From assembly GCA_030390025.1 (NCBI GenBank), contig CM059431.1, forward strand, positions 128,900,001 to 128,964,000: DNA of 64,000 bases, in the 5' to 3' direction. The translations under genes were made by a program, and so were the position numbers. Origin of the DNA: Squalus acanthias. Taxonomy: Eukaryota. Below are positions 1 to 64,000 of this stretch, in pieces. The notes beneath the pieces were generated by a model, which did no database searches, was not told the origin of the DNA, and was given only the letters and a program-made list of their open reading frames with translations. How positions within the stretch are numbered: position 1 is the first letter of the stretch; the number at the start of each line of letters is the position of its first letter.

Positions 1-1205
1 AAGTTCTGGACGCTTCACGTAGCCTGGACGACCACATGTGCGGGAAGTGTCACCAGCTACAGCAACTCGATCTCCGGGTTTCGGAACTTGAGCGGGAAAT
101 GGAGTCACTGCGGTGTATCCGCGAGGCTGAGAGTTACTTGGATAGCACATTTCTTGAGGTGGTCACTCTGCAGCTTAAGAGTATGTAGGCAGAGAGGGAA
201 TGGGTGACCGCCAGACAGAAGAGGAGGACCAGGCAAGTAGTGCAGGAGTCCACGGAGTGCATCGCACTCTCCAACCAGTCGCCTTATCTGAGGAAGGATG
301 TTCTTGCCATGGAGGGAGTGCAGTGAAGATTCACCAGACTGATACCTGGGATGGCAGGAATGGCGTATGAAGAGAGATTGGGTCGATTAGGCTTATATTC
401 GCTAGAGTTTAGAAGAATGAGAGGGGATCTCATTGAAACTTATAAAATTCTAACAGGACTAGACAGACTAGATGCAGGAAGGATGTTCCCGATGGCGGGG
501 GAGTCCAGAACCAGAGGTCACAGTCTAAGGATAAGGGGTAAGCCATTTAGGACTGAGATGAGGAGGAATTTCTTCACCCAGAGAGTGGTGAACCTGTGGA
601 ATTCTCTACCACAGAAGGCAGTTGAGGCCAATTCATTAAATATATTCAAGAAGGAGATAGATATATTTCTTAAGGCTAAAGGGATCAAGGGGATATGGGG
701 AGAAAGCAGGGACAGGGTACTGAATTTGGATGATCAGCCATGATCTCATTAAATGGCGGAGCAGGCTCGAGGGGCCAAATGGCCTACTCTTACTCCTATC
801 TTCTATGTTTTTATGTTTCTGTTCTGAGTACTGGTGAGGGCGATGGTTCCTCTGGGGAGTGCAGCCAGAGTCAAGTCCACGGCACCACGGGTGGCTCAGC
901 TGCACAGGGGAGGAGGAAAAAGAGTGGTAGAGCAATAGTGGTAGGGTATTCAATAATTAGGGGAGCAGACAGGCGTTTCTGCGGCCATAGACGTGACTCC
1001 AGGATGGTATGTTGCCTCCCAGGTGCCAGGGTCAAGGATGTCACTGAGCGGCTGCAGGACACTCTGAGGGGGGAGGGTGAACAGCCAGAGGTTGACCATA
1101 TCAGTACCAATGACATAGGCAGAAAGAGGGATGAGGTCCTGCAGGCAGAGTTTAGGGAGCTAGGAGAGAGATTAAAAAGCAGGAACTCAAAGGTAGTAAT
1201 CTCAA
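1..1205 (+). mobile_element. CR1 LINE ORF1 remnant (Zn-finger/coiled-coil then SGNH esterase), interrupted at 278-818 by another CR1 3' fragment
   Basis: 5' part reads HMCGKCHQLQQLDLRVSELERE; ORF 740-1228 contains RAIVVGYSIIRGADRRFCG and VCCLPGARVKDV, typical of CR1 ORF1 esterase. Confidence 0.8.
278..818 (+). mobile_element. 5'-truncated CR1 LINE (ORF2 C-terminus plus 3' UTR)
   Basis: YEERLGRLGLYSLEFRRMRGDLIETYK and TRGHSLRI...FFTQRVVNLWNSLP; 3' UTR ends in a ttctatgt-type tail. Confidence 0.9.
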
Positions 1206-1585
1206 ATGTCTGTCAATCTCCACCTTGAATATATTCAGTGACTCCGCCTCCACAGCTCTCCGGGGTAGAGCATTCCAAAGATTCACGACCCTCTGAGAGA
1301 AGAAATTCCTTCTCATCTCCGTCTTAAATGGGTGGCCCTTATTCTGAAACTATCCCCCACTAGGGGAAACATCCTCTCAGCATCCACCCTGTCAATCCCC
1401 CTCAGAAACTTAGATGTTTCAATAAGATCACCTCTCATTCTTCTAAACTCCAATGAGTATAGGCCCAACCTGCTCAACCTTTCGTCATACGTCAATCCCT
1501 TCATCCCAGGAATCAACCTAGTGAAGCTTCTCTGTACTGCCTCCAATGCAAGTATATCCTTCCTTAAATATGGAAACCACAACTG
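1206..1585 (-). mobile_element. CR1 ORF2 C-terminal fragment
   Basis: ORF 1313-1648(-): WFPYLRKDILALEAVQRSFTRLIPG...LGLYSLEFRRMRGDLIE. Confidence 0.85.
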
Positions 1586-1998
1586 TACGCTGGATTTGTT
1601 TTCATTAGAGCAAAGGAGGTTCAGGGGTGATTTGATAGAGGTGTACAAGATTATGATGGTTTGGATAGGCTAGACGGGGAAAGCCTGTTCCCACTAGTTG
1701 ATGGTACAAGGACTAGGGGACACAGATTTAAGGTTTTGGGCAAGAGATACAGGGGGAATGTGAGCAAGAACTTTTTTACGCAGCAAGTGGTGATGACCTG
1801 GAATTCGCTGCCGATGGAAGTGGTGGAAGCGGAGACACTCAATGTTTTCAAGGGGAGACTGGATAGGCACTTGAGGGAAATAAACTTGCAGGGCTACGGG
1901 GATAGAGCAGGGGAATGGGACTGACTGGGTTGTTCTACAGAGAGCCGGCACGGATTCAGTGGGCCGAATGGCCTCCTTCTGTGCCGTTATGACTCTAT
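1586..1998 (+). mobile_element. CR1 3' end fragment
   Basis: LFSLEQRRFRGDLIEVYK and TRGHRFKV...FFTQQVVMTWNSLP; tail tatgactctat is interrupted by the Harbinger element. Confidence 0.85.
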
Positions 1999-2356
1999 GG
2001 GGTAGAAATTAGGTCGCGCCCCATTTGGGGCGCAAATATCGTCCGGACGCAAATATTAGCGCCTGGCGCTAATTATCGGCACTGACAGGAAACTTCACTT
2101 TTACCGCCCCGGGAGGTGAGTGGAGCGCTAAAGCAGGCGCTGCACACCTGTCTTAAGGCGCAAAGGCCAAGGAGTGAGGCGCTAACTCAGCGCGCGAGCG
2201 CAGTGCAGCTGCTGCCAGTTAGCGAGGGAACACAGACACACTGGTGCCGGACACTTCTTAAAGCGGGGGGGGCCACTTGCTCCCCAGCCACACCCTGCTC
2301 ATTGCAGCCTTGAATCTCAGCCTGGAGAGACCTGTGAATCCATTTTGCTGCCAAGC

Positions 2357-4289
2357 ATGGAGAGGGTGAGAGAACGCGCTCATCGCTTCACCGAGCGGGC
2401 CTTGGATGCTCTGGTTGACGCAGTGGAGCGCAGACGATGTATGCTGTTCCCTGAGAGTGGCAGGAGGCCTTTGCCATGCGAGTTCAGAAGAGTGTGGAGG
2501 GAGGTGGCTCAGAGCGTCTCCTCCAGGAGCATGGTGCCCAGGACCCATACTCAATGCCGCAAAAAGTTCAACGACCTCACTCGGGTCGTCAGGGTGAGTG
2601 GCTTTTTCTTAATACCTCTCCATCCCTCCATCTCAACCTCACTCTATGGCCAGAGGGTCTTAAAACCCCAATGCACAACACTCATCCAACACCTATGGCC
2701 CTCTCATCAAACACACACACACATTCCACACTTTGCATACAGTAAGGGCTATTCACCTATGGGAGGCACATCAGGCAAGACCATGGCTGTATACAGTAAG
2801 GGCTATTCACCTATGGGAGGCACATCAGGCAAGACCATGGCTGTATACAGTAAGGGCTATTCACCTATGGGAGGCACATCAGGCAAGACCATGGCTGCAT
2901 ACAGTAAGGGCTATTCACCTATGGGAGGCACATCAGGCAAGACCATGGCTGTATATTTACTCAGATGCTGTCCTTTTTCTTGCAGGCTAAGCTGGCTCAT
3001 AATAGGAGACAGCAGCAACGGACAGGTGGAGGGCGGCTTCAGCTGCAACCCCTCAGCGATCTGGAGGAGCGCGTCCACAGGATTGTGGCAAGCCGGGTGA
3101 TCGGTCCCGTCGCCACTGGAGACGCCGACCCCGTTGTGGACAGCAATGGTAAGGTCATCACCTTTTTGTCCTCTGTCCTTCCACTTGTCCCTCACAACAC
3201 CAGCCTTTGACACTTTCAATCCAACTTGCTAACTCACTGCACTTATTCCTCCCTTACTGCCACCCTGTCCTCACGCTAAAGCCACTCTTGTACCTCCCTG
3301 CTTTCAGATGGTGATTCACCAGCTGAGGAGACGGGCCCTGAAGCTGCCACTGGGAGTGATGCTGCAGCCGAGGAGGAAGAGGAAGCCAGAGCATCAGTGC
3401 CACCCTCTCCCGAGGAAGCCCATGCCCACACTGGGAACACGCCTTCCCCGGAGGGGAGCAGGGGGGAAGGGGCTGATGATGGTGAAGCTCCAGGACCCAG
3501 CGGGCTGCAGCAACGCCATGGGGGGGGGGTAGGGAAGAACGGAGGCCTTCTCCCCAGAGGGAGAGTATGCCAGACACTCCTACTGCAATGGACGCAGAGG
3601 AGGAGCGGCTGATTGCAGAAATGAACACCCAGGCGGTGGGCATGCACACTGAGCTCATGGGTGCAGTGGGAAGGATGCCCGAATGCATTGAGTCACTGGC
3701 AAGGAGTGTGGAGCACTTCGCTGTAGCACAGGCGGATGCCACACTAACGCTTAGTGCTGCAATTCAGTCACTGGCTGCCTTGATCCCACCTCTGACTGCT
3801 CTCATACAGACTCAGATGGAGGCCACGCGAGCACAGACTGCTGCCAACCTCGATGGTTCGTGCACATGTCCCCGGGGCTGTCACCGCGCCGCAGCAGGCC
3901 AGCAATCTGTTCTCCGGCAGATTGCTCCGGATGCTGAAGTGCTGCCCCGTGGGAGTGCCAGTGTGTCGGGCGAGCAGGGAGTTGCTGGCCTCTCTCACGA
4001 TGACAGCATTCCTGCTGCCAACACTGTCACTTCTCCACTGCACTTGCCACCGCCTGTAGGACAGACTGCCGCCGCCCATGCAGAGTTGGTGCAGTCTGCA
4101 GCCGGGCCCTCCAGGCCCAGAAGTGGTCGAGGCCGTCCTTCAGGGGCATCTGCAGTGTCAGGGTCTGACGAGCAGCAGCCTTCCACCAGCCTTGCTGCAG
4201 CCACTGAGGTCCCATTACGGAGGAGCAGTAGGGTTAGAAGGGGGGAAGTGCGCAAGGGAAGGAGATCACCCTCGAAGGGCAAAAAGTAG
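2357..4289 (+). pseudogene. Harbinger Myb/SANT-like DNA-binding partner, 3 exons (about 2357-2593, 2986-3148, 3308-4289), frameshift at the G-run near 3519-3529
   Basis: RFTERALDALVDAV...W.EVA..VSSRSMVPRTHTQCRKKFNDL trihelix motif; GT-AG sites AGG|gtgagt, ttgcag|GCT, G|gtaagg and tttcag|AT give an in-frame splice. Confidence 0.8.
2737..2952 (+). repeat. 54-bp minisatellite, 4 copies, in intron 1 of the Myb gene
   Basis: Unit atacagtaagggctattcacctatgggaggcacatcaggcaagaccatggctgt, near-perfect copies. Confidence 0.95.
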
Positions 4290-4583
4290 GAGGTGTGACA
4301 AAATGCTGGTCATTTTTTAATTAAAGGCCGAGGTTCATGGTCCAACTTTTGTTTAGTGTTTTGGACATTATCTCCAGGTTGTGAGAACCAGTTATGTTAT
4401 TGACTGTTTTTTTGTGTTTATTTCTATGAGTTTGTCATGAGGAATTGACACACACAGAGTTTGTAAAATAAATAAGTTTCTGTATTCAAAATATACATGC
4501 CTGGTGGTTGGAATTATTGGTGCCTTGGCCGGCTTAGGGGTTGCGTGCTGGGTTGATTAGTGTTTGTAGCACTGGCAGGGGTC

Positions 4584-5744
4584 CTAGAAGCGGCTTGCTA
4601 TTAGTCGTTGACGGACGGCCCTTGCAGTTTGACCATTGTGGGCCGCCCTCCTGCCTTGGTGCTGCTGATGATCATCATCCTCGTCCTCTTCCTCCTCTTC
4701 CTCCTCCTCCTCTGGTGGTGCTACAAGGCCTGGTGGCATTGGCTGGGTCCTGAGGATTGCCATGTTGTGCAACATGCAGCACACGACTACGAAGTTCGAA
4801 ACTTGCTCAGGCGAGTACTGCAGGGCTCCACCGGAATGGTCCAGACAGCGGAACCGTTGTTTCAGCACGCCGATTGTGCGCTCAATAATGTTCCTGGTTG
4901 CTTGATGGCTTTCATTGTACCGCAGCTCAGCAGGGGTGTTTGGCGTACGGAGCGGTGTCATCAGCCAGGTGCTCAATGCGTACCCCTTGTCCCCCAGAAG
5001 CCAACCAACTGGCTGATGCGGTGCCTCGAAAACTTCTGCCACAGTAGTCTAGCGCAGGATGAAAGCATCGTGGCAGCTGCCCGGATAGTGGGCATTGACA
5101 GCGAGTATCACCTGTCTGTGGTCACAGACCAACTGCACATTCAAGGAATGGAACCCCTTTCTGTTCCTGAATTCCTCTGCATTCTCTCGCGGAGCACGCA
5201 AAGCCACATGCGTGCAGTCAATGGCGCCCTGCACCATGGGGAAGCCCGCTACCCTCGCAAAGCCCAGAGCACGGTCACGCTGCTTGTCTGGGGTCATAGG
5301 GAAAGAGATGAAGTCTCGTCTCCTTCTGAAGAGGGCATTGGTGACCTGCCGGATGCAGCGATGCACCGCAAACTGGGAGATATTGGCGAGGTCCCCAACA
5401 GCAGCTTGGAATGAGCCAGTGGCGTAGAAGTTCAAAGCCACTGTGACCTTCACTACCACCGACAGAGACGTCCTGGACCTCAGCTGAGGCTGCAGATCTG
5501 GCTGCAGCAGGTGGCAGAGCTCAGTGACCACCTCCTTGCTGAATCGCAGCCTTCGCAAACACAGCTCCTCGGACATATGGATGTAGGAGAGCTGTTCACG
5601 ATATACCCTGGGAGGGTAAGCTCTCCTGTACATGCGCCTGATGGCCCTCCTCCGTCTGGCCATCATTGCCACTCTCTGTCTGCGTCTCGGTATCCTCCGA
5701 TTCAGCTGGAGCAGGACGACGCCCCCAATCATTGCAGCCCCCAT
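4584..5744 (-). pseudogene. HARBI1-like DDE transposase with a single in-frame TAG at 5049-5051
   Basis: Motifs [81 protein letters not shown]. Confidence 0.92.
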
Positions 5745-6519
5745 ATTCTCTTTGCCAGAAAAGTAATGAGGTACAGCAACTAAAGTAGCAACAAAGTTAG
5801 GATGAATAGGCAAAACTACCTCACAAAGCGTTGAGTCAATGTAGAAGTCTCTCTCTCTCTCTCCGAATCTCTCTCTCTCTCTCAGAACGAGTGGTGCATA
5901 AATGTCGACCACAGAAAAAGACAGGAAGAGGCCCCCTTTAAATAGCGCCCCCCCCCAGCCCCACACCGATTGATAGCGTTCCAGTCTTCCGGTCGTTGGA
6001 AGCGCCAGGCGGTAAGGCAGGGGGCGCCACTCAATTTCCGCTCCGGGGCGCCCCAAGGGCGTTGCACCATGGAATGACGTCACAATCTGCGCGCGCAGGT
6101 GGTCGCAGCGGTAAGTTTTAGTGCCGCCGCACAATCTCAAGTTAAGTTCTCGAGCGGCGCAAACATCGCTGCGCCCGGGCGTTAACGGCTTAACGCCCCA
6201 TTAGCGCCCTCTTAAGGCACTAACGGGAGGCGCAACCAAGTGAATTTTTACCCCTATGACTATAAACAAAGGAGTTTGGCCGTCAAGATTTGGGTTGGAA
6301 GTGGTTCAATGAGCAGATAGTGCTCTTCCATGGGATTTATTAAGGCTTGCTCCTTGCTTATAATTGCCCATTTAAAATGACATGGTAATAACATACAAAT
6401 CAATTTATTATGTTTTTACTACAAGCTGGTATACAACATAACACCAATAATTCTGCTGGGGTTCTTCCAATTGTCTGCTGTTTATTTGACAGAAACTCCA
6501 GAGAAACAACATAAATGGC

Positions 6520-7447
6520 CAAAATAAAAACAGAAAATGCTGGAAATACTCAGAAGGTCAGGCAGCATCTGTAGAGAGAGAAACAGAGTTAACGTTTCAA
6601 GTCGATGACCCTTCATCAGAACTGGAAAAAGTTGGAGATGTAAAAGGTTTTTAAGCAAGTGTAGGGGCAGGGAGAGGGGGGAGGGGAGGAAAGAACAAAA
6701 GGGAAGGTCTGTGATAGGATGGAAGGCAGGAGAGATTAAGAGACAAAAGGGATGAATGGTGCAAGGCAAAAGGAGATGGTAATGGGACAAGTTAAGAAAC
6801 AAAAGATGACTCTAGATGAAGTGTAAATGGCAATGGCAGGATCATCGAGCTTACATTGAGCTTCATTGGAACAGTGTAAGAGGCTGAGGACGGAGAGGTC
6901 AGAGTGGGAGTGGAGTGGAGAATTAAAGTGACAAGCGACCGGAAGCTCGGGGTCACGCTTACAGTCTGAACAGAGGTGTTCCGCAAAACGGTCACCCAGT
7001 CTGTGTTTGGTCTCCCCAATGTAGAGGAGACCACATCGTGAGCAGTGAATACAGTATACTAAATTGCAAGAAGTACAAGTAACTCGCTGTTTCACCTTGA
7101 AGGAGTGTTTGGGGCCCTGGACAGCGGGACGGGAGGGGGTAAAAGGGCAGATGTTGCATCTCCTGCGCTTGCATGGGAAGGTGCTGGGGGAAGGGGTGTT
7201 GGGGGTGATAGAGGAGTGGACCAGGGTGTCACGAAGGGAGTAGTCCCTTCGGAATGCTGAAAGGGGAGGGGAGGGAAAGATGTGTTTGGTGGTGGGATCA
7301 CGCTGGAGGTGGCGGAAATGGCGGAGGATGATCCGTTGAATGTGGAGGCTGGTGGGGTGAAAGGTGAGGACAAGGGGAACCCTATCGTGGTTGCGGGAGG
7401 GAGGGGAAGGGTGAGAGCAGAAGTGCGGAAAATAGAATGGTCACGGT
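6520..7447 (-). mobile_element. Penelope-like element 3' part (GIY-YIG endonuclease remnant plus pLTR with a hammerhead core near 6590-6625)
   Basis: CTSCNLVYCIHCSRCGLLYIGETKHRLGDRFAEH; minus strand ctgatga-agggtcatcgactt-gaaacgtt. Confidence 0.85.
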
Positions 7448-9339
7448 CATAAATGGCCATGTGCTCCATTTCCCCAGAGCTTTCACTGGAATTATGGCTG
7501 GAAATCGGGGAACCCCCAAGGAAATTCAACATCTAATGTTGAATTGTAAGCCATTGAAAACAGAATTTATTCTACTCAGGTGTAGGACGTAAAGTGGTTG
7601 GATACAGTCCCGAAATGCATTCAAATACATACTTGCTGCCAAGTGTCCTCTATTTATCAAATAACAATAACATTAGCAGTCTGTATGGAATATTAGGCTA
7701 TCAGTATTAACCTTCATGTTCATGACATGACTGCAAGATACTGGAAACTTTCATAGAAGAAGTCAATTTTAAAGGTTGAATTAGAATAGAAATCTAAAGC
7801 TAGTCAAGTATTCTATTTCAAAAACACATATCCGTCCCTGGAGTCGGAGTACTGCAAGAACTGGGAATTTCAAATTTCTATAGATTTTGCTCTTAAACCA
7901 TGAAAAATAAGGATAAGAAGTTTATAAATGGAATTTCAACCATGAGATTGGATTACAGCCCTTAACTCTTTTCCAAACGATTATTATGTCAGCTTATATA
8001 CTTAGTATGCTTTTACTGATATTTTATTACTCATGTACTCTCTGCGCAATCTGCATGCTGTGTTCAGCTGACAGCATGCGACAGAGGATAAAGGAAATCA
8101 CAGCGATTGTGATGTTTGACCTAAAGAATTACACAATTAAGTGACTTATGTTATGGTATTACAAGCTTGACTTTTGCAGCAGTTTACAAAATTATATATT
8201 ATATGCAATATTTTATTGTAATGCCTCAGAACAAAGAGGACATAGTGATAATAATTTTAAGGGGAAGCATCAGCCTGGTAAAATAACTGTGTTACTGGTT
8301 CGCCAGTTTTTAAAAGATGTGCACTGAGACAATTTCATTGCATTATCAATCATAGCTGAGCAAATGTTTCATGAAAAGTGGTATTGCAATGGTTTATGAG
8401 GCTGTGGTTGTCGTGGAACAGAATTCCCAGCTGTTCCAGGCAATGAATTTGTCTGAAAACTCCCCGAGAGTCTGATAATGTTGCAGCTTCAAATTCTTAA
8501 TTATGATGTCGGTTTACAGAGGAACGCTCAAATAAAAAAGGATAATTTTATCCGAGGCTTAGATTTCCTGATTTGGCATTGTTTGGCACCCGAAGTTTTC
8601 TACTTATTGTTAATTGGTGTTCAAATAATGCCAATTGGGAGACCGAGGCATAAAGTAAATAGGCAACAAAATAAAACAAATTCAGCTTCTCCTCCAACAT
8701 CTCCCTTTTTGTCTGATTTTCTGTAAGTTGATTAGGGCAGCAGGTAATTAGTATGAAAGTGTGCATTGCTAAAAGGTGGGTACATATTTGCTGAGAGCAG
8801 CACTATGAGATAGCCATTTATATTAATTTAACTAAATGCATCTAAAGCTTTGATGATGTAAAATTTAGGAATCATTTCAGGTGTACAGTGCCACAGTCGG
8901 ATTATAGTTCTTTTTCATCAGAAAGATTTATCATTTTTTTGGTTAGAAAATGCAGAGAGAGAGAATAATAGCCAGTATGTTACAAAGGGCGTAACATTCC
9001 ACAGCAATGTTCAGCTACACCATAAATCTCCTCCACAGATCCTATTTAGAAAATACTCTGATCTATCTTTCTTAGGTCCAAAGTGGATATCCCCACACTT
9101 CCCCACATTGAACTCCATCTGCCACAGTTTTGAAGGTAAGAATCAGAGGAGCAGAGTGTTCAGGATGGTGCATAAGGCTAAAGGATCTAGCAGAGATAAA
9201 TGGCAAATGCCCGAGAGGGATTTATAATCAAGGATTTCACATTTAATACATTGATAGACGGGGGGCGGGGGGGGCGGGGGGAGCAGTGGGAAGCCAGTGA
9301 ACATCAGCAAGAATGCATTTGGTGCACAAATGAGATTTA

Positions 9340-12300
9340 GGGCTGAATTTTGCCGACGCTCAGAGTGCGGATTTGGAGTCGGGTCTGCTGTCAAAATCGA
9401 AATGATTGACAGTGGGTTGGGAACCCGCTGTGAACCCGCCTCCATGTAAGTTTCCAAAGTGTCAGGTCTGCGATTTCAGAACAGACCCGACACCAAACGG
9501 CGGGGGAGGCATTTAAGATACTTAACTACTTGTTAAGTGCTTGGTTACTAATATTTTGCCAGCTTTTTTCTATTTTACCACATTTTTAAAGGGGTTCACG
9601 TCGTTTGGATATCTCATCAGGTAAGTAGGTCGGATTCTCTATGTCTCCCCATTGCTGTGAATAGGTGACAGCTGCAAAAGTGGTATGAAAGCTACCATTT
9701 CACAGCTGGTCACTTTCCAATGTCAGCAGCTTGAGCCTTCAGGAAATGGAAGACAGATTGAGCTGTATGCAGTTTGGAAATGTTTGGAGTAAACTCTCTA
9801 TCCACTGTCACCTCCTTGGAGCAAGCTTTCTCACCATTGACAGATCGCTTCTGTCATCTCAACATCAGCTGCCATCTATTCCAGCAACATCGATGCTCTT
9901 GAAAAAATCTCACCTTGGTCCTCAGAATCCCAATATCAGCAGCACCAGGCACACCAGCATCACCAACAACAATACCAACCTTCTCCGCAATCATCTGATG
10001 CTGCAGAGGACACAGGGCATCAGCACCCGACAACATTCAGGACTTGGAAGACACTTTTGAGCTGTATCCAATTTGGAAGTGTTTGGAGTAAACTCTTTAT
10101 CCACTGTCACCTCCTTGGAGCAAGCTCTCTCACAATTGACAGAACGCTTGTCATCTCTACTTCACCTGCCATCTATTTCATCAGCATGGGTGCCCTTTGT
10201 ACTCTCTCACCTTGTTCCTCAGAAGCCCACCACGATCAGCCACAACACCAGCAGCACCAAGCAAACCAGCAGCACCAACAACAACACTACCAACCTTTTC
10301 CGAAATCACCTGATGCTGCACAGGACAGAGGGCATCAGCACCCAGCCACATTGCTGCCCGGGAGGCCAGGGATGGTCTCACCATGGCTAGATTTACTTCA
10401 CTTGACGCTGTACACCCTGGCTGCCACATGATGCGCCAGGTTGGTGCCACCACCCCACACCAACACCATAAAGCATCCCTACAATGTCCAAGCCATTCCT
10501 TTCACAATCGTCATCATTGCGGGGAGTACCGTTATGTCTCATCATTCACTGCAACTCACTAAGCCACTTCCAAAGGTGCACACAAATCTGTCCAAGAATG
10601 CAAAGTGTTGAAAATAAAGGTTTCAATGTTTGACACCACATTAACAGAAACTTTACATGAACATTGGATAAAACACCCAAGTGCCAACCCTTGTGTGTTG
10701 TTAGTCAGTGTGATTGCACTAGGATGAGGGTGAGTGTGAGGGGTGGCTAGTGAGATGCTCAAGTGATATTAGATGGAGAGGGATGGGTGGAGGTGCAAGG
10801 TAAGTTGGTGTGAGTAAGGATGTGCAGGAGTAGGGTAGGGAAGGCAGAGTGATGGGGATGTGATGAGTGGCACAGCAGGATGAGGTTGAGTGTGGCTTTG
10901 CAGTAGCGTTTCGTGATCTACTGAGATCATTGAAAGTTTTGCACCACTGCAGCCTGGTCCTCTTGATAACATCCCTGCTTGTGCCCTCCTGTGCAATGAG
11001 CAACCAGGCTGCATTGGTGTCCTGGGGAGGTCTCTTCCACCCTTGAATTGAGAATTGGTTAACAGACAGAAAACAAAGAGTAGGGATAAACGGGTCTTTT
11101 TCAGGATGGCAGGCTGTGACTAGTGGGGTACCGCATTAATCGGTGCTTGGGCCCCAGCTATTCACAATCTATATCAATGATTTGGATGAGGGGACTAAAT
11201 GTAGCATTTCCAAATTTGCTGATGATACAAAGCTAGGTGGCAGTGTCAGTTGTGAAGAGGATGTGAAGAGGCTTCAAGGGGATCTCGACAGGCTCAGTGA
11301 GTGGATGAGAATGTGGCAGATGGAATATAATGTGGATAAATGTGAAGTTATCCACTTTGGTAGAAAAAACAGAAAGGCAGAGTATTTCCTAAATGGTGAA
11401 AGATTGGGGAATGTAGATACTCAAAGGGACCTGGGTGTCCTTGTACATGAGTCACTGAAAGTGACTGTGCAGGTGCAGCAAGCCACTAGGAAGGCAAATG
11501 GTATACTGGCCTTCATTACAAGAGGATTTAAGTACAGGAGTAAAGAAATCTTACTCCAATTATATAGGGCCTTGTTGAGACTACACCTGGAGTACTGTGT
11601 ACAATTTTGGTTTCCTTACCTAAGGAAGGATATACTTGCCATAGAGGGAGTGCAAAGAAGGTTCACGAGATTGATTACTGGGATGACGGGACTGTCGTAT
11701 GAGAAGAGATTGAGTAAACTAGGCCTGTATTCTCTTGAATTCAGAAGAATGAGAGGGGATCTCATTGAAGCATACAAAATTATTACAGGGCTTGATAGGG
11801 TGGATGCTGGGAGAATGTTTCCCTTGGCTGGGGAGTCTAGAACCAGGGGCCACAGCCTCAGGATAAAGGGAAAGCCATTCAGGACTGAGATGAGAAGAAA
11901 TTTCTTCACACAGAGGGTGGTGAATCTTTGGAATTCTCTACCCCAGAGGGCTGTGGAGGCTCAGTCATTGGGTATATTCAAAACAGGAGTCGATAGATTT
12001 CTGACTGCTAAAGGCATCAAGGGATATGGCGATAGGGCCGGTGAATGGAGTTGAGGCAGAAGATCAGCCATGATCTCACTGAATGGTGGAGCAGGCTCGA
12101 ACGGCTGAATGGCCTACTCCTGCTCCTATTTCTTATGTTCTTAAATGAACCCCCCTGCGTGCTGTGACTCCCTCCATAAGCATATGGAGGGAGTCTTGCG
12201 AGTGCCTGGGTGCAGCCGTGCAACTTTGTGCAGTGCTTGTCAGTGTTTGCAGCACCTCAATGCTGCAGAACACTGACAGCACAACTGTCAAAATGAATGC

Positions 12301-12518
12301 GGCCATGGTCCCTTTAAGGAAACCAGCTGATGGCACGTCATCAAATGACGTCATCAGACCCGCTTCCTTTTAATTGGTCAGGAACCCCGCTGGGTGGGCT
12401 TAACAAACCCTAAGAATGGAAAATCCTTTTTGCAGAGTGGCTGCAGCCGGGAATGGGACTGGAACTCACCAACCACCTCTCCCGCCGTGATCCCGCCTCC
12501 GCTGGCGAAATCACGGCC
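9340..12518. mobile_element. Non-autonomous Harbinger-derived element (decayed Myb exon on -), with a CR1 insertion and an internal tandem duplication of about 300 bp
   Basis: Ends gggctgaattttgcc and ggcgaaatcacggcc; homologous to 14454-16228 and 32285-34056; decayed IAQEGTSRDVIKRTRLQWCKTFNDLSRS. Confidence 0.7.
11047..12142 (+). mobile_element. 5'-truncated CR1 LINE (RT C-half plus 3' UTR)
   Basis: ORF 11143-12054: LGPQLFTIYINDL, KFADDTKL, CR1 C-terminal motifs; ttcttatgttctta tail. Confidence 0.92.
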
Positions 12519-12529
12519 TGAGTGTGGAA

Positions 12530-13350
12530 CAGGAGATGAATGTCAGAGTACTGGACAAGTTGAAGTTAATGAAATAAGTAGCATGGTAGGCCAGCCAAGA
12601 GGTACAATTAAAGATTTCAGCAGTGGAGAATCTGACATAGGGGTAGAGGCAGGCAATGGTGCGAAGATAGAAATATGCAAACTTAGTGAGGGATAGCATG
12701 TAGGTTAACTTTGTCAGTGATGGAGACAACAAACACAAAGAAGATATGAAAGATGATGAGATCAGGAGGATGGAAAATGATATGTGTGTGGAAGTGAATA
12801 GGAAAGGTGAGATCAAGGGAAGACAGGAGATCATTGAAATTGAAGGAGGGGGATGCGGGCAAAGGAAATCGAAGTATAGATTCAAGTCTCCAAAGATGAG
12901 AAGTCATTCAGCACAAAGGCTAAGGGAAGTGAGGAGGGAGGACATCTTGAGAAGGACGTTGGCACTGGACTTGTGAGAACAGTAAATCAAGAGGATTTTG
13001 ATTGAGAGATGTGAGGGTTAGAAAAGGATAAATTGTTTGATGAACAACAAATGCTATGGGAAGAGCAAGATGAGGGTCCCCAGTCCTTTTTCTTCCATCC
13101 ATCCCAGTTACACCTGCTTCTTGGGACAGTCATGTGGAAGATGGAGTTAGGCCTGGGTTATCAGTAGTCATGGCCCAACAGAATCTAGTTGACTTTCATT
13201 GCAGTCAGAGGAGATTGCAGCAGAAATAGGTAGAAAATTAGACTCGATTCAGAAGATACTGTAAGAGAAGGTCAGGCTAAACAGCAAGAGAAAACACTAA
13301 AGAGATGTGAGAAGTGAGTTCAACAGAGACAACAAGCATTCAAGAGATTT
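12530..13350 (-). mobile_element. Highly decayed L2-like LINE endonuclease region
   Basis: Minus-strand remnants LIFGDLNL...FNDLLSSLDL...HTH...PDLII resemble APE motifs. Confidence 0.5.
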
Positions 13351-14244
13351 GACAGAAGAAAGCTCTATAAAAGTTTCGGAAGAATGTTCTCATAAAAGGT
13401 TCCTTAGAAGTAAGAGAAGTAGTAGAGCTGGCAGAAGGTTCCAGTTTCTAACTCATTTCCCAGCACCAGGTTTATGATTATCAACAAGGAAGATGCTTTT
13501 GGACAGTAGAAGATCCAATAATAGGGGTGAATTTTTCCTGCCTGTTTAGTTTTAAGACCTTTCGCACAGTTGCTTCTTGGTAAATGTCCATAATCATTGC
13601 CCACACAGGAATGAAGCATTTTCTGATTGGCAACAAGCTTAACATACTGCCAATGTAATGAAGTTACCCAATCAATGCTGAGCTGCAGCAATATTTTTTT
13701 CAGCTCTTAACAATCAGGAAATTAACCTCTTTATTCCTATAAAACACCAATTGGATGACTCAGAAAATTGAAACCTAATGATACAGAATGTGTTCTTTAC
13801 TTCGGTAAAGATGGCCCTCATCGAAGAAGGAGTTTTATCCAGGAGGAGTGCAATTTTCAACTTAAGATCGCTGCCCCCTCCCTCAATCCATACTGCAAGA
13901 GTAAGCATCGGTGGAAACAATAGCTTGAACGAAGGATTTAGCTGCTGGTCTGAAAGAAATTTAAGGATGTAAAAGAAAAATCAGCATTCAACCGTCAGGA
14001 TCGGGCCGCAACAACAAATGGGGCTTTTGCACTGGCTATTTTGACAATTCCTTTCGAAGCAAAGTGACCTCCCTGCATTGCTCTCCCAAGCTGATTTCTG
14101 CTGCATTAAGGGCAGCCCTGCTCCCTTAATCTGACAGTATATTCATAAAACCACATTTTAATGGGTCTACGAACATTGATCCCCTTAGGACATTTATATT
14201 AGGGAGTGCAAACAATGGAGGGAGGACTTTTCTGTATTCATTCC

Positions 14245-17200
14245 TTGTATGTGGTCATTGCTGACAAGTCTAGCATTTATTACCCATCCCTAATTGCCCT
14301 TGAGAAGATGGTGGTGAGCCGCCTTCTTGAACCGCTGCAGTCCATGTACTGAAGGTACTCCCATAGTGCTGTTGGGAGGGAGTTCCAGGATTTTAACCCA
14401 GCAACGACAAAGGAACGGCGATATATTTCCAAGTCAGGATGGTGTGTGACTTGGGGCTGGATTTTCTCAGTGGTGTCGGGATGGTGGCGAGAGAGCTGGT
14501 TTCCGGGTTGCGGTCCCGCTCCCAGCTTCAGTTACTCTGTCAAAGGGATTTTCCCTTGATTGGTCACTCATTACATCCCCATCACTCTGCCTTCCATACC
14601 CTGCGGGCATATCGGCCAATTAACAGGAAGGGGGTCTGATGACATCATTTGATGATGCGTCATCAGCCGGTTTCCTTAAAGGGACCGCGGCCACATTGAG
14701 TTTGACAGTTGCTCTGTCAGTGTTTGACAACATTGAGGTGCTGCAATCACTGACAAGCACTGCACAAAGGTGGACGCTTGCTCCCAGGCTCTCTAATGAC
14801 TCCTTCCATATGCTTATGGAGGGAGTCACAGCACGCAGGGAGGTTCTCTTCCCTTCCAAGGGCGGAAGAGACCTCCCCAGGACACCAACGCAGCCTGGTT
14901 GCACATTGTACAGGAGGGCAAAAGCAGGGATGTTGTGAGGGGTCCCTGGCTGCAGTGGCGCCAACCTTTCAATGATCTCAGTTGATCACGAAACATTACT
15001 GCGAAGCCACACTCAATCTCACCCTGCTGTGCCACTCATTTACATCCCCATCACTCTGCCTTCCATACCCTTCTCCTGCACATTCTTACTCACACCAACT
15101 TACCTTGCACCTCCACCCAACCCTCTCTATCTACATTATCACTTCCCCATCTCACTAGCCACCCCTCACATTCACCCTCATCCTACTGCAAGCATATCAA
15201 CTAACAACACACAAGGGTAGGCACTTGAGAGGTTTAGCCAATGTCCTTGTGAAGTTTCTGGTAATGTGTTGTCATACAGTGAAATCTATATTTTCAACAC
15301 TGCCCCTTATTGGACATGTCTGTGCGAACCTTGAGAGATGTCTTAGTGAGTTCCAGTGATTGTTGCGACATAACTCCCTGCCCCCCCACCCCCGCTATAG
15401 TGATGAGTGTGCATAGAATGGCTTGGACAGTAAAGGGATGCTTTATGGTGCTGGTGTGGGGTGATGTCAACCTGGCGCATCATGTGGCAGCCAGGGTTTA
15501 CAGTGTCAAGTGAAGTAAATCTGGCCATGGTGATGCCATCGCTGGCCTCCCAGGCAGCAATGTTGTTAGGGGCTGAGGCCCTGTCTCCTGTGCAGCATCA
15601 GGTGATGGCGGAGAAGGTTGGTGATATTGGTGTGCCTGGTGATGTTGGTGTTGGGGCTGATTGTGGAAGGATTCAGAGGACCAAGGTCTGATTTTTTTCA
15701 AGGGCACCGATGTTGCTGGAATAGATGGCAGCTGCAGGTGAGATGACAGAAGCGATCTGTCAATGGTGAGAGAGGTTCTCCCAATGAGGTGGCACTGATT
15801 ATACAGTTGCCTCTAAACACTTGCAAGCTAAAGAAATCTCTGTGTCTCACAAATGCAGTAACCAACAGTTTCTGAGCTTTATTCCACTTCTGCAGCTGTC
15901 AGCTTATCAGATAAATCAAAGCAGACTCAACTCACGACAGGGTGAGCTGGCGTGTTCCCCGAGCAGCGGGTAACCCACGGGGGAGGACGTAAAATTGGAA
16001 GGAAGCCTCGAAATAGCATTAAATTGGCTTTTAACAAGCCATTTAATGAGCTCAATTGTCTCCCCCGCCGATTGGTGTCGGGTCAGTTCTGCGCAGACAG
16101 TCCTGACACCTGGGAGACTCGCATGGAGACGGCTTGACAGTGGGTTTCCTAACCGCTGTCAATCTTTGCTATTTTGACAGCGTACCCGCCTCCAAACCCA
16201 CCCTCTGAGCGCTGGCAAAATTCCGGCCTTGGAGGGGAACTTGGAGGTGATGGTGTTCCAATAAGCCTGCTGCTCTTGTCCTTCTAGGTGTTAGAGGTCG
16301 CAGGTTTGGGAGGTTCTGTCGAAGAAGCCTTGGCGAGTTGCTGCAGTGCATCTTGTAGATGGTACACACTGCAGCCATGGCGTGCCGGTAGTGGAGGGAG
16401 TGAATGTTTAAGGTGGTGGATGGGGTGCCAAATGAGCTACATTGTCCTGGATGGTGTCGAGCTTCTTGAGTGTTGTTGGAGCTGCACTCATCCAGGCATA
16501 TGGAGAGTATTCCATCACACTCCTTACTTGTGCCTTGTAGATGGTGGAAAGGCTTTGGGGAGTCAGGAGGTGAGACACTTGCCACAGAATACCCAGCCAC
16601 CGACCTGCTCTTGCAGCCACAGTATTTATGTGGCTGGTCCAGTTAAGTTTCTGGTCAATGGTGACCCCCAGGATGTTGATTGTTGGAGATCGTCATTGCC
16701 TGGCACTTGTGTGGCGTGAATCTCACTTGCCACTTATCAGCCCAAGCCTGAACATTGTCCAGGTCTTGCTGCATGTGGGCATGGACGGCTTCATTATCTG
16801 AGGAGTTGCGAATGGAACTGAACTCTGCAATCATTAGCGAACATCCCCACTTCTGACCTTATGATGGAGGGAAGGTCATTGATGAAGCTGCTTGGGCCTA
16901 GGACACTGCCCTGAGGAACTCCTACAGTGATGTCCTGGGGCTGAGATGATTGAACTCCAACAACCACATCCATTTTCCTTTATGCCAGTGGAGAGTTTTC
17001 CCCTGATTCCCATTAACTTCAATTTTACTAGGTCTCCTTGATGCCACACTTGGTCACATGCTACCTTAATGTCAAGGGCAGTCACTCTCACCTCACCTCT
17101 GGAATTCAGCTCTTTTGTCCATGTTTGGACCAAGGCTGTAATGAGGTCTGGAGCCGAGTGGTCCTGGCGGAACCCAAACTGAGCATCAGTGAGCAGGTTA

Positions 17201-17460
17201 TTTGTGAGTAAGTGCCACTTGATAGCACTGTTGATGACACCTTCCATCATTTTGTTGATGATTGAGAGTAGACTGATGGGGCAGTAATTGGCCGCACTGG
17301 ATTTGTCCTGCTTCTTGTAGACAGGACATACCTGGGCAGTTTTCCACATTATCGGGCAGATGCCAGTGTTGTAGCTGTACTGGAACAGCTTGGCTAGAGG
17401 CGTGGCTAGTTCTGGAGCACATGTCTTCAACACGACAGCCGGGATGTTGTCAGGACATTA
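14245..17460 (-). mobile_element. LINE RT fragment (same family as 44736-47980), interrupted by a Harbinger-derived element
   Basis: ANYCPISLLS, DAQFGFRQDHSAPDL, VTALDIK; 3' end matches 44740-44950. Confidence 0.85.
14454..16228. mobile_element. Non-autonomous Harbinger-derived element
   Basis: TIRs gggctggatttt and aaaattccggcc; TTG TSD at 14451-14453 and 16229-16231 (the empty site aacttggagggg is seen in the 44.9-kb LINE copy); decayed Myb MEGVTARREVLFPS. Confidence 0.85.
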
Positions 17461-17888
17461 CCTGTATTCGTGTAATACAGAAGTATCTGAAGAGCAATGG
17501 TTTGAAAATTTGGCCTAAAGACTGTAAACGAGTGACCAAGGTACACATAGAGTCATTTGTCAGTAAATCCAGTGAATGTCTTCCATATTATGCATTTTTT
17601 TCTACCATACCTGAACTACTAGGAAGCTTATCCTACAATATTAATAATTAGAAAACATGATTTTCGATTTATGGATGTCATTATCTACCTTTCATTACCC
17701 AAACAATATTTTTGATTATGAAAGAAAACCTCTGCAGTATCCTATTAAAATATAGCTCTTATCTCTCCAACGGTAAACCTGGACTGCCTGGAACCAGCAC
17801 AGCAGGCAACGCCACAGGTATGTAGCCATCAGTGAGAAGTACTATATGGGTTTCACAGCAGAAAACATGAATTGCACGCAGCAGACAG

Positions 17889-17933
<45 letters not shown>

Positions 17934-17934
17934 T

Positions 17935-17975
<41 letters not shown>
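17889..17975 (+). repeat. (GATA)n microsatellite
   Basis: Direct reading of agat repeats. Confidence 0.97.
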
Positions 17976-18049
17976 AAGAAAACAAGAAAGAAAACAAACA
18001 CCTTGATAAATCCAGATATTTGAGGTGCTGCTCAAGTTGACTACAGTAT

Positions 18050-18620
18050 GCTCAATAATGATCCTGGTGGCCGCTTGGTCCCAGCTGTATTTGTGTTCAT
18101 CTAGTGTTTGTGGATGTCACGAGGATGTTATGAGCCAGACCTGAAGAGGTCACATATGAGCCATCCTTCCACAATGCTTCTCCTTCAGATAATTCACAAA
18201 GTATTTCTGCTGAAAGTAGTCATTGACTTGCATTATCTTTCATTGATAGTCATGGACCATTGGCTCTAGCACTTCGTAAATGCCATAGCACTCTGTGTAG
18301 GGATCTGGATTCCCACATGGCTGGTATCAATAATATCTTGGACTTTGGGAATGTTGTAGGAAAAGTGCTGCCAGATTTACTTGGGAAAATAGATGAATGC
18401 AGTCGCCCCAGTGAACAATGTGACCTAATTGATGTACCTGTGCACTGCGGATTGCCTGACATTGCAGAAGTCTCCTAAGGTAGCTTTGATTTATTGGAGG
18501 CATAAAAGTTCAGTGCTGTCCCTATGGTCCATGGTGTCTGCAGCTCAAATTCTAGCAGATGTGAAGATGAAGGTGAAGGTGGTTGATCCTCGGTCATTCC
18601 TAGGTAAGTGTATTATGTCT
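18050..18620 (-). pseudogene. Very decayed HARBI1-like transposase remnant
   Basis: Minus-strand reading TALNFYAS...ATLGDFCNVRQSAVHRYIN...FPKVQDIIDTSHV parallels VALNFYATG...ISQFAVHRCI...FPMVQGAIDCTHV of 4584-5744. Confidence 0.65.
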
Positions 18621-20358
18621 GTACACATAGGTAAGGGCAGGTGTGGGTAGTCTGCTCTGGTGCAAGCAAACTTGCCTCTCACCTTCCTTTCATTCTCTTC
18701 TTTCTCCAAAAAAAGTCAGCTCGGAGAAACAGCCAAAGTAATTCCTGCTTTTCAGAATTTAGATTGTAGCAATTCAAAATTCAGCTTTAAGTACTCTTTT
18801 CCTCAAAATCTATTTTATGGGGAAAGGCTGATTACATTGAGCATTAAAGGCAAGAAGGTTGGCAAAACCTTTCAGATCAGCCATGATCTAATTGAATGGT
18901 GGAACAGACTTGAGGGGCTGTATGGCCTACTTCTGTTCCTATATTCCTTGGGGACTCACTTGCATGAAATTGAATAGTTACTGAAAATCTCACACATTTT
19001 GTGTGAAAGTACTTTAGGCTGACCTACATTTTGAACAAAAACTGCTACACAGCATGATTTGAGCAAGAGTCAGGCAACATGCAGCCCCGTCAGATTCCCC
19101 AGGCCTTGCATGCCTGTACTTTGCTGGCAGGGATGATCTCACCTACTATAAAATCTGCCCTATATTTCCTTTAACTAGCTTAGTTAATTGCACGTGTAAA
19201 CATTCCTTTCTAACTTTTCTGCAGAGAAAAATAAATTACAGTGATAAAGAGAAGAACTACCTTTTAAAATAATGTATAGCTTTATCAGGTGTCGTTCACA
19301 TACAAGGAAACAAATAGTATTATAATAAGAAAGTGTCTGTTGAAGGGGAGAGGAAAAGATACAACGATGGAGCAGACCTTGATCCATTAATTTACTCAAT
19401 TTTATTTTATCCCTGAGGGTGAATTGTATCTGATTAATTCAATAACACTTGACATATTAAGTTATCCATATTTTTGTTCTATTGTAATATAGGCATAAAA
19501 TGTATTTTCATATGGTTTGGTTGATATTTCCAGCCAATGAAACAACTGAATATTTATTGTTATTTTCTGTGAGAATTCTTGATTGTCTTTTGGATTGGTT
19601 ATGAAATATTTATACCATTGCCTGGTAAATAAACAGATGACTCAATTGTCATTACAGACTATGTTCATTGTTATCTTGTTGGGTGTCTGATTTATGTTGG
19701 CTGATCTGTTTGCATGTCATGCATCTCTTTGATTTACATTTACAGATCTATCAGACTATGTTAGTGAGGTGGAGATGGTGGGAGGATAAATCGTACAAGT
19801 AAGTCTCTGAGCTCCTTACACTTGTGAAATGCAAGCCATATCAGAGCTTTGATGAAAACTACTAAGTTTGAAATGCTTCCTGAGGTAGTTTTGGATAGGA
19901 GTATCCATGTGTATAAAATGCACATGTAAGGATTCTTGGTGTCCCTGTAAGATGTGTACTGACATAATGACAATTTCCATCTCTAATATGGCAGCTGTGG
20001 TAGATCTCCCATGGTTCTAGGAGTCTCTGCAGTACTATAGTAAATGTGCTCTACTTCAGAAACACTAGCCCTGCCGCAACTATCAAAATCTTACCTGTGG
20101 TTATTCGCTTCCCTCGGAGGCTAAATAAGTTGGTTAGAGTCTATAAGTGTTCAAATCCTACATAATTGCCTGGATTTTACTTGCATAAACTGCCTGTTTT
20201 TAATCAGTGTAGAGGTGGTATGGCAAGTAAAATGTGGTGAAGCAGCCTTCCACCAAAACCCTGGCCAAAACAATGACTGCCATAATTCCCCGCCCATGAT
20301 CCTGCCATAACACTAAGTCATTCACCATGCCTTGATGCATGCAGGTGAATGAGGGGGC

Positions 20359-22036
20359 TGTAAGGGTTTTGACGTGTCCCTCAGCCTGTGGGATTCACGT
20401 GGCTCTGTGCAGCCTGTATGTCAGTGCGGGTTTAGGCCTTGTTGCCTGTTCTGGTCTCCAGCCAGTCTGGGAGCACTAGACACACCTGTGAGTGGTTCGA
20501 ATCACTCGCCCTTACGGTTCTAGACACTGGACTTAGATGCGAGAGCAGTAATGGAGATGAAACTCAGGTAGACTCGGTTGAATGGTACGAAATGGAAAAT
20601 CTTTATTGCATAATATTTAAGATTACGAAATACATGTCATAAGCACAGATTAATGACAGTACAATCTTACACGCAGTCATGTAACTGATTTCAGGGAAAC
20701 GAGGAACGAACGACACACCGTAAATGGGGACACACATTACAATTATCCTTAATACTTAAACCCTCCCCTATCAATACCTATTCTAAACTAGATTCGTAGG
20801 ATTCGAGACTCATGCTCACCACTCGTGATAACTCGGAGAAATTCCGAATATCTGATCGGATGTTTTCACCGCAGCACCCACGTGTCGATCAGGGGGTCTC
20901 CTGGCCCCACTTGTTTACTCGTTTCTGCTCCGGCTAGCAGGCTGGAACGTCTGCTGTTATGAAGATCTGTGTTTGTGGGTTTCACGTACCAGTCAACACT
21001 TAAGAGAATAATCTCCCGGTGTCCGTCATGAAGATCTGTCTTGGTGGGTTTCACATTCCAGTCAACACTTAAGAGAAGAATCTTCCGGTGTCCGTTCTTT
21101 AAAGTTCAAAGAAGTCTTCCTGGCAAGGAAAAATGTCAATTCGACCTACAGGCGCGGTCGGGGCTTACTGACCGTGGCGATAAGTATGGTCTTCGTCTCT
21201 TCTCATCTCATCTCATCTCATCTCTTCTCGGGCCTTTGGTTCCGATACCGGTTACCAACACAGGTCTTCGTGACACGACACGAGGTAGATCCGAGCGGAT
21301 CACAAAGTTCAACAGTCTTTTAAACGGGACACGAGGCAAGCAGGAACAAGACGGCGAGTCAAGAACACAGGAGCAGCCACCAGGATGAACACCAGCAAGA
21401 TAAGAGAAAGATGGACGGTTGGAGCTTGTAATTATAGTACAAAATCTTCCGTTTCCCGCCCAACCTTAATGTCTTTTCTTTTGTTAGGGTTTGGCGCTCA
21501 AATGTCTTGTATAGGTGATCTCCATTTTTAATGGGTTTCGGGGCTACTCGTAAATGTCTGAGTACCTGTTAATATTTCTCCCATTGTTTAATCGGTCGGT
21601 AGTCTCCCTGGAGGGGTTTTGGGGCCTCCAAGTGTTTTCTGTAACTACCCGCTAACGGCTCTCTCATCGTAGAGTCGTTGGGATTTTACATATTAATGTC
21701 TTTGGATGGGTTCTTGATTACTGGGTACAATAGCCTTTATTCGTACCTGGGAGACCGATTTCAGTATCTATGTGTATACTGCAAACCCAAGATGTCTCGT
21801 GTATTATCTTCAATGTGCTGAATCTTAATCGATCTTGCACAAATGTTTATTGGAACGCCATCTTGTCTGCCTGTTGAAAAGTCTAGAATGTTCCGCCACG
21901 AGGTGCGGCGGCCATTTTACAAGCTGCTTGTGTCCACTTTGAAACCTGACAGCATTCTGCTGAAATAAAAGCTGTTTGTACGAAACTATGTGTTTTCTCC
22001 TTATTAATAAAATCGCGATATATTGTGAATTCTACA
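20359..22036 (-). mobile_element. Solo LTR (about 1.68 kb)
   Basis: TGTAAG...CTACA termini; 4-bp TSD GGGC (20355-20358, 22037-22040); homologous to 26036-27709; orientation inferred from motifs shared with the proviral LTR. Confidence 0.9.
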
Positions 22037-22334
22037 GGGCATGGCCTCGTCGTTTCCAGGATTTACCTGAGTTTCCATCCATTTACCCTTCCGATAAAAC
22101 ACTGCCACTATAAAGGTGGCATGACTTGGCCAGTCTGGTGCCCAAGGGCTGGGAAAAGATTGAGAAGGTGAAAGGTAACACAGGGTAGAATTCTCCAATA
22201 CTGTTTTGGCTGGAAGTCACTTCCAACACTTAGAACTTGTAGTAGCTGAGTATTTAAAGGTATTTGCTGAATTTGAAAGAGAAATTAAACAATGGATTTC
22301 CCTCTTGGGTTGGGTTCTTTAAGGACGTAAAGTT

Positions 22335-22700
22335 GAGGTCATCCAAAACTCTACTGCCCATGTCCTAACTCGCAACAAGTCCCAATCATCCATTACCCCT
22401 GTGCTCACTGACCTACATTGGCTACTGGTTAAGCAACGCCTCAATTTTAAAATTCTCATCCTTGTTTTCAAGTCACTCCATGGCCTCACCCCTCCTTATC
22501 TCTGTACTCTGTGCTCCGCCAATGCTAGCCTCTTGAGCATCCCCAGTTTTAATTGCTCCACCATTGGCAGCTGTGCCTTCAGCTGCTAAGACCTTAAGCT
22601 CTGGAATTCCCTCCCTAAACCTCCCTGCCTCTTACTCCTCCTGAACGATACACCTTAAAACCAACCTATTTGACTAAGATTTTGGTCATATGCCTTAATA
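22335..22700 (+). mobile_element. L2 LINE 3' end
   Basis: IQNSTAHVLTR...ITPVLTDLHWLLVKQRLNFKILILVFKSLHGLTPPYL. Confidence 0.85.
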
Positions 22701-24277
22701 TCCTTAAAGCTTAAAAGTTTTATTTTAGGTTTCTTTGTGGGCCAGGAGGGGCAGGCGTGCACAACCATACCTCACAATGAAGCCTTCGGCCTCCCTTGTG
22801 CTGGGCTACTCCCTTCATTTCCTTTTACAGATCCTTCCCCCCTCCACCCCCATGCCAACCGACATCCTTCCCCCACAATCTCTGCTGAGAGCCTTTCCCA
22901 TCTCCTGATCACTGCCAAAAGCCTTCTACCCCCTCCTAATCCCTGTCGACATCCTTATCCCCTCGCCCGATTCCTCCTGCCAGCCTTCCCCCCATCCCTG
23001 CCGACAGCTTTCTCCCCTCTCCTGATCCCTGTCGACAGCCTTCCCCTCCTGATCACTGCTCCCCTTCTCCCCTCTCACGATCTTGTGGACAGCCTTCTAC
23101 CACCTCCGCATCCCTGCTGACAGCCTTCTCCCACCACCTAATCTATCCACAGGCTTCTCCCCCACTCCCCCAAATGACTGTTGGGCACCATTCACATGCC
23201 TCCTCGGCTGTGGACTCCTGCCACCAGATGCCCACTCCCGCCCATTGGTAGTCAATCTGGCCGGTTGTCGGGTGTGACTCTGCATAGATTTATTTAACTG
23301 AGGCTGTGCCATTAAGATCGGCCTCCAAATCACCGGTCCTCATAACTTAAATTTTCCAGTCCTGGCAACATCCTTGTAAATCTCCTCTGTACCCTCTCTA
23401 GTTCAATCACATCTTTCCTGTAATGTGGTGACCAGAACTGTATGCAGTACTCTAGCTGTGGTCTAACTAGTGTGTTATACAGTTCATGCATAACCTCCCT
23501 GCTCTTATATTCTATGCCTCGGCTAGTAAAATAAAGTATCCCGTATGCCTTCTTAACCACCTTATCTACCTGCCCTGCTACCTTCAGGGATCTGTGGACA
23601 TGTACTTCAAGGTCCCTCTGTTCCTCTACACTTCTCAGTATCCTACCATTTAATTCGTATTCCCTTGTCTTGTTAGCCCTCCCAAAATGTATTACCTCAG
23701 ACTTCTCCGGATTGAATTCATTTGCCACTTTTCTGCCCACCTGACCAGTTCATTGCTATCTTCCTACAGTCTACAGCTTTCTTCCTCACTATCAACCACA
23801 CCAATTTGTATCATTTACAAATTTCTTAATCATGCCCCCTACATTGAAGTCTAAATCATTGATATATACAAAAAGCAAGGGACCTAATACTGAGTCCTCG
23901 GAACCCCACTAGAAACAGCCTTCCAGTCACAAAAACACCCGTCGACCATTACCCTTTGCTTCCTGCCATTAAGCCAATTTTGGATCCAACTTGCCACTTT
24001 CCCTTGGATCCCATGGGCTTTTACTTTTCTGACCAATCTGCCATGTGGGACCTTGTCAAAAACCTTGCTAAAATCCATGTAGACTACATCAACTGTGTTA
24101 CCCTCATCGACCATTCTTGTTACCTCCTCAAAAAATTCAATTAAGTTAGTCAGACAAGACCTTCCCTTAACAAATCCTTGCTTACTGTCCTTGATTAATC
24201 CATGTCTTTCTAAATGACGATTAACACTGTCCCTCAGAATTTTTTCCAATAATTTGCCCACCACTAAAGTTAGGCTG

Positions 24278-24613
24278 AAATAACAACAGAAAGCGCTGGA
24301 AAAACTCAGCAGGCCAGGCAACATCCGTGGAGAGAGAAACAGAGTTGACGTTTCAGGTCGAAGACCCTTCGTCAGAACTGAGAAAAAAGCAGGAAATGAA
24401 ACAGATGAAAAAGCATCCGCAGTATTTTGCTATTGTTAACTTGCTTTTTCACCTGTTTCATTTCCTGCTTTTTTCTCAGTTCTGACGAAGGGTCTTCGAC
24501 CTGAAACGTTAACTCTGTTTCTCTCTCCACGGATGTTGCCTGGCCTGCTGAGCTTTTCCAGTGCTTTCTGTTGTTATTTCAGTTTTCCAGCATCTGCAGT
24601 ATTTTGCTATTGT
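24278..24613 (+). mobile_element. Penelope pLTR fold-back insertion with hammerhead ribozyme core
   Basis: Inverted arms of about 140 bp; TSD actaaagttaggctg at 24263-24277 and 24614-24628; CTGACGA-stemII-GAAAC at 24482-24507; similar to the pLTR at 6520-6640. Confidence 0.85.
24476..24516 (+). ncRNA. Minimal type I hammerhead ribozyme motif
   Basis: cagtt CTGACGA agggtc ttc gacct GAAAC gtt aact: conserved core, stem II hairpin, palindromic stem III. Confidence 0.7.
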
Positions 24614-26035
24614 ACTAAAGTTAGGCTGACTGGCCTGTAATTACTCGGTCTATCCCTTTCTCCCTTTTACAACATTAGCAGTCCTCTGGCACCACACCTG
24701 TAACCAGAGAGGATTGGAAAATGATAGTCAGAGCCTCCGCTATTTCCTCCCTTGCTTCTCTTAACATTTCATCCGGTCCTGGCGATTTATCTACTTTCAA
24801 AGATGCTAAACCCTTAATATTTCCTCTCTCACTATGTTTATCTCATCTAATATTTCACACTCCTCCTCCTTAACTACAATGTCTGCATCATCCCTCTTTT
24901 TTGTGAAGGCAGACGCAAAGTATTCATTAAGAACCATACCCAAGTCTTCTGCCTCCACACACAGGTTACCTTTATGGTCTCGAATAGGCCCTACTCTTTC
25001 TTTAGTTATCCTCTTGCTCTTTATGTATTTATAAAACATCTTTGAGTTTTCCTTGATTTTACTTGCCAATATTTTTCATGCACTCTCTTTGCTTTCCTAA
25101 TTTCCTTTTTAATTTCATCTCACCGCTGCACTTTCTAAACTCTAGGCTTTCTGCAGTATTTAGCTCTGGCATAAGCTTGCCTTTTTATACCTTATCCTAC
25201 CCTGTATACTCCTTGACATCCACGGGGCTCTAGATTTGGGAGTCCCACCGTTTTTCTTTGTGGGAACATCTTTGCTCTGAACCCTCACTATCTCCTCCTT
25301 GAATGCATCCCACTGCTCTGACACTGATTTACCTTCAAATAGCTGTTTCCAGTCCACTTTTGCTAAATCACATCTCAGCTTAGTAAAATTGGTCTTTCCC
25401 CAATTGAGAGCTTTTAATCCTGGTCTATCATTGTCCTTTTCCATAACTACACTAAATCGAACTGACTTATGATCACTACCACCAAAATAGTTTCCCACTG
25501 ATACCCCTTCCACTTGCCCAGCTTCATTCCCTAAAACTAAGTCCAGAACTGCCCCTCTCTTGTTGGCCTTGATGCATACTAAAAAAGTTCTCCTGAATGC
25601 ATTTTAAGAATTCTGCACCCTCTATACCTTTTACACTGATTCTATCCCAGTTAATATTAGGGTAGTTGAAATTCTCAACTATTACTACCCTATTGTTTTT
25701 ACACTTCTCAGAAATTTGCCTACATATTTGCTCTTCTATCTCCCTCTGACTATTTGGGCTCTATAGTACACTCCCAGCAGTGTCATTACCCCTTTTTCAT
25801 TCTTCAGTTCAACCTATATGGCCTCATTTGATGATCCTTCTAACATATCATCCCTCCTTACAGCTGTAATTGTTTCTTTAACCAATATTGCGACCCCCCC
25901 CCTTTTGTATCCCCCTCTCTCTATCTCGTCTGAAAACCCTGTAACCAGGAATGTTGAGCTGCCATTCCTGCCCTTCTTTCAGCCATGTTTCAGTAATAGC
26001 TATGATATCATACTTCCATGTGTCTATCTGTGCCC

Positions 26036-27709
26036 TGTAAGGGATTCTGACCCTGCGTGTCTCGCAGCCTGTGAGATTCACGCGGCTCTGTGCAGCCTGT
26101 ATGTCAGTGCGGGTCTAGGCCTTGTTGCCTGTTCTGGTCTCCAGCCAGTCTGGGAACACTAGACACACCTGTGAGTGGTTCGAATCACTCTCCCTTACGG
26201 TTCTAGACACTGGACTTAGATGCGAGAGCAGTAATGGAGATGAAACTCATGTAGACTTGGTTTGAATGGTACGAAATGGAAAATCTTTATTGCATGATAC
26301 TTAAGATTATGAAATACATGTCATAAGCACAGATTAATGACAGTACAATCTTACAAACAGTTATATAGTCGATCTTAGGGAAACGAGGAACGAACGGCAC
26401 GAAGTAAATAGGGGCACACATTACAAATATCCTTAATCCTTAAACCCTCCCCTATCAAAATCTATCCTAAACTAGATTCGTAGGATTTCGAGACTCATGC
26501 TCACCACTCGTGATAACTCGGAGAAATTCCGAATAGCTGATCGGATGTTTTTCACCGCAGCACCCACGTGTCGGTCAGGAGATCTCCTGGTCCCACTTGT
26601 TTACTTGCTTCTGCTGCTCCGGCTAGCAGGCTGGAACGTCTGCTGTGATGAAGACCTGTGTTGGTTGGTTTAACAGGTACTTTTCGAGCACAGTTGTCAA
26701 TATCATCGATACGATATGTTTCTTTGCAAGTTCGAAGAAGTCTTCCTGGCAAGGAAAACTTGGCTAATCGACCTACAGGCGCGGTCGGGATTTACTGACC
26801 GTGGCGATGGATATGGTCTTCCTCTCTTCTCATCTCATCTCATCTCATCTCATCTCATCTCGGGCCTTTGGTTCCGCTGCCAGTTACCAACATAGGTCTT
26901 CGTTACGCGACACGAGGTAGATCCGAACGGATCAGAAAGTTCAACAGTCTTTTCAGAAGAGGCAACAGGCAAGCAGAAGCCCAACTACGAGTATACAGGA
27001 GCAGCCACGATGTTACGAATCGATCGGATAAGAGCACAGGAGCAGCCACGATGATAAGAGCAGCAAGAGCAGCAAGAGAAAGATGGACGGTTTGGAGCCT
27101 GCAATTATAGTGCAAAATCTTCCGTTTCCCGCCCAACTATAATGTCCATTCTTTTGTTTAAGGTTTGGCGCTCAAATGTCTTGTATGGGTGATCTCCGTT
27201 CTTAATGGGTTTCGGGGCTACTCGTAAATGTCTGAGTACCTGTTAATATTTCTCCCATTGTTAAATCGGTCGGTGTTCTCCCTGGAGGGGTTTGGGGCTT
27301 CCAAGTGTCCTGTATAACTACCTGCTAACGGCTCTCTCATCGTAGAGTCGTTGGGATTTTACATATTAATGTCTTTTGGATGGGCCCTTGATTACTCGGT
27401 ACAATGGCTTTCCTTTGTACCTGGGAGACCGATTTCAGTATCTATGTGTATACTGCAAACCCATAATGTCTCGTGTATTATCTTCACTGTGCTGAATCTT
27501 AATCGATCTTGCACAAATGTTTATTGGAACGCCATCTTGTCTGCCTGTTGAAAAGTCTAGAATGTTCTGTCACGAGGTGCGGCGGCCATTTTACAGGCTG
27601 CTTGTGTCCACTTTAAACCTGCCAGCATTCTGCTGAAATAAAAGCTGTTTGAACGAAACTCTGTGTTTTCTCCTTATTAATAAAATCGCGATATATTGCG
27701 AATTCTACA
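26036..27709 (-). mobile_element. Solo LTR (about 1.67 kb)
   Basis: TGTAAG...CTACA termini; 4-bp TSD GCCC (26032-26035, 27710-27713); inserted in the CR1 APE region. Confidence 0.92.
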
Positions 27710-28569
27710 GCCCTCAGCTCACCTGCATTATTCACTCGACTCCTTGCATTGAAGTATATACCATTAAGCACTGTCAAACCATTTTTGTTGTCTACTTTCT
27801 AGCCTTTGTTTTCTCTGCCTTCCAAACTCAGTTACTAATTTTCTGCCTTCCATTCCAGCTTTGCTTCTCTCCCTTCTGAGTCAACGCTCAAGTTCCCATC
27901 CCCCTGCCAAGCTAGTTTAAACTCTCCCCAGCAGCACTAGAAACCCCCCTGCCCCGGCGAGGATATTGGTCCCAGCCCTGCTGAGATGCAACCCGTCCGG
28001 CCTATACAGGTCCCACCTCCCCCAGAATTGGTCCCAATGCCTCAGGAATCTAAAGCCCTCCCTCCAGCACCATCTCTCCAACCACGCATTCTTCTGCTCT
28101 ATCCTCCTATTTCTGTACTCACCAGCACGTGGCACTGGGAGTAATCTGGAGATTACTACCTTTGAGGTCCTGCATATTAATCTCTTTCTTAGCGCCCTAA
28201 AATTTTTCTGCAGAATGACATCCCTCTTTCTACCTGATGGAATGATTGAAAGTAGGAGGGATTAGATTATGAGGAGCGATCATGTAAATTGGGCATGTTC
28301 TCACTGGAAAAGGGGAGGTTGAGAGGTGATATGATTGCTGTTTTTAGGATTATAAAGTGACTAGTAGACCATGACAAGCTGTTTCGCCTTGTGCAGAGCA
28401 GTGGAACCTGAGAACACACCCTGTGCGTGAAGGGGGTAAATTTAAAAGAAATCTGCAGAAACAATGGGGGGAATTTTTCAGGGGGTCAGCGGGTCGACTG
28501 GGATTTTTTTTTTGACAGCGTACCTTGCAGTCAATTTCTGCTGGGCAGGGCTCCGTTGGGCTAATAGTC

Positions 28570-29480
28570 TACATGAAAGTAGGTCAAATATTCCCAATTA
28601 ATTCCTGAAAGCCCTGACCTAAAGTGCTCTTTGAGCCATCTATGGAAGCATTAATTGCTGCCTCTCTAGAAGTGAGAACTGCTCTTAGAGCCTCATCCTG
28701 ACATCTTGTTACTGCATTAATCTCCTGGACAGCCATTCTCACACCATGCCACACTTCCTCAATGGTGTTGGAGGTGCAGGTTGTGGATCCTGCCAACTTT
28801 CCCATTATCTGCAACCCATAAGAGAAGAGCGTCTCCACTACCTGCACATGAGATCTATGCTCTTTTAAAGACTGCACACCTGAGATCTTGGTCCTTGGAC
28901 TCCATAGTCGAGGGCAATTGTCTCTGCCCCTCAGGAGAGAAATGACTATTTCCTCATCATTCCCTCCCTATCCTCCTACTCGCTGGTGCTTTGTGATTTG
29001 TTCAGTGATATTCCTCAGTCTCAGTAATGACCTCATCGTAAGTGGGTCTATCTGGGATAGTGCTTGAAAATGTAAGTTGCCAGAAATAGGCCCTGTGGAG
29101 ATACCAAGTCGCTCGTCAGATGTTTCTTTCTGTAAGAGTTCAGTACATGCCGGGGACACGGAGCATTAATTTTAGGAGGACGCACATAAAGTTGCCAATG
29201 TAAAGATCTGACTGAGGTATAAAGGAAGATTTCAAGTAATCAGAATGTCTATAAACAGTAAACACTTACAATATTGCAGGCGATCCCTTAACCAACCTGA
29301 ACATGGTAGATCTCCTCCAACTTTTCCATTTCCCAAATTCCCTGCCTCCTCCTTGTGTCTGCCAAGGAGTTGTAGAGCTGGCTCCTCATGTCTATTCAGG
29401 GGCCTGATGCTTGCCATTCCTCCACCAATGGTAGTTCTTTTCCTCTGGTTGTGTGCATGCTCCTCCTTTGCATAAAACAC
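28570..29480 (-). pseudogene. Decayed Harbinger Myb-partner gene exons
   Basis: EEHAHNQRKRTTIGGGMASIRPLNRHEEPALQLLG resembles exon 2 of the 2357-4289 gene (AHNRRQQQRTGGGRLQLQPLSDLEE). Confidence 0.55.
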
Positions 29481-30437
29481 AAGGGGGTCAATTTTAATAG
29501 TACCTGCCTGGCAGAAACTAGGTGGGTGGGCAGATAAACTCGTCCAGGTTACTTACCCACTGGAAACCGCCATTCTGAATTTTAACCTGACCTGCTGAGC
29601 TGGCGGCAAGGACACCAGTTCCAATGACATCATTGGGATCCAACTGCAATTTTAACTGGTGGCCTGAGCAGGGGAATCGCTATGAAGAAAGCAGGAAGAA
29701 GAGCCGAGGCCAGAAAAGGCCCAAACAGGTAAGTTTTTTAACTTTTCTTTTGGGGCCAGGAGGAGCAAGTGCCTCCGGACACCATAAGGAAAGCTTCGGC
29801 CTTCCCTTCCCCAACTTCCCGAAACGCAACCTCCCCCCCCCATCCCACGAGATGGCCATGGAAGCTAATCCTGCCACCAAACTTGTGTTGGTTGATGGCC
29901 TCCGGGCCACCCAATTATCCGCTACTTCCTGCCGACTTCCCTCCCATGTTGGCCGGCAGGATTTAAATGATGCCTAGGAGTTAAAATAGCCCAGGTCTCC
30001 TTTCTGGAGCAGCAGGTGAGTTTTCAACTCACCTCACTACCCACCCACCCGGAGTGAAAGTCATAGGTTTTCAACTCGCCTCACTGCCCACCCGCCCGGA
30101 ACGATACTCTGAACCAAACATTTGGATAGACTACAGACTTATTCCCAATTTCATTTCATCAAGATGTCTGCAGACATTCGCTTGGGAGCGTGCTAAAAGA
30201 TGTTAAAAATTGCTTCAATCTCTTCAGCTCTCACTCAAACACTGCAGGAAAAGTGATATGGGATAGTAGAATTGCAGGAAAGGTGAGTGGCATGAAGTGA
30301 GTGGCAAGGGTATCTTGTGCTTACAAACTGTCTCATTTTTTTTCTTCTTTTACACTATGTGATCCTGAATGGTGTGGAGGTGAGTCCCAACATTATACCT
30401 GCATCTGTATGGGCCAACTTGGTGAGCAAATTACAAT

Positions 30438-31139
30438 GGGGAGAATTTTTCCTTCCTGATGCGCTGGGAGCAGGGTGGGTCCGATAGTGCAGGGGAAACC
30501 CGGATGTCTGGGTTTCCCCACACACTGTGGAGATTTAACTCAACACAGTGCGACTCTTGTCTCTGACAGTTTCCCTGCCCGGAAGTCAGCCAGATTGACA
30601 GGCTTGGCTTCCAGTCGGGTGTGGAGCATAATGGAGGAGGCCGCAGGATCAAATAGGTCCGATCCCCGACCACAGGGGCGGGAGGTCCAATTATCGACAC
30701 AGGGAAGGTCCGATCCCAGGCGGGGGTCCGATCCCTGACCCTTGGGGGGAGTTGTATGGTGGGGGCTCTGATAGTGGGGGAGCTTGGGGGGCTGGGAGGA
30801 AGCACTCCTGCTCCTCCTGGTCCACAAGGAGTTCTCCCCGAGTCTGTCCTCGTCCCGCTGCAGCTGCCTGGTTTCCCGAGGCCCTGGGAACCTGGCCGGC
30901 CACAGTAAAACCTGCAAAGCAGGTTAAATCCGAGGCTTCCAGCCTCATTAACATATTTCAAGTGCCAAACCCCCTCCTGGGAGCGGGTTGGCTGCCCGCC
31001 CCTTGTCCCGCCTCAGTAAAACCTGGAAGTTGGCAGGTTGGAGCTAGCTTCCTGACATGCTTGGAATTCTTGCCCATTTAACCCCCAATCCAGACTCGCT
31101 CCCACCCGCTCACCAATGTTAAAATTCCACCCCCCCCCC
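30438..31139. mobile_element. Harbinger-type MITE
   Basis: ggggagaattt...aaaattccacccc ends; AAT TSD; related in opposite orientation to 43000-43562. Confidence 0.75.
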
Positions 31140-31844
31140 AATGTTTTCTGAATACCCTTTGTGAAATAATTGAGTCAACATTGACCACAACCACCTCCTT
31201 CCAAACTGCCTGAACTTACTTTTTCTGGATTTCATTCTCTGGGTGTTCTCTGGGTGTCAAAGATCCTTTCTCTTCTTGCCTTTACCTCAGATAACATAAC
31301 CTCTACCACAGATTTTGAAAATCTTAGGGTTTTGGCCAATACACACTCTTCCAATGTTGCTGCTGCAATTGCAAGTTTGAATGAAGGTGTAGGTATAGCT
31401 CCAGCTCTCTCTCTATCTCTCTTTTCCCAACCCTCTTCTTATGCAACTGCTGTTCTTTTGGTCCTTTATGCTGCAGCAGCCTTTTAACTGGTGCAACTAG
31501 ACCAGATTCCCACCCTTCTAGTGGTACATGACCCGTCAGGAGCGGGATTCCCACTCTAAACCCAACTTGCATAATAAATGACCCCCCACCCCTCTCCCCG
31601 CCCCACCCACCACAGCCATGGAAAATATGTTCAGGTCCCAGTGGGATCAGGGACTAGGCAAAACTCTCACCGTACAATTTCTCTGACAGACCCAGGAAAA
31701 TCTACCTGATACATATGCTAGAAGGAGAAGCGTGATTGGCCATATAATTTTTGCTTGTTCAATATTTTGCAATCTTAAGATGCTAATTTTGCATTCCCAA
31801 GCTGGAACAGCTCCATTTTGCAAGGTACATCTTCTACATCAACA

Positions 31845-32190
31845 ACAACTTGCATTTATATAGCAGCTTTAATGTAGTAAAATGTCCCAAGGCACTTCAT
31901 AGGAGTGTTATCAAAAAAAATTTGACACCGAGTCATCTGTTAGGACAGGTGGCGAGGTAGATTTTAAGGAGCATCGTAAAGGAAGAGAGAGAGGTAAAGA
32001 GGCGTAGAGGTTTTGGGTGGGAATTCCAGAACTTAGGGCCCAGGCAGCTGAAGGCATGGCTGCCAATGGTGGAGCGATGAAAATCGTGGATGCACAAGAG
32101 GCCAGAATTGGAGGAGCGCGGTGATCTCTGAGGGTTTTAGGGCTAGAGGAGGTTACAGAGATAGGGAGGGGTGAGGCCATGGAGGGATTT
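31845..32190 (-). mobile_element. L2 LINE 3' end
   Basis: Reverse complement resembles 22440-22700; tail caacaacaacttgcatttatatagc is shared with the SINE at 39405. Confidence 0.75.
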
Positions 32191-32284
32191 ACAAACTGAA
32201 AGCTGATAAAAATTCATCTACTAGTAGCAAATAATTGCCAAAAATAGGCAAACCTAGGACTGATTTGTGTCTTTTGAAATGCAT

Positions 32285-34056
32285 GGTCGGAATTTTACTG
32301 GCGCTGAGAGGGCAGGATCGGAGGCAAGTCAGCTGTCAAAATAGAAAAGCTTGATAGGGGTCGGGAACCCGTTGTCAACCCGCCTCCATGCGAGTCTCCC
32401 AGGTGTCGGGTCTGTCAGCGCTGAACAGACCTGACTCCAAGTGGCGGGGGAGACAATTTAGATCATTAAATGCATTGTTAAGAGGCAATTAAGTTTATTT
32501 TAAGATTACCTTTAGATTTTTAGAGTTCGCCAATGGCTTCCCCGCTGCTCGGGGATCACGTCCGGTAAGGAGGTCGGGGGTTGTGTCAGCATGGGATGAT
32601 TTCTAAACTTGACAGCTGAAAATGGTCTATAAAAGCTCTCATTTCATAGGTCTTCACTTTCCAAGGTTAGAAGCTGTTGCTTACAGCATTTGGAAGACAG
32701 ATTGAGCTTTATGCAGCTAACAAGTGTTTGGAGCAAACTCTCTATCCAGTGTCACCTCCATGGAACAACCTTTCTCACCAGTGACAGATCGCTTCTGTCA
32801 TCTCAACCTCACCTGCCATCTAATACATCAGCATCGGTGCCCTTGAAAAAAATCTCATTTTGGTCCTCAGAATCCCACCACGATCAGCCCCAACACCAGC
32901 ATCACCGGGCATACCAGCAGCATTAACATCAACCTTCTCCGCAATCAACTGATGCTGCACTGGACACAGGGCATCAGCAGCCGACCACATTGCTGCCCGG
33001 GAGGCCAGGGATGGCCTCACCATAGCCAGATTTACTTCACTTGAAGCTGCACAACCTGGCTGCCACATGATGCACCAGGTTGGCACCACCCCACACCAAC
33101 AGCATAAAGCATCCCTACAATGCCCAAGCCATTCCTTTCACACTCATCACCATTGCGGGGCGGGGTACCCTTATGTCTCACCATTCACTGAAACTCACTA
33201 AGCCACTTCCAAAGGTGCACACAAATCTGTCCAAGAATGCAGTGTTGAAAATAAAGATTTCAATGTTTGATAGCACATTACCAGAAACTTCACATGAACA
33301 TTGGCTAAAACACCCAAGTGCCTACCTTTCTGTGTTGTTAGTTGGTATGCTTGCAGTAGGATGAGGGTGAGTGTGAGGGGTGACTAGTGAAATGGAGAAG
33401 TGATAATGTAGATAGACAGGGTTGGGTGGAGGTGCAAGGTAAGTTGGTGTGAGAAAAGATGTGCAGGCGCAGGGTAGGGAAGGCAGAGTGATGGGGATGT
33501 GATGAGTAGCACAGCAGGACGAGGTTGAGTGTGGCTTGGCAGTAACATTTCGTGATCTACTGAGATCATTGAAAGGTTTACGCCACTGCAGCCTGGTCCT
33601 CCTGACGATATCCCTGCTTGTGCCCTCCTGTGCAATGTACAACCAGGCTGCATTGGTCTCCTGGGGAGGTTTTTTCCACCCATTGGAAGGGAAGAGAACC
33701 TCCCTGCATATGGAGGGAGTCATGGGAGAGCCTGGGTGCAGCCGTGCACCTTTGTGCAGTGCTTGTCTGTGTTTGCAGCACCTCAATGCTGTAGAACACT
33801 GACAGCACAACTGTCAACATCAATTTGGACATGGCCCCTTTAAGGAAACCGGCTGATGACGCATCATCAAATGACGTCATCAGACCCACTTCCTTTTAAT
33901 TGGCCGGGACCCTCGCTGGGCGGGCTTAACAAGCCCTATTAACGTAAAATCACTTGGAGAGTGTGGGCTGGAGCAGGTGGCAGGCTGGGACCGTGACACC
34001 GACCCCGGCCCCGGCCCCAGCCGCCTCGGACCCGCCTCGGTCGACGAATCACGGCC
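32285..34056. mobile_element. Non-autonomous Harbinger-derived element
   Basis: Colinear with 9340-12518; ends ggtcggaatttt and gaatcacggcc; decayed Myb REVLFPSNGWKKPPQETNAAWLYIAQ...WRKPFNDL on -. Confidence 0.75.
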
Positions 34057-35085
34057 AATGTACTCAAATGTATCAGCCATCAAACTTTCAGTCTATTGTT
34101 AAATCTAAGTATTTTGAAGATTAGATGAGTATGAATGCAGGTCAAACAAGCTGATTGGAAAAGAACTGATGGGATCTGGAGCATCTCTAAGATCATTGAG
34201 TTTGGTTACATCACCTGTTTAAACATGGAATTTGACATGAGCTGGGAAAATTGCTGCAGCCTTGTCATTTGGCTAGTCTGTGGATCATCATCCATCACAA
34301 CCTAGTGAATATTACTGGTTCCTGGAGCAGCTGAATTCAAGGATGTAGAGGAGTTTAAACTGAGTATCACAATCAATTTAATAGCAAAATGTGTTGTTGT
34401 GCAAATGACACAAAAATAGGATAAGCCTATCTCCACTGACAAATTTCACTGAAAATTCATGTCCAGGCCAGTCATAGAATCATAGATTCATAGAATGGTT
34501 ACAGCACAGAAGGAGGCCATTCGGCCCATCAAGCCCATGCAAGAGCACTTCAGCTAGTCCCACTCCCCCGCCCTTTCCCTGTAGCCCTGCAATTTTTTTC
34601 CTTCAGGTACTTATCCAACTCCCTTTTGAAAGCCAGGATTGAGTTCGCTACCACCGCCCTCTCAGGCAGTGCATTCCAGATCCTAACCACTCGCTGCGTA
34701 AACAAGTTTTTCTTCATGTCGCCTTTGGTTCTTCAGCCAATCATCTTAAATCTATGTCCTCTGGTTCTCGACCCTTCCGCCAATGGGAACAGTTTCTTTC
34801 TATCTACTCTGTCTAGATCCCTCATGATTTTGAACCCCTCTATCAAATCTCCTCTCAGCCTTCTCTGCTCTAAGGAGAACAACCCCAGCTTCTCCAGTCT
34901 ATCCACGTAACTGAAGTCCCTCATCCCTGGAACCATTCTTGTAAATCTTTTCTGCACCCTCTCTAAGGCCTTCACATCCTTCCTCAAGTACGGTGCCCAG
35001 AATTGGACACAATACTCCAGTTGAGGTTTTATTAAGGTTCATCATAACTTCCTTGCTTTTGTACTCTATGCCTCTATTTATGAAG

Positions 35086-35475
35086 TCATGATGTGGAGAT
35101 GCCGGCGTTGGACTGGGGTGGACAAAAATGAGAAGTCGCACAACACCAGGTTATAGTCCAACAGATTTATTTAATTTTACAAGCTTTCGGAGCTGTCGCT
35201 CCTTCGTCAGGTAAGTTAGCAATGAGAGAATCTCCCAGAATTCACAATTTAAACCCAGACAAAATCTATTCACATTATTCGCTACAACAAAGAGCACTTT
35301 GGCTGTGCTCTTTGTTGTAGCGAATAATGTGAATAGATTTTGTCTGGGTTTAAATTGTGAATTCTGGGAGATTCTCTCATTGCTAACTTACCTGACGAAG
35401 GAGCGACAGCTCCGAAAGCTTGTAAAATTAAATAAATCTGTTGGACTATAACCTGGTGTTGTGCGACTTCTCATT
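35086..35475. mobile_element. Penelope-type fold-back insertion: 172-bp inverted repeat with hammerhead core
   Basis: Arms 35126-35297 and 35305-35476, loop tttggct; TSD tctatttatgaag at 35073-35085 and 35476-35488; CTGACGA-aggagc gaca gctcc-GAAA at 35392-35417. Confidence 0.85.
35385..35428 (+). ncRNA. Minimal hammerhead ribozyme motif
   Basis: ttac CTGACGA a ggagc gaca gctcc GAAA gctt gtaa: stem I ttac/gtaa, 5-bp stem II, palindromic aagctt stem III. Confidence 0.7.
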
Positions 35476-36989
35476 TCTATTTATGAAGCCCAGTATCCCG
35501 TTTGCTTTTTTAACCACTTTCACAACCTGCCCTGCCACTTTCAACCATTTGTGCACATATACCCCAAAGTCTCTCTGTTCATGCACCCCCAGTAGAATTG
35601 TACACTTTAGTTATATTGCCGCTCCTCATTCTTCCTACCAAAATGTATCACTTCGCACTTTTCTGCGTTAAATTTCATCTGCCATGTGTCCGCCCATTCC
35701 ACCAGCCTGTTTATGTCCTCTTGAAGTCTATCACTGTCATCCTCACTGTTCACTATACTTCCAAGTTTTGTGTCACCTGCAAATTTTGAAATTGTGCCTT
35801 GTACACCTAAGTCCAATCATTAATATATATCAAGAAAAGCAGTGGTTCTAGTACCGATCCCTGGGGAACACCACTGTGTACCTTCCTCCAGTCCGAAAAA
35901 CAACTGTTCACCACTGCTGTCTGTTTCCTGCCACTTAACCAATTTCGTATCCATGCTGCTGCTGTCCCTTTTATTCCATGGGCTTCAACTTTGCTGGCAA
36001 GCCTATTATGTGGCACTTTATCAAATGCCTTTTGGAAGTCCATGTACAGCACATCAACTGCATTGCCCTCATCAACCCTCTGTTACCTCACCAAAAAACT
36101 CAATCAAGTTAATTAAACATGATTTGCCTTTAACAAATCTATGCTGGCTTTCCTTAATTAATCAACACTTGTCCAAGTGACTGTCCAATTTTGTCCCAGA
36201 TTATCATTTCTAAGAGCTTCCCCACTACCGAGGTTGCTGGGTTTATCTTTACACCCTTTTTTGAACAAGGATATAACATTTGCAATTCTTCAGTCCTCTG
36301 TCACCACCCCTATATCTAAGGAGGATTGGAAGATTATGGCCAGTACCTCCACAATTTCCACCTTTACTTCACTCAGCATCCTAAGATGCATCCCATCTGG
36401 TCCTGGTGACTTATCTACTTCAAGTACATCTAACATTTCTAGTACTTCCTCTTTATCAATTTTTATCCAATCTAGTATCTCAACTACCTCCTCTGTCACC
36501 AGTGTTTAGGATTTTAAAAAAGGTACCACTAAGAAATGTGTTTATTATCAAATTAAATGGCCTCATGTTTAAAAATGCCTTCTGTCCCTTTATCTCCATA
36601 CACATGTCGGAAATGTGCTTAACTATTTTTGTGAATCATTAAAATGTTAACTGTCATAGTCAAAATCAAAATGGCTACCAGTCCCCTTTGAACCCATTTC
36701 AAATTATACCATTAGCTGACTTTATCCATATTCATAACAGCCATTACATTATTTTTAAATGTCTCCAGCTACTGCACAAGTGGGCATCTTCACCAATCAG
36801 TCCCAGTAACACAATGTTGTACATCTGAAGAAATTTACTGTTTGTGTGAACTCTTTCTCATGCTTCATATTATTGAAGATAAAGACTGTAGAAAATGGTA
36901 TTGATGGATATGTTGGGAAATCATTTAGATTTGGGCAAAAGAAATCCTACAAATTTTCATAAAATATCACCACAATGAGATCAGATATC

Positions 36990-37255
36990 AATTGGTAAAA
37001 GGACCAAAGGGGAAAGAGGAGAATTTTTTTTATGCAGCGTGTCATTATGATCTGGGATGTACTGGCTGAAAGGGTGGTGGAAGCAGATTCAATAGTAACT
37101 TTCAAAGGGAATTGGATATATACTTGAAAAGGAAAAATCTGTTGGGCTGCGGAGAAAGAGCGGGGGAGTGGGACTAATTAAATAGTTCTTTCAAAGAGCT
37201 GGCACAGGCATAATGGGTTGAATGGCCTCCTACTGTGTTGTTTGATTCTATGATC
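36990..37255 (+). mobile_element. CR1 3' end fragment
   Basis: FFMQRVIMIW-type coding end and 3' UTR ending gattctatgatc. Confidence 0.7.
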
Positions 37256-37551
37256 ATTTGTTTTGCATCTGCTCTATTGGGATATACTCTTTGCTCAAAT
37301 ATAGGTTTGTAATGTAATTTTCTGAAAAACATCAAATACATTGAAGTAAATTTTTATCTTCACTGTCTGGGCAGTAATCCAGGAGAGCGGATCACCCACA
37401 CTTTGTTGAACACACCTGCTTTTCTGTCCATTGATTTCAGTGGAATGAAAATCAGGAAGGTTCTACAATGGCAAGTTGATCCTCTCTGCTAGATTACCAC
37501 CAAGCAGTGAAGATGACAATTTATCCCACTAAGTTTATCGGGAAACATATT

Positions 37552-38263
37552 GGCCCAGATTTTGTTGTAATAATAATGGCAAAGCTATCAGCGTTCACCG
37601 TTATTACTGGGGAAATCTGACAACAACTTCTGGCTTCCGCACATGCTCAGTTAAACGCGGAAATCCAGAAGTTGCTGTCACAGATTCCATGCTCCTCCAC
37701 AGGGTGCGCTGTTGCTGTTCTCGCTGATAGACTCGGCACTGAAATCACTGGAATGGCATGAACTTGGGGTACTTACCCACTAGTTCCGCACTAAAAATGG
37801 CAGAAAAAATTAGGGCTGGTACATTTAGGAGTAAGTGAGTTTTTAATGGCATAATAAGTGATAATTACTGCTGAACAACCTCTCTGGTCCTGAAAAAATT
37901 ATTTTACAAGCGTGGAGTCTCATTCCCTCAGAAGAAAATTAATGTTGCAGATTTTTTTTTAATTACTTTTTTTTTACTTCTTCTGTTTGTCTCTTTTATC
38001 TCTCTCCCTTAAACTCATCTGCATTTCCCAATCTTTATTTTGCTTCATGTGTTTAGACTTTGCGTGTCTCAGTGAGAATTCTTCAATCTGATTGGATGAA
38101 GAACCACACTGTTGCTTGGCCTGTTCACAGATGCCACTGACTGAAACAGACGGCGGATGACTGGAAGTCTCCGCTGACAAGCCCGTGAACTGTCTGTGGC
38201 CAACTGTATACAAGGTGAACAGCGAAAAGCTGTTCCTTCGCCACTGAGAGCAAAATCCGGGCT
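37552..38263. mobile_element. Harbinger-type MITE
   Basis: ggcccagattt...aaatccgggct imperfect TIRs; TSD not clean. Confidence 0.55.
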
Positions 38264-39404
38264 ATAGTTTCCAGTTTTAAATTAAGTGCTATAAATGATT
38301 TACCATTTGATTTTATATAAATATACGAGTGAGGAAAACTGTTGGACAATAATTGTTGTCAATGATCTAACAATTGTTAATTAGTCATCAATTTCATTTT
38401 TATAGCATGTACAATACATTTGTAAATATTAAAAAAAGAAATGTGTTCGGGCAACTCTGATTTAAAAGAATAAGGCCTGTGAAGTAAAACTGAAATGTGA
38501 CTTCTGGTGACGTTTATTCGTATGGGGTTCTTTTGTTTGTATTAACTTTTTCAAAGAGAAACAAATGTTTTATTCTGGAGTATTTATTTGCTGATGGCTC
38601 CTGCAAAATTATCGATTGATTTTCCCATTAAAGGAATAGAAATGTGCTATAAAATTGATTTAAATATCCAATTCATACTGTATTGGTGGTTGTTAAGCAT
38701 TTGCTCTTTAAAGCTATGAAAGTGCTCTATATTTTCTGTCTGGCTCCTTTCAATTTATTTTACTATGAATCTTGGAAAACATTACAGTGCAATGGAAAAT
38801 CAGATCACTTCCTTGTTATCAAAGGCTTCAGCATATTCTTCTGTAGCTGCGCCAGGTATAACATCAAAAGTGACATACTATTGTCAATTATTTTTTTTAA
38901 ATGTTCTATGTTTTCTGAAATTTTAGTTGCTCATATAAAGCCACAAGTTCATTATTATATTACCTAAATATTTTATCATATATGAGGTTTGCGAGATATA
39001 TTTAAAAAAATTTGGCAGATTACTATTTTATCATCAAAATCTTGCATTTGCATTTTTGCAGTCTTTAACAAAAACATTAGCAACTGAAGAATGTTTTAGT
39101 ACCATAACAAGTGCCAATTTAATTCCTGACACTGAAGAAAACATAATGGGAAGCAATTGGCTTGTCTATGCTGACAGTGGTTTTAAGTGCATGGAAGAAC
39201 TCAGTATCAGAGTCTGAAGAGCTTTCATAAGGTGAGTAGGAAAGCAGCTATTCCAGAGACAAGAAGCCAGCAAAATAAAACATGAAAAAGAATAAAATAA
39301 TTCGAATTAATATTTATTATGGTTTTTGTTTAAATGTAGGTAGTCCTAGATCAATGTCATCAGACAACTGGTGTTCAGAGATTTAGGGAAACGATGTAAG
39401 AAAA

Positions 39405-39843
39405 CAAGACTTGCATTTATATAGCACCTTTCACGACCACCGGACATCTCAAAGTGCTTTACAGTCAATGAAGTACTTTTGAAGTGGAGTCACTGTTGTA
39501 ATGTGGGAAACGCGGCAGCCAATTTGTGCACAGCAATGACCAGATAATCTGTTTTTGTTATGTTGGTTGAGGGATAAATGTTGGCCAGGACACCGGGGAT
39601 AACTCCCCTGCTCTTCTTCAAAATAGTGCCATGGGATCTTTTATGTCCACCTAAGAGGGCAGACGGGGCCTCGGTTTACTGTCTCATTCAAAAGACAGCA
39701 CCTCTGACAGTGCAGCACTCCCTCAGCACTGCACTGGAGTGTCAGCCTAGCTTTATGTGTTCAAGTCCCTGGAGTGGGACTATGAACCCAAAACCTTCTG
39801 ACTCAGAGGCGAGTGTGCTACCAACTGAGCCACAGCTGACACT
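39405..39843 (-). mobile_element. tRNA-derived SINE with Deu-like core and L2-derived tail
   Basis: Minus-strand head gtggctcagttggtagcac...gggttcatagtccc (A/B boxes); central core gtgccatgggatctttt...acagtgcagcactccctcag; L2-type tail. Confidence 0.8.
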
Positions 39844-40194
39844 GCATGGAAAATATTACACTTCAAATCTCCTATCTGGTGAGTTTCTCAAAGGTCTGGT
39901 AACTTTGTGTTATGAATCCCTGCTATAAGGCTGTCTAATATTGTATGCATCAAATATGAGCTCTCATTAACAGAAGCCCTGGGCACCAGTTGACAGTTGG
40001 CTGAATGGATTGTTAATTGCCCAATAGGGGGAAAAGGAAAAAAAGAGAATAATATAGAACTTGATGTAGAGAACTATGGAAGAGGGATATGATTAAAATA
40101 AATGTTAGAGAAGCATGTCTCCATTCTTACAAGTAGGAAAATAGGTTTAAAAATCATTCTTCAAAAAATTACAGAATGCTCTGCCTTTGCAAGT

Positions 40195-42960
40195 AACTTT
40201 GATTGCCATCTTTTGTTTCTTAAACTATCCCATTACCATCTCCTTTTGCCTTGAATATCTCTTAATGTCTCTTAACCTCTCCTGCCTTCTATCCTATCAC
40301 AGACCTTCCCTTTTGTTCTTTCATCCCCAATGAGTGACCATAACATGGTTGAATTCCATATTCAATTAGAGGGTGAGAAGGTTGGATCTCAAACAAGCGT
40401 GCTAAGCTTGAATAAAGGAGACTATGAAGGTATGCGAGCGGAATTGAGTAGAGTGGATTGGGAAAATAGATTAAAGGGTAAGACGACACATGATCAGTGG
40501 TGTACATTCAAGGAGTTATTTTACAACTTCCAAAAAAAATATATTCCACTGAAAAGAAAAGGGTGTAAAAGAAAGGACAGTCATCCGTGGCTAAGTAAAG
40601 AAATTAAGGATAGTATTCGACTAAAAACAAGGGCATATAAGGTAGCGAAATCTAGTGGGAGGACAGAGGATTGGGAAAACTTTAAAAGGCAGCAAAAAAT
40701 AACAAAAAGATTGATTAAGAAAGGGAAGATAGATTATGAAAGTAAATTAGCAAAAAATATAAAAACAGATAGTAAGAGTTTTTATAGTTATATAAAAAGA
40801 AAAAGGGTGGCTAAAGTAAATGTTGGTCCCTTAGAGGATGAGACCGGGAAATTAATGGTGGGAAATATGGAGATGGCAAAAACACTGAATGAATATTTTG
40901 TATCAGTCTTTACAGTAGAGGACACTAAGAATATCCCAACACTGGACAAACAGGGGGCTATAGGGGGAGAGGAGCTAAACACGATCAAAATCACTAAGGA
41001 AGTGGTACTCGGTAAAATAATGGGACTCAAGGCGAATAAATCACCTGGACCTGATGGCTTACATCCTAGAGTCTTGAAGGAAGTGGCGGTAGGGATTGTA
41101 GATGCATTGTTAATAATTTTTCAAAACTCCCTGGATTCCGCTAAGGTCCCGGCAGACTGGAAAACTGCTAATGTAACACCCTTATTTAAAAAGGGCAGTA
41201 GACAGAAGGCTGGTAACTATAGACCGGTTAGCCTAACATCTGTGGTAGGTAAAATTTTGGAGTCCATTATTAAGGAAACAGTAACAGGACATTTGGATAA
41301 TCATAATTTAATAGGACAAAGTCAGCATGGTTTTACGAAGGGGAAGTCATGTTTGACAAATTTGCTGGAGTTCTTTGAGGAAGTAACATATAGAGTGGAT
41401 AAAGGGGAACCAGTGGACGTAGTGTATTTAGACTTCCAAAAGGCATTTGACAAGGTGCCACACAAAAGATTATTGCTTAAGGTAAAAAATCACGGGATTG
41501 GGGGTAATATTCTGGCATGGATAGAGGATTGGCTATCTAACAGAAAGCAAAGAGTTGGGATAAATGGTTCATTCTCAGACTGGCAATCAGTAACTAGTGG
41601 TGTTCCACAGGGGTCAGTGCTGGGTCCCCAACTCTTCACAATCTATATTAACGATTTGGAGGAAGGGACCAAGTGTAACATATCAAAATTTGCAGATGAT
41701 ACAAAGATGGGAGGGAAAGTAGTGAGTGAGGAGGACATAAAAAACCTGCAAGGGGACATAGACAGGCTAAGTAAGTGGGCAGAGATTTGGCAGATGGAAT
41801 ACAACACTGGAAAGTGTGAGGTGATGCACTTTGGCAGGAAAAATCCTAGAGCAATTTATTATCTTAATGGCAAGAAACTGGAGAGTACTGAAGTGCAAAG
41901 GGATCTGGGGGTCCTGGTGCACGAAACTCAAAAGGTTAGTATGCAGGTGCAGCAAGTGATTAAGAAGGCAAATGGAATGTTGGCTTTCATTGCTAGGGGG
42001 ATAGAATATAAAAATAGGGAGGTATTGCTTCAGTTGTACAAGGTATTGGTGAGACCGCACCTGGAATACTGCATACAGTTTTGGTGTCCTTACTTAAGGA
42101 AAGACATCCTTGCTCTCGAGGCAGTGCAAAAAAGGTTCACTCGGTTAATCCCGGGGATGAGGGGGTGGTCATATGAGGAGAGGTTGGGTAGATTGGGACT
42201 CTACTCATTGGAGTTCAGAAGAATGAGAGGCGATCTTATTGAAACATATAAGATTGTGAAGGGGTTGGATCGGGTGGATGCGGGGAGGATGTTCCCGATG
42301 ACGGGTGAGACGAGAACTAGGGGACATAGTCTTAGAATAAGGGGCTGCTCTTTCAAAACTGAGATGAGGAGGAACTACTTCACTCAGAGGGTGGTAGGTC
42401 CATGGAATATGCTGCCACAAAAAGCTGTAGAAGCTACAACATTAATTAAATTTAAAACAGAAATAGACAGTTTCCTAGAAGTAAAGGGCATTAAGGGTTA
42501 CGGGGAGCGGGCAGGAATTTGGACATGAATCTAGGTTCGGATCGGTCATGGCCCTGTGGGTAGTGGAGCGGGCCCAGGGACTGTGTAGCCTGATTCTGCT
42601 CCTATTTCGTGTGTGCAATTCTGTTAGATGCAGGAGATGGTTCTGTGATAGATAGTAGATTGGCGGTTAGGATCAGATCAGCCATGATCTTATTGAATGG
42701 CGGAGCAGGCTCGAGGGGCCGATTGGCCTACTCCTGCTCCTATTTCTTATGTTCTTATGTTCCCCTTTTCCCAGCCCCTACACTTGCTTAAAAATCTGTT
42801 CCATTTCCTGCTTTTTTCCAGTTCTGACGAAAGGTCATCGATCTGAAACGTTAACTCTGTTTCTCTCTTCACAGATGCTGCCTGACCTGTTGAGTATCTC
42901 CAGCATTTTCTGTTTTTATTTCAGATTTCCAGCATCTGCAGTATTTCCTTTTTGTATTAC
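40195..42960 (+). mobile_element. Penelope pLTR fragment split by the CR1 at 40329-42760; hammerhead core near 42823-42850
   Basis: Flanks match the reverse complement of 6520-6850; ctgacgaaaggtcatcgatctgaaacgttaac. Confidence 0.75.
40330..42528 (+). CDS. CR1 LINE ORF2 (end of APE plus complete RT), 5'-truncated but uninterrupted for 732 codons
   Basis: SDH, KSPGPDGLHP, NYRPVSLTS, QHGF, YLDFQKAFDKVPH, GVPQGSVLGP, FADD; 3' UTR to about 42760. Confidence 0.95.
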   Translation: MSDHNMVEFHIQLEGEKVGSQTSVLSLNKGDYEGMRAELSRVDWENRLKGKTTHDQWCTFKELFYNFQKKYIPLKRKGCKRKDSHPWLSKEIKDSIRLKTRAYKVAKSSGRTEDWENFKRQQKITKRLIKKGKIDYESKLAKNIKTDSKSFYSYIKRKRVAKVNVGPLEDETGKLMVGNMEMAKTLNEYFVSVFTVEDTKNIPTLDKQGAIGGEELNTIKITKEVVLGKIMGLKANKSPGPDGLHPRVLKEVAVGIVDALLIIFQNSLDSAKVPADWKTANVTPLFKKGSRQKAGNYRPVSLTSVVGKILESIIKETVTGHLDNHNLIGQSQHGFTKGKSCLTNLLEFFEEVTYRVDKGEPVDVVYLDFQKAFDKVPHKRLLLKVKNHGIGGNILAWIEDWLSNRKQRVGINGSFSDWQSVTSGVPQGSVLGPQLFTIYINDLEEGTKCNISKFADDTKMGGKVVSEEDIKNLQGDIDRLSKWAEIWQMEYNTGKCEVMHFGRKNPRAIYYLNGKKLESTEVQRDLGVLVHETQKVSMQVQQVIKKANGMLAFIARGIEYKNREVLLQLYKVLVRPHLEYCIQFWCPYLRKDILALEAVQKRFTRLIPGMRGWSYEERLGRLGLYSLEFRRMRGDLIETYKIVKGLDRVDAGRMFPMTGETRTRGHSLRIRGCSFKTEMRRNYFTQRVVGPWNMLPQKAVEATTLIKFKTEIDSFLEVKGIKGYGERAGIWT

Positions 42961-42999
42961 TTTAATTGCTATGTTGTGATGACCTTGTTTTGAGATAAT

Positions 43000-43562
43000 G
43001 GGGGGAATTTTCACAGGAAAAAATCGGTGGGTTGGAGGCGGGGGTGAAGTGAAAGTTGTAAAAATCTAAAACCCGACCCCAACCCGTCTCCAACCCACCC
43101 ACTTTCAACTTTTACTCAGGCGGGACGGGGGGCGGGCAGCCAACCCGCTGCCAGGAGGCGGGTTGGCATTTTAAATATTATAATGAGGCCTGTAGCCTCT
43201 GCTTTAACCTGCTATGCAGGTTTAACTGCAGGTGGCCGGGGATCCTGGGGCTCGAGATTCCTGGTAGCTGCAGCGAGCAATCCTTATGGGCCGGGAGGAG
43301 CAGGAGTGCTTCCTCCCGGCCCCACAAGCTCATCCACCAGCAACCTGCACCTCCCCGGGGTCAGGGAACGGACCTCTCACCCGGGATCAATCTCACCCCC
43401 CCCGGGGTCAGGGAACGAAACCCCCGTGATCGCGACTCCCCCTCCGGGGTCAGGGATCGGACCCGTCCAGGGTCGCGACTCCTCAGCGTGTCGGGAAACA
43501 CGGACTTCCAGGTTTCCCACGGACTACCGGGTCCCCTCGTGGGAAACGGGAAAATCCCAGCC
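43000..43562. mobile_element. Harbinger-type MITE
   Basis: ggggggaatttt...ggaaaatcccagcc ends; AAT TSD at 42997-42999 and 43563-43565. Confidence 0.75.
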
Positions 43563-44735
43563 AATGAGTACAAAACACTTCATGTTATACTCTCTGGGTA
43601 TGCAATTCTTTTAGGTTAAACATAACTTGAATTGTCCTCTGCTTGACATATTAGTGAAAAAAATTCATCCATTTTTGCAATAAGATTACTGGAAGGCCAG
43701 GTTTTTTGATCGTTGACACCTACATATTTTCTTCAAAACTAGCACTTAAATGCAGTAAACTAATGTACATATTAAGTGAAAAGTGATTCATTAATTGTAG
43801 ATTATTTATAAATGTTACTGGAATCCAATGATAGTTTAAATGGAGACGTGAATAATGCATAAGGAATAGAAGATTTTAATTTCAGTTCTGAATATGTATA
43901 AAGATTATAATATATTGTTTAATTTGGTTTAACTATTACAGAGCTCATTTTTTGAGAATAAGGAGCAATTTGTCCATAGCTCGAGAAAAACAGGAGAAAT
44001 GCCCAATGCTCACTAAAATTACCAATCTGACAAAATCATGGAACATCTACGTGACACAAATGAAGCATGGTTTATTTATTGGAGTCTTTCTTGCTGGTCA
44101 CAGAACACACAGGGTTAAAATTAAGTACTGGTAACAGACTATCAAATTGCAGAGAATATATATGTAATTGTCCAATGGATGATAGCTCATTTCAAAAGCA
44201 TTAATTTGCATCTATACATTGTGGAACAAAAACTAGTTTAATACGCTATTGTCCTTTGAGTGCAAGGTCAAATTGTGTTCAACAGCTTCCAAGGTAACTG
44301 TCTGGTTAATTGTAAATGTCCTACAATTATAAATTTTGAGCTTCAAAGGGTTCTAGAGATTTCCCTGCCATCAAACCATCTTTGTATTTGACATCCTATA
44401 TGTCTTTTTAAGATATCTGGTGGACAGTCAGTTTTTATTTGGAAAATTGCCCCTTGCTTATATTCTGAAATAAGCTGGCCCTGAAATTTGGAGGGGTTCT
44501 GCGGGTCTCCTGCCACAACCCAGCGGGTGACTGGCAAACCACCATGGAAATCATTAATGCCAATTTCCTGGGGATTCCACTGGCCTCCGCTCAGAGTTAC
44601 AGCTGGAGACTATTAGAACCTTCATAGAATTTAAGAGCTGTTAAATCAGGAGAAAAAAAATCGGAGTAATAGTTGATAAAACATAAAAACCATTATTACC
44701 AAGAACAACAGTATAAGAAAGAATTTTTTAAAATT

Positions 44736-47700
44736 TCGTTCTGGAATGTAGGTGTCGCTGGCAAGGACAGAATTTATTGCCCATCCCTAATTGCCCTTGA
44801 GAAGGTGGTGGTGAGTCGCCTTCTTGAATGGCTGCAGTCCTTGTGAAGGTACTCTCACAGTGCTGTTAGGTAGGAAGTTCCAGGATTTTTACCCAGCGAC
44901 GATGAAGGAACGGCGATATATTTCCAAGTCAGGCTGGTGTGTAACTTGGAGGGGAACTTGCAGGTGAGGGTGTTCCTATGCGCCTGATGCCCTTGTCCTT
45001 CTAGGTGGTAGAGATCACGGGTTTGGGAGGTGCTGCCGAGAAGCCTTGGTGAGTTGCTGCAGTACATCTTATAGATGGTACACACTGCAGACACGGTGCG
45101 CCGGTGGTGGAGGGTGTGAATGCTTAAGGTGGTGGATGGGGTGCCAATCAAGCGGGCTGCTTTGTCCTAGATGGTGTCGAGCTTCTTGAGTGTTGTTGGA
45201 GCTGCACTCATCCAGGCAAGTGGAGAGTATTCCATCACACTCCTGACTTGTGCCTTGTGGTGCAAAGGCTTTGGGGAGTCAGGAGGTTAGACACTCGCTA
45301 CAGAATACCCAGCTTCTGACCTGCTCTTGTCACCACATTATTTATGTGGCTGGTCCAGTTAAGTTTCTGGTCAATGGTGACCTCCAGTATGTTGATGGTG
45401 GGGGATTTGGCGATGGTAATGCCGTTGAATGTCAAGGGGAGGTGGTTAGACTCTCGCTTGTTGGAGATAGTCATTGCCTGGCACTTGTGTGGCACAAATG
45501 TTACTTGCCACTTATCAGCCCAAGCCTGAACGTCGTCCCGGTCTTGCTGCATGCGGGCATGGACTGCTTCATTTTCTGAGGAGCTGCGAATGGAACTGAA
45601 CACTGTGCAATCATCAGCGAACATCACCACTTCTGACCTTATGATGGAGGGAAGGTCATTGATGTAGCAGCTGAAGATGGTTGGGACTGGGACACTGCCC
45701 CAAGGAACTCCTACAGCAATGTTCTGGAGCTGAGATGATTGAACTCCAACAACTACAGCCATCTTCCTTTGTGCTAGATATGACTCCAGACAGTGGAGAG
45801 TTTTCCCTCTGATTCCCATTGACTTCAGTTTTACTAGGCCTACTTGATGCCACACTCGGTCAAATGCTGCCTTGATGTCAAGGGCAGTCACTCTCACCTC
45901 ACCTCTGGAATTCAGCTCTTTTGTCCATGTTTGAACCAAGGCTGTAATGAGGTCTGGAGCTGAGTGGTCTTGGCAGAACCCAAACTGAGCATCAGTGAGC
46001 AGGTTCTTGGTGAGTAAGTGCCGCTTGATAGCACTGTCGATGACACCTTCCATCACTTTGCTGATGATTGAGAGTAGACTGTTGGGGCAGTAATTGGCCA
46101 GATTGGATTTGTCCTGGTTTTGTGGACAGGACATACCTGGGCAGTTTTCCACATTGTCGGGTAGATGCCAGTGTTCTAGCTGTACTGGAACAGCTTGGCT
46201 AGAGGCGCAACTAGTTCTGGAGTACAAGTCTTCGGCAAGACAGCCGGGATGTTGTCGGGGCCCATAGCCTTTGCTGTATCCAGTGCGCTTCAGCCGTTTC
46301 TTGATATCACGTGGAGTGAATCGAATTGGCTGAATACTGGCTTCTGTGATGGTGGGGCCCTTAGGAGGAGGCCAATATTGATCATCCACTTGGGAATTCT
46401 GGCTGAAGATGGTTGCAAACGCTTCAGCCTTGTCTTTTGCACTCGCGTGCTGGGCTCCGCCATCATTGAGGATGGGGATATTCATGAAGCCTCCTCCTTC
46501 CATTAGTTGTTTAATTGTTCATCACCATTCACGACTGGATGTGGCAGGACTGCAGAACTTTGATCTATCCGTTGATTATGGGATCGCTTAGCTCTGTCTA
46601 TAGCATGCTGCTTCCGCTGTTTAGCATGCATGTAGTTCTGCGTTGCAGCTCCCCCAGGTTGGCACCTCATTTTTAGGTACGCCTGGTGCTGCTCCTGGCA
46701 TGCTGTTGTGCACTCCTCATCGAACCAGAGTTGGTCCCCTGTCTTGATGGTAAAGGTAGAATGAGGTATATGCTGGGCCATGAGGTTACAGATTGTAGTG
46801 GAATACAGTTCTGCTGCTGCTAATGGCCCACAGCACTTCATGGATGCCCAGTCTTGAGCTGCTAGATCTGTTCTGAATCTATCCCCTTGAGTACGGTAGT
46901 AGTGCCACACAACACGATGAAGGGTGTCCTCAGCGTGAAGATGGCTCTTCGTCTCCACAAGGACTGTTCGGTGGTCACTGCTAACAATGATGTCATGGAC
47001 AGATGCATCTGTGACAGGTAGATTGGTGAGAACGAGGCCAAGTAGGTTTTTCCTTCGTGTTGGTACTCTAACCACCTGCCGCTGGCCCAGTCTGGCAGCT
47101 ATGTCCTTCAGGACTTGTCCAGCTCGGTCAGTAGTGGTGTTACCGAGCCACTCTTGGTGATGGACATTGAAATCCCCCACCCAGAAGTACATTATGTGCC
47201 CTTGCTACTCTCAGTACTTCTTCCAAGTGGTGTTCAACATGGAGGAGTACTGATTCATCAGCTGAGGGAGAGCGGTAGGTGGTAATCAGCAGGAGATTTC
47301 CTTGCCCATGTTTGACCTGATGCCATGACACTTCATGGGGTCTGGAGTCAATGTTGCGGTCCCCTAGGGCCACTCCCTCCCTACTGTATACCACTGTGCC
47401 GCCACCCCTGGTGGGTCTGTCCTGCCGATGGGATAGGGATGGTGATGGAACATTGGCCGAAATGTATGATTCTGTCAGTATGACTATGTCAGGCTGTTGC
47501 TTGATTAGTCTGTGTGACAGCTCTTCCAATTTTGAGACAAGTCCTCAGATGTTAGTGAGGAGGACTTTGCAGCATCGACTGGGCTGGGTGTGCCGTTGTC
47601 GTGTCCGAAGCTGGTGCCTAGGTCGATGCCGGGTGGTCCGTCCAGTTTTATTCTTATTATTGTTTCTCGTAGCTGTTTGTTACAACTAAGTGGCAGTTAA

Positions 47701-47980
47701 GAGTCAACCACATTGCTTTGGGTCTGGAGTCACATATAGGCCAGGTAAGGATGGCAGATTTCCTTCCCTAAAAGAAATTAGTGAACCAGATGGGTTGTTA
47801 CGACAATCCGATACTTTCATGGTCATCATTACTGATACTACCTTTTATTCCAGATTTATTTAATTTACTGAATTGAAATTCCCCAGCTGCCATAGTGGGA
47901 TTTGAACTCACGTCTCCGGATCATTAGTCCAGGCTTCTGGATTACTAGTCCAGTAATGTAACCAATTTGCTACCATTCCC
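44736..47980 (-). mobile_element. Near-full-length single-ORF LINE (APE-RT, frameshifted) with a tRNA-like 5' head
   Basis: PDIVILTESY, GDFNVHH, SSDH, ALDIKAAFDRVWH, MFADD; TSD taaaatt at 44729-44735 and 47981-47987; A/B-box-like head at about 47890-47980. Confidence 0.85.
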
Positions 47981-48049
47981 TAAAATTGAATCAGGAAAAA
48001 TCATGTGAAATGTTTGTGTTTGGGCATAGGGAGCACAATCTTGAAACTT

Positions 48050-50582
48050 GCTTCTGACACAAAGCCAAGAGGTTTGTCAAATAGGGAGGAGGACTAAAAA
48101 AGACTTCCGGAAGATATAGGTTAGTGAAATGGACAGATCGGTGTGAAATGCATTTTAATGTGCATACGTGTGAGGTAATACATTTTCGGAAGAAACAATG
48201 TGTGGAATTATTGTAAGGGGTTCGGTCCTAGGTGCTTGTGCGGGGTTAGGCCTTCATTGCCTAATACTATTGCTTGCTCTGGTCTCCGGCCAGCCTTGTT
48301 GCAATAAGCACCTGTGAGTGGTTCGACCCACTCGCCCTTACGGTTCTAACACTGGACTTAGGTGCGAGAGCAGTAATGCAGAGAAAACTCAAATAGACCC
48401 GGTTGAATAGTATGAAATGGAAATCTTTATTGCATAACGTCCAAAATCATGAAGTACATGCCACAGGCACAAATTAACGATAGTACAAGTATACATACAT
48501 TCATAAAGCTTGGTCTATGGTAATGAAGAACGCACGGCACATTGTGCAAAGGGGAACACATTATACTTTATCCTTAATAAAACCACCCTCCCCTATCAAT
48601 ACCTACACTACGTCTAGATTTGTAGGATCGGGAAACATGCTCACCACTCGTGATACTTCGGAGAATTTTAAAGTAAGGCACTCGGCTCGTTTCGCTGCAG
48701 TTCTTTCTTGTATTTTCGGGCGCGGTCGGGGTTTACTGACCGTGGCAGTACGTGGATTCTTCTCCTCTTCTTCTCGTCTCGTCTCATCTCGTCTCTTCGG
48801 GCCTTCGGGTCCAGACACCGTTTACCGACTCTCGGGATGGTGCACCCGGTCACTGGCCTTCGTCGAGGCGGCTCGTTCCGTTCGAGCTCCACCCAACATA
48901 GTCAACAGAGTCCAGAGAAAAACAGAAAGCTGCTCGTCCAGCAGAGCGATACCCGAGGATCAGAATAGGAGAATAAAAGTTCAGCAGTCATCAGCGAGAT
49001 AAAACAGTCAAGAGTTTAGCCCGAGTCAAGAGTCAGCAGAGATATGAGTCGAATCCAGAGAATAAGCCCTCGATGGACATTTGTTCACTATAGTTATAGT
49101 GCTGTGTTCCCTTATCTCCCGCTCAAATCTTAATGTTTGTCCTTTGTGTAATACTGGTGCACAAAACTCCCAGCATGGGGCAATTCTTTCCTTTAATGGG
49201 TATTGGTAGCACCTGAAACTGGCCAACTATCCGTTAATGTTTTCCCCATTGTCGAACCGGCTGGGAGTCTCCCTGACTGGTTTTGGGGCCTCCTCGAATA
49301 CTGATATGTGTATTGCTGTGTCTGGATGGGCCTTCGATTGCCCAGTCCAATGGTCCTTACTTGTGCATGGAAAACGATTCCAGCACTTATATCTTTGCTA
49401 TTGTCACAAATGCAAACAGGTTGCATCCTGTCTTTATCAATGTTTGCTGAGTATTATCCAATCTTATACTGAAATGTTTATTCGAACGCCATCTTGTCTG
49501 CCCACTGTATTCTGGAAGCTTCTGCCACGATGCTCGGCGGCCATTTTACAGGCTTCTGTGTCCTTTATATCATGACAGCATTTCGTTTAAATAAACTGAT
49601 CAAACGAATCTGCTTCTATCTTGTTATTTCGAATCGCGATAATTGCGAAACTTTACATTATACACTCAATGGAGAGATGATAAAGGGTGTAGATGAAAAG
49701 GAGGACCAAATTTATAATTCCCTGAAATTGCGAGTACAGGTAGATAACGCCACAAAAAGACGAATAACATTTTTGGTTTTGAATAGAGGCGTAGGGAGTG
49801 AAATTGCCAGTATTACGGAATGTGCTGATAGCGAGTTGCCAGCCCATTTTACACCATCCCTGATTTTCTTTTCCTTTGAAGCCAATGAAATAGAAAATCG
49901 TGCGCTGTGTAAAACAGGCTGGTGATTTGCTATGAGTATGTTTCGATCTACTAGCGAAGACCAATTTCACCACCAATAGAGTACAAAAGTAAAGAGGTGA
50001 TGATAAATTTGTACAAAATATTAGTTAGGTCACAGTTCAAGTACTATGTGCAATTTTGGGCACCCCATTATAGAAAGGACATTAAGGCTATAGAGCGCGT
50101 ACAATGTAGGTTCACCGTGGTGATACCATGGATCGTAAACTAGAGTTAAAAGGAGATATTTGAGATACTGGGTCTATTTCCCAGCAAGTAATTTTCCATT
50201 GCACTGGAACATTTTCCAAGATTCATAGTAAAATAAATTTAAAAGAAATATAATAGATGTTTTTTTAAATTCTGAAAGGTTTTGAGAGAGTGAATATGGA
50301 ATGATTTTTTCCTCTGGTTGGGAAGTCAGTGACAAGGGGTCATCAATTTAAAATTCTCACTTAAAGCGTGAGGACAGAGGTTAGGAGATATTTCTTTAAG
50401 CGGTGGATTATTGGGACTAGGAATGCTTTGCCACAGGCAATATTTGAGGCAGAGGCCGTTGCACCTTTTAAGAGAAATTGGATAAATATTTGAAGCAGAG
50501 GAAGATAGAGGGCTATGGTAAGAGAGCAAGGCAATGGAATTAGTTGTGTATTGCTCTAGCAAAGAGCCAGCACAGACACAGT
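48050..50582 (+). mobile_element. Old CR1 3' fragment interrupted by a solo LTR
   Basis: CEVIHFRK before the LTR and YTLNGE after it; YYVQFWAPHYRKDI and a decayed C-terminus. Confidence 0.7.
48212..49657 (-). mobile_element. Solo LTR (about 1.45 kb, diverged subfamily)
   Basis: TGTAAG...TTACA termini; 4-bp TSD TTAT (48208-48211, 49658-49661); shares blocks with 20359-22036. Confidence 0.9.
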
Positions 50583-51597
50583 GGGGTAGAAATTGCTATG
50601 GGTTACACCCGTTTTTTGGGCCTAAGGGTGGAAGATGCCTGTGCGTGAATTCTTTTATCGTGGGGTGGCCGTTGCACACCAGCTACCACACAGGCTTGAC
50701 AGAGCAAGGTCTTGGTCCAATGACAAGGGGATCCAAGACGATTGGAGACCAGGCTCTGCTACATCGGCCTAGCACACACACACAAACATACTCCTACTGT
50801 CCTTCTCCCTCTTTCCCGCAGGTCCTCTCTGCCTGGGTTTCATAGGATGCAGTGTGGTCCTCCCGACCTCACTGTTGGCCCATGCTGCATCTTCCCTGGG
50901 CCCACGCTGCGTCACTCCTGGGCCTCGACCTCGCTGCTGGGCTCATCCTCAGTCCTGGGCACCGTCCTCGCTCCTGGATCCCGTCCTCCCTCCTGGGTCC
51001 CGACCTCGCTGCTCCTCCCATCCCTGCTCCTGAGCCTCGACCTCGCTCCTGGGCCTCGTCCTCGCTCCTGGGCCCCGTCCTCGCCCCTGGGCCTCATGCT
51101 CACCCCTGGGTCCCGACCTCGCTCCTGGGCCTCGTCCTCGCTCCTGGATCCTGTCCTCGCTCCTGGGTCCCAACCTCGCTGCTCCTCCCATCCCTGCTCC
51201 TGAGCCTCGATCTCGCTCCTGGGCCTTGTCCTCACTCCTGGGCCTCGTCCTCGCTCCTGGGCCTTGTCCTCGCTCCTGGGTCCCGGCCTCACTTCTCCTC
51301 CCGATCGTCAGCGTGGGCCACTCGCCGCTCCCGAGCCGCTGCCCGCTTTCTTCACAAGGCTGAGATGAATTAAACAAAGTGTTTTACATTCCTGTTCGGT
51401 GCCAGCGCCCCGCGCTCGCCGCCCGCCGCCATCTTCTGTGACCCGTTTTTTGGGCCTAAAGTGGGCTCACATCAAACCAATTTAGCAGTGGGGTTTCCTG
51501 TCTCCAATCCGTGCAGGTGTGGCCCCACTACTAAATTTGTGGGAACCATTTTTTAGGTGTCCATCCAGAAGGCGCAATGCATACAAATTTCTACCCC
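50583..51597. mobile_element. Harbinger-type non-autonomous element containing a GC-rich minisatellite
   Basis: Perfect 12-bp TIR ggggtagaaatt / aatttctacccc, identical to the left TIR of 1999-6254; no matching TSD. Confidence 0.7.
50915..51290 (+). repeat. Degenerate GC-rich minisatellite (cctcgctcctggg-based units)
   Basis: Direct reading of repeated ctcgtcctcgctcctgggc units. Confidence 0.9.
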
Positions 51598-52439
51598 TTC
51601 ACGTGGTCATGGAAAATTTTCAAATTCCAATTTGTTGTTTTATTTGACCGACATTGAAAAAATAAATAGAATTTGAAAACCACGATTAAATACAATTTTT
51701 AACAAAATAAAATGCTGGTGCAGGTGACACATCTCCTAGCCTGGCTTTTGATCGGTTCCACCTGATTTATAGGTATAAAATGGACAGGTCCAATCAAAAA
51801 ATTGGGCAAAGTTCTGTTATGCCACAACCTCCACCCATTTTATTGCCCATCCCATTTTCTTCCGTCATTTCTGGTCCCATGCTAATGAGGCAAAAACATT
51901 TCTGTAATTTATGCTTTTTCCCCTTCTCACTAGACAAACATCCATAGTTGCTGGATACCAGGGAGATGATGCAATAGAATTTAAAGAGTCTAGCACAAAC
52001 ATTGATAACATCAGTTTAAAACTTTTTTTTTACTCAGTTTTGAGTTTTTTTCAGCTTTTTGCTGTTGCCGATTGCTTTGCCATCTGCTTTTGTGCCATTT
52101 ACTGTGAGACTGACATTCACCCCCCCAATACCACCATCTCACACTGAGCACAATAGATTTCCATTGGGTACTCCACTGTATCTTTAATCACGAATTTCCT
52201 TGGAGCTTCCCTCACTCTACCACCATAACCTGCCAGAAGTTCGAATTAAACCCTGTTTTTGAACGCACATTGGGTTTCCGATGTTGATATGACAGCAGAT
52301 TGGGAGAAGCACTGAGGAAATTCCTGGCATTTATTTTTTGAAAGAAGAGGAGAAAGAATTGAGGGATGTTAGGCTGGTTAGGCAGCATCAGAGGTGCACT
52401 GCGCCCTGCTGCTGGGACCCACACACCGAAAATGCAGGC

Positions 52440-52890
52440 AGAGGTGAATATACCTATACTTGATAGAAGAGCAGTGCTTGTGGAGGCCTTGCTTTACCAA
52501 GGAAGCTGTCACTTAGTTACACCACAGGCCATGAGTGGACCTACAGCCCATCTTCCATTGCCTGTTAAGGTCACAATCATCCTTAGCTTTTATGCTACAG
52601 GTCATTTCAGACAGCCACAGGGGCATCAATAACATCTGCCAATTCAGCTGTGCACAAAAGCATTAAGTATGTCATGAATGGATTGTTTGCTGGAGCAAGC
52701 AATTTTGTCTCCTTCCCCACTGACAATCAGTGACAGCATGACAGAGCACTACAATTCTGCAAAGTAACAGGATTCCCAAAGGTCCAAGCAGTCATAGATT
52801 GCACCCATGTGGCCATATTTGCCCTCTTGCTCAATGCCATTACCTACATCAATAGGAAAAGATTGTACTCTCTCAAATTGCCCCTTTTTC
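52440..52890 (+). pseudogene. Decayed HARBI1-like transposase fragment
   Basis: LPVKVTIILSFYATG, GFPKVQAVIDCTHVAI, YINRKRLYSL. Confidence 0.75.
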
Positions 52891-53925
52891 TGATCGAAGG
52901 CTTCCTGCGTGCTCAGGCCTCCGATCTGGAAAAAATCTACGCCCTTACCTGAGGGCTCCGGAGGTCCAGACATTTCCGCTCCTGAGCCTCTGCTCTATGA
53001 AATGCGCAGGGCGTCCCTGAGATCACGTGGGCCATGGGGAAACAATCAAAGAAGCGAATCCCCCTTCACACTTTTGACAGGTCTCTCAGCTTAGACCTGT
53101 CAAATGTATGAATGGGAATCACTCAAAAAACATCAAAATATTAAATACATTTTTTTTAAATCACTTTTTAAAATTAGTTAAAATTAAATTAAATATTTTA
53201 AACAAAAATTTAATTTTTTGAAAACATTTTTTTTTTTACGGGGCTAAAAATAAACTTACCTTTTCAAAAGTATTTTTATTTTTTTTAAACTCTTATGCTG
53301 GTAAAAGCAAGCCTTACACCTGCTTTTACCAAGCGTAAGATTTTTAAGGGATTTCAGCGGGCGGAGGTTCTGCAGAAAGCGGAACTCTCCACCCGCAGAG
53401 GTCCTTCTCCAGGGCAGGCGGAGGATCTGTCAAGAGCATTCTTGACAGATCGGAAGTGCCGGTTTTCAGCGCATGTGCTTCGCAAGCCTGAAACCTGCAC
53501 TTGCGAGGTCCCTACGGGTGTGTACACACCTCGTACGCACCTGTAGGGATCGGAAAATACGGGCCAATGTGTAGCTGGATTGCAACAAACAGTAATGCAT
53601 TATGCAAGTGAATGCTTCCCTGGGAACTGCACAATACATTGGCCCCGATATTTACAGGGAGAGTGCAACGGGGTGGCGGGGGGCAAAAACGGCTGAAGAA
53701 CCTGGCAAGGCCAGGGATGTGGAAGTCCTGCTGAACATAATGGCAGGATCTCATTTATATTTTTTTGATCCGTTTCCCACCTGGCACCTGGCCAAATTGA
53801 CAGCCTGGCCTGCAGCCAGGAGGAAGAACTAACGGCAGGAAGCCACAGCCGGGGACCCTTGGGGATGGTCCCAAGCAATCGGGATGGGGGAAGGTCGGAC
53901 ATCGCGGCTTTGGGGGGAGAGCGAG

Positions 53926-54127
53926 GACATCGGGGCTGGAGGGAGTGAAAGGACATCGGGGCTGGAGGGAGTGAAAGGACATCGGGGCTGGAGGGAGTGA
54001 AAGGACATCGGGGCTGGAGGGAGTGAAAGGACATCGGGGCTGGAGGGAGTGAAAGGACATCGGGGCTGGAGGGAGTGAAAGGACATCGGGGCTGGAGGGA
54101 GTGAAAGGACATCGGGGCTGGAGGGAG
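53926..54127 (+). repeat. 26-bp minisatellite, about 8 copies
   Basis: Unit gacatcggggctggagggagtgaaag. Confidence 0.95.
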
Positions 54128-54169
54128 AGAGAAGAAGTGATCGGCAGAGGGGAGGCCAAAGTTTTTTTT

Positions 54170-56524
54170 TATTCGTTCCAGGGATGTAGGCGTCACTGGC
54201 AAGGCCAGCATTTATTGCCCATCCCTAATTGCCCTTGAGAAGGTGTTGGAGAGCTGTCTACTTGAACCGCTGCAGTCCTTGTGGTGAATGCGCTCCCACA
54301 GAGCTGTTAGGGAGGGAGTTCCAGGATTTTGAAGGAACAGCGATATATTTCCAAGTCAGGATGGTGTGTAACTTGAAGGGGTACTTGGGAGCTGATTTTG
54401 CCAATGGGGACGTGATGGAGGCGGGGCTACTGCTTGTTGGGTTTTAATCCCGCCTCCATCGACTTGTGGCCAATCCACGCTATTTTCCCTTGATTGACCT
54501 TGTTAAGCCCGCCCAGCAGGTTTAGCAGGCCAATTAAGGGAAAGCCGGTGACAGAGAACGTCAGCGTATCAGCTTTGAGAAGCTGTCAAACACTGACATT
54601 CTCTGTTGTTTGGTGAGTCCTTGTATTCAAGACTCACCAAACCTATTTCCTGAGCAGAAATCAGATGGCTGTTGCATCAGAGAATGCAGCAGCCATTCTG
54701 TCATCTCTGCTGTGGAGATGCCGGAGCCTCCAGATCCCCACCGATTGAAGCCTGCAGGAAGAAACAAAGGTAAGGAAGCTTTTTCGAAGACTTTTCACTC
54801 ACCTCACATACTTACCTCTCCACACTTGCACCCATCACTCACCTCCACAGCGGACTTTTCGACCCCTCTCACCCCCGCAGACCCACTGCTCGCCTCGCTG
54901 ATCCTGGCGGGGTTTCCCGATGTCGGGAAGCCCGCACTTGTGTTGGAAAAATGGGGATAATCCTCTTAACTGCCTGTTAACTACCTGTTAACAGGCAGTT
55001 AAGTGGCTGTAATCCCCTTCCCGCCTCGAGGAGACGGGTCCCAGCGTGAGTCAGGGACCCGCCTCCTGGGACGATGACACGAGGTGGGTTGGGGGCGGGT
55101 TTGGTACCCGCTCCAAGTTTCTGCCATTTTCCCGGCAGTCCCGCCTCCATACCCACCTCCCCAGGGCTGGCAAAATCGCCCCCAAAGTGTTCCAATGCGC
55201 CTGCTGCCCTGTCCTTCGAGCTGGTAGAGGTCGCGGGTTTAGGAGGTGCTGTTGAAGAAGCCTTGGCGAGTTGCTGCAGAGCATCTTGTAGATGGTACAC
55301 ACTGCTGCCACGGTGCGCCGATGGTAGAGGGAGTAAATATTTAAGGTGGTGGATGGGGTGCCGACCAAGCGGGCTGCTTTGTCTTGGATAGTGTCTAGCT
55401 TCTCGAGTGTTGTTGGAGCTGCACTCATCCAGGCAAGTGGAGAGTATTCCATCACACTCCTTACTTGTGCCTGGTGGAAAGGCTTTGGGGAGTCAGGAGG
55501 TGAGACACTGACCACAGAATACCCAGCCTCTGACCTGCTCTTATAGCCACAATATTTATGTGGCTGGTCCAGTTAAGTTTCTGGTCAATGGTGACCCCCA
55601 GGATGTTGATGGTAGGGGATTCGGCGATGGTAATGCAGTTGAATGTCAAGGGGCGGTGGTTAGACTCTCTCTTGTTGGAGATAGTTATTGCCTGGCACTT
55701 GTGTGGCACAAAAGTTACTTAGCACTTATCAGCCCAAGCCTGAGTGTTGTCCAGGTCTTGCTGCATGCGGGCATGGACTGCTTCACTATCTGGGGAGTTG
55801 TGAATGGAACTGAACACTGCGCAATCGTCAGCGAACATCCCCACTTCTCACCTTATGATGGAGGAAAGGTCATTGTAAAGCAGCTGAAGATGGTTGGGCC
55901 TAGGACACTGCCCTGAGGAACTCCTGCAGCAGTGTCCTGGGTCTGAGATTATTGACCTCCAACAACCGCAACCATCTTCCTTTATGCTAGGTATGACACC
56001 AGCCAGTGGAGAGTTTTCCCCCTGATTCCCATTGATTTCAATTTTACTGGGGCTCCTTGATGCCACACTCAGTCAAATGCTGCCTTGATGTCAAGGGCAG
56101 TCACTCTCACCTCAACTCTGGAATTCAGCTCTTTTGTCCATGTTTGGACCAAGGCTGTAATGTGGTCTGGAGCCGAGTGGTCCTGTTGGAACCCAAACTG
56201 AGCATCGGTGAGCAGGTTATTGGTGAGTAACTGCTGCTTGATAGCACTCTCGATGACACCTTCCATCACTTTGCTGATGATTGAGAGTAGACTGATGGGG
56301 CGTTAATTGGCCGGATTGGATTTGTCCTGCTTTTTGTTGACAGGACATACCTGGGCAGTTTTCCACATTGTCTTGTAGGTGCCAGTGTTCTAGCTGTACT
56401 GGAACAGTTTGGCTAGAGGCGCGGCCAGTTCTGGAGCTCAAGTCTTCAGCACAACAGCCGGGATGTTGTCGGTGCCCATAGGTTATGCTGTATCCAGTGC
56501 GCTCAGCCATTTCTTGATATCACA
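54170..56524 (-). mobile_element. LINE RT region (family of 44736-47980), host of the provirus; continues at 63849-64000
   Basis: Colinear with 44740-46310; DAQFGFQQDHSAPD, ALDIKAAFD. Confidence 0.88.
54387..55183. mobile_element. Harbinger-type MITE nested in the LINE
   Basis: gggagctgattttgcc...ggcaaaatcgccccc inverted ends; LINE sequence resumes after it. Confidence 0.65.
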
Positions 56525-57318
56525 TGTAAGGGTGTGGGTTGTGATAAGAGTCAGCCTTTCCCCTGACTCAGTGAGCGGTTCGAATCGCTCCCACGCCCCA
56601 GGTTCAAAACTTGGACTTATTTAGGGGTTGTGAATAAAGATGCAGTAGACCACAGGTTCCAATGAAAGAACTATAACTTTTATTAAATTTAAAAGGTAAC
56701 AAACTTAAACACACTTCACACTCAAACAGGTTTGGGGAGCACACGGTTACAGGCAAGGAAAATGACAGTATACAAGAAAAATAAAAACCTTTATCCCTCC
56801 CAAAAAATCCCACTCCTAGCTAGGTTTCGGTTTCAGGAGATCAGGGATAATGCTCACCAGACAGGGGTATTAACAATCCGAAATGCAGCCAGGTAAGTCG
56901 ATGGTGATTCTGGTCATCGAACGTCTTCCTTTACCTTGTGGCTTCTGGGCAGTGCTGCCAGAGACCCCTTGCTTCCAGCGTAGTCGGTCGAGTCGAAAGG
57001 AGAGAGAAACCTTGGGTCCTGCTGCAATTATAGTCATTTTCGCCTCCCCCCCCCACCACAAACTCCTCATGAAAAAAACTGGTTTCGTAATGCAGTGAGT
57101 TTTCAGGTGAGGCCTGTTCATTGTCTTGTTGAAATTTTGTTGGGCTCTGTGTTTTGGGTGGGGCAGTTTTTCCCCAGAGCCTATTCGCCAAATGGTGATG
57201 TTTTGCTGGTCTTTTGAATTCCCAGACCAGGCACGTTTCCTTTACATTTCCAAAGTCTTTATTTTTTTTTTCCTTTCGATATATGTTTTGGGGATCTGCA
57301 AATTTTGGAAATCTTACA
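56525..57318 (-). repeat. 3' LTR (about 794 bp)
   Basis: TGTAAG...CTTACA perfect 6-bp inverted termini; preceded on - by purine-rich gcaggagggac (57319-57329). An alternative boundary at 57431 (aaaggggaa-TG) cannot be excluded. Confidence 0.75.
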
Positions 57319-57607
57319 GTCCCTCCTGCGATACTTCAGTTCACTACAGTATCGTCCTGGGTGGACAAAATTCCTGATCCCCGAAAACCAACCTTCCCCT
57401 GTATTACCTAAACTAAAACCCCAAACATACATTCCCCTTTAAATGTGGTGTTTTAGGTACATACAGGTAAGAAAATCTTTATTTCACAACCAAGCACGGA
57501 GAGGGTCCGACACCCCTGCACTGCTTGGGAAAACACATATCTTTATTACAAAGAACAAAACACAAAAAAAGCAACAATCTTTATTCAGGAACACAGAATA
57601 AAAACAT

Positions 57608-60600
57608 TCAAACAGGTGTATCTCTCTCCACCTCAGCATAATGCTTCCTCCAAGTCCTTTCATTTCGGAACTGTAGTATTCTGCCCTTTCCCTTGCACTG
57701 AGTGCACACCAGGTACAATACTATTCCCAGTTGGCAAGCTACGAGGAGGTGGGAAGCCATTCTGACCCATGAAGGGACCTCTATGTTTTCGAAGATGTCC
57801 CACCAGGGTGGGACTGTGATACCTTGAATCTCTCGCTCTATCTCGTGTGTATTCTGTTCTAAAGTGTAGAAATGTTTTTGAGCGAGCTCTACAGCTTTAA
57901 GTAGGATGGTAAGATGTTCGGGTAGAGGGGGTATTTTATATCCAAAGTAAGTCACATACTTTTGCAGGTTGGTGATGTTTTCTGTTACAGTGAGGTGAAC
58001 AGTGGAGGGTTCGGGAATGGGGACAATCCGTTCCTGGGCCACTTGAACTTCTGCCTCGGGTTTAAAGCAGAAACTGCTGTCACTTACCGGACACCAGAAG
58101 TGTCCATGCTGGTAGTGGGACGCACCTGTGGTGACACAATGGGCCAAAAATTGATCCCGCTGCGCGAGAGTACGCACTGCGTACTCTCGCGTATTCTCTC
58201 TCCAATTGCCGGTTTTCTGCATGCCCTGCGCATGCGCTGAAAACCGGCACTTGGTCTTTGGAAAAGGGGGCGGTTCCTCGGTGCACAGCGTGCGCGCTAC
58301 AGGCTGCGCGCACGCTGTGCACTTAGTGCTTTGGACGCGCAGGTAAGGACGGAAGATTTTAGAAATGGAAAAAGGAGGAGTAAGACCCACTTTTAACAAG
58401 GTAAGTAGTGAATTAAGTATTTTTTTGAATTTTTTTTAACAGGTATATCTTTTTTAGAGACTTTAAAGACAGGTAAGTTTATTTTTATAACTTTTTAAAA
58501 GATTTTAAATGTTTTCAAAAATTTAATTTTTTATTTAAAATGGTTAATTTATTTAACTATACTTATTTTATTAATGTGATGGTTTTTAAAAAAAAATTAA
58601 TTGAGGTTTAGCTGTTATTTTGGGGGTGTGTAAGATTCATAGCTTTCACAGCACGTATGTGAAACTTATGAATGGAAGATGGTGTGCTGCCATTGGCTCT
58701 AACTGAGTCACGTGATCCCACAGCTCGCACGAATTCACTACGCCGGTGGGATACGCAAGCACTGCCCAGCTGATGTCTGGAACATCAAGTTCGTGCGAGC
58801 TGGATCTGAAAAAGCCAACGCGGAGTGAGAGATCGCGCCTGCTCCTTACCCCCGCGGGAACAGAGCGAGATCAATTTCTGAGCCAATATGTCCCACCCCC
58901 TATATATGCGACCTGTGGGGAAACATGGCCGTGTGCCATCACCTCCATGGTACAATTGATAGGTCGTGCGCCAGCAGCTTTAAACCCGCACTGTGGTTTG
59001 GAATAGGCGTTCAAGTGCTGGGGACACAGTATTATGTGTGAACCCCGGCTCCGGCACCCGGATAGGTCATTACCTGTCATGGCGTGCTCCCACTTTATGA
59101 CATAAGGTGGGACCGCTGTAAAACGGATGGGTGCACCCCCTTGAATGACTCCAATGTTCTCCACCCTGTATACCGGTACGGGTCGGGCTGTCCCACTCAT
59201 GACCGGCATTCTCACTACTATCCCCATGATAGTGTGATTTGAACGCCCACAATCTATTGGGACAGGGTAGGCTTCAGAGGCTAGACAAAATTGGCATGGG
59301 CTCAGCAAATTACTAAACGGGTGGAGGGCTGCGAGGTGCTTGTTGCTGATCCAGGAGGGGACTAAACCTTGCTTTAAATCCTCCAGGTTGCTACGGCCCT
59401 CGCCCAGCAACCATGCCCCGTACAGCACACACACCTCATTCTGTGCAGCCTGATCCGATGCTTTCCTATCCTCCCGTATGAGTGCATTTACTGTTTTGGC
59501 ATGCCTTTCCAATTCTGCAATAATTTCCTTTAAATGAACCGTCATAGCTTGGTCCTCATGTCGCTCTGAGCCTACCACTGTGTTCCCATCCTTCAGGATC
59601 TTTCTTAACTTGGTTTTTAAACCATTTATCTGTGTCTGTAATTCCATGTCATCCAGGCTATTTATTACAGAGGACCCTGTACTATAGGCAGTGAAGACAT
59701 CATTCCAGGCTCCCCTTCTTTGTCTACCCGTGCCCATAGGGTTCTCAGGGTGTATTCTGCATAGCTCTACTTTGTCTAATATTGGCAAAATCAAATTCGT
59801 AAAATTTCCTAAACATTTCCTTTAGCAGGGCCTGGTACAGTTGCTCCGTCTCCTTAGGACACCACTCAGGTAAGTATACCTCGGTGAGGTTTAATATTAC
59901 TGAAGCTACTGCATAGTGTACCCCCTGGTATAGTACCTTTTCGGTTGGTACTAGGACTAACCCATTCCCTGGTCCCTTGGTGGTGGTAGGGCACTTTTCT
60001 TCCAGGGTTTTCGGTACCTGGGTCGTGGGTAGGGGCTTTCGGGTGTGTGCCACGAGTTCAGTGGCATTAACTGGGACCAGAATGTGTGGGACCACGCACC
60101 CATGCAGGCTAGAATCCCACCCTGTCCCCTCCCCGGCATCCTGCCATTGGCTGGAGAAGATGATGGATACCCCTGTGGGGCAGGCTTCCTCTGATCCCCA
60201 CATACAAACATAGACTCCCTGTTCCGACTCCCACCACTTATCCCAACAAACACTGACTCCTCCTTGGGTCCCTGTGATTGTCCGGTGGGTGTCGTTCCCT
60301 AATCTTTCCCAGTCGGCTGTATGGTCCCCTGCGTCCCTGCTCAGCTTCCTGAGCCACCACCACCTATTTAGGGGAATTCGTCCCTTACAGGTAAGGCACA
60401 CACGCTTCCCCTCGGTGACACTGACCCTTGTGGCAACGACCTGTATTCTGGGGCATGGGAGGGAGGCCTCCCCGTACGTGAACCCGGGCTGGTTGGAGTA
60501 TTTAGTAGAGTTGGACCCCAGCCACCCTGGCCACCTTCCCTCATGGAAGTAGATGGCGTGCTCCTCCACTCCCCGCTCGCCACCCCCTGCGGTGACGACT

Positions 60601-60704
60601 GGTGCTCTCACTCCTGAGCACCCATAGATGTTGGAGTCCTCCACGTCACCTCGCCTCCCAGCGCTCATTCCTATCAGAGAGAGTAGGAGTATGCCCCCCT
60701 TCAT
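57608..60704 (-). pseudogene. env: env-like glycoprotein (about 780 aa reconstructed): signal peptide, Ig-like domain, RQRR furin site, heptad repeat, Cys-rich ectodomain, TM; one frameshift near 59780 and a MITE insertion
   Basis: MKGGILLLSLIGMSAG; VSVTEGKRVCLTC..W..EQGVYVC; RQRR|GAWNDVFTAYSTGSSVINSLDDMELQTQINGLK; TM MASHLLVACQLGIVLYLVC; removing the MITE restores GGGTY-CVTTG in frame. Confidence 0.85.
58141..58884. mobile_element. Harbinger-type MITE inserted in env
   Basis: TIRs gggccaaaaattgatc and gatcaatttctgagcc; AAT TSD at 58138-58140 and 58885-58887. Confidence 0.92.
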
Positions 60705-60718
60705 ATCGACAATCCCTT

Positions 60719-60745
60719 CTGTAAGGAGACACAAGAGCATATAGC
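60719..60745 (-). promoter_or_regulatory. Putative env splice acceptor
   Basis: Minus strand ctcttgtgtctccttacAG lies 14 nt upstream of the signal-peptide ATG (60704). Confidence 0.6.
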
Positions 60746-61017
60746 CAGGTCCCGAGTAGATTCTCTGGCTTGGGTGAAGCATAGTCGGTTCTTGCGACCT
60801 CGACTCAATACAAAACACTCTTGAAATTATAACATTTTAAAACTACCAACGACCTTACTTAAAATTTAACTAAAAACACCCAAACTTAACAATCTCAAAA
60901 TTTAATAAACAAAAGCTATGTACATTCGCCGCCCGTCTCCGGACGGCTAGCCTAACTCCTGTCAGGACTGCAGCACCCTACTCCCTTTGGTGTGGCCGCC
61001 CTGTCCTGTACCTTTGG

Positions 61018-61806
61018 TCACTTGCAGCCTATGGCTGCTGGCCGGGAACCTCTGTCCTCAGATCGGCCCCTGGCTTGAGGGGCGGCCCTTTTAAATTGGG
61101 GAGCCGGTGACCACGGTTTCTTTGGCTGTGGCGTACGTGGGGACCTTTTAGGGGCTCTGGCTGGTGGGGGTTTAACATGAGCCACTGCCCCCTGTTGTGT
61201 GGTCTGTGAATCTTCCACGGCCACTGGCTGGGGATTTCTATCCTCAGGCTGTACCTCTCCTAAACCTGTTTCAGGGTCAAGTGACTCTTCGCCGCCTGGT
61301 GCTGGTTCAACTCCTGGTTCGGGGGCGGGGCTATCTGGTTCGGGCTTCTCCTCCTCTAAATCCCAGAGGATTGGGGGAATGTCCCAACCGGTGGGTGGGG
61401 GTGGGGTGGCCCCTCCCCTAAGACAAGCCACTGCGCCTGCTTGTGCATTCTGTGAAATCTCGCCTGCTGGAGGTTGCAGATTTCTATTCTGTTTTAGTTT
61501 GGGCAACTCTGCTACCATGGCTTGCAACTGCGGGGTGGTGAATTCCCCCGGGGTTGTTGATCAAACCATCCCTCTGGCTTTGGATAGGGCTTGGGTCAGA
61601 CCTATTATCCTTTCCTCACAGGGCCCATGGTTTAAATCCTCATACTCCCTGCTCCTGGCCACCCTGTAGGCTGCCTTTATGTCTCTAAGCTGCCCTTCTA
61701 GCCCGTCTACTTTCCCCATTAAGCGGACGTTCTCCTCCCGTAAGGCCTGCTCATTTAACCTGGCCTCCTTACGGGAGGTCTCTTCCTGTGTGTGTCTTTC
61801 AAGGGG
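61018..61806 (-). pseudogene. ORF-X: gag-paralogous coiled-coil segment plus Pro/acidic/basic tail, internal TGA at 61561-61563
   Basis: EARLNEQALREENVRL...IKAAYRV...NHGPCEERIIGLTQALSKARGMV* continues in frame into ORF 61018-61527. Confidence 0.7.
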
Positions 61807-61836
61807 TCACAGGTAGGCAGGCTGTGCTGGTTCCAG

Positions 61837-63637
61837 TCAGAAGTCTGGGTTGTATGGGGCTGCTGCTACCTTCCCTGGGCCAGTCAATAGGGACCTCATG
61901 GCGTCCAAAAATGACTCGACTGTGGCGGGAGGGATCCCTGCCTCTGCCTTTTGGGCTGGGGCTGAGGAATTCTTTCCCATGTTATCCTTCCAAGGATTCT
62001 TACACTCCTTCCTCCAGTGACCATCCTTCCCACACCCATAACAGTTAAGCTTTGTGCTGGAAGGGTTATTCCCCTCCTGATGCCACTCCTTCCTACTCTG
62101 GCCGGGTTTTATCTCATGTACTTTCCCTTTTTGTGGGGGCTCTTCCGCCCCTCTCCCGTTCCGGTAGGCCAGGTTCAGCTGTCTGACCACTGCCTCTTCG
62201 GTGCCCCGGGGGTCTTTCGGGTCAAACCAAAGCTCAGCCTGGGTTTTGATCCAAGGCAAGCTGTTTGCCACTAGGCTACGGAGCCAGTGGGCCAGCTCGT
62301 CCCGGTTTATGTGAGCCCTATTAAGATCCCCACCACAAGCACCCCTGTACACGGGCCACAGCCTGTCTGCAAAAGCCTGTGGGGTCTCTCCTGCGAGCTG
62401 CACTGTTTTCTCCACCCGGGAGAAAGGACTTTCCTCATTCATCCCCATTGCCTCTAAAACTTCCTCAGTGTTGGCCGCATACCCATTCTGTCCTCTCTTG
62501 CTCTCAGCAGAGAGAGACTGATATAACCGGCTGTCCAGTGAGAACAGGAGCATTTTTGCCATCTCGGCATCGTCACAGCCGTTAATGCTTGCTGCCTGTT
62601 CTATCTCTATGAAGTGAACTGAGGGGTCCCCTTGTTGGGTGAGTTTACTCAGGTGGCTTACCATAACCCTAAGCTGTTGTGTACCGTGGGGAGCCACGAA
62701 CTGGCTTTGGAGGGGTCCCGCCTCCCCGTTATCAGCGGGTGGGCCAAATCTGTCCTGCCGGGCCGGGCACATCGGCCCCGGTCCCAGCCTCTCTTGCGGG
62801 GTTTTTTTCCACCTCAGCTTCTGCCCCTAACTCCACCCCTTCTTCTTGCCAGACTGCGCTAAAGCTTGGCGCTATGGGTGGTGGTTGTGGGCCCTCCCGC
62901 TCCTCAACCGGGTCGTCCCTTGGCGCTATCTTTGGTGTCTGAACCGTTCTCCCCAGGTTCCCTGTAAAGTCGACCTGGGCTGCACTTGGGCTTATGAGGC
63001 ACACCACGCCTCTTGCCTTCCTTAGAGCAAGGCTGAGACTCTCTATCTGCTTCTGGCAGGGGCCGTGGTCCGCACCCTCAAACCCCTGTGCGCTCATTAC
63101 CTTATAGGCTGCCTGTAAGCCTTTTACTGTCTCCTCCTGCTCTCTTACTTGTTTTGCCAGGCGGGCATTCTTTTCCCGCAACCTCAGCTCATTGTTCTTG
63201 GCCTCAGTGACCTGGCACTGTAAGTAATCCTGTCGGGTCTTGTGTTCCCCCACTAACTGCACCCTTTCCTGGTTTAGTGCCTGCAATGCTAACAGTAACT
63301 TCTCCCCTGCTAGGGCCTTCGTTTGGACTTCCAGGGCCGACTCCCGAATCTCGGCTGCCTGTGCTTCAACGAGTCTGTCCAAAAGTTGAATCTGTTTCTT
63401 GAAGCACATCAGCCAGACTGCCTTTTCTAAGGATTTTTTATGATCCTTCCCTTCTGTCCATTTAGCTGCTGCATCTACCGGGCGCCCAGTTTTTAATAGA
63501 TTAGTGACCCACTTCTTTTCCATATTCACTTTGCTGAATACATAATCTGAAATCCTCTCTTCCATTACAGTTCTCTCTTCTGAATCAGTGTCTACTGCTT
63601 CACAACCCTTTTGCCAAGTCTTTGCCACGGTCGCCAT
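61837..63637 (-). pseudogene. gag: gag (N-terminal coiled coil, capsid-like region, CCHC zinc knuckle), one frameshift near 62750
   Basis: Overlapping ORFs 62732-63637 and 61837-62772; CYGCGKDGHWRKEC = CX2CX4HX4C; located directly after LTR/PBS. Confidence 0.85.
63615..63636 (-). promoter_or_regulatory. Primer-binding site, tRNA-Arg-like
   Basis: TGGCGACCGTGGCA begins 3 nt after the LTR end (...TTACA aaa TGG) and resembles the complement of the vertebrate tRNA-Arg(TCG) 3' end, recalled from memory. Confidence 0.7.
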
Positions 63638-63639
63638 TT

Positions 63640-63848
63640 TGTAAGGGTGTGGGTTGTGATAAGAGTCAGCCTTTCCCCTGACTCAGTGAGCGGTTCGAAT
63701 CGCTCCCACGCCCCAGGTTCAAAACTTGGACTTATTTAGGGGTTGTGAATAAAGATGCAGTAGACAACAGGTTCCGATTAAAGAATTATAACTTTTATTA
63801 AAGTTAAAAGGTAACAAACTTAAACACACTTCACACTTAAACAGGTTG
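63640..63848 (-). repeat. 5' LTR remnant (3'-terminal 209 bp only)
   Basis: Matches 56525-56733 with about 6 substitutions; abuts LINE sequence. Confidence 0.9.
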
Positions 63849-64000
63849 GTTCTCTCACCACCTGCTGCAGGCCCAGACTGGCAGCTATGTCCTTCAGGAC
63901 TCGGCCAGGTCGGTCAGTAGTGTTGCTACCGAGCCAACCTTGGTGATGGACATTGAAGCTCTCCACCCAGAGTAAATTCTGTGCCCTTGCTACCCTCAGT
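63849..64000 (-). mobile_element. LINE APE region (continuation of the host LINE)
   Basis: Colinear with about 47063-47215. Confidence 0.85.

Follow-up and report, generated by a model that had tools for sequence, protein, structure and literature searches.

Introduction

It is well established that deleted proviruses can amplify by borrowing enzymes, and helper-dependent forms outnumber their masters in several cases, such as the HERV-H deletion forms, ETn/MusD, IAP I-delta-1 and SFFV with its F-MuLV helper. Such proviruses carry an internal deletion, keep their LTRs and cis signals, and are copied with the proteins of intact relatives. As for envelope proteins, F, epsilonretrovirus Env and foamy Env have so far been connected mainly by structure. 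Foamy Env has been shown to have the F core, with a receptor-binding module inserted between the subunits (PMC11468914). Lokiretroviruses are described as a group of vertebrate retroviruses whose Env is F-like; some of them also have an additional coiled-coil (SMC-like) gene (PMC7947760).

Here we analysed a 64,000-nucleotide stretch of Squalus acanthias DNA (the window), which carries a provirus-like element with gag and env and no pol. The results suggested that the window holds a decayed copy of a helper-dependent deletion derivative (variant A) of a very abundant epsilonretrovirus-like endogenous retrovirus, a reading we consider highly probable.

Results

Structure of the window copy

On the minus strand, the element has the order LTR remnant, PBS-like site, gag with a CCHC knuckle, an open frame of about 0.8 kb (ORFX), env, polypurine tract and LTR. 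This anatomy, proposed in an earlier note on the same DNA, agrees with the order of the minus-strand ORFs (gag N-terminal part, gag CA/NC part with the CCHC knuckle, two ORFX pieces, env SU and env TM) and with a direct repeat of 208 nt, 97% identical between 56525-56732 and 63640-63847. The LTR is, however, about 794 bp long and not about 208 bp, as reading of the sequence and comparison with other copies showed a complete 3' LTR of 794 bp (TGTAAGAT...CCCTTACA, TG...CA) at 56525..57318 on the minus strand. The repeat at the other end is the last ~214 bp of the 5' LTR (R/U5 end, ...CCCTTACA; 63640..63853, minus strand). The 5' LTR of other copies reaches ~600-700 bp further upstream than this remnant, and the full LTR measures ~800-900 bp. 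Because its 5' LTR is 5'-truncated, the window copy shows no target site duplication (TSD).

A PBS-like site, TGGCGACCGTGGCAAAGA, was read directly 3 nt past the LTR (63619..63636, minus strand), where it overlaps the first gag ATG (63637-63635); in the other copies too, this site stands behind the 5' LTR. A primer tRNA for TGGCGACCGTGGCAAAGA was looked for and not found. The polypurine tract, GCAGGAGGGAC (~57319..57329, minus strand), adjoins the 3' LTR and stands at the same place in other copies. The element is flanked by fragments of a non-LTR retrotransposon ORF2, both on the minus strand: an RT part at 55051..56524 (RVT_1, E 9.2e-8 for 56069-56302) and an endonuclease-like part at 63854..64000 (weak Exo_endo_phos_2 match, E 0.087). 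The two fragments have the same orientation, yet they do not adjoin each other within ORF2, which would fit a deletion that also took most of the 5' LTR.

The window copy is dead. In addition to the truncated 5' LTR, gag has one +1 frameshift at gag nt ~830 (near 62808), env has one at env nt ~1004 (window ~59778), and ORFX has two in-frame TGA codons (61807-61809 and 61561-61563). Furthermore, env is interrupted by a 747-bp non-coding MITE-like insertion (58137..58883, no strand assigned) with 29-nt terminal inverted repeats, the arms of which lie at 58133-58161 and 58864-58892. The insertion is missing from 10/10 other copies and is not part of the family, and in all four public runs the contigs join 58136 to 58884 without it. 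The single frameshifts in gag and env and the MITE noted earlier were thus all located.

The pol-less form is a multicopy family

When the genome was searched with a 261-bp probe across the gag-ORFX junction, all 40 scored matches (the best 40 of 931 first-look candidates) were 95-100% identical. Ten copies were fetched for detailed comparison; they were picked from LTR, junction and env matches and are biased towards variant A. All ten were colinear with the window element, had no pol and were 91-98% identical to it, and because the architecture recurs in every one of them, it is far beyond chance. They lie on many contigs and share the junction and a 369-bp filler in place of pol at 94-99% identity. 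Clear 4-bp TSDs, different from each other, were found in 8/10, with unrelated flanks, and the LTR pairs within copies were 95.4-98.7% identical. Since many copies share one junction yet differ in their 4-bp target duplications, the pol-less element must have integrated repeatedly. LTRs, PBS and PPT are present across the family copies, and gag and env are open at full length in some of them. Another pol-deleted variant, with a remnant of its own, also exists in the genome and has been amplified no less successfully than variant A. In 3 of the 9 pol-less copies compared, a different SU segment (77-79% identity) sat on a 98% identical gag, and this mosaicism would fit recombination between co-replicating relatives.

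Pol-bearing relatives with the same LTR

A query with the RT domain gave at least 150 matches in the genome (150/150 scored), with open frames reaching 1,420 aa. A copy that was fetched (L049 plus L030) has the structure LTR-gag-pol-env-LTR, with pol in ORFs of 906 and 513 aa, and is 96.2% identical to the pol-less reference copy (L031) as far as gag ends and 97.6% identical from the integrase tail through env. In the second part, L031 3608-7215 aligned at 97.6%, starting within the 513-aa integrase ORF. The alignment showed that 3.76 kb of pol is absent from the pol-less form, which has the 369-bp filler instead. The LTR beside this copy is 97% identical to the window LTR. By eye, 15 RT matches lay 5.06-5.26 kb upstream of env matches. 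With DNA probes of 261 bp, 24/40 scored RT matches were at least 94% identical and the remainder at most 88%, while the junction gave 40/40 scored at ≥95% and env 40/40 scored at ≥99%; copy numbers come from best-first match lists and loose first-look counts, so that they indicate only roughly how pol-less and pol-bearing copies compare in number.

Pfam found Asp_protease, RVT_1, RT_RNaseH_2, RNase_H, Integrase_H2C2 and rve in the pol-bearing relative, in the order PR-RT-tether-RNase H-IN and with a dual RNase H, as in an orthoretrovirus-like Pol. In L042, L045, L047 and L048, gag and pro-pol share one frame and are separated by a TGA. Among solved structures, a set that holds no epsilonretrovirus Pol, the RT was closest to MLV RT (E 1.5e-63, 218 bits), with 210 bits for foamy PR-RT and 141 bits for Ty3, and the best match of the integrase was PFV IN (E 3.5e-31). 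The earlier claim of a non-autonomous, structural-gene-only family member is upheld by the shared junction, the independent TSDs and these relatives, which match in LTR, gag and env.

gag and the chimeric ORFX

The gag gene (61837..63637, minus strand; about 599 codons in unbroken copies) encodes an N-terminal coiled coil, a helical CA-like part and one CCHC knuckle, and ends with a TGA at 61837-61839. Its feature neighbours in the atlas were Retrotrans_gag, Ty3_capsid and zf-CCHC clusters (0.93-0.95). The zinc knuckle of NC (CYGCGKDGHWRKEC; 61996..62046, minus strand) matched Pfam zf-CCHC with E 0.0012 and 19.2 bits, just below the cut-off of 20.8. From the gag stop to the env ATG (60782) there is a gap of 1,055 bp, and Pfam detected no protease, RT, RNase H or integrase in the 7 window ORFs or in 3 ORFs of L031, as had been stated for this interval (~1.1 kb) from motifs.

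ORFX fills most of this gap with two parts in one frame. Part 1, the filler in the place of pol (61492..61836, minus strand), has the first ~12 codons of the pro ORF (LEPAQP...) followed by a gag-like coiled coil, 43% identical to gag aa 146-217 (E 1e-15). Part 2 (61018..61491, minus strand) corresponds to the C-terminal, proline-rich end of the pol (integrase) ORF in the full-length relative. No Pfam domain was found in ORFX. Judged from these sequence matches, ORFX is a chimeric remnant made of a pro start, a diverged piece of the gag coiled coil and an integrase C-terminal tail. The open frame described earlier as an extra ORF does exist between gag and env, but it appears to be what was left when pol was replaced, not an extra gene of the lineage. 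Since ORFX is in frame with pol and begins after the TGA that ends gag, its product would be expected only as a Gag-X read-through protein.

Env has a predicted F-like fold

The env gene (57608..60782, minus strand; 808-814 codons in unbroken copies) encodes a signal/SU part, an F2-like segment, a furin site, an F1-like subunit and a TM anchor. The furin-type cleavage site RQRR was read directly at 59714..59725 on the minus strand (Env aa ~349-352), and in a 31-sequence alignment many homologues, among those with coverage here, also have a basic R-x-K/R-R site. Near the C-terminus there is a hydrophobic stretch, with a helix at 755-813 in the model. The earlier note had seen no CXXC/ISD gamma-type signature in Env. 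This holds for TM, where no CX6CC and no CC pair were read, and for the search with TLV_coat, but SU does contain a CXXC (CLIC/CLTC; CLTC in the window, by direct reading).

No Pfam family matched Env, including PF00523 (E up to 10), TLV_coat and foamy Env, and PF00523 was not found in 15 Env homologues at E up to 0.1. One homologue had a weak Baculo_F match (E 0.0011, below the cut-off). A weak Ig_3 match (E 0.0065) in the N-terminal SU suggests that part of SU is possibly Ig-like. In the AF2 model, the core had a pLDDT of 77-93; the mean was 58.6 (moderate), and SU residues 1-260 are unreliable. When the model was compared with the PDB by Foldseek, the top match was hPIV3 F (E 4.1e-10), with 231 matches at E ≤0.001. 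By VIA, it aligned with Nipah postfusion F over 289 residues (Z 12.4, rmsd 5.1), and 49 of the 50 matches listed were F proteins, the other being a foamy Env (Z 8.8). These results support the F-like call at the level of the fold, and Env is predicted to be a furin-cleaved class I fusion protein with a paramyxo/pneumovirus-F-like fold.

Among the predicted viral structures of BFVD, an unnamed entry ranked first, and ranks 2-3 were the Envs of WEHV-1 and WDSV (E 3.8e-14 and 5.6e-13). An Env sequence profile searched against PDB sequences reached foamy Env 8ozh (E 7.4e-5, over ~200 positions) and the further foamy structures 8rm0 and 8rm1 (E 0.0016 and 0.0066). As modelled, the nearest named viral relatives of Env are the walleye epsilonretrovirus Envs, and the profile points to a possible link in sequence with the Env of foamy viruses. 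The Env family was found in sharks, skates and frogs. The pooled pairwise pN/pS of env was 0.20 in frame versus 1.24 and 1.57 out of frame, which clearly indicates purifying selection at the sequence level.

Probable assignment to class I

The likeness of the Env model to WEHV-1 and WDSV, an RT nearest to that of MLV, and the position of pro-pol in the gag frame behind a TGA point to the class I, epsilon-like retroviruses. The family was provisionally assigned to them on these neighbours of the Env fold, on the way its genome is organised and on the resemblance of RT and IN to PDB entries.

Alternative explanations

A pol deletion that happened once, after integration at the window locus, would agree with the other local damage of this copy, namely the truncated 5' LTR, the frameshifts and the MITE. 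It is refuted by the junction and filler shared among 10/10 fetched copies and 40/40 scored matches on many contigs with different TSDs, and has practically no chance of being correct. The copies might instead have multiplied by segmental duplication of DNA, not by reverse transcription and integration, and there are some local clusters, e.g., the LTR pair of equal score at C17:19114571/19206261 and repeated matches at C6:46.8-47.2 Mb. However, 8/10 copies have their own TSD and unrelated flanks, and each copy has its own LTR pair (95.4-98.7%), which makes this route very improbable. It is equally hard to believe that gag and env were kept through host co-option and that the element is a domesticated locus. 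Some host proteins in NCBI gene models of other elasmobranchs (cadherin-related, Niban 1-like, an fbxo15 isoform) do contain env-like stretches, but these host-fusion models span fragments only, all three ORFs are broken in the window copy, and the element is repeated in many copies that have TSDs.

Whether ORFX is a true accessory gene under selection, for example one whose Gag-X product recruits or interferes with helper Gag-Pol, was weighed as well. Its frame is kept in the pol register behind the gag TGA, and it has no stop or frameshift in L032, L038, L039 and the reference L031, 4/11 copies when the -1 near ORFX nt 744, which separates every other copy from L031, is disregarded. Its in-frame pN/pS of 0.46, compared with 0.80 and 1.07 out of frame, follows the pattern of gag, but non-coding LTR control frames reached up to 0.62, and selection on ORFX is unproven. 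The patchwork of pro, gag-like and IN-tail pieces, the lack of a Pfam domain and the equal amplification of the second pol-deleted variant with its different remnant also argue against an accessory gene, which we regard as unlikely. As for the lineage, the earlier note had pointed to lokiretroviruses or env-bearing Gypsy-like elements. The predicted F-like fold and the Env homologues in frogs speak for such an origin, as lokiretrovirus Env is reported to be similar to PF00523 F proteins (PMC7947760) and F-type env to occur in Ty3/gypsy errantiviruses (PMC13524379). Against it stand the absence of a PF00523 match in Env or the 15 homologues, WEHV-1 and WDSV Env as top named viral structure neighbours, the RT score of 218 bits to MLV versus 141 to Ty3, the retrovirus-type dual RNase H and the same-frame stop between gag and pol. 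The words shark, Chondrichthyes and cartilaginous are absent from the lokiretrovirus paper (PMC7947760). A lokiretrovirus or Gypsy origin is unsupported by these results and was considered quite improbable.

Discussion

Comparison of the two forms showed that the ancestor of variant A was LTR-gag-TGA-pro-pol-env-LTR and that a mosaic filler of 369 bp took the place of ~3.76 kb of pro-pol, while the LTRs, PBS, PPT, gag and env were retained. The most likely cause of this exchange is template switching between RNAs packaged together. Because the element lost its enzyme gene, the enzymes must be borrowed from intact relatives in the genome. We infer that it supplies its own RNA, Gag and Env, while protease, RT and integrase may come in trans from pol-bearing relatives, which are 96-98% identical in LTR and gag, so that mobilisation would occur in trans by helper proteins.

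Taken together, these points allow a further reading, which is possible but doubtful: the pol-less gag-env elements might be an infectious "satellite" of the epsilon-like retrovirus, not passive hitch-hikers. Such a satellite would spread between germline cells as particles of its own Gag and Env around helper enzymes, and this spread would be the reason why Env stays under purifying selection and SU variants swap. The in-frame Gag-ORFX read-through product might then structurally replace Gag-Pol. If this is true, Env, with its F-like core, N-terminal receptor module and foamy similarity, would bridge foamy Env, epsilonretrovirus Env and mononegavirus F.

The purifying selection on env and the swapping of SU offer a natural system for studying reinfection versus intracellular retrotransposition of endogenous retroviruses. 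The Env family may link three groups, as the predicted fold leads to F, the predicted structure to epsilonretrovirus Env and the sequence profile to foamy-virus Env, and such a link bears on the origin of retroviral envelope genes. For annotation, the family accounts for gene models by the thousand in elasmobranch assemblies that are labelled "uncharacterized protein" or fused to host genes.

Comparison with known systems

In WDSV, as in the pol-bearing relatives here, gag and pro-pol share a frame with a stop codon between them. Among predicted viral structures, WEHV-1 and WDSV gave the named Envs that best matched the Env model; at 1,317 and 1,159 aa versus 808-814, they are far longer, and the comparison was one of predicted structures; the hosts on both sides of this likeness are fishes and amphibians. 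Accessory cyclin-like ORFs were not seen in the element here.

With paramyxovirus and pneumovirus F (PDB 8dmj, 1ztm, 3rki and others), Env shares a predicted fold over residues ~271-680, and the F-like parts of the model are an F2-like strand segment, the furin site, a long HRA helix, beta-rich head domains, HRB and the TM anchor. Sequence identity is 8-13%, with no PF00523 match. Unlike F, Env has an extra N-terminal SU part of ~270 residues, possibly Ig-like, before the F-like body, and the post-cleavage peptide GAWNDVFTAYSTGSS is, by eye, less hydrophobic than typical F fusion peptides. Foamy Env gp130/gp48 (8ozh, 8rm0, 8rm1) is the sole solved family reached by the sequence profile, and it is also reached by fold (Z 8.8). 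In contrast to foamy Env, the extra module here is N-terminal. Foamy viruses are not known to have a CCHC knuckle in Gag or pol in frame after gag, both of which are present in this family. In contrast to lokiretroviruses, whose Env is defined by its similarity to PF00523, no such similarity was detected here, and the coiled coil of ORFX is a gag paralogue.

Most of the classic deleted proviruses have lost env or all genes. In contrast, this family lost pol alone and its env shows purifying selection. For a high-copy family to drop only pol, with gag and env left complete, is an uncommon variety of such parasitism.

Structure and decay of the window copy

The element spans 56525-63853 on the minus strand. 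It contained a single direct repeat, 208 nt long with 97% identity (56525-56732 and 63640-63847), with a series of open frames between the two arms. Gag was split into an N-terminal frame of 316 codons, beginning MATVAKTW... and forming a long coiled coil, and a second frame of 329 codons with a helical middle part and CYGCGKDGHWRKEC. The two ORFX frames, lying between gag and env (81 and 180 codons), were both in frame with this preceding 329-codon frame. Env comprised an SU frame of 363 codons with a signal-like start (MLHPSQ...), a middle frame of 316 codons in which RQRR precedes heptad-like sequence and a part rich in cysteines, and a C-terminal frame of 275 codons with a hydrophobic anchor at its end. 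When the window frames were searched against Pfam, the sole matches were to Ig_3, weakly, and to a zinc knuckle that stayed below threshold (E 0.0012), and none was to protease, RT, RNase H or integrase. The repeat, the frame order and the Pfam result therefore agreed that the minus-strand LTR-gag-ORFX-env anatomy without pol motifs, as described in an earlier note from sequence alone, is real.

The anatomy was revised by aligning the element to ten other genomic copies, and each copy to itself. These alignments gave an LTR of 810-940 bp with ends TGTAAGAT...CCCTTACA, a purine run GCAGGAGGGAC directly before the 3' LTR and, after the 5' LTR, AAA followed by the PBS-like site TGGCGACCGTGGCAAGGAC. 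The window copy has a whole 3' LTR (56525-57318), and of its 5' LTR only the last ~214 bp are left. Compared with L031, a pol-less reference copy with open frames, the window gag has one +1 frameshift, ORFX two TGA stops, and env one +1 frameshift and a 747-bp insertion, so that the single frameshifts in gag and env and the MITE in env noted earlier were all found. Fragments of a non-LTR retrotransposon ORF2 flank the element, an RT part at 55051-56524 (RVT_1 E 9e-8) and an endonuclease-like part at 63854-64000 on the other side (a weak endonuclease match, E 0.087), and the two pieces are in the same orientation and non-contiguous. The simplest reading of this arrangement is that a later deletion took some flank along with most of the 5' LTR, which would explain why this copy has no TSD. 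The window copy is a dead, truncated member of its family.

The first ATG of the gag frame (63635-63637) overlaps the PBS-like site right behind the LTR, likewise in other copies, so there is no untranslated leader between PBS and gag. A pattern built from the PBS complement matched no tRNA gene in the genome, and tRNA-Arg as a candidate primer is unsupported; ARAGORN found no tRNA in the window. The Gag model (AF2, 11-sequence alignment) had a mean pLDDT of 41.2, too poor for a fold search, and a protein search with gag CA-NC returned one match, unnamed. The putative CA fold has weak CCHC matches and Atlas feature neighbours in its favour.

The insertion inside env (58137-58883) is 747 bp of AT-rich, non-coding DNA with 29-nt terminal inverted repeats, and it is missing from all ten other copies. 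Contigs of uncertain kind from four public runs bridged the insertion site in 4/4 cases, showing that a MITE-free env and the family are present there; no splice joint was seen in these contigs. In the same runs the depth of the MITE was tens of times that of the element (summed thousands versus tens to hundreds for the provirus), and the MITE-like element is very abundant because its summed contig depth is in the thousands. The insertion is an unrelated MITE-like repeat. The copy L039 carries the same repeat at another place in opposite orientation.

The pol-less state is a family trait

Probing the genome with 261 bp that span the gag-ORFX junction gave 40 scored matches (the best 40 of 931 first-look candidates), all 95-100% identical and spread over many contigs. 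The LTR probe gave at least 40 scored matches (the best 40 of 1,553 candidates), and a 316-aa env query at least 126 (the best 126 of 8,089), many with frames open for ~808 aa. All ten fetched copies were LTR-gag-ORFX-env-LTR, colinear with the window copy at 91-98% identity; they are biased to this form, termed variant A, because they were chosen from hit lists. The LTR pairs within copies were 95.4-98.7% identical. Eight of the ten copies had clear, mutually different 4-bp TSDs (cttg, gttt, gttc, gaag, ccac, acca, gata and gcct), and the remaining two had a truncated 5' LTR in one case and an ambiguous TSD in the other.

Two other origins for such a population were considered. If pol had been lost in a one-off deletion, the junction would be peculiar to one locus; its presence in many copies with different TSDs rules this out as the main process. 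Duplication at the DNA level could also multiply a single junction, and it is ruled out as the main process by the TSDs differing across copies. A shared junction together with different TSDs therefore demonstrates repeated integration, and the pol-less state is a trait of the family; the multi-copy pol-less junction with independent TSDs envisaged in the earlier note was thus recovered.

At C6:46.8-47.2 Mb and C9:126.3-126.5 Mb of the assembly, listed gag and RT matches had identical open-frame lengths (506 and 413 aa) at irregular spacings of ~23-156 kb, which suggests that provirus copies there were caught in local tandem or segmental duplications. A shorter derivative of ~4 kb, L034 (G000:C7:69754000-69760000), is LTR-gag-ORFX without any env, and has its own 4-bp TSD, gaag, and a tandem duplication of ~80 bp within the LTR.

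Pol-bearing relatives and the origin of ORFX

Relatives containing pol and the same LTR, anticipated in the earlier note, are present in the genome. One was fetched as LTR-gag-pol-env-LTR, with an adjoining LTR 97% identical to that of the window and pol frames of 906 and 513 aa carrying protease, RVT_1, RT_RNaseH_2, RNase_H, Integrase_H2C2 and rve domains. Its identity to the pol-less reference was 96.2% from the LTR through the end of gag, and 97.6% from within the integrase tail via env to the LTR. Another locus, L048, has full protease and RT (LPQGF and YVDD motifs) behind gag, and a query with its RT part gave at least 150 scored matches (150/150), whose open frames reach 1,420 aa; 15 of the listed RT matches lie 5.06-5.26 kb upstream of listed env matches, as compared by eye. 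With a 261-bp env DNA probe the best 40 scored matches were all at least 99% identical, and with an equal RT probe from the closest pol-bearing copy the best 40 comprised 24 at 94% or more and 16 at 86-88%. This suggests, from best-first match lists with equal probes and not from a census, that pol-less copies outnumber the close pol-bearing ones.

Alignment to the fetched pol-bearing copy showed that variant A is a pol-bearing provirus in which 3.76 kb of pol is replaced by 369 bp. This filler starts with diverged counterparts of the gag end, its TGA stop and the ~12 opening codons of the pro frame (LEPAQP...), continues with sequence of 63-67% DNA and 43-49% protein identity to the gag coiled-coil region in every relative sampled, and joins the integrase C-terminal tail in frame. 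It is common to all ten copies at 94-99% identity. By this make-up ORFX is a mosaic remnant, and it fits template switching among co-packaged related RNAs. In every form examined the gag stop is TGA with conserved downstream sequence and pro-pol or ORFX follows in the same frame, so that ORFX could arise only as a putative Gag-X read-through product.

A diverged relative adjoining one fetched copy led to variant B, a further pol-deleted form that has been amplified. The frame that follows its gag stop combines the protease N-terminal part (LVDAGAS), the RNase H end, the integrase start and a proline-rich tail; at L042 7679-8824 (G000:C1:151434678-151435823) and many other loci this is a single frame of 380-402 aa behind the gag TGA. 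The remnant is highly repeated, with 150/150 scored matches contiguous (the best 150 of 8,602 candidates); compared by eye, at least 20 listed env matches have it 2.3-2.65 kb upstream. A search for longer proteins homologous to the delta-pol remnant gave no match.

Gene integrity, constraint and probable recombination

Among 11 variant A copies, including the window copy and the reference, 4 had a gag, and 2 an env, without any stop or frameshift. Pooled pairwise pN/pS was compared between the true frame and the two other frames, with the non-coding LTR as control (0.62 to 0.96). The values were 0.20 in frame versus 1.24 and 1.57 for env, 0.46 versus 0.69 and 1.13 for gag, and 0.46 versus 0.80 and 1.07 for ORFX. 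Judged from these substitution patterns, constraint is clear on env and moderate on gag, and is unproven for ORFX.

Three pol-less copies (L032, L039 and L040) have a different SU segment, 77-79% identical over env nt 300-1200 of the L031 frame, despite a gag 98% identical and a TM part 92-99% identical. Variant B copies share an env core 97-98% identical to that of variant A, and differ in gag and the env tail. Recombination among co-replicating relatives would be the natural explanation for both the SU swaps and the variant B mosaics.

Envelope and lineage

As a single sequence, Env matched nothing meaningful in Pfam or PDB. Scanning 1.84 billion representative proteins in full gave 49 homologues, the named ones from sharks, a skate and frogs. 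In a 31-sequence alignment many homologues had a basic cleavage site at the same position, and heptad regions and a common cysteine pattern were visible; the profile of this alignment matched foamy-virus Env in PDB (8ozh E 7.4e-5, 8rm1 0.0016, 8rm0 0.0066). Three sawshark and horn shark gene models (P0002, P0003 and P0036), annotated as cadherin-related family member 5-like, Niban 1-like and an fbxo15 isoform, contain segments of 150-250 residues 34-66% identical to Env, which probably reflect provirus fragments that were either fused into the gene models or exonised.

The AlphaFold model of Env was of moderate quality (mean pLDDT 58.6, and 77-93 for residues ~260-330 and 440-670). In Foldseek against PDB, paramyxo- and pneumovirus F proteins were on top (hPIV3 F E 4.1e-10; 231 matches at E <=0.001), and VIA-align placed the model on postfusion Nipah F with Z 12.4 and rmsd 5.1 over 289 residues; the 50 matches listed were 49 F proteins and one postfusion foamy Env (Z 8.8). 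On both comparisons the F-like call of the earlier note stands at the level of the predicted fold. The match covers model residues 271 to ~680 and so begins before the furin site, just as F2 precedes the cleavage site in F proteins. The extra ~270 residues are N-terminal to the F-like part, and a weak Ig_3 match with low-confidence beta strands hints at an Ig-like module there. Foamy Env and F share a core on which receptor modules can sit at varying places (PMC11468914). When the model was searched against predicted viral structures, the named entries scoring best were the Env polyproteins of walleye epidermal hyperplasia virus 1 (WEHV-1, E 3.8e-14) and walleye dermal sarcoma virus (WDSV, E 5.6e-13), with mononegavirus-like glycoproteins, baculovirus F and paramyxovirus F next and feline foamy virus gp130 further down the list. 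By modelled structure, the nearest relatives of this Env are epsilonretrovirus Envs.

On the side of Env, the proposed membership of the lokiretroviruses was not supported: PF00523 was found neither in Env itself nor in any of the 15 homologues scanned; one of the 15 gave a weak Baculo_F match. The TM lacks CX6CC. SU has a CXXC (CLIC or CLTC), where the earlier note saw no obvious one. In a comparison with solved structures, the RT of the pol-bearing relative came closest to MLV RT (E 1.5e-63), with foamy PR-RT nearly tied (E 4.4e-61), far from HIV RT and still further from Ty3, and its integrase was closest to PFV integrase (E 3.5e-31). Together with the same-frame gag/pro-pol stop, the 4-bp TSD, the single CCHC knuckle and the walleye-type Env, the family fits a class I, epsilon-like retrovirus. 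Class I epsilon-like retroviruses were reported earlier from a chimaera genome (PMC4422223).

Discussion

This family has lost pol, shares one junction, has integrated repeatedly and shares its genome with near-identical relatives that carry pol, and its Env, F-like by predicted fold, is under constraint. In the mechanism we propose, the LTR would drive transcription of the pol-less element and Gag would package its RNA. In mixed particles, helper Gag-Pol would supply protease, RT and integrase, and integration would follow with a 4-bp duplication. Template switching along the way may have produced the filler and the SU mosaics.

In the literature searched, no account of a gag-env family lacking pol was found for cartilaginous fishes, which at this limited coverage is weak evidence of absence. 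This Env is linked to F by fold, to epsilonretrovirus Env by predicted structure and to foamy Env by profile, a triple link that is moderately interesting for how retroviral envelopes originated. Helper-dependent deleted proviruses are of a known kind; a high-copy family that has lost pol only, and has kept gag and a selected env, is an uncommon variant of it.

Follow-up and report, generated by a model that had tools for sequence, protein, structure and literature searches.

An Immunoglobulin-like Module at the N-Terminus of an F-Type Retroviral Envelope in Squalus acanthias

Fusogens of the F type normally depend on a separate attachment protein, which in the paramyxoviruses is the HN, H, or G protein, and some F proteins themselves bind receptors. 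Retroviral surface subunits carry receptor-binding domains at a position equivalent to that of the module described here. The gammaretroviral surface subunit (SU) is composed of an N-terminal beta-sandwich receptor-binding domain, a proline-rich region, and a C-domain, and it works with a fusion machinery of a different family. Foamy virus Env has a leader peptide with a second membrane span. Its retroviral Env fusion core with F-protein domains I-III is in common with the envelope discussed below, and its receptor-binding domain, about 330 residues with a non-Ig fold, is inserted in domain III, with HRC on one side and the furin site on the other, as given in the available sections of Fernandez et al. 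(Sci Adv 2024, PMC11468914). Lokiretrovirus Env is another F-related retroviral Env, for which the available text of Wang and Han (Mol Biol Evol 2020/21, PMC7947760) describes a signal peptide, a basic cleavage site, a fusion peptide, a coiled coil, and a transmembrane segment. The Env model in that text names no Ig-like or receptor-binding domain, and the word immunoglobulin occurs there 0 times. The lokiretrovirus hosts in the same text belong to five classes from which Chondrichthyes is absent, and the four cartilaginous-fish genomes that were screened stand without an asterisk in its Table S2. In the shark Squalus acanthias, by comparison with foamy viruses, the module added to the F-like core is Ig-like and is found at the extreme N-terminus, ahead of the first F2-equivalent strand. 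This N-terminal module is a real feature and is new among F-like retroviral envelopes. Retroviruses with an F-like Env are also now placed in cartilaginous fishes, where none was reported by the 2020 lokiretrovirus survey in the available text of PMC7947760.

The window analyzed is a stretch of 64,000 nucleotides from contig CM059431.1 of assembly GCA_030390025.1 (positions 128,900,001 to 128,964,000), and the element that it contains is laid out in Table 1. This copy is a dead, nonfunctional member of a very abundant endogenous retrovirus family, since its pol gene is deleted and its env gene carries both a frameshift and a transposon insertion. The stretches 56525-56732 and 63640-63847 form a direct repeat with 97% identity. 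The LTR of a full-length copy occupies L023rc 1785-2542, and the 5' side of the element in the window matches only from L023rc 2379. Both gag ORFs of the window form a single 510-aa frame in copy L021 (L021 6888-8420, zf-CCHC), and Pfam finds zf-CCHC in the window gag ORF at E 0.0012. About 3.76 kb of pol is missing, roughly between 61490 and 61861. The 1420-aa pol of full-length copy L023 has the Pfam domains RVP, RVT_1, RT_RNaseH_2, RNase_H, Integrase_H2C2, and rve, and the pol RT-tether region scores similarly against MLV (191 bits), foamy-virus (174 bits), and Ty3 RT (144 bits), a result that is uninformative for its placement. The RT of lokiretroviruses branches as the sister group of all other retroviruses. 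Lokiretroviruses likewise have a pol with a tether and RNase H, and their gag-pol-env arrangement with an F-like env was found here. The coiled-coil ORF ahead of gag resembles the smc gene of some lokiretroviruses as presented in the available text of PMC7947760, and Env relatives of the shark element occur in Xenopus tropicalis, a lokiretrovirus host in the available record. The 743-bp insertion in env is skipped by the contigs of all four runs and is covered at very high depth. These contigs, for which the molecule type is not given and which have no bearing on expression, showed no leader-to-env joint. An Rfam scan of the element returned no match.

Table 1. Features of the endogenous retrovirus copy in the window
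Feature	Position	Strand	Basis or remark
Endogenous retrovirus copy, pol deleted	56525..63850	-	LTR direct repeat; BLASTN against full-length copies L022 and L023; order: 5' LTR remnant, coiled-coil/gag, integrase tail, env, 3' LTR
5' LTR remnant	63640..63850	-	last ~210 bp only, of an LTR of ~750-800 bp
gag region	61837..63637	-	coiled-coil N-terminal ORF 63637-62732 and CCHC zinc-knuckle ORF 62772-61837
Integrase C-terminal remnant	61018..61527	-	equivalent L003 ORF has rve and SH3_Tf2-1
env gene	57608..60782	-	808 aa in uninterrupted copies; broken in the window
Putative signal peptide MKGGILLLSLIGMSAG	60657..60704	-	read from the sequence; MKGGILLLSLIGMSAG start at 60704
N-terminal beta-rich segment	60459..60656	-	invariant motif RWPGWLGSNST.YS (alignment A3); AF2 strands at model residues 10-46
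Ig-like domain core	60138..60458	-	Pfam Ig_3 match 60204-60452; profile and structure matches; dN/dS
Pro/Thr-rich linker TRKPLPTTQVPKTLEEKCPTTTKGPGNG	59961..60047	-	sequence; low confidence and unstructured in both AF2 models
F2-like segment	59714..59972	-	from the residue aligned to the first mature F2 residue up to the furin-type site
Furin-type site RQRR	59725-59714	-	in shifted frame; end of F2-like segment
One-base frameshift relative to other copies	59779	-	codon 335; base absent in contigs of all four runs
Insertion of 743 bp, MITE-like	58141..58883	-	~24-bp terminal inverted repeats; interrupts the fusion-protein body
Transmembrane segment ASHLLVACQLGIVLYLVCTQC	57695..57757	-	sequence; model helix 755-804; then 28-aa tail
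3' LTR	56525..57323	-	window 57323-56570 against L023rc 1785-2542, 90.5%; direct repeat

Read from its N-terminus, Env consists of the signal peptide, a beta segment of about 65 aa, the Ig-like domain, a beta hairpin region of about 40 aa, and the Pro/Thr-rich linker, and these are followed by the F2-like segment, the furin site RQRR, the fusion peptide and HRA, domains I-III, HRB, and the transmembrane segment. The minus-strand frame is identical to the one quoted in the original prediction, from MKGGILLLSLIGMSAG (60704) through RVSVTEGKRVCLTCKGRIPLNRWWWLRKLS and GGVSVCWDKWWESEQGVYVCMWGS to HTRKPLPTTQVPKTLEEKCPTTTKGPGNG and then the body. Comparison of predicted models supports the assignment of this body as a probable F-type class I fusogen of the paramyxovirus/pneumovirus (measles or RSV-type) shape. 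Foldseek gave 229 matches at E<=1e-3, the best of which was hPIV3 F (6e-11), and VIA gave Z scores of 11.0-12.8 with 275-367 residues aligned and 224 chains at a Z of at least 8. The body superposes on paramyxovirus and pneumovirus F from residue ~271, at the first mature residue of F, and model residues 269-272 align with F chain residues 24-38 in 48 of the 50 VIA rows listed. Because the match to F begins at the first mature residue, the first ~270 residues of Env constitute an N-terminal add-on. Full-length AF2 predicts helices at 360-470 and 705-737, and domains I-III with HRA and HRB were found. A basic site lies directly before the predicted fusion peptide in P0001 (RQRR followed by GAWNDVFTAYSTGSS), and its equivalents in relatives are RHRR, RRKRR, and RSKR. 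The linker rich in Thr and Pro and the F-like body that had been expected beyond the Ig domain are both present, the first in the sequence and the second in the Foldseek and VIA comparisons.

The paramyxovirus and pneumovirus F structures 1ztm, 8dmj, 3rki, and 2b9b share the fold of the whole body and the succession of furin-type site and fusion peptide, but they are without the N-terminal module and without a Pfam-level sequence match to shark Env. PF00523 (paramyxovirus F) did not match P0001 at E<=1 or any of 14 relatives at E<=0.1, whereas Loki-Str Env matched it at 2.2e-7 in the available text of PMC7947760. One of the 14 relatives has a weak Baculo_F match (E 0.0011). Among solved proteins, the family profile found foamy-virus Env alone (8ozh at E 1.6e-4, and also 8rm1 and 8rm0).

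The existence of an IgSF-like beta sandwich at 60138-60458 is supported by several weak tests that agree with each other. The Ig signature of a B-strand Cys, a C-strand Trp, and an F-strand D/E-x-G-x-Y-x-C appears as VCLTC, RWWWL, and ESEQGVYVC, and the 30 invariant columns of the Ig-core alignment A4 include both VCLTC cysteines, the last Trp of RWWWL, and the residues of G-x-Y-x-C. Pfam Ig_3 matches residues 123-205 of the whole ORF (window 60204-60452) at E 0.0063 and 17.4 bits, and with the domain alone the match improves to E 9e-4 and 20.1 bits over 73 of the 78 profile positions, against a gathering cutoff of 30 bits that no Pfam Ig match reached. The subthreshold Ig_3 match recurs in diverged members (L028 at E 5.8e-3, L035 at E 4.3e-3, and P0069 at E 2.7e-3) and further in P0010 (E 8.5e-3) and P0001 (E 0.023), which makes six family members altogether. 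A Pfam Ig match is absent in P0002, P0008, P0014, and P0030. The Ig motifs of P0002 and P0008 are conserved despite this. When a profile of seven domain sequences was compared with PDB sequences, the CRTAM Ig-V domain matched end to end at E 0.004 and 20.5 bits (profile positions 8-99 of 106 against chain residues 7-97 of 101), followed by a second CRTAM match at E 0.0087 and then by DIP-eta, neurotrimin, and basigin. The sequence matches to Ig exceed chance, but every one of these tests is weak when taken singly.

Structure prediction adds to this picture. Of five AF2 models of the 231-aa N-terminal region, with mean pLDDT values of 63.8, 54.0, 41.5, 41.4, and 40.4, the best alone is moderately confident (pTM 0.66), and its 10-residue block means over the Ig core are pLDDT 66-79. 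In full-length AF2, the N-terminal 261 residues are almost entirely below pLDDT 50 and the N-terminal region is not resolved. The predicted domain is a two-sheet Greek-key beta sandwich, assigned with moderate confidence because three of the five models are poor. VIA-align of the N-terminal model against 48,161 chains returned Ig-fold domains throughout its best 50 matches (Z 8.0-8.9, rmsd 2.4-4.2 A, 90-101 residues aligned, ~90% of the target domains covered), among them CD79b (92 of 95 residues), CD8alpha, TCR V, IgNAR V, titin, and basigin; a Z of 8-9 is graded middling by the tool and is common for unmatched models. Foldseek found nothing at E<=1e-3 for the same model, and all 49 of the matches listed are Ig domains. 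An ESM Atlas feature search, useful as a lead only, scored 0.91 for the window family with Ig families. A reader could still suppose that there is no Ig domain and that a chance Cys/Trp-rich motif was predicted as a generic beta sandwich, given that every sequence score is subthreshold and given the three poor models and the ordinary Z range. We regard this as very improbable in view of the coverage of Ig_3 and its recurrence in six diverged members, the end-to-end profile match with an Ig-V domain, the uniformly Ig matches among the best 50 VIA and the 49 Foldseek rows listed, and the canonical residues among the invariant A4 columns.

The original prediction called this domain an Ig V-set domain following the signal peptide. 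The Ig-like sandwich is borne out by Pfam, profile, AF2, and VIA, but the V-set subtype is not established. A V-set domain would show strands C' and C'', a cysteine spacing of about 65-75 residues, and a match to PF07686. The AF2 model has seven strands; its C-D loop is long, strands C' and C'' are not clearly formed, and the two cysteines are 61 residues apart. PF07686 gave no match to the domain, for which the best Pfam family is Ig_3; the best profile match is nonetheless an Ig-V domain, that of CRTAM.

Conservation across copies strengthens the view of the domain as an integral part of Env. The motif had been expected to be in frame in related copies, and this holds for the shark genome and for other species. 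In the search of the same genome, all 114 scored matches (of 7688 candidates) hold the region as one in-frame match, with 81-100% identity, and 68 of them are without a stop. A second lineage in the genome is ~60% identical and has an almost unchanged Ig core, and relatives in skate and sawshark (61-68% identity) keep the Ig-core cysteines and nearly all of the tryptophans. Between lineages, dN/dS is 0.08-0.16 for the Ig core, 0.17-0.20 for the preceding segment, and 0.29-0.56 for the following segment. By these ratios, selection has held the Ig core more tightly than any other part of the N-terminal region, and the module is under strong purifying selection in a family of thousands of copies.

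The idea that the domain had been captured from the host is not established: the searches described below gave no significant donor in a host, and the module is old and predates this lineage. Since it is common to lineages separated by dS >1.4, no recent capture by the element in the window took place. Among 1.84 billion representatives, a phmmer search with the 808-aa Env found 52 matches at E<=1e-3, none of them an ordinary host IgSF protein. Nine of the 52 cover the Ig-bearing N-terminal region, and these are close relatives with 46-69% identity, several in chimeric gene models. Single-sequence phmmer against the PDB found basigin and antibody matches only, at a nonsignificant E of 0.26-0.9. 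By sequence profile, the nearest domains are those of cellular IgSF adhesion proteins (CRTAM/nectin-like, IgLON/DIP, and basigin/neuroplastin), with CRTAM at the E given above. Neuroplastin and basigin are also recurrent among the structural matches, where VIA identities are 8-25% (20% for basigin). The Ig-like domain would presumably trace back to a host in the end. A different source within the fusogen itself can be considered, as domain II, in F and likewise in foamy-virus Env, adopts an immunoglobulin-superfamily fold according to the available sections of PMC11468914 and could have been duplicated internally to give the N-terminal domain. However, hhalign of the Ig-core profile against body segments of the same Env gave nothing significant (595-685 at E 0.69, 500-600 at E 0.34, and 262-340 at E 0.31), and the N-terminal domain has a cellular IgSF signature in its Pfam Ig_3 and CRTAM matches. 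Such a duplication is the least probable of the alternatives that we weigh.

What the module does can be approached from the gene content of the element. Only one glycoprotein gene is present, and fusogens of the F type normally work with a second protein that attaches to the receptor. Most likely, the tethered Ig module would take over this attachment in cis, as part of the surface subunit. Receptor binding by the module would then release the F-like core to refold, with Env presumably cleaved, bound to its receptor, and triggered in the course of entry. We consider it probable overall that the IgSF-like sandwich is an integral, long-conserved N-terminal module of an F-type Env and that it most likely attaches the receptor in cis. 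The gammaretroviral SU offers a comparison by analogy only, in that an N-terminal beta sandwich and a Pro-rich linker are followed by a part that contacts the fusion subunit. No gammaretroviral receptor-binding domain is among the top structural matches of the Ig module.

Two other roles deserve attention. The module could be a structural cap or shield that stabilizes or masks the prefusion F-like trimer, as N-terminal domains of some spike proteins do, with receptor contact elsewhere on Env. The receptor binding known for some F proteins is in keeping with a cap, as is the conservation of the flanks of the Ig core, such as the invariant RWPGWLGSNST.YS with its N-glycan sequon, and strong purifying selection is equally compatible with a structural role. 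Yet the long, low-confidence Pro/Thr-rich linker between module and body is better suited to a tethered binding domain, and full-length AF2 shows no confident contact between module and body, so we think a cap unlikely. Somewhat less likely again is a host-derived immune-modulating or decoy Ig domain carried on Env, as in poxviruses and herpesviruses. The nearest viral structures in Foldseek do include poxvirus hemagglutinin, herpesvirus vIg families, and adenovirus CR1 (E 2e-3 to 5e-2), but these weak matches to large DNA viruses go back to the generic Ig fold, and the same comparison of the Ig module with viral structures gave only such generic matches and no retroviral Env. The domain is also fused in frame to a fusogen and neither encoded on its own nor secreted, its position is that of the receptor-binding domains in retroviral surface subunits, and no close host homologue to mimic was found by phmmer among the 1.84 billion representatives or in the PDB.

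With attachment in cis as the favored reading, an N-terminal tethered IgSF module on an F-like retroviral Env would be a third solution beside the separate attachment protein and the foamy-virus insertion. If the module is the receptor-binding domain, it offers a practical way to search for the receptor used by an uncharacterized, deep-branching retrovirus group, it gives another case of modular assembly in viral entry proteins, and it is relevant to the question of how a fusogen came to be common to retroviruses and negative-strand RNA viruses. A wider reading is that an ancient IgSF domain of the adhesion type performs receptor binding throughout a clade of F-type retroviral Envs in sharks, rays, and frogs, and that the elements form an undescribed lokiretrovirus-like lineage in cartilaginous fishes. 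We offer this tentatively, as a possibility with the weight of probability against it; if true, a lineage of vertebrate retroviruses gained its means of attachment by joining a cell-adhesion Ig domain straight to a fusogen of the paramyxovirus type. The Env relatives at issue are 18-27% identical, their alignment starts only at the linker, and their N-terminal regions are ~140-185 residues long. Shared ancestry of these N-terminal modules with the Ig-like domain is only suggestive because domain-only profiles aligned just the E-F strand motif with the distant relatives in hhalign and because Pfam finds Ig in two of five segments. These two are P0033 (V-set, E 0.0015) and P0012 (Ig_3 and Ig_2, E 0.11), and the segments of P0019, P0040, and P0013 gave no Pfam Ig match. 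When the family alignment A3 was compared with P0012 and P0019 by hhalign, the body alone aligned, and a P0012-like profile against the PDB found FcgRIIA at E 0.72 only. The pattern W-x-x-[FW]-W-x4-G-x-[YI]-x-C does align between two shark groups (hhalign E 0.0046 with a probability of 7.6%, and E 0.064). Ig-like motifs can be recognized by eye in four of the five distant N-terminal regions inspected, P0012 is labeled "Ig-like domain-containing protein" in UniRef, and the ESM Atlas, again as a lead only, scores 0.84 for the frog protein P0019 with Ig families.

The residues quoted in the original prediction match the minus-strand frame exactly from MKGGILLLSLIGMSAG onward, and the order of parts along this 357-aa open frame is listed with the other features in the table. 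With the ORF as query, Pfam Ig_3 matched residues 123-205 over 73 of 78 profile positions at 17.4 bits; the domain alone scored 20.1 bits (E 9e-4), below the gathering threshold of 30 bits. This sub-threshold match was repeated in diverged members, two of them loci (L028, E 5.8e-3; L035, 4.3e-3) and three Env proteins (P0069, 2.7e-3; P0010, 8.5e-3; P0001, the uninterrupted 808-aa env, 0.023). Pfam gave no Ig_3 match in P0002 or P0008, where the motifs are nonetheless conserved, nor in truncated P0014 and P0030. A seven-sequence profile of the Ig core, searched against PDB sequences, found the Ig-V domain of CRTAM with nearly the whole chain aligned (E 0.004 and 0.0087), followed by DIP-eta, neurotrimin, and basigin, and a single-sequence search of the PDB returned basigin and antibody matches only, none significant. 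The domain cysteines are spaced 61 residues apart. Of the V-set domain originally proposed, the Ig-like fold is upheld by Ig_3, the CRTAM profile match, and the model described next. The V-set subtype may or may not apply: the Pfam scan gave no V-set match for the window-family domain, yet the best profile match is an Ig-V domain. An RGD tripeptide at the predicted mature N-terminus occurs in several own-genome lineages and is probably fortuitous, judging by its absence from L035, skate, sawshark, and other relatives.

Residues 1-261 of a full-length AF2 model nearly all have pLDDT below 50. The best AF2 model of the 231-aa N-terminal region, built from a 17-sequence alignment, reached a mean pLDDT of 63.8 and a pTM of 0.66, with ten-residue block means of 66-79 across the Ig core; the remaining four models averaged 54.0, 41.5, 41.4, and 40.4. 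It has seven strands and a long C-D loop. Foldseek of this model against the PDB gave no matches at E<=1e-3, and every one of the 49 rows listed was an Ig domain, with neuroplastin, basigin, antibody VL, shark IgNAR V, and SIRPalpha among them. A VIA-align search of 48,161 representative chains found 50 at Z>=8, Ig folds throughout (Z 8.0-8.9, with 90-101 residues aligned at rmsd 2.4-4.2 A; for CD79b, 92 of 95 residues). Because Z values of 7-8 are common for unmatched models, no single test is decisive; a chance motif that is not an Ig domain is an unlikely rival reading. It is the agreement of sequence and structure tests that makes the domain very probably an Ig-type sandwich.

The F-like body predicted to follow the linker was borne out by Foldseek and VIA-align of the full model, which match paramyxovirus and pneumovirus F. 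Foldseek returned 229 chains at E<=1e-3, with hPIV3 F best (6e-11) and RSV, PIV5, NDV, and henipavirus F also leading; VIA-align gave Z of 11.0-12.8 over 275-367 residues. In 48 of the 50 VIA-align rows listed, model residues 269-272 lie opposite chain residues 24-38, where mature F2 starts, so that on this model everything before residue ~270 extends an F-type fusogen at its N-terminus. PF00523 has no sequence match to the Env body. The family profile does match foamy-virus Env (8ozh, E 1.6e-4; also 8rm1 and 8rm0), and that protein's fusion core has been described as F-like (PMC11468914). In P0001, a furin-type site, RQRR, directly precedes GAWNDVFTAYSTGSS.

The domain is also in frame in related copies. 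A first look across the 3.71-Gb genome gave 7688 candidates for the N-terminal ORF, and all 114 that were scored have a single in-frame match of at least 323 residues that spans the Ig region at 81-100% identity; 68 of these are stop-free, counted from the table of copies. A second own-genome lineage shares ~60% identity across the first 270 residues and has an almost unaltered Ig core, and skate P0002 (61% identity) and sawshark P0003 (68%) keep its cysteines and nearly all of its tryptophans. At dS of 0.4-2.0, Nei-Gojobori dN/dS between lineages is 0.08-0.16 in the Ig core, 0.17-0.20 in the segment before, and 0.29-0.56 in the segment after; near-identical copies give values near or above 0.5, as expected from post-integration decay. 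The lowest between-lineage ratios point to the Ig module as the most constrained part of the N-terminal region during virus divergence.

The original prediction held that the domain was captured from the host. No host donor was detected in the exhaustive protein search or the single-sequence PDB search. Among cellular families, adhesion-type Ig domains (CRTAM, IgLON/DIP, and basigin/neuroplastin) come closest, with only 8-25% identity in VIA-align rows. An ultimately cellular source is favored by the canonical IgSF signature in the sequence. Comparison with the Env body gave no support for an origin by internal duplication of the fusogen's Ig-fold domain II. As for role, F-type cores normally rely on a separate attachment function, and this element has one glycoprotein gene, in which the module lies between the signal peptide and the cleavage site, carried by a probably flexible Pro/Thr-rich linker. 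These points together lead us to lean toward the module as a putative receptor-binding domain of the surface subunit, whose binding would release the F-like core. Less probably, the module is a purely structural cap, or an immune decoy, akin to the immune-modulating role first offered beside receptor binding. The initial observation is confirmed and its interpretation partly supported.

In the exhaustive search 52 proteins reached E<=1e-3, and those with a named source belong to sharks (Chiloscyllium, Mustelus, Heterodontus, Heptranchias, Scyliorhinus, Pristiophorus, and Rhincodon), a skate, and the frogs Xenopus tropicalis, Pelodytes, and Mantella. Alignment to distant full-length relatives (18-27% identity) starts only at query residues ~250-262, and these bear N-terminal regions of their own of 140-185 residues. 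Ig-like motifs were seen by eye in four of five inspected (P0012, P0019, P0040, and P0033); that of P0013 looks different. UniRef names P0012 an "Ig-like domain-containing protein". Pfam matched the N-terminal segments of P0033 (V-set, E 0.0015) and P0012 (Ig_3 and Ig_2, 0.11) and had no match for those of P0019, P0040, and P0013, and profile comparison of two shark groups recovered the E-F motif only (E 0.064 and 0.0046, low probability). That the module is ancestral to the whole clade is plausible. Besides the young family, the same genome holds many older, more decayed P0012-type env lineages (L036-L045); they are 33-81% identical to P0012, mostly with several stops, although a 784-aa frame is open in at least one. 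In public gene models named ZFP2-like, Niban 1-like, cadherin-related 5-like, and fbxo15 (P0003, P0004, P0005, and P0037), env fragments of this family are fused to host domains; these models are probably annotation chimeras from ERV insertions.

The lokiretrovirus paper leaves an Ig-like domain unmentioned and gives hosts in five classes, Chondrichthyes not among them; its Table S2 has four cartilaginous-fish genomes without an asterisk and Xenopus tropicalis and Petromyzon marinus with one (PMC7947760). Foamy-virus Env is described as having a non-Ig receptor-binding domain within domain III (PMC11468914), whereas the module here is N-terminal to the F-like body. Term searches in an ERV structure review from 2026 and in a preprint about invertebrate elements with F-type env found neither "Immunoglobulin" nor "Ig-like", and nothing relevant to a shark ERV envelope with an Ig-like domain was among the full-text matches listed. 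The architecture is therefore without a known description in the literature searched, which lay outside subscription journals. The element's Env is an F-like retroviral Env, a known kind, and the Ig module is a new variation on it.

Features of the env frame, its endogenous retrovirus, and neighboring repeats in the window
Feature	Position	Strand	Remarks
Endogenous retrovirus containing env frame	about 63850-56525	-	
LTR direct repeat, 208 bp	56525-56732 and 63640-63847		97% identical
3' LTR	extends to about 57323		
Coiled-coil ORF, 301 aa	62732-63637		directly after 5' LTR
gag/integrase-tail junction	61490-61861		
env open frame, 357 aa	60818-59745	-	
MKGGILLLSLIGMSAG	from 60704	-	then ~65-aa segment
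RGD tripeptide	~60650		RRGDVEDS
PCPRIQVVATRVSVTEGKRVCLTCKGRIPLNRWWWLRKLS...GGVSVCWDKWWESEQGVYVCMWGS	after ~65-aa segment	-	
Ig-like domain	60138-60458	-	
Pro/Thr-rich stretch HTRKPLPTTQVPKTLEEKCPTTTKGPGNG		-	then start of fusion-protein body
env frameshift, one base	~59779		relative to P0001
Insertion, 743 bp	58141-58883		~24-bp terminal inverted repeats, AT-rich centre
Second repeat, ~1.2-2 kb	45039-47185 vs 55256-56503 and 63845-63971		83-92% identical between copies
Tandem arrays	50872-51305 and 53859-54170		19-bp and 26-bp periods

Comparison with full-length copies defined the extent of the 3' LTR and showed the 5' LTR reduced to its last ~210 bp. Upstream of env are the coiled-coil ORF, a CCHC gag ORF, and an integrase C-terminal tail; ~3.76 kb of pol is absent. 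The pol of a full-length copy is 1420 aa long and comprises domains for protease, RT, tether (RT_RNaseH_2), RNase H, Integrase_H2C2, and rve. The window env is 98.3% identical to P0001 across the first 1.9 kb. The missing pol, the env frameshift, and the 743-bp insertion leave the window copy dead, and interest rests with the family. The insertion looks MITE-like; in the runs examined, contig depth across it exceeded that of the flanks by a factor of hundreds to thousands. The gag/integrase-tail junction is unbroken in 12 of 19 other close copies (L002-L020), while six break at 61490, with integrase upstream, and one matches from 61035 only. The pol deletion is thus shared with other copies: a pol-less gag-env variant has multiplied, presumably served by pol in trans, and some members retain an open env. 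Two loci have gag and pol in one frame with a single stop codon between (L021 6888-9332; L022 4928-7999), a layout that suggests readthrough of this stop, as gamma- and epsilonretroviruses do. The coiled-coil ORF, joined to gag in L021, is a possible counterpart of the "smc" gene that some lokiretroviruses are reported to have; a primer-binding-site-like sequence, TGGCGACC..., three bases past the LTR overlaps the ATG of this ORF. The second repeat borders the ERV on both sides, with ~770 bp of it unaccounted for, and the ERV seems to have landed within or beside a copy.
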